From Carcharhinus amblyrhynchos (taxonomy: Eukaryota), in NCBI GenBank assembly GCA_965287045.1, contig OZ336884.1:52266001-52330000 (forward strand): DNA of 64,000 nucleotides, in the 5' to 3' direction. This document shows, piece after piece, positions 1 to 64,000 of this stretch. Positions within the stretch are counted from its first letter, which is position 1, and every line of letters begins with the position of its first letter. Position numbers and translations under genes: made by a program. The notes under the pieces were generated by a model. That model was not told the origin of the DNA. It saw only the letters and a program-made list of their open reading frames with translations, and did not search any database.

Positions 1-2355
1 CCAGAGAGCATGTAGCTTATAGTCATTGTGTGTTGTGCTCTGCATAACCCAGCTATTGCAAGGGAGGGAAACACTGGACCAAATGGACACCTAAACAAGT
101 GCACATGCCTCAGAGGAGAAATCCAATGATGACTCGGCTGGGGAGCCTGGGCAATCAGAGGGATGCAGCATTGCTGAACCCGCAGGGGGGTGCTGGATCA
201 CAGGAAGGCATGCATTCATTGTGTCACATTCATTGTTAACCAGGGGCGCCACTTTGTTCACACAACTCAGAGATGTCAATGCCCAAAGCACAATGTCATC
301 TCAGGACCTCTCTAATGAATGTTGTTGTCTCTACATTCCATCGTCATGGTCTGATAAGGCCAGCAGCACTAAGAACAAACATCAGGACCACTCAGGTCAA
401 AGCTACACTTTTTTTTATCTGCTCGACAGAGTACAAGACAACAAATAGAAAATAACATGTTTGGCCAAGTAACAGACACAAAATGATACTTCGATGAAAG
501 AAAGAAAAAACACCTGTAAAAACCCAGCCTATGCCTAAGGTTCCTTAACCTTACACTTGCAAGTGCTACATCTTGGTACTCCCCACTTGCTGGCTTCAGG
601 CAGATTGCTGACTGCTGTCACACTGGCCCTGATGGCCATGGTGGTCGTCCTCTTGCCCATGGTGTCTGCGCAGCAACATGGCTGGACACTCCTCAGTTGG
701 TGCGGACTCAGGTGATGCCTCATTACTGGCAGAGGGCAATGGAGCTGCCACCATCTTGAGCAGCACTCTGACAGGAATCCACAATGGCAACAGACAGCTC
801 ATCTGCCAGTGTGAGTGCCTGCATCTCCCTGTTTACCAATGACTGATGTGCACCAAGTGCAGAGACCAGGTGCCTGATCCATCTCTCACATTGACAGTGG
901 CCTCCTGAGGTCATTGCCTGGATGAAGGCTTGTCGATCCGAGAGCAATCTCAGGAATCCCTGATTCTGCTCTTGGAGTAGCTGTTCAGTGAGAGACGCCA
1001 CTCTCTCAAAGGAGTGATTGTGATGTACCCACACTACAGTGCACTCTCAACTGAGATAACATGCTGTAGTAACCAAAGTGATGGTGCTTGGTACTGAGTG
1101 TGAATGTGATGCTGGTGTATCCCTCAGAAGCTTGTGTATAGGCGTGGAGGGGTGAGGGGGTGCTTTCAGCCTCGGCTGATGCTTCTGTGGATACAAAGAA
1201 AATGTCACTAACATCCTTAGTAAATATCTGCCTTAGCACAGTAGTGCCTTTCCTCAACAGTCACGTGCCTCAATTAGCTTTCACTGTAACCAATTCACGC
1301 ATTCTCAGAATCTGATCTTCTTCATGGTGATAGAACAACTTGGCCCTTCCCGCACATTCGCCCACTCTCTCCACTGTCCACTGAATTCTTACTATCCTCC
1401 GGCACCACTGCCTCACTAACTGAGGACCATGCTCCATGATTGTCCTCGAGGTCCAGGTCATCCATCTTAAATTAGGTGATTATGGTGGGTTTAGGCACTC
1501 CACTGCCCATATGCATGTGCTCCCACACAGAATGGCTTCACTTTTCCTGACATGAACAAGTATTTCAATTAGTGAAACCTTCTCTGGTGACATCATTTCA
1601 ACCGCATGAATCTCCCACCTGAATGCCCAGCCTTAAGTGCCTGTCAGACTGATTTGTCACCCTTCCGTTCACTAAAGGTGCAAGGCCCTATCTCCCACCC
1701 ATGGTATTCACATGGTGAAACCTCCTTTGGCACTATGTATCTCTAATCCCTGAATACACTGACTGATATCCACCCTCCAATCCTTCCATATTACCACATG
1801 CCAAGTTGGTACTCACCCTTGCGGACTGCAGAAGATCATTGAAGGGATTCCGTCAGGCGCACAGTACCACATTATGCTCACTCTCCGGTGCTGCCATTCC
1901 ACTCCATGCCCTCTGGGTCTGGTGGGAGGCCTCCTCCTGCCATTCTATCTCATTGGTACATTATGCTAGACACCCATGGCCTGCATCAGTCTCACAGGCT
2001 GTCATTCATAAAGTGTGGGGCTGAATGCCCACCAACATTGGCAGCCCTCCTGCCATGCCCACCTGTTGCAGAGGCCCTTCCAAATCTGCCTGGCCCAGCT
2101 CAGAGGTCCTTCCTCCTACCCTTCGCAGTCGCCTCACAGCTGCCTGACCTCCTTTTATTCTCTGCCCGGTTCACATGTTGACCCAACACCTGCCAAGCTC
2201 CCATCCCCACCGTCAGCGTGGGACCTGTGTCTGGTCTTGATTAATGTTGGCCGGTTTTTAGGTGGCCAGCATGAATACAATGTTGGGCTGCGATCTCAGG
2301 TGGAAGTGAGTATCACATTCGCTTTGTCCCACCTGACATATGCAAAATTCACGTC
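1..2355. mobile_element. Decayed PIF/Harbinger DNA transposon (convergent transposase 3' end on + and Myb/SANT-like gene on -), left part outside window
   Basis: + frame from base 1 reads PESM*LIVIVCCALHNPAIAR, resembling the Harbinger/HARBI1 C-terminal IIVACCVLHN motif. Minus strand ~1817-2050 reads APHF...GRRRPP...RNPFNDLLQSAR then donor AGG|gtgagt, typical of Harbinger Myb/SANT proteins. End resembles family TIR (gcaaaattcacgtc ~2342-2355). Confidence 0.7.
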
Positions 2356-2574
2356 TATATACACTTTCAGAGTTGAATAATTAACTTTTATTATGACATT
2401 GAAAAAAATAATTTCAAAATTTTCAACAATAATTTGACCACACTTTACTGATTTAATGTGGAATTTGCAAATCTGATCAACTGTGTCCTGGCTAAATTTT
2501 ATGGCTTCTGGTGACGAGAGCAGTCCAAGTATCTTCAAGCTGCTGCATCAATGGCCGTCCCTCCAAAATAAGGT

Positions 2575-3850
2575 TAGAAATGCGGATTTTTGCTGATGAT
2601 TGCAATGTTCAGTTCTATTCACAGTACCTCCAATAATTAATCAGTGCATCCCCTAATAAGACATGGGCAACATTCAGGTCAGGGCTGATTAGTGACAAGC
2701 AACATTCTTTATAAACAGGTGTGAGGTCCTAATCGTCTCTGACAAGTGACAGTCTGAAAACCACCTCCCCTTGGCATCAACTATGGGGGTGGGAACTTGG
2801 CGGGTGTAGGGTTAACAGGTGAACAGGGGAGAGAATATTCCATCACTGACACACCATGGCTGCAGTGTAACCCTCATCAAGACTCCTTTGCCAGCAACAC
2901 ACAAACTCTATCACCTTGAAGAACAAGGGCAGCAGACACATCACCACCTGCAAGTTCACTTCTAAGTCACACACCATCCTGTCTTGAAGTAAATTGTTGT
3001 TCCTTCATTATCACTGGGTCAAAATCATGGAACTCTCTTTCTCTAACAGCACTGTGGGTATGCCTTCTGTGGATGAATGGTTTGCAGAGATTTAATTTTT
3101 AATGTGCTGAAAGATCTTCAAACAAGCAAATCTCATTTTTGGTTACAGTTCGTTTTTCACTATACTGGGATTTCTTGTGGCCAGATGGGCCTGTAACTTA
3201 TCAAAGAACACAAGGTGTTAGATGAAATAGATTATCCTTGGCTGGGAGGAGTTCTTTACAGATGTTTGGAGCCAGTGTTCCTTATCTGGGCATTGCAATG
3301 TAAACAATGTGCACTTAATAGGGTCTAGAGTGACCAATACCACTACTCTGGTTGTATCTGACAGGCCTAATCGAACAATGCAATTGTAGTTTTTGATCAA
3401 TTCATTGACTGGTTACCAACAAACTTTTGGAGTTTTAACTATGCTAACACAAACAGCTTGTTCAGAAGGCAGTGTGAAGAACCTGGGGACCAAGCTCACA
3501 AGGAGAGACAACATCTGGAAGAAGAAGAAAGCAAAGGACTGATTCCATTTGACGAAAAACCCCTGGCCAGGGTGGGAATCAACCTTAAATAAAGTACATT
3601 GAGTATTTGGTTTATGCATTGTAAGTATTTACTGTTGTTTAAGTAGCTACAAAATAAAGGAAATCGTGTTCAAGTACTTAAAGTTGACTTTGTGTCTTTG
3701 TTTGCTACAGAGGTTAAAACACACAGGTTTCAACAACACTACATTACGTTGACTGCAATGGTTCAAGAACCAGCATCAGAACCTGCTCAATGACAACGAG
3801 AGGTGAGTAATAAATGCTGACCTTGTCAGCAATGCCCACATCCTGTTTAA
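2575..3850 (+). mobile_element. Old CR1/L2-clade LINE 3' remnant, interrupted by a solo-LTR-like insert at ~3069-3735
   Basis: FADD-like gctgatgattgc at ~2593. 3' tail (gagtaataaatgctgacc...aatgcccacatcctg ~3806-3845) also occurs at ~51885-51925 and inverted at ~5450-5500. Insert begins TGTGG, ends CAACA and has AATAAA near its end. Confidence 0.5.
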
Positions 3851-5429
3851 GTATGAAAGAAAATATACAATTTTGTGGCAATACCTGTGGCTTAAATAGA
3901 AATTGGATATGGTGAAAATACAAATCTGAAAACTGTTAGCAGAAAATACCAGTAAAATTAATTGGAGCTTAATACCTGATGGAAAAGCAAGTTATGCATT
4001 TGAACTTAAAACTGGCCCCAAGATATCTATGTTGCAGTCACAGGAGACATGTATGACAAAAAAAAATGAATGTTGCTGAGGGGATGAGGGTTGTGCTGGG
4101 AGAAGATTGAACTCAATGATCACAAATAATTATTTTCTCCCTCAGCCCAGGGTGTTTGGCAAAACCCCCAAGTTATTACCCTCGAGACTAATAAAAACAA
4201 AACTGTATGATGAATAATGTTGTATGACTAAAATTACACATATATACCTTCATGGCACTGAAGAAAAATAGAAATGTATACAATTTATCAAATTGGAAAT
4301 AAGCTACTTGGCCGAATCAATTCAAGATAGCATTTACCCTCCAAATAGTCCTGATCACATCTATCCCTTCATTCCCATTTTGTGCATCCATCCAGGCAAT
4401 CAAAACTTGCCTGCCAGCACGAATGCTGTCTCAAACATTCTAGTAAATTCCACAGCCTCACAATTCATTGTATAAAGAGACTGATCTTCCTCTCTGTTCA
4501 AACTCTCTTACATTTAACCTTGTTCTATCTGTCCTCATGTTCCTGACACCTCAGTTGCTGGAGTCTTACCAGAATGTTGAAAACTCCCCTATCGTGTTGC
4601 AGAATAATATGCATAATTTTAATTATTTCTTTTCAATTCAAGTTTTCATTTTTGATTTTCCTATCACTTCTTGCTACGAATGTTGAGTGGAAACAGGTAT
4701 GAAGTAATTAAGTCCCTAAATCTATGCAAAGCATGCCAAATTTAGAGCACTCAGCATGTTGATGCTAATATTGCAACATAGCACCTACTAAGCCTCTGTT
4801 AGAATGAAAGCTTTTGAATTTGAATACCTAAGAGGTTTATTTTTGGTGCAGGCAGGATCTTGATGCATACAAAGAATTATAGTACCAACTGAAATGCTGT
4901 AGTTGTAAAAGCTCATTAAAATTGTAAATGAAGTACAAGGGGATCAACATTTTCATGTAGTTCAGCTCTGAAGACGAAAAGTAATGTTCAGAAGTATTAT
5001 AAATCTGTTTACGACAAATTAATTCCTGTGTAATTACATTAACTTCAAAAAAATACTCAAAATACTTTACCTCTCACAGGGAGTGTAGAAGACATGTCTG
5101 CAGATTGTAATTTAGATGATTGGGAAGTACTAGTTCCGAAGGCCATACAAATTAGTTTTTGAAGCTTCACTACAGTAATGGGCACTAATAAATTCATCAG
5201 CACACAATTACTCCCTTTCTTCCAGTACGGGATCTTCCTTCGATTTCAGGCAGTAGTTCATTTAATTTGAACAGCAAAGGCAAATGATGATGTTCTGTAT
5301 GGCATTCTGGCATGGATTTTAATGAGAACAACTAGGTGGAAATATCAAAGGAAAGATGGACATTTCTAACACCTATAAATTTCCTCTCAGTTACCCATAG
5401 GTATTTTACACAATAGGAGTCATTGAGCT

Positions 5430-5590
5430 TTTTTTGAATTCATTTGTGGGGCATGGACGTCGCTGGCTGGTCAGCATTTATTGCCCATCCATAGTTGCCT
5501 GAGGACAGTTGAGAATCAACCACATGGCTGTGGCTCTGGAGTCACATGTAGGCCAGACCAGGTAAGGATGGCAAATTTTGTTCCTTCACA
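5430..5590 (-). mobile_element. LINE/SINE 3' tail remnant
   Basis: cagcatttattgcccatcc...gagtcacatgtaggccagacc; related copy at ~21960-22130. Confidence 0.5.
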
Positions 5591-6151
5591 GTCTTGCCAA
5601 TGGCTCACTGGGATCATTATGGATACTGGGAGAACAGATATGGCAGGTACATGGCAGTGGTGTTGCATGGGAGGAACAGGAACATGGGATATGAGGGGTC
5701 ATAGAGGAAGCATGAGAGAAATGCAGGCAGTGGGGATAGAAGGGATGGGTTGGGGATGTACTGTGGTTGAATCAGTGCTAGAAGGAACAAAGCATGACAG
5801 CCTATAGTCATGATTAAAACTGAGCCGATGACCTAATAGACAGATACTGGCATTTCACCCTGCTGGTCTTGCCATTCGCCTGGTTCCGTTGCCACTTTGA
5901 GTTTGCCACGAAACAACGGCCTGATTCAATCCCTCCTGCCACCCTGGAATGAAAATATGGTGAATGGAAGCCTCCTTAAGAGAGACACGTTTCTGAACTT
6001 GGAAACATTTCCAATGTGTTCAAACTTTCCAATATTCACCTAGTGGAAATTTCTGTTCATCCAGTATTGAAATTGGACAAGCAATCTGATAATTTAGGAA
6101 CAGTGAAATTGTCAAGAGAGCTGGTATTTAGGTAGAGCTCAGCATATAGTA

Positions 6152-6773
6152 GACCGAATTTTACTGGCGGATGGATTACCTAAGCCCCGACCTAAAAGTT
6201 GGTTAGCACTCTGATGATAGGAAATTTGGCTGCTCTAGAGCAATAATATTCGCTGAGCAGTCTCAATTAGTGCAGAATGGGCATTCCACCCCAGGGGCAC
6301 AAGAAGACCCATTCTAGAGTGCTGCCGGCCAATCTCATTGGCCAACAGCACTGTAGTCCCACTAGCACCAGAAGAAAATAGTGGCCACTGCTGGACTGAC
6401 ACTCAGTTCCCACGAGCAAGTGAAAATGTCTCCCAGGCTTCAGGTGAATCTGGGGATTTTGGTTGGACATGGTTGGGAGACCCATGGTTGGGGAACGGGG
6501 TGAACGAGCTTGGGGGTGTGGTGATAGGGAGGCTGGAGGACAGCATCAAACAAGAGGTCCTATTTTAATGAATATCCCAATAGGCACAGTCCCCCTCCCC
6601 CCAAAGGAGGTACACCCTCCAATATTCCTGCCCAATAGCAGCCTTTCTGACAAAGTTGCTGGGCAGCACCCAATTTCCACTTTCTACCGAAAGATTGCAG
6701 CTGAGCTGGAATGAGGCCCTTAAATATCAGTTAGGTTTCTACACAGGTGAGGGGTGGGCTGTAAAATTCACCC
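6152..6773. mobile_element. Harbinger-type non-autonomous element
   Basis: Imperfect TIRs gaccgaattttac ... gtaaaattcaccc, like other MITE ends in the window. Confidence 0.45.
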
Positions 6774-9081
6774 TGCTGTGCTTTCTGCCTATGCTGCCAA
6801 TGGGGCAGCATATAAATGAAAATAGGAATTTGCCTATATTACAGTCATATGGGATGTCAGTTGTGACTTTGACAACAGCTGTTATGGTATTGTGGCAGGG
6901 TAGACACCTGCTTAGAGAGGTTCAAATATGAGGTTCCAAGAAGGATGGAAACAAAGTTGAGAAACAACAACATGCAAGGACTTTGGAAAGGAAAAGCGGG
7001 TTGGAGATGGATTTGTAGTTTTCAAGGGTGATGGGGGTCAAGAGTTTTTTCTTGAGGAGAGGGGAGATAATTTCAGATTTAGGAGTGGTAACACTTGCAA
7101 CATTAAATTGTCACCTAAGATTTGAACCAAGTGCAAGGTTAGGTGCTCAGCAGTTTGGTGGGAATAAGGTCAAGCACTTTAGAAACCAATATGTATTGTG
7201 AGGTCCCAACCTCGTGATGCATATCATTATTGAGTTATATATGAACATTTTCAATGTAAAAGAGCACTTATTACCCTGCTAGCTGTACATATAATGCACA
7301 ACTCATCAGAAAATGCTGTAAAGAGGGGAGTGCATTAGCATCTGTAAAGGAGAAAGAACAGATTTATTTTTGGGTCCATCCCTTTGTAAGAGCTTTTTGA
7401 CAATAGGGTACAGCAAAATGTATTTTCTTTGTGCTGATTGACTGACTGTATTTGAAACATTTCATTGCTTTTATTTTGGAAATTCGGTAGTTTGTCTTTT
7501 TATCTGCACATGAATGTGCATGTGCCCGGATTATATTCTGCTATGAAGACTCTGGTTTCCTCTGAAATTGAGAGAAAACCTGTTTGTGCACAGGTGCACA
7601 CCGTAAATCTGCCGACACAAGTACAACAGCCCTCCATATTTCTGAGGCAACCAGAGAATTGTATCTTTGCATTCAGTCCACTCCGTACAAGCAGATTCAA
7701 TGCTCCTCAACTGCACTGGTCACTGCAGTCTGAGTTCTTTACATGCACAAATAACTTCTGAAACTGTGCTGCGATTTTGTTAGGAAATATGTTAATGAGA
7801 ATACAACACTGAAGTTGTTGGTACAGTTAAACCTACATGGAGCATCACAATCTTTGGAGAGAAGGGTGAATGGGGAGAGGAATTTAGAGGAGGGCTTTGT
7901 GATAATTTGGTCACATCACTCAGGTCCAGCTGAACTTGCAAAATCTCTTGGGTTCTGTATCTACATGGAGATCTTTATCAAAAAGTTGTTAACTATTTGC
8001 TTCTGGAACAGAGAATTCACTTTTTTGAAGTCCCAACATTTGCTCCGACTCTATAAAGTTTGTAATTTGCTGCTTCTGTATCCATATAGACATTATGAAC
8101 ACCCAGAAGTGACAAATTATAAATAGCCTTGAGCAGGTGTCAGAGCCATGATATGAAGAAGTACTACACGAATGAAGCAGAGAAGGGTCGACAGATGTGA
8201 TCAGGTCTTCTAGGGCTGAACTCAATTACTTTCATAGCTCCAAACTGCTGTGGAGAGAAGGTGGGGTAGTGGGATGAGAGGGTGGCAGGAACTATCTTAA
8301 GTCAAAACTGCTTCTGTATATCAGCCTCAACATGTTTAACTGCTTGTTCTCAGATTCCTCTGGAGATGATTGCTGTTCTGTGTCTTTATGGCAGGTTGAG
8401 CTTACATCCTTAATGTAATGTAATCTAACCTAATCATTCTGCTTAACTGAAACCACTTGTTACACTGGCCTGACACATGGCTAAGGTTTAATCTGTTATA
8501 ACCAAAGATCCCTTGAATGTTTGTATTGCAATAATATTTTCCATGCCCTCATTCTCAATCATTTTCCTAGCAATTTTTGCTGAAGCTTGAAAATACTGCA
8601 TTGAATTTCCAATGCCTTGGCATATATTTGCTTCACTTGTGTTTCTTATAAGCATCACATATTGCTAGGAGAAAGAAAAATAATTCTCCTTTGATGTGAA
8701 CTGAAATAGCAAAGCCAACAAAATTAAAATGGAAGGAACTGCAAATAAGTGTGTGTCACCAAATTATAAATGAAAAAGCTGAAAATCCTTGGATATTTTA
8801 ATCATTCATCGTGAAGCTTCACAAGGACCTGTTCCAAATGAGCTAGAGAAGTATCCTCCTCGATCCCATGGTATGGGGACAGAAAATCATGCTAGCTTTT
8901 CTTTCATTGCATCAAAATACTAATAAAATATATTCTAAATGTTGAGGATCCTTTTCAGTGAAACCACTTTGGGTCATCTACAACCTCTGCTGAAAAATCC
9001 CATCTCGCACAAAATTATCGCAGCCTCTGACTAAATGGATCAGAGATCGATTTTCGAGCTCCATATTGCCCATTCACATTA

Positions 9082-10500
9082 CCTTGGTGATTATTTTCCA
9101 AACGTCGCTGGATTCCGGGAAGTGCCGGAAGATTGGAAAACGGCTAATGTTACGCCGTTGTTTAAGAAGGGTGCCAGGCAAAAGGCAGGGAATTATAGGC
9201 CGGTTAGTTTAACGTCTGCTGTAGGTAAAATGTTAGAATCCGTGATCAAGGAGAAAATAGCGAGGCATCTTGAGGAGAATTGTTTGATAGAGCAGACGCA
9301 GCACGGTTTCGTTAAGGGGAAGTCGTGTCTGACAAATTTATTGGAGTTCTATGAGGATGTGTCTGGGGCGGTGGATAGAGGAGAGCCGGTGGATGTGGTG
9401 TTTCTTGATTTTCAGAAGGCGTTTGACAAGGTGCCTCACAAGAGGTTATTACAGAAGGTCAGAGGGCATGGAGTTGGGGGTAGGGTGTTAGCGTGGATAG
9501 AGGATTGGCTGTCAAATAGGAGGCAGAGAGTAGGGGTCAATGGGTGCTATTCTGATTGGCGGTTGGTGACTAGTGGAGTGCCCCAGGGGCCGGTGCTGGG
9601 GCCTCAGCTATTCACCATTTATATAGATGCTCTGGAGGAGGGAACTGAGTGTATGGTGTCGAAATTTGCTGATGGCACCAAGATTGGTGGAACGGCAAAT
9701 TGTGCAGAGGGTGTGGAAAGTCTGCAGAAGGATCTAGATAGGCTGGGCAAATGGGCCAGGAAATGGCAAATGGAATTTAATGTTGGCAAATGTGAGGTCG
9801 TCCACTTTGGTAGGAATAATGGTAGGAAGGATTATTACTTACGTGGCAAAAAACTGCAGCATGCGACGGTGCAGAGGGACCTCGGGGTCCTTGTGCATGA
9901 GTTGCAAAAACCCAGCCTGCAGGTGCAGCAGGTGGTCGGGAAGGCGAATGGGATGCTGGCCTTCATAGCGAGGGGGATTGAATATAAAAGTAGGGAGGTC
10001 TTGCTGCAGCTGTATAGGGCACTGGTGAGGCCGCAGCTGGAGTACTGTGTGCAGTTTTGGTCGCTGCACTTACGCAAGGATATTTTGGCCTTGGAGGGAG
10101 TGCAGAGGAGGTTTACTAGGCTGATTCCGGAGTTGAGGGGGTTGAACTATGAGGAGAGGCTGAATAAACTAGGCTTGTACTCATTAAAGTTTAGAAGAAT
10201 GAGGGGAGATCTTATTGAGACGTATAAGATGTTGAATGGGATGGATAGGATAGAGATGGAGAGGCTCTTCCCGCTCAGAAAAGACAGTAGGACTAGAGCG
10301 CACAGCCTCAAGATAAAGGGGGGGCGGTTTAGAACGGAGTTGAGGAGGAACTTCTTCACACAAAGGGTGGTGAATCTCTGGAATTCTCTGCCCGTTGAAG
10401 TGGTGGAGGCTGCCTCGCTAAATATTTTTAAGACACGGGTTGATAGGTTTTTGATAGGCAAGGGGATTAAGGGTTATGGGGAGAGGGCGGAAATGTGGAA
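9082..10500 (+). mobile_element. Young 5'-truncated CR1 LINE, ORF2 reverse transcriptase C-terminal half
   Basis: ORF 9035-10510 has CR1 motifs VPEDWKTANVTPLFKKG, NYRPVSLTS, LDFQKAFDKVPH, GVPQG.VLGP, RPQLEYCVQFW, RNFFTQRVVNLWNSLP. Catalytic FADD reads FADG, so probably inactive. Stops before the 3' UTR. Confidence 0.95.
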
Positions 10501-10905
10501 CATGCAGTAGTTTTCTTTCTTGCTGAATCTCATTGTTACTTCCTAAGAACTTCTCAGCTTCCCTAACTGTTCCAATAACTGAGGCAATCAGACTTAAATA
10601 AAAATATTTCTTTGCTGGTTTACTTCCTTACACTACCTGCAAATAACTCCTTCTGGATACAGTTCCATTTATGGTGGACAGTAAACATCAACAAATCATT
10701 CTGAAGTGTCATTGTAAATGATCCCAGGTGTGTTTAACATAGCCTGCTGGAAAGAAAGCCTCGAGGAACTGTTGAACATTTATTTACTATCCAGATCCAT
10801 CTTCTTCTGGGCTCTGGTCACACATGATCTGGTATCACTGATGATTTATCTTAGCTATTGTCATAAAAACTATCAACCCTTTATGATGTATCTTCACCCC
10901 ACCAT

Positions 10906-11042
10906 CAAGGGGATTAAGGGTTATGGGGAGAGGGCGGAAATGTGGAACTGAGCCACGACAGATCAGCCATGATCTTATTGAATGGCGGGGCAGGCTCGAG
11001 GGGCTAGATGGCCTACTCCTGCTCCTATTTCTTATGTTCTTA
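10906..11042 (+). mobile_element. CR1 3' end fragment
   Basis: GIKGYGERAEMWN* plus 3' UTR ending cttatgttctta; first 42 bp identical to 10459-10500. Confidence 0.9.
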
Positions 11043-11306
11043 CTACCTGCATTAGGGCTGGCTCAGATATAAGATAAAATATCAATCATGCGATCAAGTT
11101 GTTTTCGTACTGTTTAGAAAATTGAAATTGTGCATTTTGTCTATTTAAGGCTACCATATAAGGCTATCCTCCCAAGTCTTTCATTCTACTCTTTATACAC
11201 TTATGCATTCTCTTTCCCTTCACTAAAATCATTATTTCCAGCTCTCAGGGAAGGATACCATGGTCTGATTTCTGCAGCAGTGGTATTCTTTCTCCTGCAC
11301 CATTTA

Positions 11307-11674
11307 AGAACATAAGAACATAAGAAATAGGAGCAGGAGTAGGCCATCTAGCCCTTCGAGCCTGCCCCGCCATTCAATAAGATCATGGCTGATCTGTCGT
11401 GGCTCAGTTCCACTTTCCCGTCCTCTCCCCATAACCCTTAATCCCCTCTCTTATCAAGAACCCATCAACCCGCTTCTTAAAAATATTTAGCGAGGCAGCC
11501 TCCACCACTTCAACGGGCAGAGAATTCCAGAGATTCACCACCCTTTGAGTGAAGAAGTTCCTCCTCAACTCCATTCTAAACCGCCTCCCCTTTAACTTGA
11601 GGCTGTGCCCCCTAGTCCTACTGTCTTTTTTGAGCGGGAAGAGTCTCTCCACCTCTATCCTATCCATCCCATTC
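11307..11674 (-). mobile_element. CR1 3' end fragment (same young subfamily, inverted)
   Basis: ORF 11404-11676 RRNFFTQRVVNLWNSLP...GIKGYGERTGKWN; (taagaaca)n tail at 11307-11325. Confidence 0.9.
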
Positions 11675-14600
11675 ATTTCTATCTCTCATCTTTATATATG
11701 GTTGAAAGGTATTGTTGAAGACTCAGGAGCTATATATATAACTTCCTATCTATCAAGAATTCCGATGGAGCCAGATTGTTCTGCAGAGGCATAGACTTGA
11801 AACACAATAAGGCTCGGTTAACATTGTTACTTATTTTCAACAAGGACTTGTCAGGACCAATTTGCTTTCAATCTCTCCATTGGTCTGTGGGAGTCAAGGA
11901 GAACTGGTGGTGTGGATAAAGCTGTATGCTTTAGTGAAGCTTTTAAAGCAGTCATAGGAAACTCAGGGCCATTTGTCAGGGACAACTAAATCATGGCTGC
12001 CTTGTATGGCAAATAATTCCCTGAGCATAGCAACAATTGCTACAGAGGTGGGGTCATATAGCCCTTTGACCTTGATCCAGCAAGAGAAAGGTTTTATCAC
12101 TGAAGACAAAGGGTTCCATCCCAAGATTCTCCCATGAATAGAATAGGAATGAAGATGCCATTAGAGGTTTCTTGGGATCTTGCCTGCAAATGGAAAAAGT
12201 AGTTCAATTGGAAATTATGTACTTAATAACTTTGGAGATATCAGGTCACCCAGACTGAATTTCAGGCTCTAAAATTCCCCGCACTTGGTGATACGTAAGT
12301 GTCTCTGGTGTAACCCATTGGAAAATGTCTAGCCTGTGCAACCTGTGAATGAGCATTCAGTCATTATACACTAACGAGGCAGTCATAAGACTAAAGTAAC
12401 TTAAGTTGTTCAAAGTATTGCTCCAGAATACAATTGCTAGAAACACACATCAGCCATGGGTGGTCACCTGGAGGAACATGGCAGAGAAGGTAATGTCGGG
12501 CTCTACATCCTCAACAAAGTGTACATCGTTCTGTGCAGGCTTTCCCATAGAAAAGTGGTATAAGGCATCAGCTGTGATTTGATGTTTACCCTGGATGTCT
12601 TCTATGGCAGCATCAAACTTCAATGAGCCATAAGCCAAACCTTTGGATTTAGGGTGGGATCTTGGCTAATTCTTTAGTGTTGGTAGGGTGAAATAAGATA
12701 GTAAACTTGGGTCCCGTGATGTAATCCAAAAGCCTGGGTGGCTGCTCGGGCCTCTTTTGCAATGGCAGCGTACTGTGATTCTGTTTCTGTCAGTGCCCTG
12801 GAGGCATTACATACTGCGCTGCAAAAGCCAGCTCACTGAATTTGGAACAAACTAGCCCTACCACAATGAACAATGCTTCAATTGTGACTATGGGCTAAGT
12901 CATTATGGCCCAATGTTTCCATAGACATGAGCATACACTTGATTGTGCCCCTGTTGGTGTTTAACCCAATACCAGGCTTATCCTCACTTCAGGAGCTGTT
13001 GATGTGGTTGTTGATGGATACAGGATTGGGCAGAACCTCAGCCAGTTGACCATGTCCATGAAATGTGGAAGCTCCTTAATGCTAAGGGGTACTGAGAAAT
13101 CTTTGTGGTTTACTGGCATTAATCTTGATAGCAGATATGTTAACAATATGGCCTAAGAGGTTGATGGTGGGTTTTGAGAACTCACATTTATGATTGAGTC
13201 TCAGGCCTGCGGCTGGAAGTGTGTAATATTATTTTCACTCTGATGCCATGTTTCAAGGTAGTGAATCCATGAATGAGAACATCATCTATATGACAAATTA
13301 CTCCTTCCAATTCTTCCGAAATGCCAGTCATGGAACATTGAAAGATCTCTGGGCTGAGTCAATTCTAAATAATAGAAAATTGAAACAATACCTCCTGAAG
13401 GGTGTGATGAATGTTGTTAGCTGTTTGAATTCCTCATCTAACTGGAGCTGCCAAAAGCCCTTATTTGCATCCAGTGTGGTGAAAACTGGGCTCCTTGTGA
13501 GCTCCCCAAGCTTTCATTGAAAGATTCCACAGGGCGGATCTCACTTTGAACTGTCTTGTTCAACTTTGTTAGGTCCACACAAATACATATTAGCCTTAGG
13601 GACATGCAACATGCTTGAGCATATGGGTTTCCAGCAATATCATCCTCTGGCTTAGCATGGATTCAATCTCTTGTTTCAATTTTTCCAAGTGTGAATTTGG
13701 AACTTTTCTTGGGATAAGTGAACGCACTGGCTTGGCATGTGGCTTTGAGCTAATATGGCAAGTTGTTTGGTGCTTCCCCAGAGCTGTGAATATTTTGCAA
13801 ATTCCCTCCTGAGTTTAGCTGATTTGACCTGGTTGTTCGGCTCCTCCATCTTGTAATTAAGTTATAAATCTGAACAAGCTTTTCAGCTCTGCAATAAACA
13901 CTCCTGAATTTTGATAATAAAGAACTTCTGCAATTCCTCTTCCCTTATAAAAAAAAGTGTGACAGTCACCTGCACTTGCACCACTACTCCTCTTCCACAA
14001 AACCTCTTCCATAAAAAGCACTTCACAATTATCAGTATCTTCAATTTCTTTAATACTGGTCAACTAAACCCTAAATTTTGTCTGGACATTTTTCGGCTGG
14101 AGTTGAAAGCTTTCTGCTGTACACCATTTGAAATGGCCTACCTCCTGCTAGAATGGCACTCTGCATTTATGACAGGACAGTCCTCATGTTTATGGAGTTG
14201 TGCCACAATGGGATAACTAGATAATGGCAGCAACTGTTCCCTCTTTGTTCTGGGTTTGCATTTTAGTGGGTGCACTGGTTGCTCACAAACTGAATTGAGT
14301 CAGTGGTCCGACTCCACAAAGGCTCTCTATAACTCTGGATCAAGGCTTGGTTCTTCCATACATCTGCCTGTCTTTCTAATTCACTGCCTTGGGAAATATC
14401 AGATCCTCCCTGGACTGCAGAAAATCAGATAAGGATTCATCACAATGCTCCTACCACAATCTTAAATGAATTCATCCTTTACAATCGCGCTGACAGCCAA
14501 AATATACAGGAATTAAATGAAAATTCAATACTTTTTCCAGATTTCTGATTGCACCTGTTAAACCTCACCTGATCTGTAATAATGGTCCTCTGAAGACTGA

Positions 14601-15518
14601 AATACAAATCAAAGGCTTTAATAACTTCTTCACAAGTTGATGGGCTCTCAACAACACCTTGTCTTATTAAAATATTAGCTGTGCTGCTGTCAATGGAATA
14701 CAGGAGTTGCTGACCTTCCTTCAGTAGGTTTTCACGTTAACCCCAAAGTGGTTTTGTATCGGTTGAATATGCAATGCCAGTTTTGCCAGAGTACTTCTTA
14801 GTCAGGCTCTTTCACATGATCAAAGGATTCTAGTAGACGTAGGACTCTTTCCATGATTGTCTGTTACTTTTAGTGAGCTTTTTTAGAACTCCGTTGATAC
14901 TTTTATGTCTGATGCTCAGTCAGTCACTCCCTGGCTGCCTTTCATTTGGTCGCTTTCACTTTGCTGCCAACATTGGTCTAATTGGGGATCTGTGCTATTC
15001 AGTAAGTTAACCACTGCCACCATGAAGTATCACTGTAAATGATCCCAGGGTGTGGTCAACAAAGAATTCTGGAAGCAAAACCTCAAGGAACGTTCCAATA
15101 TTTAGTAACTACGTACAATTATGTTCAGGGATAGATAGCACAAGGCTCCGTTCAGAACCATCTGTCTGAGCTCCGGTCACATGTGAACGGAGATCTTTGA
15201 TATATATTAACTTTTAGTATACTCGTCATTAAGACTTCATTCCGTACATTCAGTGAGCATTTGGACATAACATTCAAAGATGCACACTTTAAATACAGGA
15301 GAATAATCAGGAAGGCAACCTTTCGCTAATTCACTCTTAACTGACTCAACACAGGCTATTGATAGCTTTGCTTAGTACTATTGTATCTGAGTTCAGTACA
15401 GATTGTGGATCAAATGTAGAACTTTCCTTTCTTACAGAGCTTAGTTCTTTATTGAATAAAATGGCTGAGCCAGCAAATCAACTTTTACCCTCATTAAGGA
15501 TAAATGTATTTATAAATA

Positions 15519-15816
15519 TGGGCAGCACGGTGGTTAGCACTGCTGCCTCACAGTGCAAGGACCTAGGTTCAATTCCTGGCTTGGGTCACTCTCTGTGCGG
15601 AGTCTGCACATTCTTCCTGTGTCTGTGTGGGTTTCCCCCAGGTGCCCTGGTTTCCTCCCACTGTCCAAAAGACATGCTGGTTAGGTGCATTGACCCATGT
15701 TAAATTCTCCCTCAGTGTTCCTTAACAGGTGCCGCAATGTGGCGACTAGGGGATTTTCACAGTAATTTCATTGCAGTGTTAATGTAAGCCTACTTGTGAC
15801 ACTAATAAATAAACTT
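15519..15816 (+). mobile_element. tRNA-derived SINE (HE1/V-SINE-like)
   Basis: ggcagcacggtggttagcactgctgcctcacag...ggttcaattcc (A/B boxes), core gtctgtgtgggtttcc...ggttaggtg, tail aataaataaac. Confidence 0.8.
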
Positions 15817-17312
15817 AGAAATAATATTTTAAATGATTATATTGCAAGTATACATTTAGTAATTCTCTGAACATTTGTATATTTACATTAATTGAAAAAC
15901 CCACAGAGTGTTGTTAATTGCAGAAATATGAAGGCACTCAACTCAAGGACAATACTGGAAATTATTGTAGAAAAAAGGGACAGAAAATTAAGTGGCAATT
16001 TTCTGTCTCTTTTTTCCATATCACAGAATACACATTCCTTGTATGCAAACAATAATTTTACATTGAGCCAATGGTTTAAATATAAACAGTTGAATATACC
16101 CCTTTTTCACTCCAACATGATTAGTCAATTGAAAGTCAGATAGCCCCGAAGGGAAGCCAGTGCTGCTTGATATCAACTTGTCTGCTGTCATTCAAGGACC
16201 AGCTCCAGCAGTGATTATCTTTGCCAGAATTTCAATGAAAATATTGTCAAAGGATTTTTTTTATTTAAAAACACGCAATGCCTTTAACCCGGGATGCAAA
16301 TTGAATGCTCTGCTCAGTCTGAAAGACCAGCTGTGTCCCATTTTCAAAAGAAAAACCATCATGACACAATTATAACTTCAGCACCTGAGAGTTAGTCAGT
16401 CCTGTTGACCTAGTTAATAAGAATGTTACTCCACGTTTCACCATTGTATATCCTAGTTATATCAATATGTTCTATGTTCTATGTTCATGTTACAAATTAG
16501 AATAATCATATTCTGCAATATTTATTTTCAGCATATCTATGATTATATGCAATATAAATCAGAACATTCTGAGTTAAATAATTAACTTCTGGCTTTTAAA
16601 GATTATATATTTGTGCAACAAAGGTTATTGTATGGGAAGAAGTTCGCCCAAAATTTCATTTCAGCTACTGAAAACAGCAGCTGTACAATTTATGCACCAT
16701 TTTCTTATTTTTACTGCTAGATAATGACAATGATGAATGCATTTATGGGGAAATAAATATTCACTAAACTCAAGTCAAACATGTCTCCTATTTTTCCCAT
16801 TCTACCATCACATGAAGGTACAGGGATCATTTGTAGCTGCAGGAGATTTATTTCAGGAGAAGATGGAACTGTGCCCATGACTGCATCTCATGACAATTTA
16901 ATAGTTCAGCTAAATTAAACCTAAGGCAATACTTGTGCGTAACCAGAGTAATCAATATCATTAAAGTTGATGTCAGCCATAATCATATCAGATATATGTG
17001 GAGGAACAAGTGATTAGCTGTGGATGTAAATCAAGAGAAGTGTGTAACGTAAGGAAGACTTGGTTGCCAAAAAATTAATGTAAAGCACAGAGGTCAATGC
17101 TTTTCAGGCCAAGCCAAAGTGAGGTCAAGTATACACCTTGTACAATGGTTAAATACCAGAAAATGAGAAATCATGCACTAGTCACAAAAGCAGGGAAAGA
17201 ACAGCACTAGCATTTTTATGTAATGACTATAATAGACTATTTGAGGATTTTTAAAAAAATCTATGTGGATGTTTATAAGAAGCATTCATTCTTTTTATGA
17301 GCTCTTTGGAAA

Positions 17313-17673
17313 CATAAAATTATGATGGGTATAGATAGAATGAATGCAAGCAGGCTTTCTCCACTAAGGCCAGGGGAGAAAACAACTAGAGGACATGGGT
17401 TAAGGGTGAAGGGGGAAAAGTTTAAAGGGAATATTGTTGGGGGGGAGGTTCTTCACACAGAGAGTGGTGGGAATGTGGAATCAGCTGCCAGATGAAGTGG
17501 TAAATGCGGGCTCACTTTTAACATTTAAGAGAAATGTGGGCAGGTACATGGATGAGAGGGGTGTGGAGGAATATGTTCCAGATGCAGGTCAGTGGACCAG
17601 GCAGAAAAATGGTTCGGCACAGCCAAAAAGGGCCAAATGGCCTGTTTTTGTGCTGTAGTGTTCTATGGTTCTA
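17313..17673 (+). mobile_element. CR1 3' end fragment
   Basis: FFTQRVVGMWNQLP (ORF 17434-17658); tail ttctatggttctat. Confidence 0.85.
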
Positions 17674-17989
17674 TATGGTATGAAGCTACGATAATATAAT
17701 TATGACCTCCAGCAGGTTACACACACTTTAAAAGCATGTCTACCAGTCTGCGACGAACACGTTGGAGAAGAAACAAAGCTCCAATGGCTTATTTCTATAT
17801 ACTGAGACCAGATACTAAAAGTTGGATTTTAAACATGAAGAAATCCTGGTACAAATGTGTTGTAACCAATCTAAATGGCAGCAGATTTCAAATTCCCATG
17901 ACATGATTAATGATCCTTTCCGGCTCTTTAACTTCCCTGTCCATATAGAAGAGAAGGAGAAAAGGAAAAAGTCCCGATTACATGAATTT

Positions 17990-19310
17990 GTAATCAGACG
18001 TGGTTTTGTGAAAGGAAAATTGTGCTAAACCAATTTATTGGAGTTCTTTGAAGAAATAAAGTGTGCTGTGGATAAAGGGGAACCAGTGGATGTACTGTAA
18101 TTAGCTTTTCAGAAGGCATTTGATAAGATGCCATAAGAAATGTGATTGCGAAAAATAGCTGTTGTAAGGACTAACATAGTGGGGCATAGATTGGCAAGCA
18201 AAAGGAAATGGGGGTAAGTTGTCAAGATGTAATGTGTGGTGTGCCACAGACATCAGTACCAGGGCATTCAATTTGTTATAATTTATATAAATAAGTTGAC
18301 CAAAGATATGGTTGCTCAATGGTACAGAGCTAGATATGATCATAATTTGTGAACACACAAGGAACCTGCAAAACAAGAAACATAGGCTGAATGTGTGGGC
18401 AAAAGGCTGGCAAATTGAATATAATGTGGGAAAATATGAAATTGTCCATTTTGGCAGGAAAATTTAAAAAAGCATATCAGCGAAACGGTGAGAGGTTAAA
18501 GAACTCTGGGATGCACAGGGAACCAGAGGTCAGAGTGTGTGAATCACAAAAAGCTAGTCTGTGGATACAATAAATAATTAGGAAAGCTAATAGAACATTA
18601 CCATTTATTACAAGGGGAACTGAATACAAATGTAGGGCAGTTGTGATTCAGTTGTACAGGGCATTGATGAGACCACATCTGGAGTACTGTGTATTGCATT
18701 GGTCTTCATTATTGGAGGAGAGTATTATAATGCGTTGGAAGAAGTTCAGAAATGGGAATCTGGGATTGAGAAGGTTTTCTTATGAGGATATGTTTGACAT
18801 GACAGGTTTGCCTCTACTGGATTTCAGAAGAATAAGAGGTGACTGACTGAAACATAGGAAAAATCCTGAGTGGTCTTGACGTAGGTTCTCCTATCCTCCT
18901 CTTGTGGGAAGATCTAGCACTAGGGCCACAGTTTAAAAATAAGGGATCACCTATTTAGGACAGAGATGAAGATTTTTTTTCTCTCTAAGGGCTGATAATC
19001 TTTGCAACTTTCTTCCCCAAAAGGCAGTGGAAGCAGTTATTGTTCTTCTTTCCCTTCCAACAGCTAATGTCACACAAAAAAGACTTTCATCTACTTTGCT
19101 ACAAGCAAGAAAATTTGAAAAGCCATTGCCCCAGGAGGCACAACTGCAAGGTCAACTAAGCTATTTAGCAGGGAATCTTTATATGAAGGAAGTATATTAA
19201 GGGATATTTAGGAAGGTAAGGGATTTTGTTTGTATAACTAAAGCTGCCATGACTTGCAAAAATAATGAAGCAGGTTCAAGGGGTCGAGTGAACTATTTCT
19301 GCTCCCATGT
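17990..19310 (+). mobile_element. Old degenerate CR1 RT remnant
   Basis: GFVKGKLC, FQKAFDK, LYRALMRPHLEYCV in broken frames. Confidence 0.75.
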
Positions 19311-19546
19311 AGTTAACTTCTCTGGTTAGACATGCCAGGCAGTTTCAAAAGATTTGTATGATGGCTGTGGTTGAGATAGCCCAAAACTGGCACAGTCAGA
19401 GGAAGTGAATTGTTAATGGTAGCCATCCAACAAACACACTACAAAGTAATTCCTTATTTTCAACTTTTATGATTAATACTTGTACAAAGTTAATTGAATC
19501 CGACTTTGGTTAACAATGTTCTTCCCTAATTTCATTAACATCCTAC

Positions 19547-19744
19547 CTTTAAACAAATATCCTGCTTAGAGAAATCTTCAAAATCCTTGGTTTGGAGCTC
19601 CGGAGAGTTGAACAGAAGTTCCACGTCACACACAGCTTGGTGAAGCTGGCGTATCTCTGCCAGGTAGGCAGAAGGCATGTAAGAGGTTTCAGGCAGTATC
19701 CCTTCAGTCAGCACAGTTACAGTTTTCTCTTCGTAAGTACTTTG
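19547..19744 (-). CDS. DMD: Dystrophin coding exon, ortholog of human exon 42 (198 bp, phase 0-0)
   Basis: tttcacaccag|CAAAGT...TTAAAG|gtagga; QSTYEEKTVTVLTEGILPETSYMPSAYLAEIRQLHQAVCDVELLFNSPELQTKDFEDFSKQDICLK vs human ...SYVPSTYLTEI...LLNAPDLCAKDFEDLFKQEESLK (195 bp). Confidence 0.95.
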
Positions 19745-20122
19745 CTGGTGTGAAAATACAACATGATATTCAACAACAACAAAAAAAGTGGTTGAAACAA
19801 TAAAATTGCATTATTGCATCAAGGTTGGCAAAGCCTCAAATTGTTGCAAAATCATTTGACTTATTGTAGTTAATAGTATTACTAGTAAATATGGCATTCA
19901 CCTTCCTAAAATGGCCCTTCAAAGATTCCTTTAACATAAATTTACAGAAAAGCAATTTTCCTTTTCTAAAGTGTGCAAGTCAAGTTTGGTTATGGCAGTT
20001 AGAAAAATAGAATCGTACATTGGGTTTAAGGATTGGAAACTCAAGGCACTGAAACAAATGTAGTATTACTTCTGTAGTTGCAGAAGTAACTGTGAGTGTG
20101 TTCATACTAAATACAAAATCAG

Positions 20123-20258
20123 GGCTGGGATTCTCCAATTTTGTCAGCAGCTGGGATTCTCCGATCCCGCTGCAGTGAATGGAGACTTAGCTAAGAGCCA
20201 TATTCTCCTTTCTTGCTAGTAGTGGTGGAACAGCGTGAATGACTGGAGAATTCCGGCC
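20123..20258. mobile_element. Harbinger-type MITE
   Basis: TIRs GGCTGGGATTCTCC / GGAGAATTCCGGCC (12/14), flanked by 3-bp CAG duplication (20120-20122, 20259-20261). Confidence 0.75.
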
Positions 20259-23200
20259 CAGATATTTTTTTTAAAAGGGGAAGTAAGTAAATTACTCTTT
20301 CTGTTTAGTAGAATTTGTAGCCCAATTTAGAGCAAGTTAAGTGCAACTTATAAAAGTTGTCCAAAGTCTGTGCCATTCAACCTTTATTACAAGTCAACTT
20401 ACCTTTTCAGCAAACTTCGAAGTGATACAAGCACAGTTTTTTCCCCAATTTCACAAGCAATGAAACAGCCTCCATGGGTATCGTTATTTTGTTTAACTGG
20501 CATCAATTATTATTTTAAACAATGATAAGTAATTGGATGGACTGATATCAGTCAAAAAAATTTAAACAATAAGCCAATTGTTGTATCCTCTCACTTCCTT
20601 GCCGAAAGTTTGGTTGGATTGTTATTTATGATAAAGTGAGGGAACACTCATAATAAAATGGATTTTAACCATGTAAGTCCCTACATTAGTCATTCAGCTA
20701 CACTATTGATATACCATATTCTACATTCTAACCAATTAGTTTAACAAAGAACATTTCAGATAAAAAAAATAGAAAATGAGTCAGGACTATAATGAAGCAG
20801 CATGGAATTCACTGGGAAAGATGTCAAAAATAGGTTGAAAAAATATCATGCAGTCTTCTGTGTCATTAAGATGGAACATATAATGCAGCATTTCTGAGCA
20901 CATTCCTGTATGTGTTAAACAGATACAGCCACAAGCATCTTTTTGAATTTAATAGTGAAAATGGCAGCATTGTTTGAAACAACGCCAAGCAAAATGAACG
21001 CTATGTAAAGTACGGCTCAAATACCATGCAACTTTTTTTTCCTCCCACCCTGAAGCAGCTTTGTGAACAATACATCTTGAATGGAACACACTAAGCACAA
21101 TTAGAACAATTAACAGCACAGAATAAAATGATACATTTCCTGTCAAGAATCTAACATGATCATTTGTTCTCTGCAGTTCAAATAAAATTCCAAACAAGAT
21201 TATGTTAATTTCACCAGGTTACATCTCTCTAACTTCATCCTGAATGCTAAAAATAAAGCAATTGGCTCAAAAAGCACATATTTATCTCACCAATGCAAGG
21301 TATCATTTTGATAATGATTTTGGCACAATAATAATTCAAATGTTTATCCATTTAGGGAAATCAGGGTATATTAGCTTTATATATTAGATAAGGCTTGCAT
21401 GAGAATATGGAATTCTCACGTGACTCAAAAATTCAGGTGTTATCTTACACTGAAAACAGATCAAGTCCATAGCAATGTCCTATGTTTCAGGGTGATATCT
21501 CATTATTGTTGCTATTAAATGTATTAAAAGCTAAATCACTGCATCTGTTTGGGGTAACTTGATGATTTCTATGCGCCAACAGGATAAAAATGTTACACGT
21601 TTAAAATTAAAGATTTAACTTGTTTTTCAAATAATTTGTAACGTGTGAATGAGTCAACATAAAACGAGGATAAACAGGAACGTGTCATGTGGCACAGTAA
21701 ACAGTTTCTCCAACAAATGCATGTGCAATCGATTCTTATCAGGGCAAGAGTGAAAATGGAAGGGAATAACAGCAAAGCTGAAAATCTGAAGAACATAAAT
21801 AGGAAGGAAAAGAGTCATTTAACCCATGAAGCATGCATTCTTTCACAATCTATTCATAGCTACCCTAATCAAAAGTTTCCTTCATACATACACTCTCCTC
21901 CAAATTCTCAGTTAAATACCGATCTATTGAATATTCCTAACTCTTGCCGTTATACATTTTTTTTATTCATTCATGGGATGTGGGCTTCGGTGACAGGGGC
22001 AGCATTTACTGGAATCACAAATTGCTTCTGAACTGAGTGGCTTGCTTGGCCACTTAAGAGTCAACCACATTTCTGTGGGACTAGAGTCACATGTAGCCAG
22101 ATTTTCTTCCCAAAAAACATTAGTGAATCATTTGGGGCTTCAATCTCATACCATTGAGCACATAACCAGAATTAGGAGGAAAGTGGTCCAAAAATGCACA
22201 TCTGCTGAGAATGGTTTTCAGAGCTCAGCTAATAGTTCAGAGAAGATTTATCATAATAATGTGGAAGAAGTGTGATTTTTCTCCCTTTGCCCTGTATTAT
22301 TAATGATAAAAAAACACAACTTATTAAATGTCCAATTCTTTGCTGGGCAATATTGATCTAACCTCTTTGGAAAAGTTCTGAATGAGAGCAAATGGATCTA
22401 TGTATTTTCCTTTTTGTTGTTACCTTATAAGGACAGTGCTAATAAGAGAACAGAGCACAAATAAACACAGCTAAATCCATTATTTAAAGAATGTGATTTG
22501 GTAACAATTGAACAATTTGACACATATTGAATGAATACCATCTGTCATTTGATCATGTGAAAACATTACTATTTGTGGTCAAAATGAGCCTAGATCTCAA
22601 AGCAGAGAGTCCCCAAAGGACTCAGCAAGAATTGTCCACTGACAAGTTGAACCATAAAAACTAGCAAGGTCTCACATCTCCAATTATACTGTGTTAACTG
22701 ATCCCTATTTGGGGAGCCATATATCACCACGAATAGTGCTAATGTTTCCAGGAGGGACCAATTACCCCAAGAACCATGAGCTAGCTGGAAGTATGCAGGC
22801 TAGAGAGAACATGATCCAAGAGTTCTGCTCAAAATCACTGGAGGTGGTTCCATACTGGAAATACATTTGCTTGGATATTGGATCAGAGGATTGGCCTCAG
22901 CTACGACGTCCTGCCGATAAAAAGCCATCTAAAATTCATTGCCGAAGCTGCTACATAAATAATGGCCACTTAGCCAAGTGCAAGATAGCAAAGGTTCCTA
23001 TGGAACTATATTCTGAGCACATACATTATTCAATTAAAAGAAGGTAGAGGAAAAAATGGTTTTACCACAATTATTGTGCCACTGAATTATCATGCATTAT
23101 GCATTTTGATCATGCACCATTCCTGTAGATTTTTTGAACATCTGAAAAAGTTCTTTTTGGAGGATAGAAATGCAATGTTTCTGGGTTGATACCAGGCTTG

Positions 23201-24519
23201 AAGACAAGGAGGAAAGGAAAATAAGGGGGATGGGGGGACATGTCAGGGCAGTTCCCTAATTAATTCCTACCAACAGGTAACATTTCCAAGATTGGGTTAG
23301 GAAGTGGGTCATTGTCCACTACAGAAAGAGACAGACAGCCAAAGTTAACTGTTAAAAGGCCTCAATTAGGAATTAATTTTCAGCATTTCTTACATCTTTC
23401 AGGTTAAACAGCTCCCACCAAACGTACAGCCTACTACTTCAGTGGAGGTGTGTTGTGTGTCACAATCATGGTCCAGACTGATACAATGGAAGAATTACTC
23501 CTCCTGGCCAACTCTTACTGGTCACTTGTTGTTTGATGTGAACATGGGAACCACCTCTGTCTTCCCCAGATCTAACTTGGAGGAACTTCGTTCTCCTGAT
23601 GGGGCTGCCAAGATTCTAGCAATGCAAACCCTCAGATTGGTTCAACAGGCTAAGGACAGTGAACTCAAGAGATGGCAAAATAGGTGACTACCTCTGGGAA
23701 AATCATGATGCTAGTCTCCCTGCCAGCAAGTACAGACTTAAGAACCTCATTTAGTCCTGATGTCTATGTCCCAAAGGCAGCATGGAAATGCTGTCCTATA
23801 TTACACTAAGAATATCTCAAGTGCCCTTAGAGTCAATGACTTTTTGACCAAAACTTCTGGCTATTTAAGGTGCTTTCAAATAATTGTTGTTCTTTCATAT
23901 TCTTACACGTAGCTAAGGCAAACTCTGTTACCAGCATAAGTGCTGCTTAGGTGGAATCTTGGGCTGTTTTGTTGAATGGAAGATAGTTGAACAGATAAAC
24001 ATCTGCAAAGTTTTCTTTTATACCTGAGAACCGATTCAAACCAAGATTTAAAAGGTCTTTCCTATCCTTCTTTGGCTGTATTTTTATAATTATCGATGCA
24101 AGGAGGATTGATATTCATCCACATTATCTCAATAATCTTCTTTGAATTACTGACCAAATGTGAAAAACAAACTTACCAGATGCACATTTTTTGACCACTT
24201 TGAGCAGTAACACCATACTCAGAGGTAATGGTACAAAATTGAAGATATGTGGCAATAAAGGTTTACCAAAGTGTCCACGAGAAATGTGTAGATGATATTC
24301 ACACAAAATTGTCACACACACACACACACAGAACTAATGGACTGCACATTTGGTGGGAGCTGTTTAACCTTAAAAATGTAAGAAATGCTGCACAATCATT
24401 CCTAATTGAGACCTTTTATCAGTTAAATTTAAGAATTTTAACTATTCTGCACTACAAGCATGAATAGTAATTAGGTATTATATATAAATCAAGTGCGTAC
24501 CAAACAATAGATTGCTAAG

Positions 24520-24880
24520 GAATACAGCACAGAAGGTAGCCACTTGGTCAATCATACTCATGCTGGCTCTTTGCAGGAGCTTTTCGATTAGTACCATTCC
24601 CCCGCTCTTTCCCCCACAGCCCTGCAAAATTTTCACCATCACACGTACATCAGACTCCCTTTTGAATCTTTTTACTAAATCTGCTTCCACTACTCATTCA
24701 GAATAGGAATTCCAGATGATGATAGCTTGATGTACAAACAAATTTAACCTTCCTTTCTTTTTTGCTTATTACTCTAGATTTATGTTCTCTAACTACTGAC
24801 TCACCCATAATGTAAGTAGTTGTTCCCCACCTCCATAATTTTGAACCATTCTAATAAATCTCTCTTTAGCAGTCACTGCT
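24520..24880 (-). mobile_element. Old CR1 3' remnant
   Basis: VKRFKRESD...LQGCGGKSG (ORF 24478-24690) matches CR1 ORF2 C-terminus/3' UTR pattern. Confidence 0.6.
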
Positions 24881-24894
24881 CTAATGAGAACCAA

Positions 24895-26780
24895 GTGTTA
24901 TCCATTGTCTGTCTCAGTGAAAAGCTTTATTGAACTGATACAAAGTAGGATTCAACAGTCAACTTGCCTGATCCCAGAATCATATGACTATAACAAACCA
25001 GATGGGACACTTATTAGGACTGCATTTCCAAAACACAAACATCCCCCTTTTCATATCGAACATAAGAGACAAACACCTTCTTTTTCCTAGTGAATAAAAG
25101 ACACATTTGCATGCACGATTCTCTATGACTGTGAGTTACCCAAGTTATCCACTACACACCCACTGTTCTCATGCATTAATAACTGTTTGTTCTACTCATC
25201 AAACACTGCACTTGCACTGCACACACTATTTAAACTGTGCAGGTCTCTTAATGGAACACGTATGCATTAACACTTGTTCTTCATCTAGGTGATATTATTT
25301 GACTGGAATATGTCATTCTCATGGCCCTTGTTGACTTGGTGGCTATTTTGTTCTGTTGGAGATTTGTGGACCTCTGGGATTGATGGTACTTCTGTACTCG
25401 GTACAGCCTTTAAGATCCCTGCTCCTTGACTGGTCGTAGGCAGTGACAGAACAGCTCCACCAGCTGTTCATACATCGCTGTGGTTGAGGCAGTATCTTTG
25501 GCCATTCACTTCCACCATGTAGGATCGAAGTGACAATTATACTTTACACATCCCAAATTTATAGGCTCCCACTGAGAGCACGAGTATTTGTATTCTCGCT
25601 GGCTCCTCATGTTTTTCCATGGTCACATATTGATTTTTCAAGAAGTTCTTCAAAAATCGCAACTTCTTTGAGTGCCTTTTCAACTTGCCATTTGACCTTG
25701 CTGCACATCTGGTTGAGTTTTTTCATCTCCTGCTTTGAGTTACCAACTGTGGAACTGAGAGTCATTATTTCCTCTTGGTACCTTTGTGCTGTCTCTGAAA
25801 TTTGTTTGTTCCATTCTTGCACAGCTTGGTTCATTGAAAACGTCCATTTATCATGTGTTTTCAAAGGTCTAGACTCAGCTGGAATCTTGCCCTTTAGATC
25901 TTCCAGTTCAGCTCTGATGTGAACATTTTCCTGTACAACTGCTTAATTCACCTTGGGCTCATGCATTTTATTGCATTGACTTGGTCAACAACATCTTGTA
26001 GTTTACTTAAATATTGTCTCCCTCACTCTACATTCTTTTGTCTCCCTTCTTCTGGATTTTTTGTTACCTTTCTCTGTTGACACATCCAGGGTTACCAGCC
26101 CAAGTTTTAGACTTGCACCAGCTGTGAAAAGTAGTCATTGCATCCCATTTATAATTCAAAACTCGAGATCTTTTTTCTTGCCATTGCATTGGGTTGTTTC
26201 TTGTGTTCTTGCATCAGACTTATTTGTCCTTTGAGTATGGGTATTTTCAGATTGCCACATGGAGCCACTTGATACAAATCAGTGAAGTCATTCTGCTGCA
26301 TGACATACTATTGTTCACTTAATACTCTCACTCTATGGTCATCACGGCAACAATTACAAACCGTGTATTGCCTAGAGACTTGACTGAACTGACTTGTTGT
26401 AGGTATATAGTTCTTCATCAGACTTGTCTGCAGATATTTCTCCAGTGGCCATCTGTAAAGGTTTGTTTTGCTTTCTTCTCACATATTTGTGTGCAAAATG
26501 CTTCTGATTCTTGCAGTTCAAACTGCTTACCCACATGCTGGGCAATTTTTCCTTTCCTCTTTATACTCTCTTCCACAGAACTTGCATCCAGCCCTTTGTC
26601 TGCAATTGCTCAGCTCTTTTGGCCTGGCCTGTCTCTCAGCTACATGGTACATAATCCTGGCAGGCAGACGCTGAAAACTGCTGTCCTTACCCATGAAACA
26701 ATCAGCTTCTCTAGCCTCCCACAAAAAAAAGAACTTCCTCTTCTACACCCTCTCCAAATAGGCAAGTGTCATGAATAATA
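24895..26780 (-). mobile_element. Internally rearranged Ty3/Gypsy remnant: gag zinc knuckle, protease, insert, integrase C-terminus, probable 3' LTR
   Basis: CKFCGREYKEERKNCPACG (gag CCHC region, ~26530-26590); protease end LLFTAGASLKLG (~26095-26140); integrase tail EPARIQ...RSYMVEVNGQRY (~25490-25605). RT, RNase H and core integrase not seen. Confidence 0.7.
25607..26065 (-). pseudogene. Intronless intermediate-filament (type II keratin-like) rod fragment, coil 1B-L12-coil 2
   Basis: VDQVNAI/KMHEPKVN*AVVQENVHIRAELEDLKGKIPAESRPLKTHDKWTFSMNQAVQEWNKQISETAQRYQEE...GNSKQEMKKLNQMCSKVKWQVE aligns by eye to K5/K8 [21 protein letters not shown]...[43 protein letters not shown]...[21 protein letters not shown]; contains stops and a frameshift. 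Confidence 0.6.
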
Positions 26781-29074
26781 AATCCAGCCAAAGATGTGTC
26801 AGGGATAAAAATCTCATTTGAAAAAAATAGCAAACAGCAAAAAATAAAATAAAGGGATTCCTTACACAAAAAAATTAATTCAGTCTCAAACTAGGACCCT
26901 CTAATAAAGAATAGTCCAGGCATCTTGAGACTTCCTTTGTAATTAGAAATGGTGAGAAAAGGGGTACCAAATGAGTGCGATAGGTTATATAAACAGTATC
27001 AAACAAAATCGCAAACAAATCAATGGTAAATTCCGATCTATCATTCTATGCTATTTTAGAATGTGACTATTTTTAAGAAACGCATACTGGATATATTATT
27101 CATATAACCACCATTTTAAAATATAGTTATAAGTTACATACTCAATAATAAGAAAATATAGGAAAAGGTTAATGTAAAGCAAGTGCTCATTTTCTAAAAG
27201 TAGTACTTCTTAAAATTCTGTAAAGAAATCCTCACCATCTATCTCACTTGCACAGCATTATTCTGTGAAGGGGATTTTAAATAAAATGCACACTTATTCA
27301 ATACAGAAGACCAGAAACCACCTAGCTGTAAATACAGGTCAGGGAGTTGTACCTATTGTGGCTGAATGTCAATTTTTCCTCAAATGTATTATTTTGTACA
27401 TGCTTAAATGAACACAGCAGAGATAGAGTACAGTATCACAAATACTTCTTTGAAAGAGTTCTTCTGTCACTTTATCTGTCAACACTTGATCTATATAATC
27501 AAAACGGATATCACAAAGACAAATATAAACAATGATTTTAAAATGTTTCCCAAAACTAGAGAAAGCAAACCCCAGAATTATCCAATTAGTGAACAATAAT
27601 ATGGTGAATTTCATTTGTTGTAAAGTAAAAACTGCAAGTCTCCAATTCACCATCCAAATGATCAAATTTAGAAATAATCGCATCAATTATTTCCCGCTGG
27701 CAATGGAAATTAGAGTGCTGTTCTTTTGTTTGTTTAGCCCCTTAAAAACAAAAGGTCAATTGCAATCGATCATAATGAAAGCCAAGAAATTACTGTTGGT
27801 GATATAGCAACAGAAACGTTTGATGCTTCGGCAGGATAGTCCTCCGTCCAAAACTGTAATGCAGTCATTAAATTGTACATCTTAAATTGTTTATCACCTC
27901 CATTAAAATAGCTAAAGAAGGAATGTCATGCAACTAAATTAATCTTCCATCCATTAACACTTTGGATAGCAATGGCCTGTAAACATCTGATGGACTGGCA
28001 ATTGAGTCATTCCACATCTCATTCCTATTCTGGAGATCCTCTCTCGCTGATCCCTAGAAGATTTAGGCCAGGTGAGATCTGTGCAGCAGCACTGGAAGTG
28101 AAGACATGCCTCCTTCTTTTTTCACAACCAACTGCTGCAATGCAAATAAGTTTAAAGGTCCAGCCAGGGAACGTATAAGTGCACAAGACAAGTGGGCAAG
28201 ATTGGCGGGGGGAGGGGTAAGTTTGATCAGGGACGATTTGATGCACAGTGGCTAGGGCAGTTGAGGTGGTGGGGTGCAGATGGTAGGGTGGTCAGTGAGG
28301 TGAAGGAATAGTCTGGAGTGGAGAGAGTAGACAATGGGGTGTAGGGTTGGGGAGAGCAGTCAGAGATTGGATAATTCAGCCAGGGGTCAGGAGGGATGTA
28401 GTCAGCAAGCCCCCTGAACATTCAGGGGGTAGGGGTGGGGAGGGCAGCTGAGGATGGAAGTGATTGGGGGGGCTACCTTGGGGGTCATGAGAGACAATCA
28501 TCGGGGGGGGTTCTTTGTGAGGTGAGGCCTAGTGGGGGGTTGGGAGGATGGGTGGGGTGAAACCCATGGGGGGTGGGGGGGGGAGGTGTTAGGATAGTGC
28601 TATAATTACCCAGAAGCTGAAAGTGATTTTAATTCCTCTATTTTTTTTCTGGGTAACTACTTTAATAGTCGGAACCATCTGAAGTTTATAATTGAAATCA
28701 CATTACCTTAGCACATATTCAGGGTGGGGTTGGAGTTGACTTTGGAGTTGGTGTGTGCCCACCAACGCCCCCACCCCCCCTCCATTCAGATACACCGCCC
28801 TGGAGCTCAGGAGTTCCAGGCCAATGCATGAAGGGAAGGACGGACGGACTTGCAGTTTTCATTATTTCAGGGCATCCTGTTATCACTGTTGCAATGCAGG
28901 AAAAGATAATTTACGAACAGCAAGGCGCACAAACAATGGAAGGGAAATCAAATAGTCTGTTTACAATGGCATTGATTAAGGAAAAGGGCTGATTTTGACA
29001 TTGCGAGAATTCTTTTACTCTTCCTCAAATATCACAGAACGTCCTATTAGAAGCTCCCAAAAGAGTGGATAGGA

Positions 29075-29230
29075 GCTTACTTTGACATCTCATTCCAAAG
29101 GTGACAGAGCTGCATTTCCTCAGTTCTATACTGAAAAGTCATCCTGGCTTACAACGTCAGAACTCTGGAGTGGGCTATATACCTTCTAACTGAGATGAGA
29201 ATGAAAGTATGGCAATTTAGCCAAGGCTTG
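29075..29230 (-). mobile_element. Old tRNA-derived SINE remnant
   Basis: gacagagctgcatttcctcagt...ctctggagtgggct...ttctaactgag...ttagccaagg resembles the reverse complement of a tRNA head plus conserved body. Confidence 0.4.
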
Positions 29231-31600
29231 ATCTAGTTCACAATATAATCTTTTTCAGGTCAGGGCACAACACCTAAAAATAAAGACTACATCCAAATTC
29301 CTAAGACTGGAATATTGAGCAAGCATTCCTTGAAGTATTGCCAAGCATATATCAGCCAAACTCCCACTTAAGTGCCTCCTCTATTTCCAAGTGTGAATCA
29401 CAAGAACTGAAAACAGCAGGTGCCTGATGTTGTGACATTTTATTAAAGAAAACAGCAGTAACAATGAAAGGGTTGCACTTTATTCCATATGTTACACAGT
29501 AGGGAACAGGATGCCGAGTAATAATCAAAACAATAACTGTAGTTAGGTTTTACTACAAATGATAAAAATTAAGTCAGTTTTAGTTCATTAACCCCAAATG
29601 CTGGAAATTCTCTAAAATAGCAGTCATCATGAAGAATATCATTTGCTTTATTATAATGCCTCAAATTCACAAAAACATCCCAAGGCATTACAAAGTTGTG
29701 AGGAAAATCAAGGCCAAAACAAAGGAGGGAAGCTGGCTGAACATTTGGTCAAAGACATGAGATCGTAAAGATGGAGCGGTTAAGTGAGGTTGGGGCAGGG
29801 GAGGGGGAGGGGGTGGAGAATTTCAGAAAACAAGACTCAGGTGCCAGAAAGGTCAGTTGCCAATAAGAGGGAGAAATGGGGGCACAGATGTCAGGATAAC
29901 ATGGGAAATATTTGAGTACTCTGGTTTTCAGCAATTCGTGATTCACAATCATCTCCACCCAGCTCTGCGGAAACAGGCAGCTTTCACATTTGAATAATTT
30001 AAAGCAGGCAGCTGAATGTGACCCACACTGCTGAAATGAGGGCCCCAGCAGCATACATGGCAAGCACCTCTTACAGTCAGAGTCTGCACATTCATTTCAG
30101 ACAGCCTACACACTGTAAAGGCAACCTGCTGCTTCGAAAGGAGAACTCTTGGGTCGGAGCAAAGCTGTTGCTGACTATGGAGGAATTGGCTACAAGGAAG
30201 AACACACCAAGGCATTAGTAAAGGAGTTGAAAAATAGAGCAGGAGAATTATTTCCACAACGTGTCTGGAGGCCGTCAAAGCAAACACAAAAACGAGGAGC
30301 ATGAAGAAGCCACTCGGCCCTCTGAGCCTGCTCCATCATAAGATCATGGCTAATTTAGTTGTGGTCTCAACTCTTCTTTCCTGTCTGTCCCCCATAATTC
30401 TTGTCTATTATTGATCAAAAAATCTATCTAATTCAACCTTTAATAAATTCAAAGACCCAATCTCCACTGCTCTCCAAGAAGAGAATTCCACAGACTAATA
30501 CTCTCAGAGAAAGAAAATCCTCATTTTCATCTTAAATGGGAGACTCTAAGGGTGGCATTTTTCAGCCATGTTCACCCCAAAACTGGAAAATCCTGCTTGA
30601 GTTCAACGGACCTTTGCACGGGCCAACCCACCAAATTCCTGTGATTCCCTTAGCAGGTAAGATGCAAAACTTCCTTCTGTAGTCTTTAAACTGTATTCCC
30701 TTGTTCTACACACCCCAAGTGAATCCTCTTCGCATTCACCCTCCCAGGTCCCCTCAGGATCTTGTGTATTTCAGTAAAAAAACCTTTCATTCTTCCACAT
30801 TCCAATAGGCATTTGGCCAACCTGCACAACATTTCCTCACATGATAACCCCTTCATCTTAGGAATAAGTCAAGTGAACCTTCTCTGAATTGCTTCTAATT
30901 TAATTATATTCCTTCTTAAATAAGGAAACCAAAACTGTATATAGTATTCCAGATGAACTTTACTCTGGCCCTGTACAAATGTAGCAATACTTCCCTATCT
31001 TTGTATTTAAGTCTTCTTGCAACAAACATCCATTTGCCTTCCTAATAACATGCTGTTCCTGCATTCTAACTTCTTGTTATCCATGTACTAACACACCCAG
31101 ATCCCTCTGTAATAGAGTTCTGCTGTTTCTCTCTGTTCAAGTAATATACTACTTTTCCATTCTTCCTGCCAAAGTGGACAAGTTCACATTTTCCTACATT
31201 ATAGATCTGCCAAATTTTTGCCCATTCACTTAACCCTATCTAAGCCTCTTTATGGACTCTTTATATCCTGAGGACTTATTTTCAAATCTATCTTTTTATC
31301 ATTAGCAAATTTAGCTACCATATATTCAGTCCCTTCATCCAAGTCATTGATATAAATTATAAATGGTTGAGTCTCCAGCACTGATCCCTTAGGATCCATT
31401 AGGAACAGCTTACCAACTTGAAAGACTCATTTATCCCTACTTCTTGCTTCCTGTTAGCTAACAAATCCTCTATTCACGTTATACGTTACCCCATGACCAT
31501 GAACTTTTATCTTTGACATGACAATTTATTGGATGCCTTTTGGGAAACCTAAGAACAATACATATATAGATTCCGCTTTATCCATGTTGCTTGTTACTTC

Positions 31601-32589
31601 GTAAAAAGTCTGACAACACCAGGTTTTAGTCCAACCGATTTATTTGATAGTAAACTCACAAGCTTTTGAGGGGACTGCCTCTTCGTCAGGTGAATGGAGA
31701 GTTCTGGCCTCGGACACAGCATATAAAGCACAGACAGTTTAGAGATTACTGATTAGAATGCGAATCTTTACACCTAACCTGCTGTTCAAGTCCTAAAGTG
31801 GCCGACAATGTGTGTGGAAGGAGCACTGATCACAGGTTAAAGAGATGTGTATTGTCTCCAGACAGCACAGTGAGTGAGGTTTTGCAAACCCAGGCAAGTC
31901 ACGGGGGTTACAGATAGTGTGACATGAACCCAAGATCCCTGTTGAGACCGTCCTCATGTGTGTGGAACTTGGCAATCGTCTCTGCTCAGCGACTCTGCGC
32001 TGTCGTGTGTCGTGAAGGCCGCCTTGGAGAACGCTTACCCGAAGGTCAGAGGCTGAATGCCCGTGACCACTGCGGTAAGCGCAGTGCGTGAAGGTCACTG
32101 CGTGACCTTCGGGTAAGCGTTCTCCAAGGCGGCCTTCACGACACATGACAGCGCAGAGTCGCTGAGCAGAGACCGATAGCCAAGTTCCACACACATGAGG
32201 ACGGTCTCAACAGGGATCTTGGGTTCATGTCACGCTACCTGTAACCCCCGTGACTTGCCTGGGTTTGCAAAACCTCACTCACTGTGCTGTCTGGAGACAA
32301 TACACATCTCTTTAACCTGTGATCAGTGCTCCTTCCACACACATTGTCGGCCACTTTAGGACTTGAACAGCAGGTTAGGTGTAAAGATTCGCATTCTAAT
32401 CAGTAATCTCTAAACTGTCTGTGCTTTATATGCTCTGTCTGAGGCCAGAGCTCTTCATTCACCTGACGAAGAGGCAGTCCCCTCAAAAGCTTGTGAGTTT
32501 ACTATCAAATAAATCGGTTGGACTAAAACCTGGTGTTGTCAGACTTTTTACTGTGTTTACTCCAGTCCAACGCCGGCATATCCACATCA
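31601..32589. mobile_element. Penelope-like element fold-back: two inverted copies of GIY-YIG C-terminus plus pseudo-LTR
   Basis: Arms 31601-32048 and 32103-32551 are near-perfect reverse complements. Encodes SGHGHSASDLRVSVLQGGLHDTRQRRVAEQR. 12-bp TSD tgcttgttactt at 31588-31599 and 32590-32601. Confidence 0.9.
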
Positions 32590-33254
32590 TGCTTGTTACT
32601 TGCTCAGAGAAGTCTAATAAATTAGTCAAGCACTATTTCCTTTCCATGAAACCATGTTGACTTTCACTGATCCTGCTATGATTTTCAAAATTACCTCCTT
32701 GATAATGGATTCTAACATTTTCCCTCAGATATCAGGCTAACTGGCCTACCGTTGCCTGCTTTCTATTCGGACTATATCCCACCATCCACTTTCTTAAACA
32801 GAGGTGTTACATTAATGATTTTCCAGCCCACAGGAGCCTTTCTAGAATCTAAGGAATTTTGGAAGATCACAACCAATGTATTTATTAACTCTGCATCCAC
32901 CTCTTTTAAGAGCCTTGGAATCCGCTCATCAGGTCACAGGAACCTATAGTTTTCTCAGCACATTTTCCCTGATGATTGTGATTAGTTTAAGTTCATCCCT
33001 CCCTTTTACCTATTGATTTTGAAGTATTTTTGAGGATTTTGTGTGTCATTTACAATGAAGGCAGACAGAAAATATCCATTCATGGTTTCCATCATTTCCT
33101 TGCTTCCCATTATTAATTCCCCAATCTCACCCTCTAAGGCATGAACACTATGATTACTCTTTTTCATTTGATAGTAAGTGTGGAAACTCTTAGCAGCTGT
33201 TTTTATATTTCTAGCTAATTTTCTCTTAATACTCCAATTTCTCCTTCACCTTCG

Positions 33255-33565
33255 TAGAATCCCTACAGTGGAGGAGGAGGAGGAGGAGGCCATTCGGCCC
33301 ATCGAGGCTGCACAAAAACAATTCCACCCAGGCCCTCGCCACGTATCCCCATGTATTCACCCTACTAATGCTCCTCACACTAAGGGGCATTTAGCATGGC
33401 CAATCAACCTAATCCACACAGTTTTGGAGTGTGGAAGGAAACAAGAGCACCCAGAGGAAACCCGTACAAATACGGGGAGGACATGCAAACTACGTACAGA
33501 CAGTCATCTGAGGCTGGAATTGAACCCGGGTCTCTGCCACTGTGAGTCACTGTGTGACTGTGCCA
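33255..33565 (-). mobile_element. HE1/V-SINE-like SINE
   Basis: ggccaatcaacctaat...gaggaaacccgtac...tgcaaactac...ggaattgaacccggg, reverse complement of the 15519 family. Confidence 0.75.
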
Positions 33566-33835
33566 TTTTTTTATTCTTTTGTCAATCTTTCTGGTTTCTA
33601 AAATCTGTCCAATCTTCTGACCTATCACTAATCTTCATAGTATTGTGTGCCTTTTCTTTCAATATAAGACTATATTAACTTCTTTAATTAGCCACAGATG
33701 GTGCATCGTTCTCAAAGTCTTTCTTTCTCAATGGAGTATAGTTTAGCTAAGAGTCACACATATTTCCTTAAATGTCTGCCAGTGCTTCTCTATTGTCCTA
33801 ACTTTTAACCTATTTTCTGTTAACTTTAGCTAACT

Positions 33836-34130
33836 CATGGAAAATGACAGTGCAGAAGAGGCCATCTGGCCCATTGAATTAGCGCCAAATCTCTGATAGA
33901 ATATCTTACCCTGTAACCCAGCACATTTATCATGATTTCTTGCCTACACATTTGTGACACTGAGAGGCAATTTGGCATGGCCAATCCACCTAACCTGCAC
34001 ACCTTTGGACTGTAGGAGCAAACTGGAACACAGGAGGAAACCCATGCAGACATGGTGAGAATATGCAAACTCTACACAGTCGTCCAAGGCTGGAATGGAA
34101 CCCAGGTCCTTGGTGCTGTGCCACCATGCC
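33836..34130 (-). mobile_element. HE1/V-SINE-like SINE
   Basis: ggccaatccacctaacctgcac...gaggaaacccatgcagac...tgcaaactc...ggaatggaacccagg. Confidence 0.75.
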
Positions 34131-35926
34131 TCCTTGGTACCATATTTTGGTAATTGTTCTTTAAGATTAGGACACTAGTTTCAACCCAACCCCCGAACTG
34201 AAATGAAATGTTACCATGTTATGATTACTGATGTCTAAAGGTTCCTTTACAGTGAACTCATTAATAAAATCTGTCACATTACACATTTCCTGGTCTAAAA
34301 TTATCTGCTCCCAAGTTGGCATTAGAATGTATTGCTTAAAAAAGTCATCCTGAATGTATTCCATGCTGCCTTTGGTCATCTGATTTGCTTAATCTAATTG
34401 GACATTAAAATCGCCCATGGTTAATGCAGTGCCTTTCTTAGAAGCCCCCATTACTTCTGGCTATACACAGAGTTACCCACCATTTTTCCTAGCTTTTTGG
34501 CTGTAGACAACATGAGAAAATTCACCTTTGTCCCAATTACAAAGAATGATATTGTGACTTCAAAAAGAGCTATTTTGGTACTGTGGCAAGCGCAGGTACT
34601 TGATTTGATGTATTCAAAACATGGAGTTCGTGGAAAGATGGACATAAATTTGGGAGGTGATAACAAATTCAGGAGTTGACAACAAATTCAAGGACTTTGT
34701 TGAGGAAACAGAGGTGAAAGATGTGATGGTAGTTCACAAGGGTGGTGCAGTCAAGCGTTTTTTTAAAGGAGACAGATGATGATGGCAGATTTAAAGGAAA
34801 GAGGGACAACACCTGAAGGGAAAGAATTATTTATAATATTGGCCAACATGGGGACCTAAAGGGAAAGTGGGATGATTAGTAGTTTAGTGTAGGAGTTGGG
34901 TTAAGAGAATAGAAGGGTGATCCCATGGACACGGAGTTCAGAGAGAGTAAGAAGACAGATAGGAAAATAAGCCAGAGAAAGATTCAGGTTCAGGGGCTCG
35001 GGCATGGATGAGCTTTACGGAACATTTGGCCAGATGGGCTGGTGGAGGAGAGTGACATTGCAAAGGCAGCTGATAAAATGGTCTTGATCTTACTGACAAA
35101 AATGTCCACAAGCTCCTTGCACTTATTTTTGGTGGTGAGGGTGGAGGGGATAGGAGAGAAGGAGTTAAGAAAACATTTCAAAGGAAAAAAGCTGAGGGGT
35201 TATCTTGTATTTCAGGATCAATCCTGCAATAACGTGAGAGAAGAGTAGACAAATGTTTTAAGCGGTCTGTGTCTAAAACAGATTTTCGCCATATCCTTGG
35301 ACTTAAAATAGTGCAGATAAAGGCTATACTAGGTTGCACATCACTTGTGTGTGATGGCATGTTAGCTTTTGCAGATTCCATACATCCAAGTTTGAATGTG
35401 GGACCTGAAGAGCTATGTGCATGCAATCAGTGGCCCCCTCCAATTTTGAGAATTCCACAATCCTGGTAAAGCCATGCACCTGGTTGGCACGGATGTCAGA
35501 AAAACGCTCCCTGAAATCCCTGGTGGCTAGAGTCATCTTTAGAGAGCTCTCCTTCTCCTCAGCACAGAGTTTCCCTTCTCCGCAGCTTGTTATCCACCTC
35601 CCTGTCATGTGCAGACTAAGACAGACTGAAAGCACAGCCCCCTAATTCTAGTGAACTTTCTGAAGGCTGGGAGAAAGTTTCTCCCTGTCAGGGTGCAGCA
35701 ATATTGTTTCCAAAATCATCAAAACATGTCCAGGATCACAGCATAGTATTGAGACATTCATGTACCTTTATGAAAGTTTTAAATAAAAATCCTGATCTCT
35801 GGAGCTCCCACAACTTCAGTGTTTCTCATTGCCGCTGAGCTGTCCACCAGATGTCCTTTTATTGCTCCATTACCGGCTTAAATGGGGGTCCTCAGGTACA
35901 TTGAGATTAGTTTTATGACCCTACAT

Positions 35927-37800
35927 TGTTAGGACGAAAACTGGCTGGCTGGTCAGGTGACAGGAGTCCTTTCACTTTCAGTTCTGGGCGACAAGTTAGC
36001 TTTTAGAAGGGACAACAAGTTGAAAAGAAGTGTTTTTCTCTCTCTCCCTGTTCTATTTGGAAATTCTGCTGGTGGTCCGAAAACAAAGTCTTGTCTTTCT
36101 GAAGGTGAGAATCTGCTGTTGCTGGCTTACCTAAAGATAACCTGGTGTTCTGGGAAGCTGTTCTGACTTCAAACTGTTCTGAGTCTATCAAGAGAACTGC
36201 AAAATTCATCCAAAAGCACATGTAAGCATTAGTCTTTGCTGTGTCGAACCTGTTTAAAGTGTTGTTTATGGGATTGGTTTTGATTGGAACATCTTAGATA
36301 TATATTTGTTGAGGGTTATATATTACTATAGTTGTTTTGATTTAATTTGTAATTGACAAAAATTCTTGCTAATTTTCTTACTATAGGGGCTAACTACATT
36401 CTTAATTAAACTTTGTACGATAAATTGTGGTCATTTGACTCATACCTGAAGTGAAACATATCATATTCCTCCTAGCAGATTCCAATGGTGCCCGATCTGA
36501 GGGAGCTGTGCTTGGAATCCCGTCCCAATAGTGTCTCCCACAGCCGGATTTCCAGTGTCAGTTCCTTGCCAGAAATTGGCAGGGAGCCACATAACTTATT
36601 TAAATCAATATTAACATATATTTTAAATACAATTAGTGGGCCCGGGACTGAAGTCTCCAGGCCTGCTAGCATCTCCCCCACCCCACCAAAATGGTTCACT
36701 CCAGTGGGGATTACTATAGCTCCCCAAAACCGTGCTGGCGTGAAACGGGGCAATCAGGGCCCCCAGAAATCCAGGTGGCAGAGTTGGTGCCACCTGGACA
36801 TTGGCACCCCAGAAAAGGGGAAAAGTGCCAATGCCTAGGGGGAGCTTAGGCACTGCCCACCAGTTAAAAGGCAGTGCCAACGAGGCAGGGCCTCTGAGAG
36901 TGATCTGTGGGGGTGGGGGTTACTGTGGTCCTGCTACCAGTATGTATTTTGGGATTGAGCAGAGGGAAGGAGGCCTGGGATCAGGGCTGGACATCGGGGG
37001 CTGGGCTGGGGGGGGGGGGGGGGGGGATGGGGGAATGGGGGGGACGTTGCAGGAGATTGGGGCTGGTGTGGGGGTTGAGGCTGGCCCAGGAATGCATGGA
37101 GGAGCCCAGTGATCAGGCCCAATGGGGGCAATGGGCCGGTGTTGCGGGGCTAGCCAGTGATTATTGAGCTGAGCAGCAATGGGGAGGTTGGTAGACAGGG
37201 GCCATTGCACATGCGCCAATCTCAGCGCTGACAGATTGTGCATGCGTATTGGCCCGCTCAGCGCTATGCTGTCGGCCTATTGGGCAGGAATTGACTCGCC
37301 TCCTGGTTTCTGCATTGAATCATGCTATTGTTCTCTGCATTGCACAGAGTGTGGGAGATTCTTCTTTGAACTCCCACTGGAAAAGAAAATGTGATTAGAC
37401 CAGTTTTCACGTAAATTCTACAGTCAGAATTTTTTTGGGGAGAATTCCCCTGACAATGTTTACTGATGCCTTGATGGGTTCCTGAGAAATCCATGGGATA
37501 TGTCTTGGTTGCTTTTGCCATTGATTGTGCTGTGTCCAACCACAGTTTGCTTGTTAATTCTCATTTACCTTATAGTAATACTGAATGGCACAGCATAAGT
37601 TAGATATTGTAAATTGTATTTTCATCTTTCTGACCTTGCATAGGAAAGTTTATTTGTTTGTTCAAAAACCATGAGCTCTCATGGCTTTATTCTCCTAGCA
37701 AGTATCTAGGCTCTCAAACATTATCTAATTTATAGAAGAAGTAATTGGTCTCTAACCAGATCATAAGAAAAACACTGGGGTCTGATTCAGGATCATAATT
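35927..37800 (+). mobile_element. Solo-LTR-like sequence interrupted by a GC-rich Harbinger-type element (~36475-37451)
   Basis: Starts TGTTAGG, ends ctggggtctgattcaggatcataa; insert ends in TIR-like ggggagaattcccc and contains G-tracts. Confidence 0.4.
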
Positions 37801-39826
37801 TTTACAACCACATAAAACGAAGATACAACATCCCACATGGACCTAATACACTGGTTGTAAATAATCCTGAATGTCTCAATCCAGGTGTTTTTCTCGAATC
37901 CAATGGAATTAAAGTAACCTTTATTTATTTAAACTACATTTATATTTATATTTAGTAACAGTACTTAAAATAAACATCAATATATTACTGAAGCTGCTCA
38001 GTCCACAGAGGTCACTGGTCAGTATAAAATAATTTGCTCTATGGCAACAACAAAAGAAACAACAAACAAATGGATACTAGGGTGGGATAAGTTTTTTATA
38101 AAAATATCAAAGTAACTAATTGGTTATTTTTAACAAAACAGGTATGAAGACATATTCAATCTAACTGAAGTTACCAAGCCATACATGTGGCACAAAGCTA
38201 AGATGAAGAACATAACATTTAATTAAGTTTCTTCTTCAAAAGACATTGACCCAAGTTGTGTAAAATTCAACAGACCTCACCAAAAACTCCCAGTATTGGT
38301 TTGATATTCAATGTGGAGGGCATCACACTCTGTTTGATCTCCATACTCATGCATCTTGCATAGCCTACTTAACAATAAACTTAATGTAGCCATTTAATTA
38401 AGTGTTTCTAAGTCTGTTGTAATTGAAGATTATTGAGGTATATCCAATGGCAAGTGTGAATGACAAGGGAGAGAAATTCAGCATCATTTTGCAAAACTGT
38501 TCAGGTGTAAGCAAAGGTTGTGGAGACTAATTTGCATTGCAATCTCCATATTCAATCTCTTCCAGAAGTACACCACATGCCAGATTGAAAGTAGCATCCC
38601 ACCTTTTGGTGTGCAATATGCCTGCCTGAAACTGGACTGAGGCACCCGCACTCAAGCTGTGAAATAAATCACCTTAACAAATCATATCTATCCATTTAAT
38701 TAAGTGTTTCTAAATCTACTGTCAACAAGATTATTGAGGTATATCTAAGGGCAGGTTTGAAAGCCATTCACTTCATATGACAATGAGGATTCTACATTTA
38801 TCCCTAAGTAACACTATCTCATGATTAGATACTGGGTACAGTCATGCTCCTCAACACAAATTGCCTGGGTTACCACAGGAGTTATGGTACCACCATACCA
38901 GAGTGGACCTGAACACATGCTCAAGTACTTAATTTATCTATTCAAACTGCACTCGGGTTCAAAATATCAGTACTTGACTTAATTCTGGGTAAAGGAAAGG
39001 TGAAATAATACAATCTCTGATTGCCAATGATATATATGGTTAAAATTTCTTAAACTTTGAATATCAAATACTTAGAATGCATAAACGTTGCTGACTGAAA
39101 TGTCACATAAACATAGCCTGTGCTTGCTGCCAGCAAAGCAAAGAGAACATGAAAAGGTGAATCAGACATTATGTTCCCCTGTATTTAGAGAGATATGACA
39201 TGCAAAGTAAGAAATCTGTACGAAATGTGTTTTTATTGTGAACTCAGCTAAAGGATGAAGGACACCACAGAGGAAAGGAAAATTGAGTAGGGAAAGTCAA
39301 CAAATACATCACTTTATAAACCTGTGGATTATATAAATATATCAACATGAAGGAAAATGAGGAATCTCAACAGTTTCAATTCACCAGTAACTTCTATATT
39401 CTGAAAAATAACCACTAATACCACTTTTAAAAAAAAAAGTTGCATGGAATGAACCCTTTACATGGCTGGTTCTTAAGTGAGTAACTGAATACTGCTTCAA
39501 CTCAGTCTTTAAACATGCTGCTCAGATGCTATGAGGGGATGAGGCAAACTAAAAAAAAAATGTATTTTATCTCTGTATTAATCAAAAACTTGTCAATCAT
39601 ATACTTCAGCTTTAGAATAGTTAGGTTTTGCAGTCCCTCAGTATATTGGGTTAGGAAAAAAAATAATTTTGCGAAGATGGAGCATCTGATAGAAACTCTC
39701 AAAGTTGTATTTGCTTTCAAAACAAACACAACACAACTGTTAAAAAATGGATCTTTCTCTTTATGCTAGTGTCCACCTTAGCAAACACTGCAAGCAAATG
39801 CTTAAAGCTTGCTTTGGAAAACTCAC

Positions 39827-40009
39827 AATTTGCGGATAGTTCAACCTGCGATGTTGAACAAATTTGCTCTCAATGTCACTCCAGCGTTTGTTGAGCTGGA
39901 TCAGCTGCAGCTCCAATGCCTTAGCTGCTCCTCTCTTTGACAGGCTCTGCGCTTGCCTGCACACTGCATTCAGGTCTCCTCTCTTCTCTTCCAGTTCAGC
40001 ATCCATCTC
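39827..40009 (-). CDS. DMD: Dystrophin coding exon, ortholog of human exon 41 (183 bp, phase 0-0)
   Basis: ttactcattag|GAGATG...CAAATT|gtgagt; EMDAELEEKRGDLNAVCRQAQSLSKRGAAKALELQLIQLNKRWSDIESKFVQHRRLNYPQI vs human EIDRELQKKKEELNAVRRQAEGLSEDGAAMAVEPTQIQLSKRWREIESKFAQFRRLNFAQI; same length as human. Confidence 0.97.
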
Positions 40010-42409
40010 CTAATGAGTAAAACCATAGGGCTCCAATGCAGTTAGCTAGCTATTGTCTGAACTTGTTGAAGAAAGACTAAGCAATGAAACTGAAATAAAA
40101 CATGTTTATCTTCCTTATTTCAGGTTCATATTCTGACATGAGCACATCATAATTTTATCGTACAACTAGCTAAAAAGGCAATGCCCAAAATAGTATCAAA
40201 CTTCTTTTTTTGAGAGGCTCGCCCAGTCACAAATAGCATTGCAGAGTAGTATCCAAGTGAGTTGAGTGGTCAATCTTCAAACCTAAACATGGGTGCTTTA
40301 TCTGGAAAAATTGGATGTTTTAAATAACTAAAGCAGTTTAGATCAGATTCAGTTTCCGCTTATAAATACAAGTGATACGATTATTCTTCTCTCAACTAGC
40401 TGCACGGGGTTGGTGCATTGCAAACCTCAACGTGGCTATCAAAGAAACAAGCAACTGCTTACTTTGCTTGAAGTCCAGCATTGACATATCTGAGCTCCTT
40501 AAATAAGCTTATGTTAGCTCAAATTTCACATTCAGTGGTGTGGTGACAGAATTTATTGCTGACTTTAAAGAAAGTTGCCCACAAAAATGTAGTGTTCTCT
40601 GTGGTGTGGGTTCACCCCTTTCATGATAGCAGTTTGAATTTGACAGTAAGTTAAGGAGACCTCTTCCCACCCAGCATCAGTGATGTCATTAAACATGCCT
40701 TTCGCATTAAAGTATTCTTACTCGCAAAATCTGAATGTTTCACTTTAATTAAAATTTCATGGACAGTTAAATAAATGATCAGTATAAACACATGAGAATA
40801 AGGTAGAAGTTGAAATATCATAAATAAATGTATTTTAAAAAAGATTTTCAAAAATATGTTTCTTCTTTTAATTTGACTTTCCACAAATATAAAATTAGGT
40901 TTTCAAGGGCCATTGAAGCTATGAAGTGGTAATTGTGGTAACTATGAACTTAATGTACTGTTTGTTATACCTCATGCGACAAGGTGTAATATTTCCCAAA
41001 GTGTTCTTTCATAATGGCTAGTGACTTTAAAACCAAGCTTTTATCAGTTCAGTGATTTCAATTTGAATGGAGTCTGCAGAGATTTCAGAAGCGCAGCCTA
41101 CAGGAAAGCATAGAAGCTGTGACAGCTACTTCTGGGTTTGTCTATGTGCAGATTCTAGTAGCTGCTGCCAGTTTTCAGGCAGTAATGACAGCGAACACTG
41201 ACAGTTTTGCTCTTATTAATATGACAACCTGTGGGCCTTCAGTTTGCTTCAGTTGAAGCCAACTTTAGTGGTTCTTGACTGGGAACTGCCGGTCCAAATG
41301 TAACTGTAGAATATTATACAAAATACATTGCTTTCAAAATTACTAATCTGGATAGTGATACTAAAATTAGTAATAATAATCTTTTCAAAATTTAGAGCCC
41401 TTGCACCATAAGAATCATGATATTATAAGAGTTAAGGTTTCCTTGAAGCTGAAATAATGTTTGAATCTAATAAATAGCTCCCTACAGCATAAACTTGACT
41501 TTTTTTTTTCTCTTAGCTAACCTGTTACTGTGAAGTTTGAATTATTTTTCCTTATTATAAAAGATATCTTATATTTTTACCTTCAAATTTTCCGAATGAT
41601 TGTCAAATCGACATGACAAAGGAAGTGAAGAAGCAAAATAAAACAATGGATCATAAAAAAAGTGATTCTGCCATGTACAAATAAATCCACAGAGATGTGG
41701 CAATGACAGTGGTGAAATATGCTCTGAGCAAATAAGTGATAGAGAGAGCACAGTGGTAAGACATACTTATATTCAGACAGTATAAAGATTTTGAAACTGT
41801 CCCTTAACCATTACTGGTTTAAAGACAAAAATCAGGCAATCTGCTTCCTGTAATAAATAATCAATTAAACAACTCACAAAGATTCAAACTACATTATTCA
41901 CCACACATGAGACAAGTAACTCTGGTCCATCCTATTAATATCAGTCAGGAAATATCTATTCTAAATTCTATGTGGGCTGTAAGATACAACTAGTGGCAAA
42001 TTATACATCCCAAAAGTATTTCTATTGGGAACTATAATGTTATTAAATTTAAGAAAAATCCGTTAACTTCCTCCTTCAAATCCTTCACCCCCTAGAACTT
42101 TTATTAATATCCATACTTAAGAGATTCAGCGATATTACCATAAATTTAAATTATAAGGAACAGCAAATTCATAGACACTGGGGAAAAAAATATAAAATAA
42201 ATTTAGGTCCCTGTTTCAGTAGGATATGGGCTCTCATCAAAAATGCAGGAGATAATGCTTAAACCATCTGACTAGAAAAAGCACATTCAGAAGTTGAGGC
42301 GCACTGTAAAAGAATATCAACTATACCCACATCTTTAGTTACAAATATTTTTTCCCAGGTTATAAAAAAGAGAAATGCAAACACCTGCTTTTTTTTAAAA
42401 GAATGTTAC

Positions 42410-42562
42410 CTTCATCTTCTGGTCATCTTTGGGTTCTGGGAGACTGGCTAACCTTTTCTCAATGTCATCCAACCACTGCAAAAGGTTGTCGGCCTGCTTC
42501 TTGTACTGATACCAATGTGGAGAAATCTCCAGTGCCTTTTTCCTCCTAATAGATCTTAAATC
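42410..42562 (-). CDS. DMD: Dystrophin coding exon, ortholog of human exon 40 (153 bp, phase 0-0)
   Basis: ttttaaacag|GATTTA...ATGAAG|gtaaca; DLRSIRRKKALEISPHWYQYKKQADNLLQWLDDIEKRLASLPEPKDDQKMK vs human DLRSQRRKKALEISHQWYQYKRQADDLLKCLDDIEKKLASLPEPRDERKIK. Confidence 0.98.
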
Positions 42563-42798
42563 CTGTTTAAAATGCCAATGGTTACTGTTTGATAGCCACC
42601 ACATAATAAAAGCACAACACATCAAAAGCACACATCCTAAGTTCATATCACTCACTCATTTCCTTTCTATTCACTCTTTGTTTAATTCTGAAGATTTTGT
42701 TAAAAACCTAATTGTTATCTGAAAGAAAGTTAACAGCTCAGGTTGACAATATTTCATCAACCCAGCTTTCACAAAAAGGCATCAACCTGATGCACGAA

Positions 42799-43771
42799 GC
42801 AGGATTTTCCCTCAGGCTTCAGGACCCTGATATCCAGGCCCATTGTAGGTCCTGAGCCTATACTTACAGGAAGTCAGACCAGTACAGCTATTTTCCTGGA
42901 GACAGCCTCCTGATTGGGCACATGTGCATTCGCATCCTATTCTATAGTTCTATTAAGGAAGATGTGCGGATTCCTGATGCCATCAACCCAATTACAGGTG
43001 CAGTAGCTCTACAGCCTTCGTAGCTCCAACAAGAGAGGTGGGTGCTGCTGAGGCAGGTGGGCGAGTGCAAAGAACACCTCAAAATAGGGGCTCCCTTGAA
43101 ACACTAAACATTTTTTTTGGCATCGATTGGAGAGAAACCCCTCTACTGAGATCAGTCAGTCGTCCTTTGATCCCTATGACCCACTTTTTGGGGAATGGAG
43201 TCTGTCTCTGATGGTACATTGGTCTGCTGCAAAGGCACCAATTACATTAAAAACTGATAAAGTGTGTGTGCGTGTGTGTGTTTGTGTGTTGGGGAGGGGT
43301 GAAGTGGTCAGTGTTGCACTACACTATGGGAAAGTGCTGGCAGGACGGGGAAGTCTCCCCCAGTTGCGGCCTAATTTATGGCAACTGACTGCCACCCTCA
43401 GAGGTATTGATAGCTGGTTCACTTCACTCGCAAGCTTTCGGGTTAGCCCCTTCGTCAGGTGAAGGGGCTAACCCGAAAGCTTGCGAGTATATTATCAAAT
43501 AAATAGGTTGGACTAAAACCTGGTGTTGTCAGACTTTTTACTGTGTTTACGCCAGTCCAACGCCGGCATACCCACATCATCACTTCACTGCCAGAAAACT
43601 GTCCCGGAAGTGAGAATGCACCTTGGGGGCCACCCCAACCCTTATCTCCACCATTCTCTACCCTTATCACATGCGCAGCCCCTGCCCCCCCTGCCCCCCC
43701 TCCCCCCCACCCAAGCCCCGCCTCAACTTGCCACTTCCAAATTGTCACCAAGAGACTGGAAAAATTCAGCC
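42799..43771. mobile_element. Harbinger-type non-autonomous element hosting a Penelope insert
   Basis: Ends gcaggattttcc ... ggaaaaattcagcc. Confidence 0.45.
43429..43579. mobile_element. Short Penelope pseudo-LTR with inverted 5' end carrying a hammerhead core
   Basis: Near-identical to 50355-50480 (inverted) and similar to 32470-32589; TSD tcacttcact at 43419-43428 and 43580-43589; internal palindrome centred ~43457. Confidence 0.85.
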
Positions 43772-44395
43772 TGTTAACTTTGCTTATTTCCCAAGCTGTT
43801 GTCTTTGTACTTTGCTGGCAGTGCTGTTACCAAAATAAGTTTCTCTGCTGAGAAGATTGCTGAAGATGTCTAAATCTGCTCTTTAAGCTTGAGCTTGAAA
43901 GTGACAGATGGGAAAATCATGGGCGAAGTGCCTGCTATTTTCTCTTATCTTCTGCCAAAAGTTAAGATCCCAAGTGGCAGTGCAATCACATAAAAGAATT
44001 CACTTTATGCCAGCCTTAGATGCAGAAAATCAAGCATTTCCATTTCTGCAACCTGATCACAAATCCACTCATCCCACATGACAGAAGGGAGAGCATCCAG
44101 TTTCAGGGCACTCAGGGGTGCTACAGAAATGTAGATCGGAAATGAATCCTCAACATAAGGCCCATCTCCATTTTTACAGGGGTATTCAAGTATCCTGCCA
44201 CAAATATGTGGACCATTCAATTAACATATTTAAACTGGCTCTCATGCTTAATTTTGAAACCCACTTAAATTTCACTGTTATTTCTGCACAAGTTACTCAG
44301 GGGTCAGGAATACTGGCGACAAAATGGAAGCGGGAGCCGCTGGTTTCATAACCCAAGAGGCTTGCCAACACTTTGAGAGCTAGCAGCCCAACAGC

Positions 44396-44619
44396 AACAA
44401 AAACAGAAAATGCTGGAAAATCTCAGCAGATCTGACAGCATCTGTGGGGAGAGAAATGTTTCAAGTCTGGATGATTCTTCTTCAGAGCTCTGATGAAGGG
44501 TCATTCAGACTGAAAGCATTGGCTCAATGCTCTCCCCACAGATGCTGTCAGACTTGCTGAGATTTTCCATCGTTTTCTGTTTTTGTTTCAGATTCCAGCA
44601 TCTGCAGTATTTTGCTTTT
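44396..44619. mobile_element. Second-family Penelope-derived inverted pseudo-LTR dimer (hairpin) with degenerate hammerhead cores
   Basis: Arms ~44396-44454 and ~44531-44588 complementary; CTGATGA...GAAA on + (44490-44515) and CTGAAGA...GAAAC on - (~44457-44485); older relative at ~61900-62060. Confidence 0.7.
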
Positions 44620-45911
44620 AGCCCATCAACAAAGTCAGAATGTTTTCTCAAGGATTATTGATTGCTTTCCTTCCTGATCTTGGGCTGTCATTTCTGCCAT
44701 TTACCTTCTCTCTCTCTCCCACAGCAGCAAACACCCTCTTCCACCACACACACACACTCAACCCTGGCCTCATCACCTTCTCACAGTCACTGTCTCTCCG
44801 TGGCCAATACCCCAACCCATATCCAATCCTGCCATCTCTACCTTCTCCCGATCGCTGTCACTCTTCCTTGTTCCTATTGCCAAGGGCATTGAGAAGGGCC
44901 CTGCCACTGGTCTCCTTCCACTAGTGTTCTCTTTTGGTCACTAGCCAGACTGTCCATTTGGCCATATGCTGGATAGAAATGGAGCCATTAAATGCAAATG
45001 ATGTCCTGTTGTTAAGTTTGTGACACAGCAATATTCTGGAGACCATTTTGTGTGCGCGTGTGTGTGTTGGGAGGGGTATTGTTGATGGGGAGTGGCTTTA
45101 CTGTAATGCATCCTGAGCTACTTAGAAATCAGAAAGACAAATTCAATTCCATACTCAAGAATGATCTTAGTCATGAATGGTATTGGCAGTCATGTCTGCG
45201 CCCATCTTCTGTCTGTAAATACCACAAAAGGGGCATCATCTTCCTTCCAGGAGTTATTCTTTATCTTCCCCTTTTATCAACTGAATCTGCTGAGCACTGA
45301 AGTCACTTCATTCTGTCATTTGATTGAGTGGCTACGTGCTTCCAATGAAAAGCCAGTTGTACTTGTGGAATCCAGCAACACAATAGCACATTATTACCAG
45401 GTAACAAATGTCAAGAAAGAGTTGGCCCTCTTACAACCAAGAGAAGCAAACTGGATGACTCTGGGGATGTCATCAGCACTAGTCTGTAAAAACCTGGAAG
45501 GGTAAAAATAGAAGGCTATGATAATTTTGATGGCTACCTGCAGTGACATCTAGTTTGCAAATATCTTGAAATCATCCTGCCACAAATGGCACGACATCCT
45601 GGCTCAGCCACAGCCTCCGCTGCCCCGGTGCTATATCCTAGGACGGTATACCCAATGGTACCAAATTTTGGTGCAATTCATGTAAGTACATACCAGGGGT
45701 GGAATATAGTCTCCTATATTCTTGTGACAATGGTTAATGATTAAATCAGCTGCTTCCTGCACAGCTCCAAGGTCCAAATTATCAGGACCATGTTACATAA
45801 AAGTTGAACATTATTGCTCCTTCTGGGCAATCATAATGTTATTAATAAGGTTAAGTACTTTTCCATCCACATTTTGTGTGCTTGAACAAAAAAACCCTTT
45901 CAAGCAAAATG

Positions 45912-46104
45912 GGCGAGATTCTTCGGCTTCCCAGCTGCATGTTTCCCGACAGCGGAAGTGGCATTTTGTTTGCTTGCAGTGGGATTCTCTGGTCCTACTG
46001 CTGTCAATGGAAATTCCCACTGATGACAACTCACACCGATGGGAAATCCGCAGACATGGGTGCGCTGCCGGCTAGGCCAGCATGAACTGCTGGAGAATTC
46101 TGGC
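45912..46104. mobile_element. Harbinger-type MITE (family of 20123-20258)
   Basis: ggcgagattctt ... ggagaattctggc; shared internal gggattctc motif. Confidence 0.6.
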
Positions 46105-46620
46105 ATTTTGGAAAACAGAACAATCTGAAAACTTACATCTATTAAACCACATCTTTGCTTTTGTTATCACCTTCTTCCCCACTATCCTCAAAGTAAGCTG
46201 TATATAATGGACCATACCTATATGTTATGAACCTAATACCAGTGAATAACACAGTATTAATTATTTTGATGATCAAACTGCATATGATATGCATTCTTAA
46301 TTCATCCCCTCAAAATCTAGCCTTTATATTCAGTCTCATCTTCAGGATTTATAGAGAAAAAAATCATTTGGAGACTTAGCCATACAATATCTCACTTTTA
46401 GACATTAGCAGCAGATAAATCATTTTGAAAAGTCATCTGCAGTGATTTTTGATGTCCAAAAAATTATCCAATTCAGGCAGAAACATTCCAAAAGTATATG
46501 AATGGAGATAAGTAAGCACATCAATTTACCAAAAGAAAAAAAACTTGCTTAATTCTTAGTTTTCTGAAGAATCCCGGTATTGCTGAAGTTGTTGATGTAG
46601 GTACTGTTGACTGATCATAC

Positions 46621-46758
46621 CTTGAGAATATTAAATTTAGCTTGCAGCATCTGTTGTTTCATTCTAATTTCTTCTCGCTTTTTCTCATTTGTGACACTCT
46701 GTTGCAAAGTGTCTCCCATCTTTGCCAGTTCATTCATTCTTCTCTCATCATCTTCACT
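46621..46758 (-). CDS. DMD: Dystrophin coding exon, ortholog of human exon 39 (138 bp, phase 0-0)
   Basis: atattgcag|AGTGAA...CTCAAG|gtatga; SEDDERRMNELAKMGDTLQQSVTNEKKREEIRMKQQMLQAKFNILK vs human NEDNEGTVKELLQRGDNLQQRITDERKREEIKIKQQLLQTKHNALK. Confidence 0.95.
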
Positions 46759-48089
46759 CTGCAATATTAATGAAAATCACATGGAACAAACAGGTTATAC
46801 TTTGGAAACTGCAACATATAAACTCCTGCATTGCTAACTTTTAATTTGCTACCGTCCAGTCTCAGTTGCAGCACTTGCCCCCTGCTGCAAAGGAGTTTGT
46901 AACAGTAACTTGATCAGTCTGCAGTATCAGTCCATAAAAGTCATCAGTCACTCCCTTAACCCGTTTGAATCAGTACCGAGCAACCATTTGAACTTTCCCT
47001 TGTGTTAATAATAAATATAGTTCTCACAAGTAATAGTCAGTTCCAATTTCAAGAACAATTCAAGAAAGATGAGGGCATGACTGGAACATTTACTATTGTG
47101 TGGTACTGTCATTTACAAGTTGGTTGAAATTGTGATCTGAGGCAGTGATATTAATAATAATGACTATGGTAGTAAATACAGCAACTCTAATAAATCTATC
47201 ATAGTAAAATATATATTTTAAATCAAGGAGAGAATTTTGTGATGAGTTAGAATTTGGCCCTTTCATTCAAGGCTATGAATCTAGCACGACTGACAGGTTG
47301 AATATGCTTCTTTCTGGTAGCTGTAAGTTCCTACGTGAAATGAGTTTGGTCAACCCAAAGTCACTTCATGAGAGTAACTGAATTAAAGTAAAAGGGGCTC
47401 ACAAGTTTTTAGACTTAAACTCAAGTTTTAGATTAAAAAAGCTCTTGTTGCACTAAACAGTGACAAGGCATTCCAAAAAGGAGTACCACTTGATTAAAAA
47501 AAGTGGCAATTTTTGATTTTTTTGGAAATTTCTCAACTAAGGTGATAAGTATGTTAAAATATCAGATCACATGATGCAACTGCATTTAAGTTATTGCAAA
47601 ATGCAATAACTTGAAAATTATCATTGCCAAACTTTGCAGCAAAATTGTTCTTATTGATAACTTTAGTAAAATTAAGTCTTTACAGCTTTGGGCAAAAGAA
47701 CTGAACTCCAGAGGTGAAATGAGAGTGATGGCCCCTGACATCAAGGCAGCATTTGACCTGATGTGGCATCACAGAGTCCTAGCAAAATTGAAGTCAATGG
47801 GAATGAAGGAGGAAATCTCTCTGTGGATTAGAGGCACATCTAGCACAAAGGAAGATGACTATGATTGCTGGAAGTCAAACATCTCAGTCCTGGGTCAATG
47901 CTGCAAGAGTTCCACAGGGTAGTGTACTCGACTAGCCAATTTTAGCTGTTTTATCAATGACTTTCTTATCATCATAAGGTCAGAATTTGGATGTTTGTGG
48001 ATGATTGCACAGTGTACAGCACCATTCATAACTCTCCACAGACTGAAACAGTCCATGTCAATATGCAGCAATCTGGAACATCCGTTCTC

Positions 48090-50354
48090 TCCTGTACTGT
48101 AATACCAATTGATACTGCTACTCTCCTCTCCCCACCACCCTCCCATCCCTCTCCTGTCTCTCTTGAACAGCTTGTACCAAAGAATATTTAATACCCAGGC
48201 CTGCCCTGCTTTGAGCCAGGTCTCTGTTATAACAGTAATATCATAGTTCCACTTGTCCATCTGTGTCTACAGTTCACCAATCTTGTTAACTACATTCCAA
48301 TCAATCACATAAATGAATGTTAACCTAGATTTAGGCTTTTTTAAAAATCTTGTCCCTCACCCTGATCCCATCGAATGACTGACTATTGCTTACTCTAATC
48401 CTATGAATCTCTCCAAATATTGACCTTAATGAAAATATATCAGAGGAGCATCAACAGTTAATACTCTGAAAATTCCTTCAGGTTCCCATCCTCCTGCCAG
48501 TCCAGTTTAAACATTGCCTTAACAACAATAGCAAACCTCTCTATGAAGCCATTAGTCCCAGTCCTGTAACTCATCCTTCTTGTTAAAGTCCAAAGTCTCC
48601 AAAGGTTCCAAAGTCTCAGAAATCTTTAGCTAGCCCTCCTACTGAATTTCTCCAGCCACATGTTGAACTGCTTAACCTTCCCATTCTTATGTTCACTACC
48701 ACATGGCACTGGGAGTAACCCTGAGAATTCTGTTCAAGGTCCCACTTTTTAATTCCCTTTCTAACTCGCTATAATCTGCTGTAAGGACCTCAGCTTGTTT
48801 TGTACCTATGTCATTGGTACCAATGTGGACTACAACTTCTGGCTGTTCACTCTCCCCCAAATGAAAGTTAATCTTAATGGCAGCTGCTCTGTGAGATCAT
48901 AGAATTATACAGCACAGAAGAGGCCCTTCAGCCATTGAGTCTGCACCAACACGTTAGAAACACTGAACTCCCACTTAATCCCATTTGCCAGTACTTGGCC
49001 CTAGCCCTGAATGTTATGATGTGCCAAGTGCTCATTCAGGTACTTTCTAAAGGATGCGAGGCAACCGCCTCCTCTACCACTCTCCCAAACAGCACATTCC
49101 AGACCATCATCACCCTCTGGGTAAAAAGTTTTTTCTCTCATCCCCATAAACTCCCTGCCCCTCATCTTGAACCTATGTCCCCTCGTGACTAACGCTTCAA
49201 CTAAGGGGAACAGCTGCACCTTATCCACTCTGCCCATGTCTCTCATAATCTTATACACCTCTATCAAGTCCCCCCTCAGTATTCTCTGCTCCAACAAAAA
49301 CAAACCAAGCTGACGCAACACCTCTCTTCATAACTTAAATGTTCCATCCCAGGCAGCATCTTGGTGAATCTCCTCTGCACCCCTTCCAGCACAATCACAT
49401 ACTTCCGATAATGTGGCAACCAGAACTGCGCACAACACTCTCGCTGTGGCCTCCCCAAAGTTCTATACAACTCCAACATAACTTCCCTACTTTTGTAATT
49501 TATGCCTTGACTGATAAAGGCAAGTGTCATGTATGCCTTTTTCACCACCCTACTAACATGCCTTCTGCTTTCAGAGGTTTGTGGACAAACACGCCAAGGT
49601 CCCTTTGTTCCACAGAACTTCCTAGTGCCCTACCATTCATTGAATACTTCACTGTCAAATTACTCCTTCCAAAATGTTTCACCTCACACTTTTTAGGGTT
49701 AAATTCCATCTGCCACTTTTCTGCCCATTTGGCCATTCCATCTATATCTTCTTATAACCCAAGTCACTCCACCTCACTGTTAACCACCCGTCGATTCTTT
49801 GTGTCATCTGCAAACTTACTAATCTTACCCGTCCACATAATCATCAATGTTATTTACATAAATAACAAATAATAGGGGGGCCCAACACAGATCCCCATGG
49901 CAGGCCACTGGAGGCTGACGTCCAGTCACTAAAGGAGCCTTCTGTCATCACCCTCTGTCTCCCTGTCACCCTCTCAATTCATTTTATCAAATTACCCTGT
50001 ATCCCATGTGAATTTACCTTTTTTACAAGTCTCCCATGTGGGACCTGTCAAAGGCTTTGCTGAAATCCATATAAACTACATCAACTGCACTATCCTTGTC
50101 TACACACCTGGTCAACTCCTCAAAAATTTAAATCAAATTTGTTAGGCATGACCTCCCTCTGATGAAGCCATGCTGATTATCCCTGATCAAGTTTTGCCTC
50201 TCCAAGTGGAGATAGACAATCCCCTTCAGAAGTTTCTCTATTCTTATTTCCCTACCACGAACGTGAAACTCACTGGTCTGTAGTCCCCTGGTTTATCTCT
50301 TCTTAAATAGCGGTACCAGATTGGCTGTTCTCCAGTCATCTGGCACTTCCCCTG
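48090..50354 (-). mobile_element. Two minus-strand CR1 pieces (endonuclease region ~48090-48895; RT and 3' end ~48896-50354)
   Basis: YDITVITETWL (APE endonuclease); WAEKWQMEFNPKKCEV; LYRTLGRPQRECCAQFW; LRGDLIEVYKIM. Confidence 0.85.
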
Positions 50355-50883
50355 TGATGTGGGTATGCCGGCGTTGGACTGGCGTAAACACAGTAAAAAG
50401 TCTGACAACACCAGGTTTTAGTCCAACCTATTTATTTGATAATAGACTCACAAGCTTTCGGGGTTAGCCCCTTCGTCAGGTGAATGGAGAGTTCTGGCCT
50501 CAGACAGAGCATATAAAGTACAGACAGTTTAGAGATTACTGATTAGAATGCGAATCCTTACTGTTGGCGAACACTTCAGTGGTCACGGGCATTCAGCCTC
50601 TGACCTTCGGGTAAGCATTCTCCAAGGCAGCCTTCACGACACACGACAGCGCAGAGTCGCTGAACAGAGACTGATAGCCAAGTTCCGCACACATGAGGAC
50701 GGTCTCAACAGGGATCTTGGGTTCATGTCACACTATCTGTAACCCCCGTGACTTGCCTGGGTTTGCAAAACCTCACTCACTATACTGTCTGGAGACAATA
50801 CACATCTCTTTAAACTGTGATCAGTGCTCCTTCCACTCACATTATCAGCCACTTCAGGTCTTGAACAGCAGGTTAGGTGTAAG
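50355..50883. mobile_element. Penelope-like element with internal inversion (pseudo-LTR on -, GIY-YIG C-terminus on +)
   Basis: 50355-50560 is the reverse complement of the pseudo-LTR; 50561-50883 encodes VGEHFSGHGHSASDLRVSILQGSLHDTRQRRVAEQRLIAKFRTHEDGLNRDLGFMSHYL*. Confidence 0.9.
50446..50486 (-). ncRNA. Minimal type I hammerhead ribozyme motif (Penelope-associated)
   Basis: Minus-strand RNA AUUCAC-CUGACGA-A-GGGG CUAA CCCC-GAAA-GC-UU-GUGAGU: stem I AUUCAC/GUGAGU, stem II GGGG/CCCC, palindromic helix III AGCU, NUH = CUU. Confidence 0.7.
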
Positions 50884-51655
50884 TGGTCCACTTTGGCAGG
50901 ACCAATGGGATGAACGAGTACACTATCAAGGGCAGGAGTCTTAGCAGTGTTGAAGGGCAGAAGGATCTTGGGGTCCGGATCCACAGGACTCTTAAATCGG
51001 CCTCGCAGGTGGAGGATGTGGTCAAGAAGGCGTATGGTGTACTGGCCTTCATTAATCGAGGGATTGAGTTTAGGAGTCGGGAGGTAATGCTGCAACTTTA
51101 TAAGTCCCTTGTTAGGTCCCACTTGGAGTACTGTGCGCAGTTCTGGTCGCCTCACTATAGGAAGGACGTAGAAGCTATTGAAAGGGTACAGGGGAGATTT
51201 ACAAGGATGTTGCCTGGATTGGGAGGCATGCCTTATGAAGATAGGTTGAGGGAGTTGGGACTCTTCTCCCTGGAGAGACGAAGGTTGAGAGGCGACCTGA
51301 TAGAGGTTTATAAAATGTTGAGAGGAATAGATAGGGTGGATTCTCAGAGGCTATTTCCCCGGGTTGAAATGGTCGCTACGAGAGGACACAGATTTAAGGT
51401 GCAGGGAAGCAAGTACAGGGGTGATGTTAGGGGTAAGTTTTTCACTCAGAGGGTGGTGAGTGAATGGAATCGGCTGCCGTCAGTGGTGGTGGAGGCGAAC
51501 TCGCTGGGGTCTTTTAAAAGACTTCTGGATGAGTATATGGGATTTAATGGGATTGGGGGTTATAGATAGGTCTATGGATTGGTAGGTATTGATGTGATCG
51601 GCACAACTTGTGGGCCGAAGGGCCTGTTTGTGCTGTAGTGTTCTATGTTCTATGT
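50883..51655 (+). mobile_element. Young 5'-truncated CR1 3' part
   Basis: Open 228-aa ORF with RSHLEYCAQFWSPHYRKD and FFTQRVVSEWNRLP; tail ttctatgttctatgtt. Confidence 0.95.
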
Positions 51656-52734
51656 TAACTCACCAAGGCTGCTTCAATTACACCTTCCAAGTCCACCAGC
51701 TTTAATAACTAGTTTCCCTGCAAACTATACTGCATCCTTATTGGAACTATATCACTATTCCTCCACTATCATTGAGACAAAATATTGATACTCCTTTGCT
51801 GACAGCATTATGGGTGCACTGTACCACATGGATTGCAGTGGTTCAAGAAGGTGACTCCACTACCTTTAAGGAAGATTAGGGATGAGTAATAAATGTTGGC
51901 AGAGACAGAGATGCTCACATCCTGCGAATGAGTAAATAAAATATTTTTCTATTATGAAGTGACATGGGAGGGAAAAACAATGACTAACAATAATCCTTTT
52001 CACTGAAATATTTAAATTGCAGTCTACACAAGGTTAAAGCAAATTATGTAGTTTGTTCTGTGTTAGCAGAATAAGCACAGTAATTGAACTAAACTCTGGC
52101 ATTAATGAAATATTGCCTTTTTCACACAGTCTGCAATTACCTAAAGGTCTTGGGCCTCATCACACTTTGCAAAAGATGCTGTTGAACATCCCAAGTTTCT
52201 ACTTAGCTATGACAAATAGTTATTTTCCATTCTAAGACCTTTCGCTTTTGCAGAGCTCATCAACATTTTGCTAGATTTTACTCTATTAGTTCCTAATCAT
52301 ATATTTGCTCATGAATCAAGTGCCACATTTTTTGCAAACATATAGCTTTTACCATATTTGTGAACCCACAATGATCATCATTAAATGAAGTTCTTCTACA
52401 TTTTTCCTTCTGTGTATTCTCTAATTGTTTTGTTTTTTTTCTTTATGTTTTTATTCAGGTTCTTTACCAATTTTCTTTCTTATTTCTCTGATAGCATGGA
52501 TAAAAGCATGGAGTGAACTATTAAATCCCTTGAGTCTGTTTGACACACTATTATATTTTATCTAATCTGTATCTTGACTCCATTCATCCACTTTGGTTCC
52601 ATAACAATTACTAATCTTGCCAACACAAGCAATCAAACTCAGTTTTCAAACTTTTAATTGACCTAGCTTCAACAGGTTTTTGGGGGAAAGGGTTCTAAAT
52701 TTCCACTAACCACTACGTGAAAAAATGCTGACAA

Positions 52735-52925
52735 AAATGTGCTGGTTAGGTTGATTGGCCGCGCTAAAAATTACCCCCTAGAGTCCTGAGATGTGTAAAT
52801 TAGAGGGATTAGCGGGTAAATATGTAGGGATATGGGGCTAAGGTCTGGGTGGGATTGTGGTCTGTGCAGATTTGATGGGCCAAATGGCCTCTTTCTGCAC
52901 TGTAGGGTTACTATGATTTCTATGA
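52735..52925 (+). mobile_element. SINE 3' portion with CR1-like tail
   Basis: gtgctggttaggttgattggcc...gatgggccaaatggcctc...ctatgatttctatga. Confidence 0.6.
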
Positions 52926-53894
52926 CCTCTGAATGGTCTAGATCTAATTTTAAAGCTTAATCCCTTTGTTCTGGACTCGAACACCAGAACGAATATTAAA
53001 CATCTTGATCAATTCATCCTTTGATCTTTTATACACAAATAATACACGCCTGCTCAGCATGATTTACCCTTATGTTCCATCCCCAGCATTATTCAGGTAA
53101 TATTCTAAGAGAAACTGTTCTCTCCTTACGTAACTTGAAAATTTTCAGATAGAGTTAAAGAATAAGACTTTAGTTGCTAGAAAAATGCTATCTATCTTAT
53201 CTTTTTTTAGAAATATAATTTGACATCTGACTATTTCCAACAACTTAGATCAATAGTTTTTCTACAGAAGCACCCTGATACAAGACAATGTCAATGGATA
53301 AGTGGTCTTTTTTAAAAATGTATATATTACATGATCGGCAATTAGTTAAAACCAAGAAAAATATAAAAGACTGCAAGCATTTAAAAGTGTGGATTAATGA
53401 ATAGAGTGACATCTGGTGTTATGGGTTTATCTAAGGATTTGTTGGCTTTTTATTCTGGATGAGATCTTGCTGGAGACAATGATCTCTTGTCCAAAAATGT
53501 TTATTTATATGCTAACTATTAACAAAGGCTAAATAAGACCAAGGCATAGTTGGAGCGACTCCCTGAGATGCTTCACAGTGATTTCCTCTCAGTGAGTGAC
53601 ACCACTGTGATAATTATCACATGCTCAGTGGCTATTAGAGTTAATATTTTACACAGGAAACTTCACTTTTGATAAAGGTAAATTTGAACAGAGATTTATA
53701 ATTTTAAGAGAAATAATATCCATGTTTCAAAAATGAAAGCTGTTTTTTAAAAAATGTATTTTAAGAACAAGATTTGTTTGGAAAATTATAGAGCACAATT
53801 AATTCCATGAATTGTTCTGAACTGTTCCTGCTCCATCCATTGTAACACTGCAGGAAAGGCCTGATTTGTTAAACCTAATGGTTTAATTGAGGAA

Positions 53895-54190
53895 TCGAGA
53901 ACTAGAGGGGATAGGTTTAAATTAAGAGGGGAAAGAATTAATGGGAACCTGAGGAGCAACTTTTTTATACAGAGGGTGATACGTATGTGGAATGTGCTGC
54001 CGGAGGAAGTGGTTAAGGCAAGGACATTGACAACATTTAGAAGATATTGGATAGATATATGGATAGGACAGGTTTAGAGGGATATGGGCCAAATGCAGGC
54101 AAATAGGGTTAGCTTAGACGGGTATTTTGGTCGGCATGGACCAATTTGAGCTGAAAGGCCTGTCTCTGTGTCATACATTCTATGATTTTA
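53895..54190 (+). mobile_element. CR1 3' end fragment
   Basis: tcgagaactagaggggataggtttaa...cagagggtgatacgtatgtggaatgtgctgccgg...gggatatggg. Confidence 0.8.
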
Positions 54191-55384
54191 CGATGACCTT
54201 ACTTAGTTTCTAAAAATTGCTACGTTCTTACATTGAAGCATGTCAGTGACAAAATTCACCAGTGAAACATAATTTACTATTTTAAGGTCCATAACAATGG
54301 AAGAAGTACAGGAAATACAAGATTTTCATTGAGAAGTACTTTAGCAAGGAGTGTAACAATTGTCTCCCTCTCCCCAAAGCAAAATGGCAACCAGATGAGA
54401 ATTCAGCCCCTTAAGCCTGCTCCACTAATGAATGAGATTATCACTAAAATTCTACAGCAACTGCATTTCCCAATTTATCCCCATAATACCCTTAAGCTTT
54501 AAATTGTCTATCTGTCTCAGCCTTAAATATACTCTGACTGAGCAGCAATTGACCCCTGGTGTAGAGAATTTCTAAGATAAACATTGCTCTGTGGAGAAAT
54601 TACTTCCCCATTGCTAAGCTGAACCTTTGATGCAACGATCAGTCTGACTCAAGTTTTCTCCCCAGGCACTTTGTCCACTTTGCTCACCTTATTCCCCAGC
54701 ACCAGATCCAGCAAAGTCTCCTTCCTAGTTGGGCCAAGAATCCACTGCTCAATAAGTTCTCCTGAGCATTTCAGAAATTATTTGCTCTCCTTTAGTCGAA
54801 CATTAAATACCCAAATGTCATTTGGAGTAAAGAGTTGAAAATCACAACTCTATTGTTCTTGCATACCTGTGATTTCCCTGCAGATTAGCATCACAGTCTC
54901 TCTCACGATATGGAGGCTAATAGAATACAGTCAGTCTGTGATCTCCGATACAAACAAATTTATGTAATCGAACCAGCTGACTCAATTGAACATGTTACGT
55001 TTTATTTTTGTTCACAAACATAAGTGTGTTTAAGCTTTTCACATGCTATTCTTATATCCAAGATCTCCTTTGCATTCACAGCTCGAAATATCTGAAGCTT
55101 AAACTTTGAATTAAAGGTGTCAGTATGGAGAAATGACTGGTGCAAACATGATTTCTGGTCCTACTATTCTTCCCATTTTAACAAGAAATAGCATTGCATG
55201 AATAGTGACATCTAGGGACAGAATATCAATTCAGTATCAGCTATCATTTTTCATTATTGTCTTAATTATACCAGTCTATTCAGACAGCTGTAATCGATTG
55301 TATGGTGTCCCTGTGGAAGGTCAGTGATTAACTCAGTATTTTGTCACATAGCTAGTCCTACTTTGTAACTTTTACTCAACTAAC

Positions 55385-55501
55385 CATCTCTTTCTCAAAA
55401 TCCCCTTCTTTCAGATTCTCTCCTTGTTGTATTTCTGCTTCCAATTCATCCAGCATTTGCTGGACCTGTGTATCAAACCGTTCCAGCTCCTTTGGAAACA
55501 C
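55385..55501 (-). CDS. DMD: Dystrophin coding exon, ortholog of human exon 38 (117 bp, phase 0-0)
   Basis: ttctcatcttccag|GTGTTT...GAGATG|gttagt; VFPKELERFDTQVQQMLDELEAEIQQGENLKEGDFEKEM vs human ASIPLKELEQFNSDIQKLLEPLEAEIQQGVNLKEEDFNKDM (123 bp). Confidence 0.95.
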
Positions 55502-56534
55502 CTGGAAGATGAGAACATATAATTATTAATCTTTATCTGCAAGCACATCTGTCTCCGAATAGGCCCTTTCACAGTAAAAACTGTAGGTGACCTACAGATT
55601 CTATTGATAACATATAGAACATTTCAAACATTTATTCCTTAGAATCACAGATGTTCATGTCAGTATGTGATTCCTGATATAATTGAACACAGTAATGTCA
55701 GTTCAGAAGCTACAGGCATCACTTCAAAATCCTTTACTATAATTACAGATCTTAGACAAGCAGTCAGTGTTCACAACTTCCAAGAAAAACTTGCCCTCTT
55801 CTCTCACACTTCATCAAGAATCAAAGTGTGAATGATTCCATCAATCATGCATGGTTGCAGAAAAAAGTAACCACAGCCAAGAAACCAAGCTAGCAGATGC
55901 GATTATTTGTTTAAGAGAACATCTTTATGACTTGTGAAGAATAGCTATTACTACTCATCTGATAGACTTCTCTTCATTCTTCTAATTGGGACACACCCAC
56001 ATGATCAGTAAATACATCATGCAATGAAACATGTTCTGGAGAATTTACACGCAGAGCACACATGTGAAAATGCCATCATCAACAGATGGCAGTTTGCCTG
56101 GGACTTGGTTTTCATACACAAATGCAAGTCAGTTCCAAATGTGAAACTGACGATGACAATGCATTTAAAGCAGCACATAGAGGAGATTTTCAGATTGAGT
56201 GGCAACTATGCTTTCATGGCACGGTATCAATTTAAATAACTCAACTTGCAAGCAAAAGCTTTAGATAATTGATGGAACAGCATCTGAGCAGTCATAAGCC
56301 CAGTCAGCCCTTCAACTTTCTCTACAATTCACTAAGATCATCGTGCATTATACCCAAATCCCTTGAGATACCTGGTTTCTAAAAATCTACCATTCTCTCT
56401 CTTGAATATACTCAACAACTGAGCATCCACAGATGCCTAAAATAGGGAATTCCAAATATTTACAACCTTTTGAGCAAATAAATTACTCATCTCAGCCCTA
56501 ACTGCCTGACTCCTTATACAGAAACTATGACCTC

Positions 56535-56956
56535 CCGCAAACCACACTTGCTTGGTGAGGCTGGTTGGCCTCCTCCTCCTCCTTTCCTCATGGAATAAGA
56601 CTTCTCTTCTTGCCCTCACTGCATTCAACATACTGTCCAGAGTCAAGTCTTAGATCCCAGGAGCAACGTTCCCACATCTTACCTCTATTGTCTACCAGGT
56701 TCTGGCTTTCCACTTGCATCTTTGCCATTCCATTCAAAGCTACTACTGCAAGCCCAGTTGGGGTGCCTTCAAAATTGAGGTCCTCATTTCTTTTCTGAGG
56801 CAGGTAATACCACCCCCCCCCGCCAACTCTTCCTCTGCACCATCAGTCAGAGAACCCAGAGGTGGGATGATGCCATGCTTTAGTGAAAAAGCTTTTGCAA
56901 ATCCTGCTAATTAATCAAAACTATTTTGGCAGAGACTAAGTTGGTAAAATTTCCCC
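56535..56956 (-). mobile_element. Harbinger Myb/SANT gene fragment plus terminus, abutting a CR1 tail (~56300-56530)
   Basis: LDSMLNAVRARREVLFHEERRRRRPTSLTKQVW; TIR-like ggtaaaatttcccc. Confidence 0.6.
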
Positions 56957-59174
56957 ATTAACTGTCTGGTGGTACAGGGTGTAGACACCACTGTAGATAC
57001 AGAAGTGAAGTGCAGGATGGACACAGCTTGATCTTCATCTGCTAGCCATCATCCTCACCCACCAAAATCTTCATGTGTTTGGACATTTTAATTGGGAATA
57101 CTATTGGTGAAGAAAATGGGAGTTATGGCTGGGGCAAGCAGGGTCTGGGTGTTGAAGGCAGGGGGATGTGGAGGGAAATGACATGAATCACAGAGTTTTT
57201 CTTTCCTTTATATTACAATTCTGAAAAGGATAGCCTTGTACAATACATTCTGGATGCTTGCTGCCTGGTTACACGACTGTTGACATCTTAGGCTTTTCAG
57301 AAATCTGACAGGTAGGTGAAAACTCAGACTAAAAGTAACAGACTACATTGTGTAATCTAACCAGTTCCATTAAAGGCATAAACTCAGCTCCATTCAAGGC
57401 AATAAAAGATTCCATACAAAGTGCCTGGTTGGAATGACTCTGATCCAGGGGTTTTGCCTAATACAGTGCATCAGACTGTGTGCAGTATCACTTACCGACA
57501 ACATCATGACAATAATTTCATGTGTGCTTTCCACGCAATGTTTCCAGAACATTCCAGGAATATTGTATGTTAAAAGTGGTTTGACGTTGTATTTTTGTAG
57601 GACAGCAATAAAAACACTGACAGTGTAAGCTAAAACACTCTCACAAACCCTCTGGGAATGTCATTACTGTCATAATTGTATTAGTAGAGCTTGAAAGAAA
57701 GTTACTTTCAGACAACAAGCCAAATACCAATTGTTATGAATGCAAAGAGGGATAGAGAATATGAGAGAATTAAATATAGGGATATATCACAAGCACTCAA
57801 CAAAACCAAGTGGAGTCTGAGGTTAGATTCTGAGCACACAGCCTCTCATCAGGGATAGTACTAAGTAAATGAATCAGAACCAGATGCCAACTTTGAGGCC
57901 GATTTTCAATCTGTGCTCTCTGGCAGAATTTGCATTGCCATGAAATTAAGTTGAAGCTTGAATTAGTGATATTTTTGTCAGTATTTTAGTCTGTCTTTCT
58001 AGTCACAGCAAATTCCACCTTCATTTCATGAACAGATAATAAAACCTGATATACTACCATCAACAAGTATACAATGAAGAACTTTGGGAATTGAAAATCA
58101 AACAATTAAATCACCAGAAATTAGTTTATCCAAAATGTTTTATGTATAATTATGATTTTGTACACTCAAAACCCAACTAAATTGTATTTTGTGGATACCT
58201 TTGGAAACATGGAGTGTTACCAATTGATTTTTAATAATGTCGCAGATTTTGTTCATATTAACATTTTGGCATCATTTCACATGTTTAACTGTAATTCCTT
58301 CCAAATCAATCCTAGATGAATCGTGAAAGGAAAAATGTTGGTTTTGAGATTTAGAATTCTAATAATCGCAAAGCAATATGCTTGATATATTTTGTGGCTG
58401 AGTGCAGAAATGCAGTACCATGATTCAGATGTAAAGCTTTTAGTCTTGGTTGACCACATTTCCTACAGTAATCTAGCAGTTGAGAAGAGACAGCATTTCC
58501 CTCGGGTGACAAACATGAACTGAATTTAAAAATTTAGGGTTTCATAAAATATATATACACATGTAATCATACCCATTACACACTGCAGTCCTCTTTCCGA
58601 ACTGCTACACCTTTCTCAAATCAATCACCATGGTGTAAACACTGCAATAGGCAGTTGATACTTCTATCCAAGTAGGATGAGTGCAGTTATGAGTTAGTGA
58701 GGGGCAGCTTGGGGGCGTGTGAGGTAGAAGAGCTCAGATGAGCTATGAGTAACTTTCAAAATGATATTTTGAAGGAATAGAAACAGAATGAAAGCACAAC
58801 ATTGCTTGCCAACTCAAATGAAAAATGCTGGGATAAATGACAAATAACTTTACAAAGCAATGATGAATCTTTCATAAACAAAACTGCAGAAAAGCTCTGT
58901 TCCCCATTTTTTAAGCTTAAGCAAATAAATACGGGGAGAAGTTTGTTGCTCATTGATAAATGCCGCCTTCAGCAATGGGACTCTGAAAACTGATCCTGCA
59001 AGGTTTCAGAACAACCAATTATTTTTTGGAATAGAAATTAGCTGACTGAATAGTGTATACTGGCAACCAAATGAATTGAGTCTTCTTTAGCATTTACAGT
59101 GCAACATGTCTTCAAAACCTTAGGTCTATCCCTGTGAAAGAGCACATCAAATTTGTAACTTGGTGACTTCTTGC

Positions 59175-59312
59175 CTGAGATGGGCCAGGAAAAAGAGGGG
59201 GATGCAGAGAGGAACCATACGTTGAGGTTGAAAGAATTGTTGATAAGCTAGTCAGTCGATAGGTTTCCTTCAGTCCCTGAGTCGATTTTTGTTGACTTTC
59301 CAGAAGTTTAAG
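59175..59312 (-). CDS. Candidate extra dystrophin exon (138 bp, phase 0-0, GC donor)
   Basis: Pyrimidine tract ctcactctcctcactgtcttgcttcttttggtgaag|CTTAAA...TCTCAG|gcaaga; open frame LKLLESQQKSTQGLKETYRLTSLSTILSTSTYGSSLHPPLFPGPSQ. Confidence 0.4.
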
Positions 59313-59809
59313 CTTCACCAAAAGAAGCAAGACAGTGAGGAGAGTGAGATGGGAGTATAATATTTAGGTAAATCATGCAGAAACTGTTGAGCATATACAA
59401 AGGCACAAAGATATCCAGAGCAAACAGCAAATACTGCTACGAAAGTTAAATTGAGTCTGAACTTTATGGTCTGCTTGTGATATAAGAACAAGTGCATGAC
59501 AAATGCAAGATCCAACTGAAAAAGTTTATCAAAGGGACCAAATACTCATAATGAGAACATTTTACTACAGAATTCTTAACAGAAGATTTCCTCCATTCTG
59601 CATTTATAGTAAATTCATAACTGCCAGTAGAAATAACATATGCTTAAAAAATCTGTTTCATCATTTTCTCTGCCATAAATTAAAAATATACATCCAGGCT
59701 ATTTAAAAGACATTGTATATTATGACATGCTCATTTAATTGAAATATGCATGTATTTTTCTTTTAAAAATACATCAGAATTTCTACTAAATAGATGAAAA
59801 TTACCAGTG

Positions 59810-60800
59810 TTTACAGCATTGAAACAGGGCATTCAATCCAATAGATCCACATCAGTTTTAATACTTCACATGAGCCTCCTCCCGCCGTTCATTTAACCCT
59901 CCTCAACGTACACTTCATATTGTTTCTCTCCTATGTGTTTATCTAGCTTAAATGCATTTATTCCAGTCACCTCAATTCCTCTTCATGTTAGCAAGTTCCA
60001 CATTCTAACCACCCACTGACATCTTTCCTGAATTCACTTTAGCAACTATCTTTTATTTATGCCCCCAAACTCCATTTTCCTTCATAAGCGGAAACATCTT
60101 ATCCACGTCTACCCTTTGATAACCTTAGTACTTCTATCAAGTTATTCCTCAATCTCCTCGTCCTAGAGAAAAGATTCTAACTTGTTCAATCTTTCCTGTT
60201 AAGTAAAAAGTGAGTTTATAAACTTATATTATTCAAGTAAATCATTTTTGCACTTTCTCCAGCGCTTCTATATCCTTTTTACAATACAAAGGCGAGAACA
60301 TTTGCATTCCTCCAAGTGTGATCTAACCAGGTTTGACAACTTCTCTGCTGTTCAGTTCCATTCCTCCAGAAATAAACACCCCATGCTTTATTTGCACTTT
60401 TAAATTATTATTTTTAATGATCTGTCTATCTGTACCCCATATTCCTCTCATCTACTTGTTTTAGACACTTTCCAAGGAACGAGTGGCCTCTTTATTCTTC
60501 CAACCAAAATATACCACTTCACACTTGCCCATATTGAAGTTCATTCTCCAGTCACACGCTTCTTCAAGTTTTTTGAATATCTTTCTACATTTTATCTTAT
60601 GAGTCCTCTATATTAATTCATTGTACAATTTGGTGTTGTCTGCAAATTTTGAAATTGTATTTCATATCCCTCAATCCAAGTTGTATATATAAAGAATAAA
60701 CAAGTGGTCTTAGTGTCAATCCTTGTGGAACAATACTTGCAGATTTTGCACTCTAATTAACAATCCTTTGTTTTCTGTTTTGCAGCTATTTTGCTATCCA
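59810..60800 (-). mobile_element. Very old CR1 remnant
   Basis: gcaagttccacattctaaccaccc, ttttgcactttctccagcgc, accacttcacacttgcccatattgaagttcat, ttggtgttgtctgcaaa (FADNTK on minus). Confidence 0.65.
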
Positions 60801-61505
60801 TGTACTAAGATTCTTCAAACATTTCACCACAGTACTGTTACATAAAATACAGTTTCCATTATTGAAAGCTGATACTGATGGGTATATCAGTTACGAATCT
60901 CACAATATCTCTATTCAGCCAAAGCTAAGATCTAGACAATGTGACCAATGAAGTTGCAATCACACATGAAGTATCTGTCAAGCAGGGAGTACGATACTCT
61001 ATTCTAAAACGACTCAACCATGTCAGGGAAGGAAAGCTCAAATAAATTCTAAAGATAGGGTCTCACAATAGATCCAGTTTAACAAAAGACAAAAACACTT
61101 TGCCCTCTCTAAGCTGATAATTCAAGAATCACTATTCTTTCTCTAACTCATTTCTAATTTCTCTAACTTCAAAACTGGAGTCGTTAAGGGCAATGATGCC
61201 CAATCATAGTCACACTTTGTTTATCAGAGCGAGTATCGTAGTAGTCGTTTAGAGAGCTAAGATCAGAATGTTAAGTCAATGTGTCAGAAGATGCCGTGCA
61301 GTTCACATCTGTCCAACAAAACAACAGATGCTCTTTGAAATTTCATACTTAATTACTAATGACATCCATCAACCCAAAGTCTGTTCTTTTGCAGCTCTGG
61401 TGAGCAGCACTGAGCCATCATGAGACCACCCCATCATTCCTTCCACTCAGCAGATGTTCTATTTTGCTCTAACCAACCGCTATACCAGGTGCTAACCAAT
61501 CATAC

Positions 61506-61616
61506 CTGCTGCTGTACCTTTTCCTGCACAGCGAGAAAACTCTTCTGGTTTTTCAATTCGTCAGGATCCATCAGGAATGTAACCGGGATAACAGATACTT
61601 GCTCCAGCACTGGTTG
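61506..61616 (-). CDS. Candidate extra dystrophin exon between orthologs of exons 37 and 38 (111 bp, phase 0-0)
   Basis: cctcacatgcttgcttttcag|CAACCA...CAGCAG|gtatga; QPVLEQVSVIPVTFLMDPDELKNQKSFLAVQEKVQQQ; unique sequence; not similar to human exon 37. Confidence 0.6.
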
Positions 61617-62639
61617 CTGAAAAGCAAGCATGTGAGGAAAAGGAAGTACAACTAAGAATTGGTTTAAGAAGAATAGGGACCCACATACAAAGGGCACAAC
61701 AAATTCAGTGTTTTTACACCAGAAAAAAGACTTACTCCTCAGTGAACTCCACAGTTGTTTGCAAAAACATAACTTTTTACTGGGTTCCAATAATTATACT
61801 TCAAGTTAAAAAAATGCACTAATTGGCATTTAGCAGAAAATAAACATAGGTAGCTGTAGTACCAAAAGAGATATACTGCTAATACTAGAAAATTGAAATA
61901 GAAACAGAAAATGCTGGAAAAACTCAATGGGTCTAATGGCACCTGTGGAGAGGTAAACAGTTAAAGTTTCATGCCTGATGATGCACCTAACATATTAACT
62001 GTGTTTCCCTATCCATGGCTGTTGTCACATCTACAGAATATTTCCATATTTTGTGATTTCAAGGATAGCTGTGATGTTGGAACTTGTTTCCAAATTCAAC
62101 AAACCGTGAACTAAGACCAATTTGTCCTTTATTTTCTTGAATATTCACCTAATTATCATAAATTTTGAAACATTTTTCTGCAGTCAGGCTTCAGACAAGA
62201 AAAACCTTAAAATTAACAATAGAAAACAGAGACATTGTTAATTTTGTTTGCCCTAACCTATGATAAATTATATGGCCTTGCAAAGTATATTGCAAAAATC
62301 TTGAATAACTCCCACTGGAACACAAAGCATATTTATAGGCCTTTTTCCAATTTTGTTCTGAGACTTATTTTGGGGAAATGCTTGGCAAAAAATCTGATAT
62401 GGACTTTGGAGGTTCATGCTGGATAGCCCCCAAAAACAAACATGAAGTTCACAATGTACAAACTTTGCAAATTGATTGCAATGCAATGCAAGAAGAACAC
62501 TGCATAGTGCTGCTTGCTGGTTGCTGTGTGTAGCCATTGCAAACCACGCTGTTCATTGGTTACATGCATCAGCAGAAGGACTAAATCATAATTTTCCCAT
62601 AAATCTTAAAGCTAATCTGCATCTCTCAAAGGGGTGGTG

Positions 62640-64000
62640 CATTGTGTCTGAAGCAGGTGATGCCAGTCATGCAGGAAATAAATCTGAAACTGTGAAAAAT
62701 GGGACAACATTGGTCCATGGTTCTTAGACACTGTACTGTTGGCATTGATGGTGGAAGTGAAAACTAGGGGAGATGTTCTGTATCCATAGGGATCCAGGAG
62801 ATTATCCAGTCACACATTCAAAGGAAAATAGGAGCAGTTTGTCAGGGATCAAGATCTCATAGCCTGGATGTAGTGCCACAAGAAATTCAGTAACCTCTCA
62901 CAAGGTCAGTGAACGCATTGTCAAATGCCACATTCCAAGAACTACATCACCAATTAATCACAACCCCAACACTCACCTGCCAACAACCTTTATCAATCAC
63001 GCACCAGAAACAGCATTCCTAGCTTCACCTCATCCTCACACACTTAGCACTCCTGCATGCCTTACACCCATGTTGCACAGCTCACACACACAGTCAGCTA
63101 TTCAACATGACAACTAGATCACCCAAACAGACTGCATGACACTCACTGACATACTTTCCTCTCTCTTGCAGGATAGGTGATGCACAACTGAACGTGACAG
63201 TAGCTGCCCAGAAGGGAACAGACACACGTGCATGTCCTAACCCACTTCAGGAGGCAGTACAGGCCAACCTTGGCATGAGGATTATTTAGTCCATGACTAG
63301 CTGCCGGGCTAAATGAACATAAGGCAACTGGATCATAATACCTAATCCTCTTTCTCACATCCCACTTCCTCCTCATGCCATAATATCTTCTGATTTACAA
63401 TCTGAAGGTAGAATATGCATATGCCTCTTATTTCCCTTCCCCCCAACCCTCCGCTCACCATAACTTTACTCTTGTCTCTGTTTCCTTTCAGATAGCCAAC
63501 AATTTCAAATTGATCAGGCAATGGAAGAACAGCTAGAGCCATTGATAATGAAACCACACTGTCACTTGATTTCAGTCTTAACCACCAGATCAAATACTGA
63601 CTTGCCTTTAAATTAAGGACAGCATTGAAGTGGGTGCTACACATGCTGGGATACTGAGTAAAGATGGCCTGCAGTGAGGGTAGGTGGCGAGGATACTGCA
63701 CATGTCAGTTCATTGTTAGTTAAAGTTGCATGAGTTCTGCTGCAGAAGACTCAGATGAAGGTTGCAATGGCATAAACTGCAGAAGACGGCTTATAGATAT
63801 ACGCAATGAAATGCTTGATACATCCAGGGAGTCAGCCAGAAAACCTACGGTCAACGTCAAGAAGCCAGGTGGAGCTCAGCATCAACTTGATGCACAGTTT
63901 TGCACAAAGCTTGCAGCCCATCTTTTTGAGTTACAAATGGGTGGCCAAATCCATGTGCAATTCAGCATGATGCAGCAACTAATGGCTGATATCTCAACTC
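62640..64000 (+). mobile_element. Decayed Harbinger Myb/SANT gene with intron, running off window end
   Basis: PWFLDTVLLALMVEVKTRGDVLYP*GSRR...WM*CHKKFSNL then donor aag|gtcagt (~62903); acceptor ctctctcttgcag ~63170. Confidence 0.55.

Follow-up and report, generated by a model that had tools for sequence, protein, structure and literature searches.

A UACA exon fragment in a Gypsy-type LTR retrotransposon family of sharks, likely acquired from a second LTR family

Results

The window analysed here, a 64,000-nt stretch of Carcharhinus amblyrhynchos DNA on contig C15, carries on its minus strand the remains of an LTR retrotransposon (Table 1). An earlier note on this DNA had read there the order zinc-knuckle remnants, protease end, coiled-coil frame and integrase tail, and the same order was found in our analysis, with the protease end LLFTAGASLKLG at 26134-26099 (minus strand). 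In the following, type II designates the family to which this element belongs, the partner its pol-bearing relatives, and type I a second family carrying UACA sequence. The window copy is truncated at its 5′ side at about 26640, is without a 5′ LTR and the beginning of gag, and retains only the PPT and the 3′ LTR of the set formed by the LTR pair, PBS and PPT. DNA identity is 65-75% between its flanks and the corresponding parts of copies that continue into reverse transcriptase (RT) and integrase. At the place where copies L184 and L187, both partly deleted, hold ~2.2-2.3 kb of pol, the window holds ~470 nt. The insert had been placed at 25607..26065 and described as a coiled coil throughout; the coiled-coil frame is there, but the first ~115 nt (26070-25958) are a linker that matches type I (78%) and gives no DNA match to UACA. 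This linker ends at 25957, at a deletion relative to type I (modal 174 nt). The two UACA pieces that follow abut across a 102-nt deletion, a frameshift lies near 25650, and at the 3′ switch point the UACA frame continues into that of the integrase tail. The element is a dead, 5′-truncated copy of a multi-copy Gypsy-type family whose layout is LTR–gag–protease, UACA piece, integrase tail–PPT–LTR.

Table 1. Parts of the type II copy in the window
Feature	Position in window	Strand	Remarks
gag, 3′ part, including two zinc-knuckle remnants (26586-26489)	26340..26640	-	68-73% identity to pol-bearing L184, L187, L201
Protease remnant, frameshifted and partly deleted	26077..26340	-	protease end, last residues LLFTAGASLKLGLVTLDVS
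5′ switch point CAGAGA	26071..26076	-	also found in the type I repeat tract and, at this spot, in partner copies that bear pol
Linker in common with type I: purine-rich ~24-nt repeats and a unique stretch	25958..26070	-	78% to L115
UACA giant-exon piece 1 (exon nt 901-1078, G000:C28)	25771..25957	-	129/178 identical
UACA giant-exon piece 2 (exon nt 1180-1347)	25603..25771	-	121/169 identical
3′ switch point GAGC	25602..25605	-	common to UACA/type I and the partner integrase tail
Integrase C-terminal tail and 3′ internal region	25053..25601	-	EPARIQ...RSYMVEVNG, at 25606-25501
Polypurine tract (PPT)	25042..25052	-	directly before the 3′ LTR
3′ LTR (LTR-II)	24877..25041	-	begins TGT, has AATAAA; LTR profile match E=1e-23; end deduced, ~24877

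Other repeats were observed in the window. Just past the 3′ LTR, a 113-nt inverted repeat (23341-23453 and 24318-24430, 83% identical) encloses 864 nt. A young long inverted repeat at 31601-32551, with arms of 378 nt (98%) and 71 nt (99%) and a centre of 54 nt, resembles what we take to be a Penelope-type inverted pair with hammerhead-like motifs; in Rfam it gave only a sub-threshold match to a mir-138 hairpin. Open frames of 491 codons (9035-10510, minus strand) and 228 codons (50883-51569, plus strand) read like the ends of a reverse transcriptase, presumably of CR1-type LINEs.

The insert had been taken for the rod of a keratin or another intermediate filament (IF) protein. Results of the similarity searches pointed elsewhere. 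In tblastn the insert matched an exon of UACA at E=9e-22, whereas the best E among 30 of the intermediate-filament loci of the genome was 2.0, and UACA was its best match in both DNA and protein (72% DNA identity in the two blocks of Table 1). That a fragment of type II keratin mRNA was taken up directly by the Gypsy element draws on a Pfam Filament match (E=0.003, profile positions 214-288). With 17.7 bits, this match fell short of the cut-off of 40 and ranked third after two generic coiled-coil families; keratin was absent from the nine PDB matches at E≤10, and the window was not among the 115 Filament matches found in its own genome by profile search. We regard this origin as next to impossible, and the keratin identity was rejected on the comparison of UACA with the IF loci (9e-22 versus ≥2). 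By sequence similarity, the donor gene is identified as UACA and not keratin. The parent gene was located on contig C28 through the single long open frame (942 codons) among 150 protein matches (150 scored candidates), which is 93% identical to Mustelus UACA and corresponds to the giant exon of the gene, 2,715 nt with AG/GT at its borders and further UACA exons on both sides. Because the whole UACA piece lies inside this one exon, missing introns are no evidence for an mRNA step, and the intron-loss argument put forward for an mRNA origin falls.

A DNA search of the genome (2.9 Gb) with the insert gave at least 43 matches at 70-79% identity (best 40 of 438 candidates). Across 297 fetched loci and the window, UACA sequence was found at no fewer than 130 distinct loci, of which 35 have both partner flanks (gag/protease upstream, the partner 3′ part downstream), 11 have one flank, 79 are type I and 5 are unclassified; since loci were picked by similarity and the best candidates scored, these counts are lower bounds. 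Type II has TG...CA LTR pairs, a PBS-like TG(A/G)TGTCAG motif and a PPT, and six copies keep both LTRs, the pairs being 71-82% identical. Of 43 rows compared at the 5′ junction, 34 pass from the protease into the repeat tract at the identical base; 6 run into pol and 3 are broken by other insertions. The 3′ junction was intact, with the same entry point into the integrase tail, in 8 of 27 rows; the other rows belong to type I, to UACA or to copies in which deletions occurred later. No poly(A) was present at 25603, and no clear target-site duplication was seen in type II copies. These results agree with the earlier proposal that the chimera has transposed: joins between gag-protease and insert and between insert and integrase are common to many loci, at least 35 distinct loci have both flanks, and the family is non-autonomous, a host-gene coiled coil that is oriented like the element standing in for RT, RNase H and core integrase. 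The alternative of a single independent retrocopy is refuted by the many copies, their common junctions and the missing poly(A). An L1-type retrocopy was ruled out on the same grounds.

We then compared type II with its pol-bearing relatives, with which it has the LTR in common. From the gag/protease part, 12 of 29 fetched loci led into pol and 11 into UACA, the other 6 having neither, and for loci fetched with the partner 3′ part the numbers were 12, 10 and 7. In L184 and L201, pol lies between pairs of LTR-II. The partner has the order PR-RT-IN with a Ty3-like RT: the RT of L185 is nearest to that of Ty3 (E=8e-8), rve matched L100 at E=4e-4, below the cut-off, and RVT_1 only at E=0.06. Two knuckles and the protease motif IDTGAS could be read directly in L191, and no Pfam gag or protease family was matched in any of the 12 frames given. 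Two-knuckle Gag, PR-RT-IN order, short TG...CA LTRs and a Ty3-nearest RT are features that we assume to be those of the Mag-type Ty3/Gypsy clade, the window copy itself being without pol; the label ‘Mag-like’ stands for this likeness only.

Some partner-related loci had other structures. L188 and L197 are deletion derivatives that lack RT, gag/protease being joined directly to integrase. In L193, which gave no UACA match, the linker known from type I precedes a longer piece of integrase, possibly the result of a separate switch. L196 and L200 (G000:C4, ~51.23 and 50.87 Mb) are near-identical type II copies 0.36 Mb apart, likely the product of a segmental duplication.

Type I elements are free of partner sequence and cover more of UACA (exon nt 853 to ~2410). 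When the genome was searched with the downstream exon portion, at least 106 matches were obtained (best 100 of 4,219 candidates), with one long frame among the matches listed, and at least 79 distinct type I loci were counted. The family has its own LTR of ~280 nt (LTR-I), which is unlike LTR-II, a PBS-like motif and a PPT. Both LTRs were found in L115 (74.5% identity over 267 nt). As a candidate target-site duplication, expected to be 4-5 nt long, its flanks agree at 4 of 5 bases, as do those of L210 and L215; L220 agrees at 5 of 5, and L216, L218, L219 and L226 gave no match. No pol was detected inside or beside type I elements, and no pol-bearing partner among the loci with LTR-I or the regions X and Y; the type I 3′ end was used to fetch 30 loci, of which 23 carried UACA upstream and none carried pol. 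Among L204-L227 there were many LTR-I matches without internal sequence, similar to solo LTRs, and some with a longer duplicated 3′ end. Region X (L229-L257) gives a lysine-rich, protein-like reading right after the type I PBS, with stops at common places; its protein search returned 10 matches, all with broken frames and none a host gene.

Several features connect the two families. The linker of type II is found in type I and occurs neither in UACA nor in the partner. The 102-nt deletion was present in 13 of 43 deletion rows, which comprise type II copies and the type I copies L050, L114, L115 and L116. Type I retains a UACA-like block that has no counterpart in type II, with a modal length of 174 nt (exactly so in 3 of 13, and 173 nt in 2). 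Where the window copy differs from UACA, its base was common with type II copies in 678/1,271 comparisons and with type I copies in 265/650, and the copy clustered with L114, L115 and L149 (FastTree support 0.83). The motifs CAGAGA at the 5′ switch and GAGC at the 3′ switch are present in both parents, giving putative microhomologies of 6 and 4 nt, which are short and lie in purine-rich DNA. Since the linker and the 102-nt deletion are common to both families, type II most likely took its fragment from type I. Capture of a host mRNA by template switching, as proposed in the earlier note, is thus upheld as regards a host-derived coil in a non-autonomous LTR family; a direct mRNA donor is not, because linker and deletion point to type I. 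The immediate donor of UACA to type II was most likely another LTR family and not a host mRNA. Type I and type II could each have captured UACA from host mRNA independently, in keeping with their different LTRs and the different extents of UACA that they carry, but the non-UACA linker and the identical 102-nt deletion largely refute such a double capture, which we consider very improbable.

The same junctions might have arisen between integrated copies of type I and the partner by recombination at the DNA level, or by nested insertion and deletion, with no RT switch. Short microhomologies are compatible with end-joining, both families are abundant, and pol deletions without UACA do occur (L188, L197). 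Such an origin would nevertheless require two precise breaks, the same orientation and no residual type I LTR, whereas a double switch of template is one step and fits the pattern described by Tan et al. (PMC5131818); we judge the DNA-level route unlikely. All in all, we favour, with a probability of about 0.8, the reading that type II is a non-autonomous Gypsy-type family whose UACA piece likely came from a pol-less second LTR family through RT template switching.

How type I obtained UACA was examined with profiles. A profile of 13 elasmobranch UACA orthologues matched the copies inside the giant exon only. When the 5′ regions of 35 type I elements were made into a DNA profile, one of five that were tried, it matched 44 nt of a small UACA exon 15 kb upstream, in agreeing sense and gene order. 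The match had E=9e-4 over 100 kb and scored 14.0 bits, whereas none of 300 codon shuffles exceeded 6.8. Profiles X2, X3, Y1 and Y2 did not rise above shuffles when compared with spliced UACA, no exon-exon junction was seen in type I or type II copies, and extension across the splice junctions was not significant, the score being reached in 53/200 and 18/200 shuffles. On these sequence matches, an mRNA origin of the type I UACA seems likely. The other route, to which we give a minor though real share, is that type I acquired UACA without a spliced mRNA, by read-through or by capture of the giant exon as DNA, or via a UACA duplicate since lost; the hand-off to type II would be the same. It is in line with firm homology lying entirely inside one exon, with differences from UACA that the copies have in common, and with the outcome of the junction tests. 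Against it stand the upstream-exon match in gene order and sense, the finding that type I pieces X and Y matched no intronic UACA, and the single long UACA frame among the scored matches.

To date the capture, copies were compared with UACA of other species. In the UACA columns of 25 copies, the counts were 163 versus 26 for galeomorph-derived residues and 11 versus 54 for carcharhiniform-derived ones. In a maximum-likelihood tree of 19 taxa (13 orthologues and 6 of 96 copies), the copies were sister to lamniform plus carcharhiniform UACA. AU tests on these taxa, with 2,000 replicates, a number flagged by the program as too few, rejected two positions of the copies, one with the source genome and Mustelus (p=0.001) and the other outside the galeomorphs (p ~1e-8); neither placement on the carcharhiniform stem (p=0.23) nor re-rooting on Latimeria, outside elasmobranchs (p=0.085), was rejected. 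Contigs of four other organisms carry the same insertion as the window at ~94-99% identity. One of them, X7, extends from the flank through LTR and tail into the insert (47 differences in 1,529), and X5 and X7 span the truncation point of the window copy. These results indicate that the copies are ancient and that the capture maps near the lamniform/carcharhiniform stem. The split between these two orders is Jurassic.

Finally, we asked whether the coil has been maintained. A comparison of the dN/dS type among copies gave a ratio of non-degenerate to degenerate-site diversity of 0.92 (95% CI 0.86-0.99), or 0.90 (CI 0.79-1.04) with 4-fold sites alone, and decay has therefore been nearly neutral. 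The commonest single stop position occurred in 18 of 60 copies, no stop being common to most of them, and 245 stops were observed versus 488 expected, an expectation that is blind to position and inflated by differences common to the copies. Deletions were multiples of three in 31 of 43 cases and in all four recurrent classes of this set; with the 174-nt deletion included, the recurrent lengths (102, 126, 282, 450 and 174 nt) all divide by three. All 4 copies that could be measured had the 3′ junction in frame, and the phases of the protease-to-coil join were spread 10/7/8 over the three frames. No element-encoded UACA-like protein was found in the protein database at E≤1e-5, either with 106-340 aa or with 285-909 aa, the latter search being a weak blank that also missed partial true UACA proteins. 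Deletions in multiples of three, the in-frame 3′ junction and the lack of a majority stop count for a translated coil; the ratio of 0.92, the fact that deletions between coding repeats are often in frame anyway, and the 10/7/8 phases count against it. That the coil was a translated, useful cargo, kept in frame by both families and passed between them for that reason, is thus a tentative and rather doubtful idea. If it were so, type II would have made one Gag-protease-coil-integrase-tail protein that aided assembly of the pol-less element in partner particles.

Discussion

The results can be combined into the following scheme. Near the lamniform/carcharhiniform stem, type I would have picked up UACA sequence, probably from mRNA, been amplified in trans and lost internal blocks. 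A pol-bearing element would then have been packaged together with RNA from the type I subfamily that lacks the 102 nt; as the junctions suggest, RT would have jumped into the type I RNA at GAGC and returned at CAGAGA, giving rise to type II. The new family has spread to many loci that have its junctions in common, presumably keeping its LTRs, PBS and PPT and receiving its enzymes from the partner. All examined copies have since decayed, almost without constraint.

Taken together, the data describe a vertebrate case in which two LTR families multiplied a fragment of one host exon, which is now found at no fewer than 130 loci and was apparently passed on from one family to the other. A practical consequence is that broken UACA-like coiled-coil frames are spread in shark genomes and can lead to annotation errors such as the keratin call at this locus. 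The insertions may also act as presence/absence markers at the base of the galeomorph tree. The importance of the case is limited because neither an intact copy nor a host function was found among the copies examined.

Capture of host genes by LTR elements is already known; in the literature searched we found no precedent for its scale here or for a hand-off from one family to another. We found no paper on capture of UACA by shark LTR retrotransposons, although the families may stand in Repbase or Dfam as unnamed Gypsy entries, and shark is not mentioned in the sections of PMC10886601 available. The comparisons that follow draw on the accessible parts of the papers cited.

LTR-mediated retrocopies have been described from flies to mammals, with a double-template-switch pattern (Tan et al. 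2016, PMC5131818). Like them, type II has internal ORFs replaced by partial host sequence, microsimilarity at both switches and no poly(A), and went through later rounds of transposition as a non-autonomous element. Those cases are young, occupy few insertion sites and come directly from mRNA, whereas the shark case comprises at least 130 ancient loci, two LTR families, one capture and an apparent hand-off, and intron loss is not seen. Crocodilian ERVs with KIT-ligand or nectin3 (Chong et al. 2014, PMC4299795) are likewise an old vertebrate LTR lineage amplified after replacement of a domain by host sequence. They are retroviral, carry a near-whole host ORF, with six copies in the case of nectin3, and show purifying selection on KIT-ligand; the shark element, in contrast, is Gypsy-type, carries a fragment of one exon and gives a weak signal of selection. 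Both animal precedents (PMC5131818, PMC4299795) are low-copy and one-step. In plants, Bs1 holds host fragments within an LTR element, and in Veju-L and BARE-2/Wis-2 abnormal template switching led to exchange among LTR elements that are unrelated (PMC13317346), both as proposed here. In these plant cases, however, the two features occur in separate elements (PMC13317346), whereas in sharks the host fragment itself is the cargo that was apparently exchanged.

Follow-up and report, generated by a model that had tools for sequence, protein, structure and literature searches.

Two in-frame cassette exons between exons 37 and 38 of shark and bichir dystrophin, a candidate optional hinge in the rod

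We describe two in-frame exons in intron 37 of the dystrophin gene (dmd) of the shark Carcharhinus amblyrhynchos, which we label 37a and 37b and which lie in the window, the whole 64-kb stretch of DNA analyzed here. Judged by its homologues in catshark and bichirs, 37a is almost certainly a real coding cassette, and it is this homology, not the splice signals, that leads us to call it real. The explanation as a whole, in which an ancestral in-frame pair acts as an optional hinge of the dystrophin rod, we regard as likely.

The window carries dystrophin on its minus strand, with five exons orthologous to rod exons in order and phase:

55385 to 55501, minus strand, orthologue of dystrophin exon 38, 117 nt
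46621 to 46758, minus strand, orthologue of dystrophin exon 39, 138 nt
42410 to 42562, minus strand, orthologue of dystrophin exon 40, 153 nt
39827 to 40009, minus strand, orthologue of dystrophin exon 41, 183 nt
19547 to 19744, minus strand, orthologue of dystrophin exon 42, 198 nt

The lengths of all five are multiples of 3. Their order and phase agree with those of dystrophin from shark, bichir, gar, paddlefish and mammal; relative to the gar, sturgeon/paddlefish, frog and amniote models sampled, the window has two additional in-frame exons between exons 37 and 38. The closest protein sampled comes from Mustelus asterias (identities of 37/39, 46/46, 51/51, 60/61 and 63/66 for exons 38 to 42). 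Exon 37 was not found in the 64-kb window (best tblastn E 0.38), and exon 43 had no match in positions 1-19546, the last 19.5 kb in the direction of the gene; intron 42 extends beyond the window. Compared with bony vertebrates, shark exon 38 (55501-55385, minus strand) has two codons fewer at its 5' end, the junction distance being 42 versus 44. Positions 9035-10507 (plus strand) hold a stop-free frame of 491 aa that resembles a LINE reverse transcriptase, and further fragments lie elsewhere in the introns.

The extra exons and the segment affected by an internal splice site are as follows:

61506 to 61616, minus strand, cassette exon 37a, 111 nt, 37 aa, phase 0-0, AG acceptor, GT donor
61506 to 61517, minus strand, the 12 nt cut off by an internal AAG/gtacag donor (99-nt variant), the use of which is without support
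59175 to 59312, minus strand, cassette exon 37b, 138 nt, 46 aa

In the minus-strand sequence, 37a is preceded by a pyrimidine tract with ttttcag at its end and followed by gtatga, its length is divisible by 3, and its phase-0 frame of 37 aa is open with no stop. The acceptor of 37b is weak (ggtgaag) and its donor is of the non-canonical GC type (CAG/gcaaga). A sequence-only reading of this DNA had proposed a 111-bp in-frame exon with strong acceptor and donor and no stop, and all of this is confirmed at 61616-61506; the phase 0-0 match to the neighboring exons that it described also holds through exons 38-42. The acceptor that it placed at 59312 was borne out as well, as the start of a real second cassette, 37b, which is seen in public models. 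The internal donor of 37a (exon end 61518) is present as it had said, but the 99-bp variant built on it found no counterpart, with a 33-aa insert in 0/2 shark inclusion models. We rejected this variant: the inserts in shark models measure either 37 or 83 aa, and no sampled model carries one of 33 aa.

Splice-site strength was dropped as proof of 37a, because comparable candidates arise by chance in simulated sequences and on the opposite strand. At equal splice thresholds, the gene strand of the 64-kb window yields five open candidates of phase 0-0 and the opposite strand two, and 20 Markov-simulated sequences gave a mean of 1.1 (range 0-6). Low-level cryptic exons are known in human DMD introns, and 37a could in principle be such a pseudo-exon or an annotation artefact, with an open frame that happens to be flanked by chance splice sites; in keeping with this, similar splice signals arise by chance about once per 64 kb, most shark models skip 37a and the sequencing contigs examined show no spliced joint. 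Two successive chance exons would not be expected to agree in position, phase, order and sequence between shark and bichir, or to be as conserved as constitutive exons, as we find below; we hold this origin to be very improbable, and the shark-bichir homology already largely refutes it. A scan of 300-nt flanks for splicing-regulator motifs found one TGCATG upstream of 37b and no pattern overall. High-copy repeats, recognized by contig depth in all four sequencing runs examined, lie at about 61860-62000 and 60460-60670 of the window, the first of them about 250-380 nt upstream of the 37a acceptor.

The 37a peptide is placed exactly between exon-37 and exon-38 sequence in 13 dystrophin models. 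It is identical at 35/37 positions to model X10 of the catshark S. torazame, at 19/37 to Polypterus X1 and at 20/37 to Erpetoichthys X2. In the same comparisons, exon 38 is identical at 32/39 positions to catshark and at 20/39 to Polypterus, for which exon 39 gives 22/46, and exon 38 identity to the bichirs spans 18-20/39; on these identities, 37a is at least as conserved as constitutive exon 38. Exon 37b, which comes after 37a in both the shark and the bichir lineages, shares 41/46 residues with S. torazame X10 and 20/46 with Polypterus X1. For 37a and for 37b each, 0/5000 shuffles reach the shark-bichir alignment score, and scores of 37a/37b cross-pairings do not beat shuffles. Between shark and bichir the conserved core consists of the last ~20 residues of 37a and the first ~27 of 37b, with ends that drift. 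The 37b peptide is rich in Ser/Thr (33% in the window; 32-39% in all three species compared).

The supporting proteins are computed gene models from automatic annotation. In S. torazame, X10 (XP_072370088.1) includes 37a and 37b, GCB65403.1 includes 37a, and X12-X14 skip both. In Erpetoichthys calabaricus, a 35-aa 37a is present in 8/9 listed long models (X1, X2, X5-7, X9, X11 and X12) and skipped in X8, and in Polypterus senegalus both exons are present in 3/3 listed long models (X1, X2 and X4). The public models of these three species thus have the same exons, junction and order as the window, and gene models place inclusion and skip isoforms within one species in the first two (2 versus 3 in S. 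torazame, 8 versus 1 in Erpetoichthys).

To gauge how widespread the exons are, the matching part of sturgeon dystrophin was used as query against proteins of 2934-5000 aa. The best 120 of 630 matches, widened with isoforms from three protein clusters (among members listed, at most 15 per cluster), gave 284 sampled dystrophins of more than 900 aa. We could place the exon 37/38 junction in 262 of them; the remaining 22 comprise short or partial sequences and, among those inspected, models that skip exon 37. Exon 37a is carried by 13/262 models, from three species only (2 from S. torazame, 8 from Erpetoichthys calabaricus and 3 from Polypterus senegalus), and 4 of these 13 carry both exons, while 37b without 37a occurs in 0/4. 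Among sampled shark models with the junction, 19/21 skip 37a, including all 6 from Cetorhinus, Carcharodon X1 and Rhincodon X1 and X4, so that inclusion may be minor or tissue-restricted. A direct 37-38 join is present in 221 bony-vertebrate models among the 262, from gar, sturgeon, paddlefish, frog, turtles, lizards, crocodilians, birds and mammals, plus one from Erpetoichthys and two from bowfin. None of the gar, sturgeon/paddlefish, frog and amniote models in this biased sample has 37a or 37b. The first 120 matches were ranked against an insert-less query, which tilts the sample toward skip forms, and the sample is without teleost, coelacanth, lungfish, chimaera, ray and lamprey.

Other irregularities occur in this part of the rod. 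In the bowfin Amia ocellicauda, 9/11 models (sample labels P0006, P0166-P0175) have a 3-residue insert, VQQ, at the 37/38 junction; these letters are those of the end of 37a immediately past its internal donor, and either a remnant or the use of an alternative splice site could account for them. Models from turtle, zebra and crocodilians omit exon 37 without breaking the frame (sample labels P0209, P0237, P0242, P0249 and P0252) and several mammalian models omit exon 39, so that amniote annotations likewise point to a hot spot of alternative splicing in this stretch of the rod.

Sharks and bichirs sit on opposite sides of the deepest jawed-vertebrate split, and for this reason 37a and 37b are very probably ancestral to jawed vertebrates. 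On the evidence of protein models, they were apparently lost more than once, with at least two losses or silencings needed, in other ray-finned fishes and in tetrapods. The sequence-only reading had described 37a as unannotated, which it is not, as the exon already stands in XP_072370088.1, GCB65403.1 and bichir RefSeq isoforms. Its view of an extra, in-frame, alternatively spliced rod exon is supported by the gene models, and the exon is absent from the mammalian proteins examined. The frame-preserving conservation that it asked for is there, with a homologue at the same junction in catshark, reedfish and bichir. Of the two histories that it offered, restriction to one lineage does not hold, since 37a is not shark-specific and has a homologue in Erpetoichthys and Polypterus; loss in mammals agrees with the absence there but is too narrow, as gar, sturgeon/paddlefish, frog, reptile and bird models are also without the exon.

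Direct searches with the short peptide came back empty. A phmmer search of the 37-aa peptide against 1.84 billion representatives gave 0 matches, and a word search of proteins of 71-2000 aa retained 0/5 candidates; both missed the full-length dystrophins because such searches do not reach 3,700-residue proteins, and their emptiness is no evidence of novelty. A metagenome scan yielded 433 pattern matches, 0 of them confirmed. A search of sequencing runs with a 9-kb query, a length that could mask a small RNA match, listed no RNA run. In 4/6 sequencing runs examined, contigs cover the intron without a spliced joint, and no variant falls in either cassette among 40 listed of 144 substitutions and 12 listed of 21 indels. 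A literature search, with most subscription papers outside its coverage, found no description of 37a or 37b, and "exon 37" and "exon 38" have 0 occurrences in the main text of PMC1790709, whose supplements may bear on this claim. The exon pair is thus apparently undescribed, though present in automatic annotations.

What might the inserts do? In an AlphaFold prediction of a catshark fragment with both of them, the insert (residues 106-188) is a coil-helix-coil of low confidence, with pLDDT <50 at 106-137 and 146-188 and not below 50 at 138-145, values that may reflect a shallow alignment (26 rows, with 37a in 4 and 37b in 2). A tentative helix at 123-148 covers the conserved core, between confident flanking helices at 77-103 and 190-213. 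The predicted skip form of hippopotamus has helices at 77-103 and 110-133 with six non-helical residues between them. The same two helices are thus separated by a short break in the skip form, which suggests that inclusion of the cassettes lengthens a break already present between two spectrin repeats, at a junction that we take to be R13/R14 in human repeat numbering.

The inserts do not have the form of a spectrin repeat (PF00435, a three-helix bundle of about 105 aa). It is improbable that they are what remains of a spectrin repeat or hinge, lost or duplicated, which once filled the short R14 region: the phase 0-0 shared with all neighboring rod exons and the helix predicted in mid-insert would suit it, but neither peptide has a Spectrin match, and the 83 aa are mostly coil and form no three-helix bundle in the AlphaFold prediction. 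Moreover, small profiles of 37a and 37b found no other match in the 284 dystrophins (best other scores -1.2 and 0.2 bits), and we rejected a duplicated hinge or repeat on this lack of similarity elsewhere in the sampled dystrophins.

By prediction only, and from a shallow alignment, the insert has the features of a hinge: it lies between repeats, has no stable fold and contains prolines. In spectrin-family proteins a continuous helix links successive repeats, as a passage of PMC3401230 describes, so that an insertion of 37 or 83 residues, most of them unfolded, would be expected to behave as an optional hinge. Passages of PMC10293626 describe the hinges of dystrophin as proline-rich unfolded segments that are poorly conserved, and place its second actin-binding region at R11-14 or R11-17. 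We propose that 37a and 37b are in-frame cassettes inherited from the jawed-vertebrate common ancestor, and that splicing would yield three forms: a direct 37-38 join, a form with 37a (37 aa) and a form with 37a and 37b (83 aa). The insert would fall where one spectrin repeat ends with its last helix and the next begins with its first, and inclusion would widen the 6-residue break into a flexible hinge made of coil, one short helix and Ser/Thr-rich coil. Placed in the middle of the actin-binding region of the rod, this hinge may uncouple R11-13 from R14-17 and alter the flexibility of the rod and the register of its actin-binding repeats; the conserved helix core may double as a docking site. 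We infer splicing in this species, the hinge behavior, the effect on actin binding and the repeated loss; that a hinge or linker is the main role of the insert is a reading we favor with moderate confidence, on the predicted structure.

The good conservation of the 37a core is more easily squared with a binding motif than with a simple spacer, given that known hinges are reported to be poorly conserved. The cassettes could then be real and yet selected as a protein-binding or phosphorylation module, with flexibility incidental, an option that we consider possible but rather doubtful; equally tentative is its specific form, in which a tissue-specific partner binds the helical core of 37a and phosphorylation regulates the Ser/Thr-rich 37b. 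The drift of the ends around a core kept between shark and bichir, the AlphaFold helix over that core and the Ser/Thr content of 37b in all three species speak for such a module. Against it, the repeated loss suggests that no partner is essential, neither peptide matched a Pfam family and 37a had no usable Atlas match.

Returning to the hinge that we prefer, hinges H2 and H3 of dystrophin resemble the insert as proline-containing, low-structure segments between repeats, with no detectable sequence similarity to it. They are constitutive whereas the insert is optional, and its core is better conserved than hinges are reported to be. Utrophin offers a likeness in position and character: a passage of PMC6435810, citing Winder 1995, describes an unstructured segment at R13-R14. 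This is the same inter-repeat junction, with the dystrophin junction taken as R13/R14 in human numbering, and the same unstructured character; the utrophin segment is described as part of the standard protein, whereas the shark and bichir inserts are cassettes. Descent of both from one linker predating the dystrophin-utrophin duplication is a speculative and unlikely idea. If it were true, splicing would have let early jawed vertebrates alternate between two dystrophin rods, one continuous and actin-binding, the other broken as in utrophin and bearing a conserved binding helix. The short form would have become fixed independently in tetrapods and in most ray-finned fishes, and the dystrophin rod would possess a fifth hinge, a regulated one, as well as a site that naturally tolerates insertions.

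The exon structure of the dystrophin rod is commonly taken to be constant among vertebrates. The significance of our findings is tempered by the exons being already in automatic annotations and by the hinge role being a prediction. Two cassettes kept over the shark-bichir divergence suggest that the R13/R14 junction was alternatively spliced in early jawed vertebrates and that it tolerates 35-83 extra residues. They would offer a handle on the evolution of the actin-binding region of the rod relative to utrophin, and a natural joint between repeats that might be exploited when mini-dystrophins or tags are designed.
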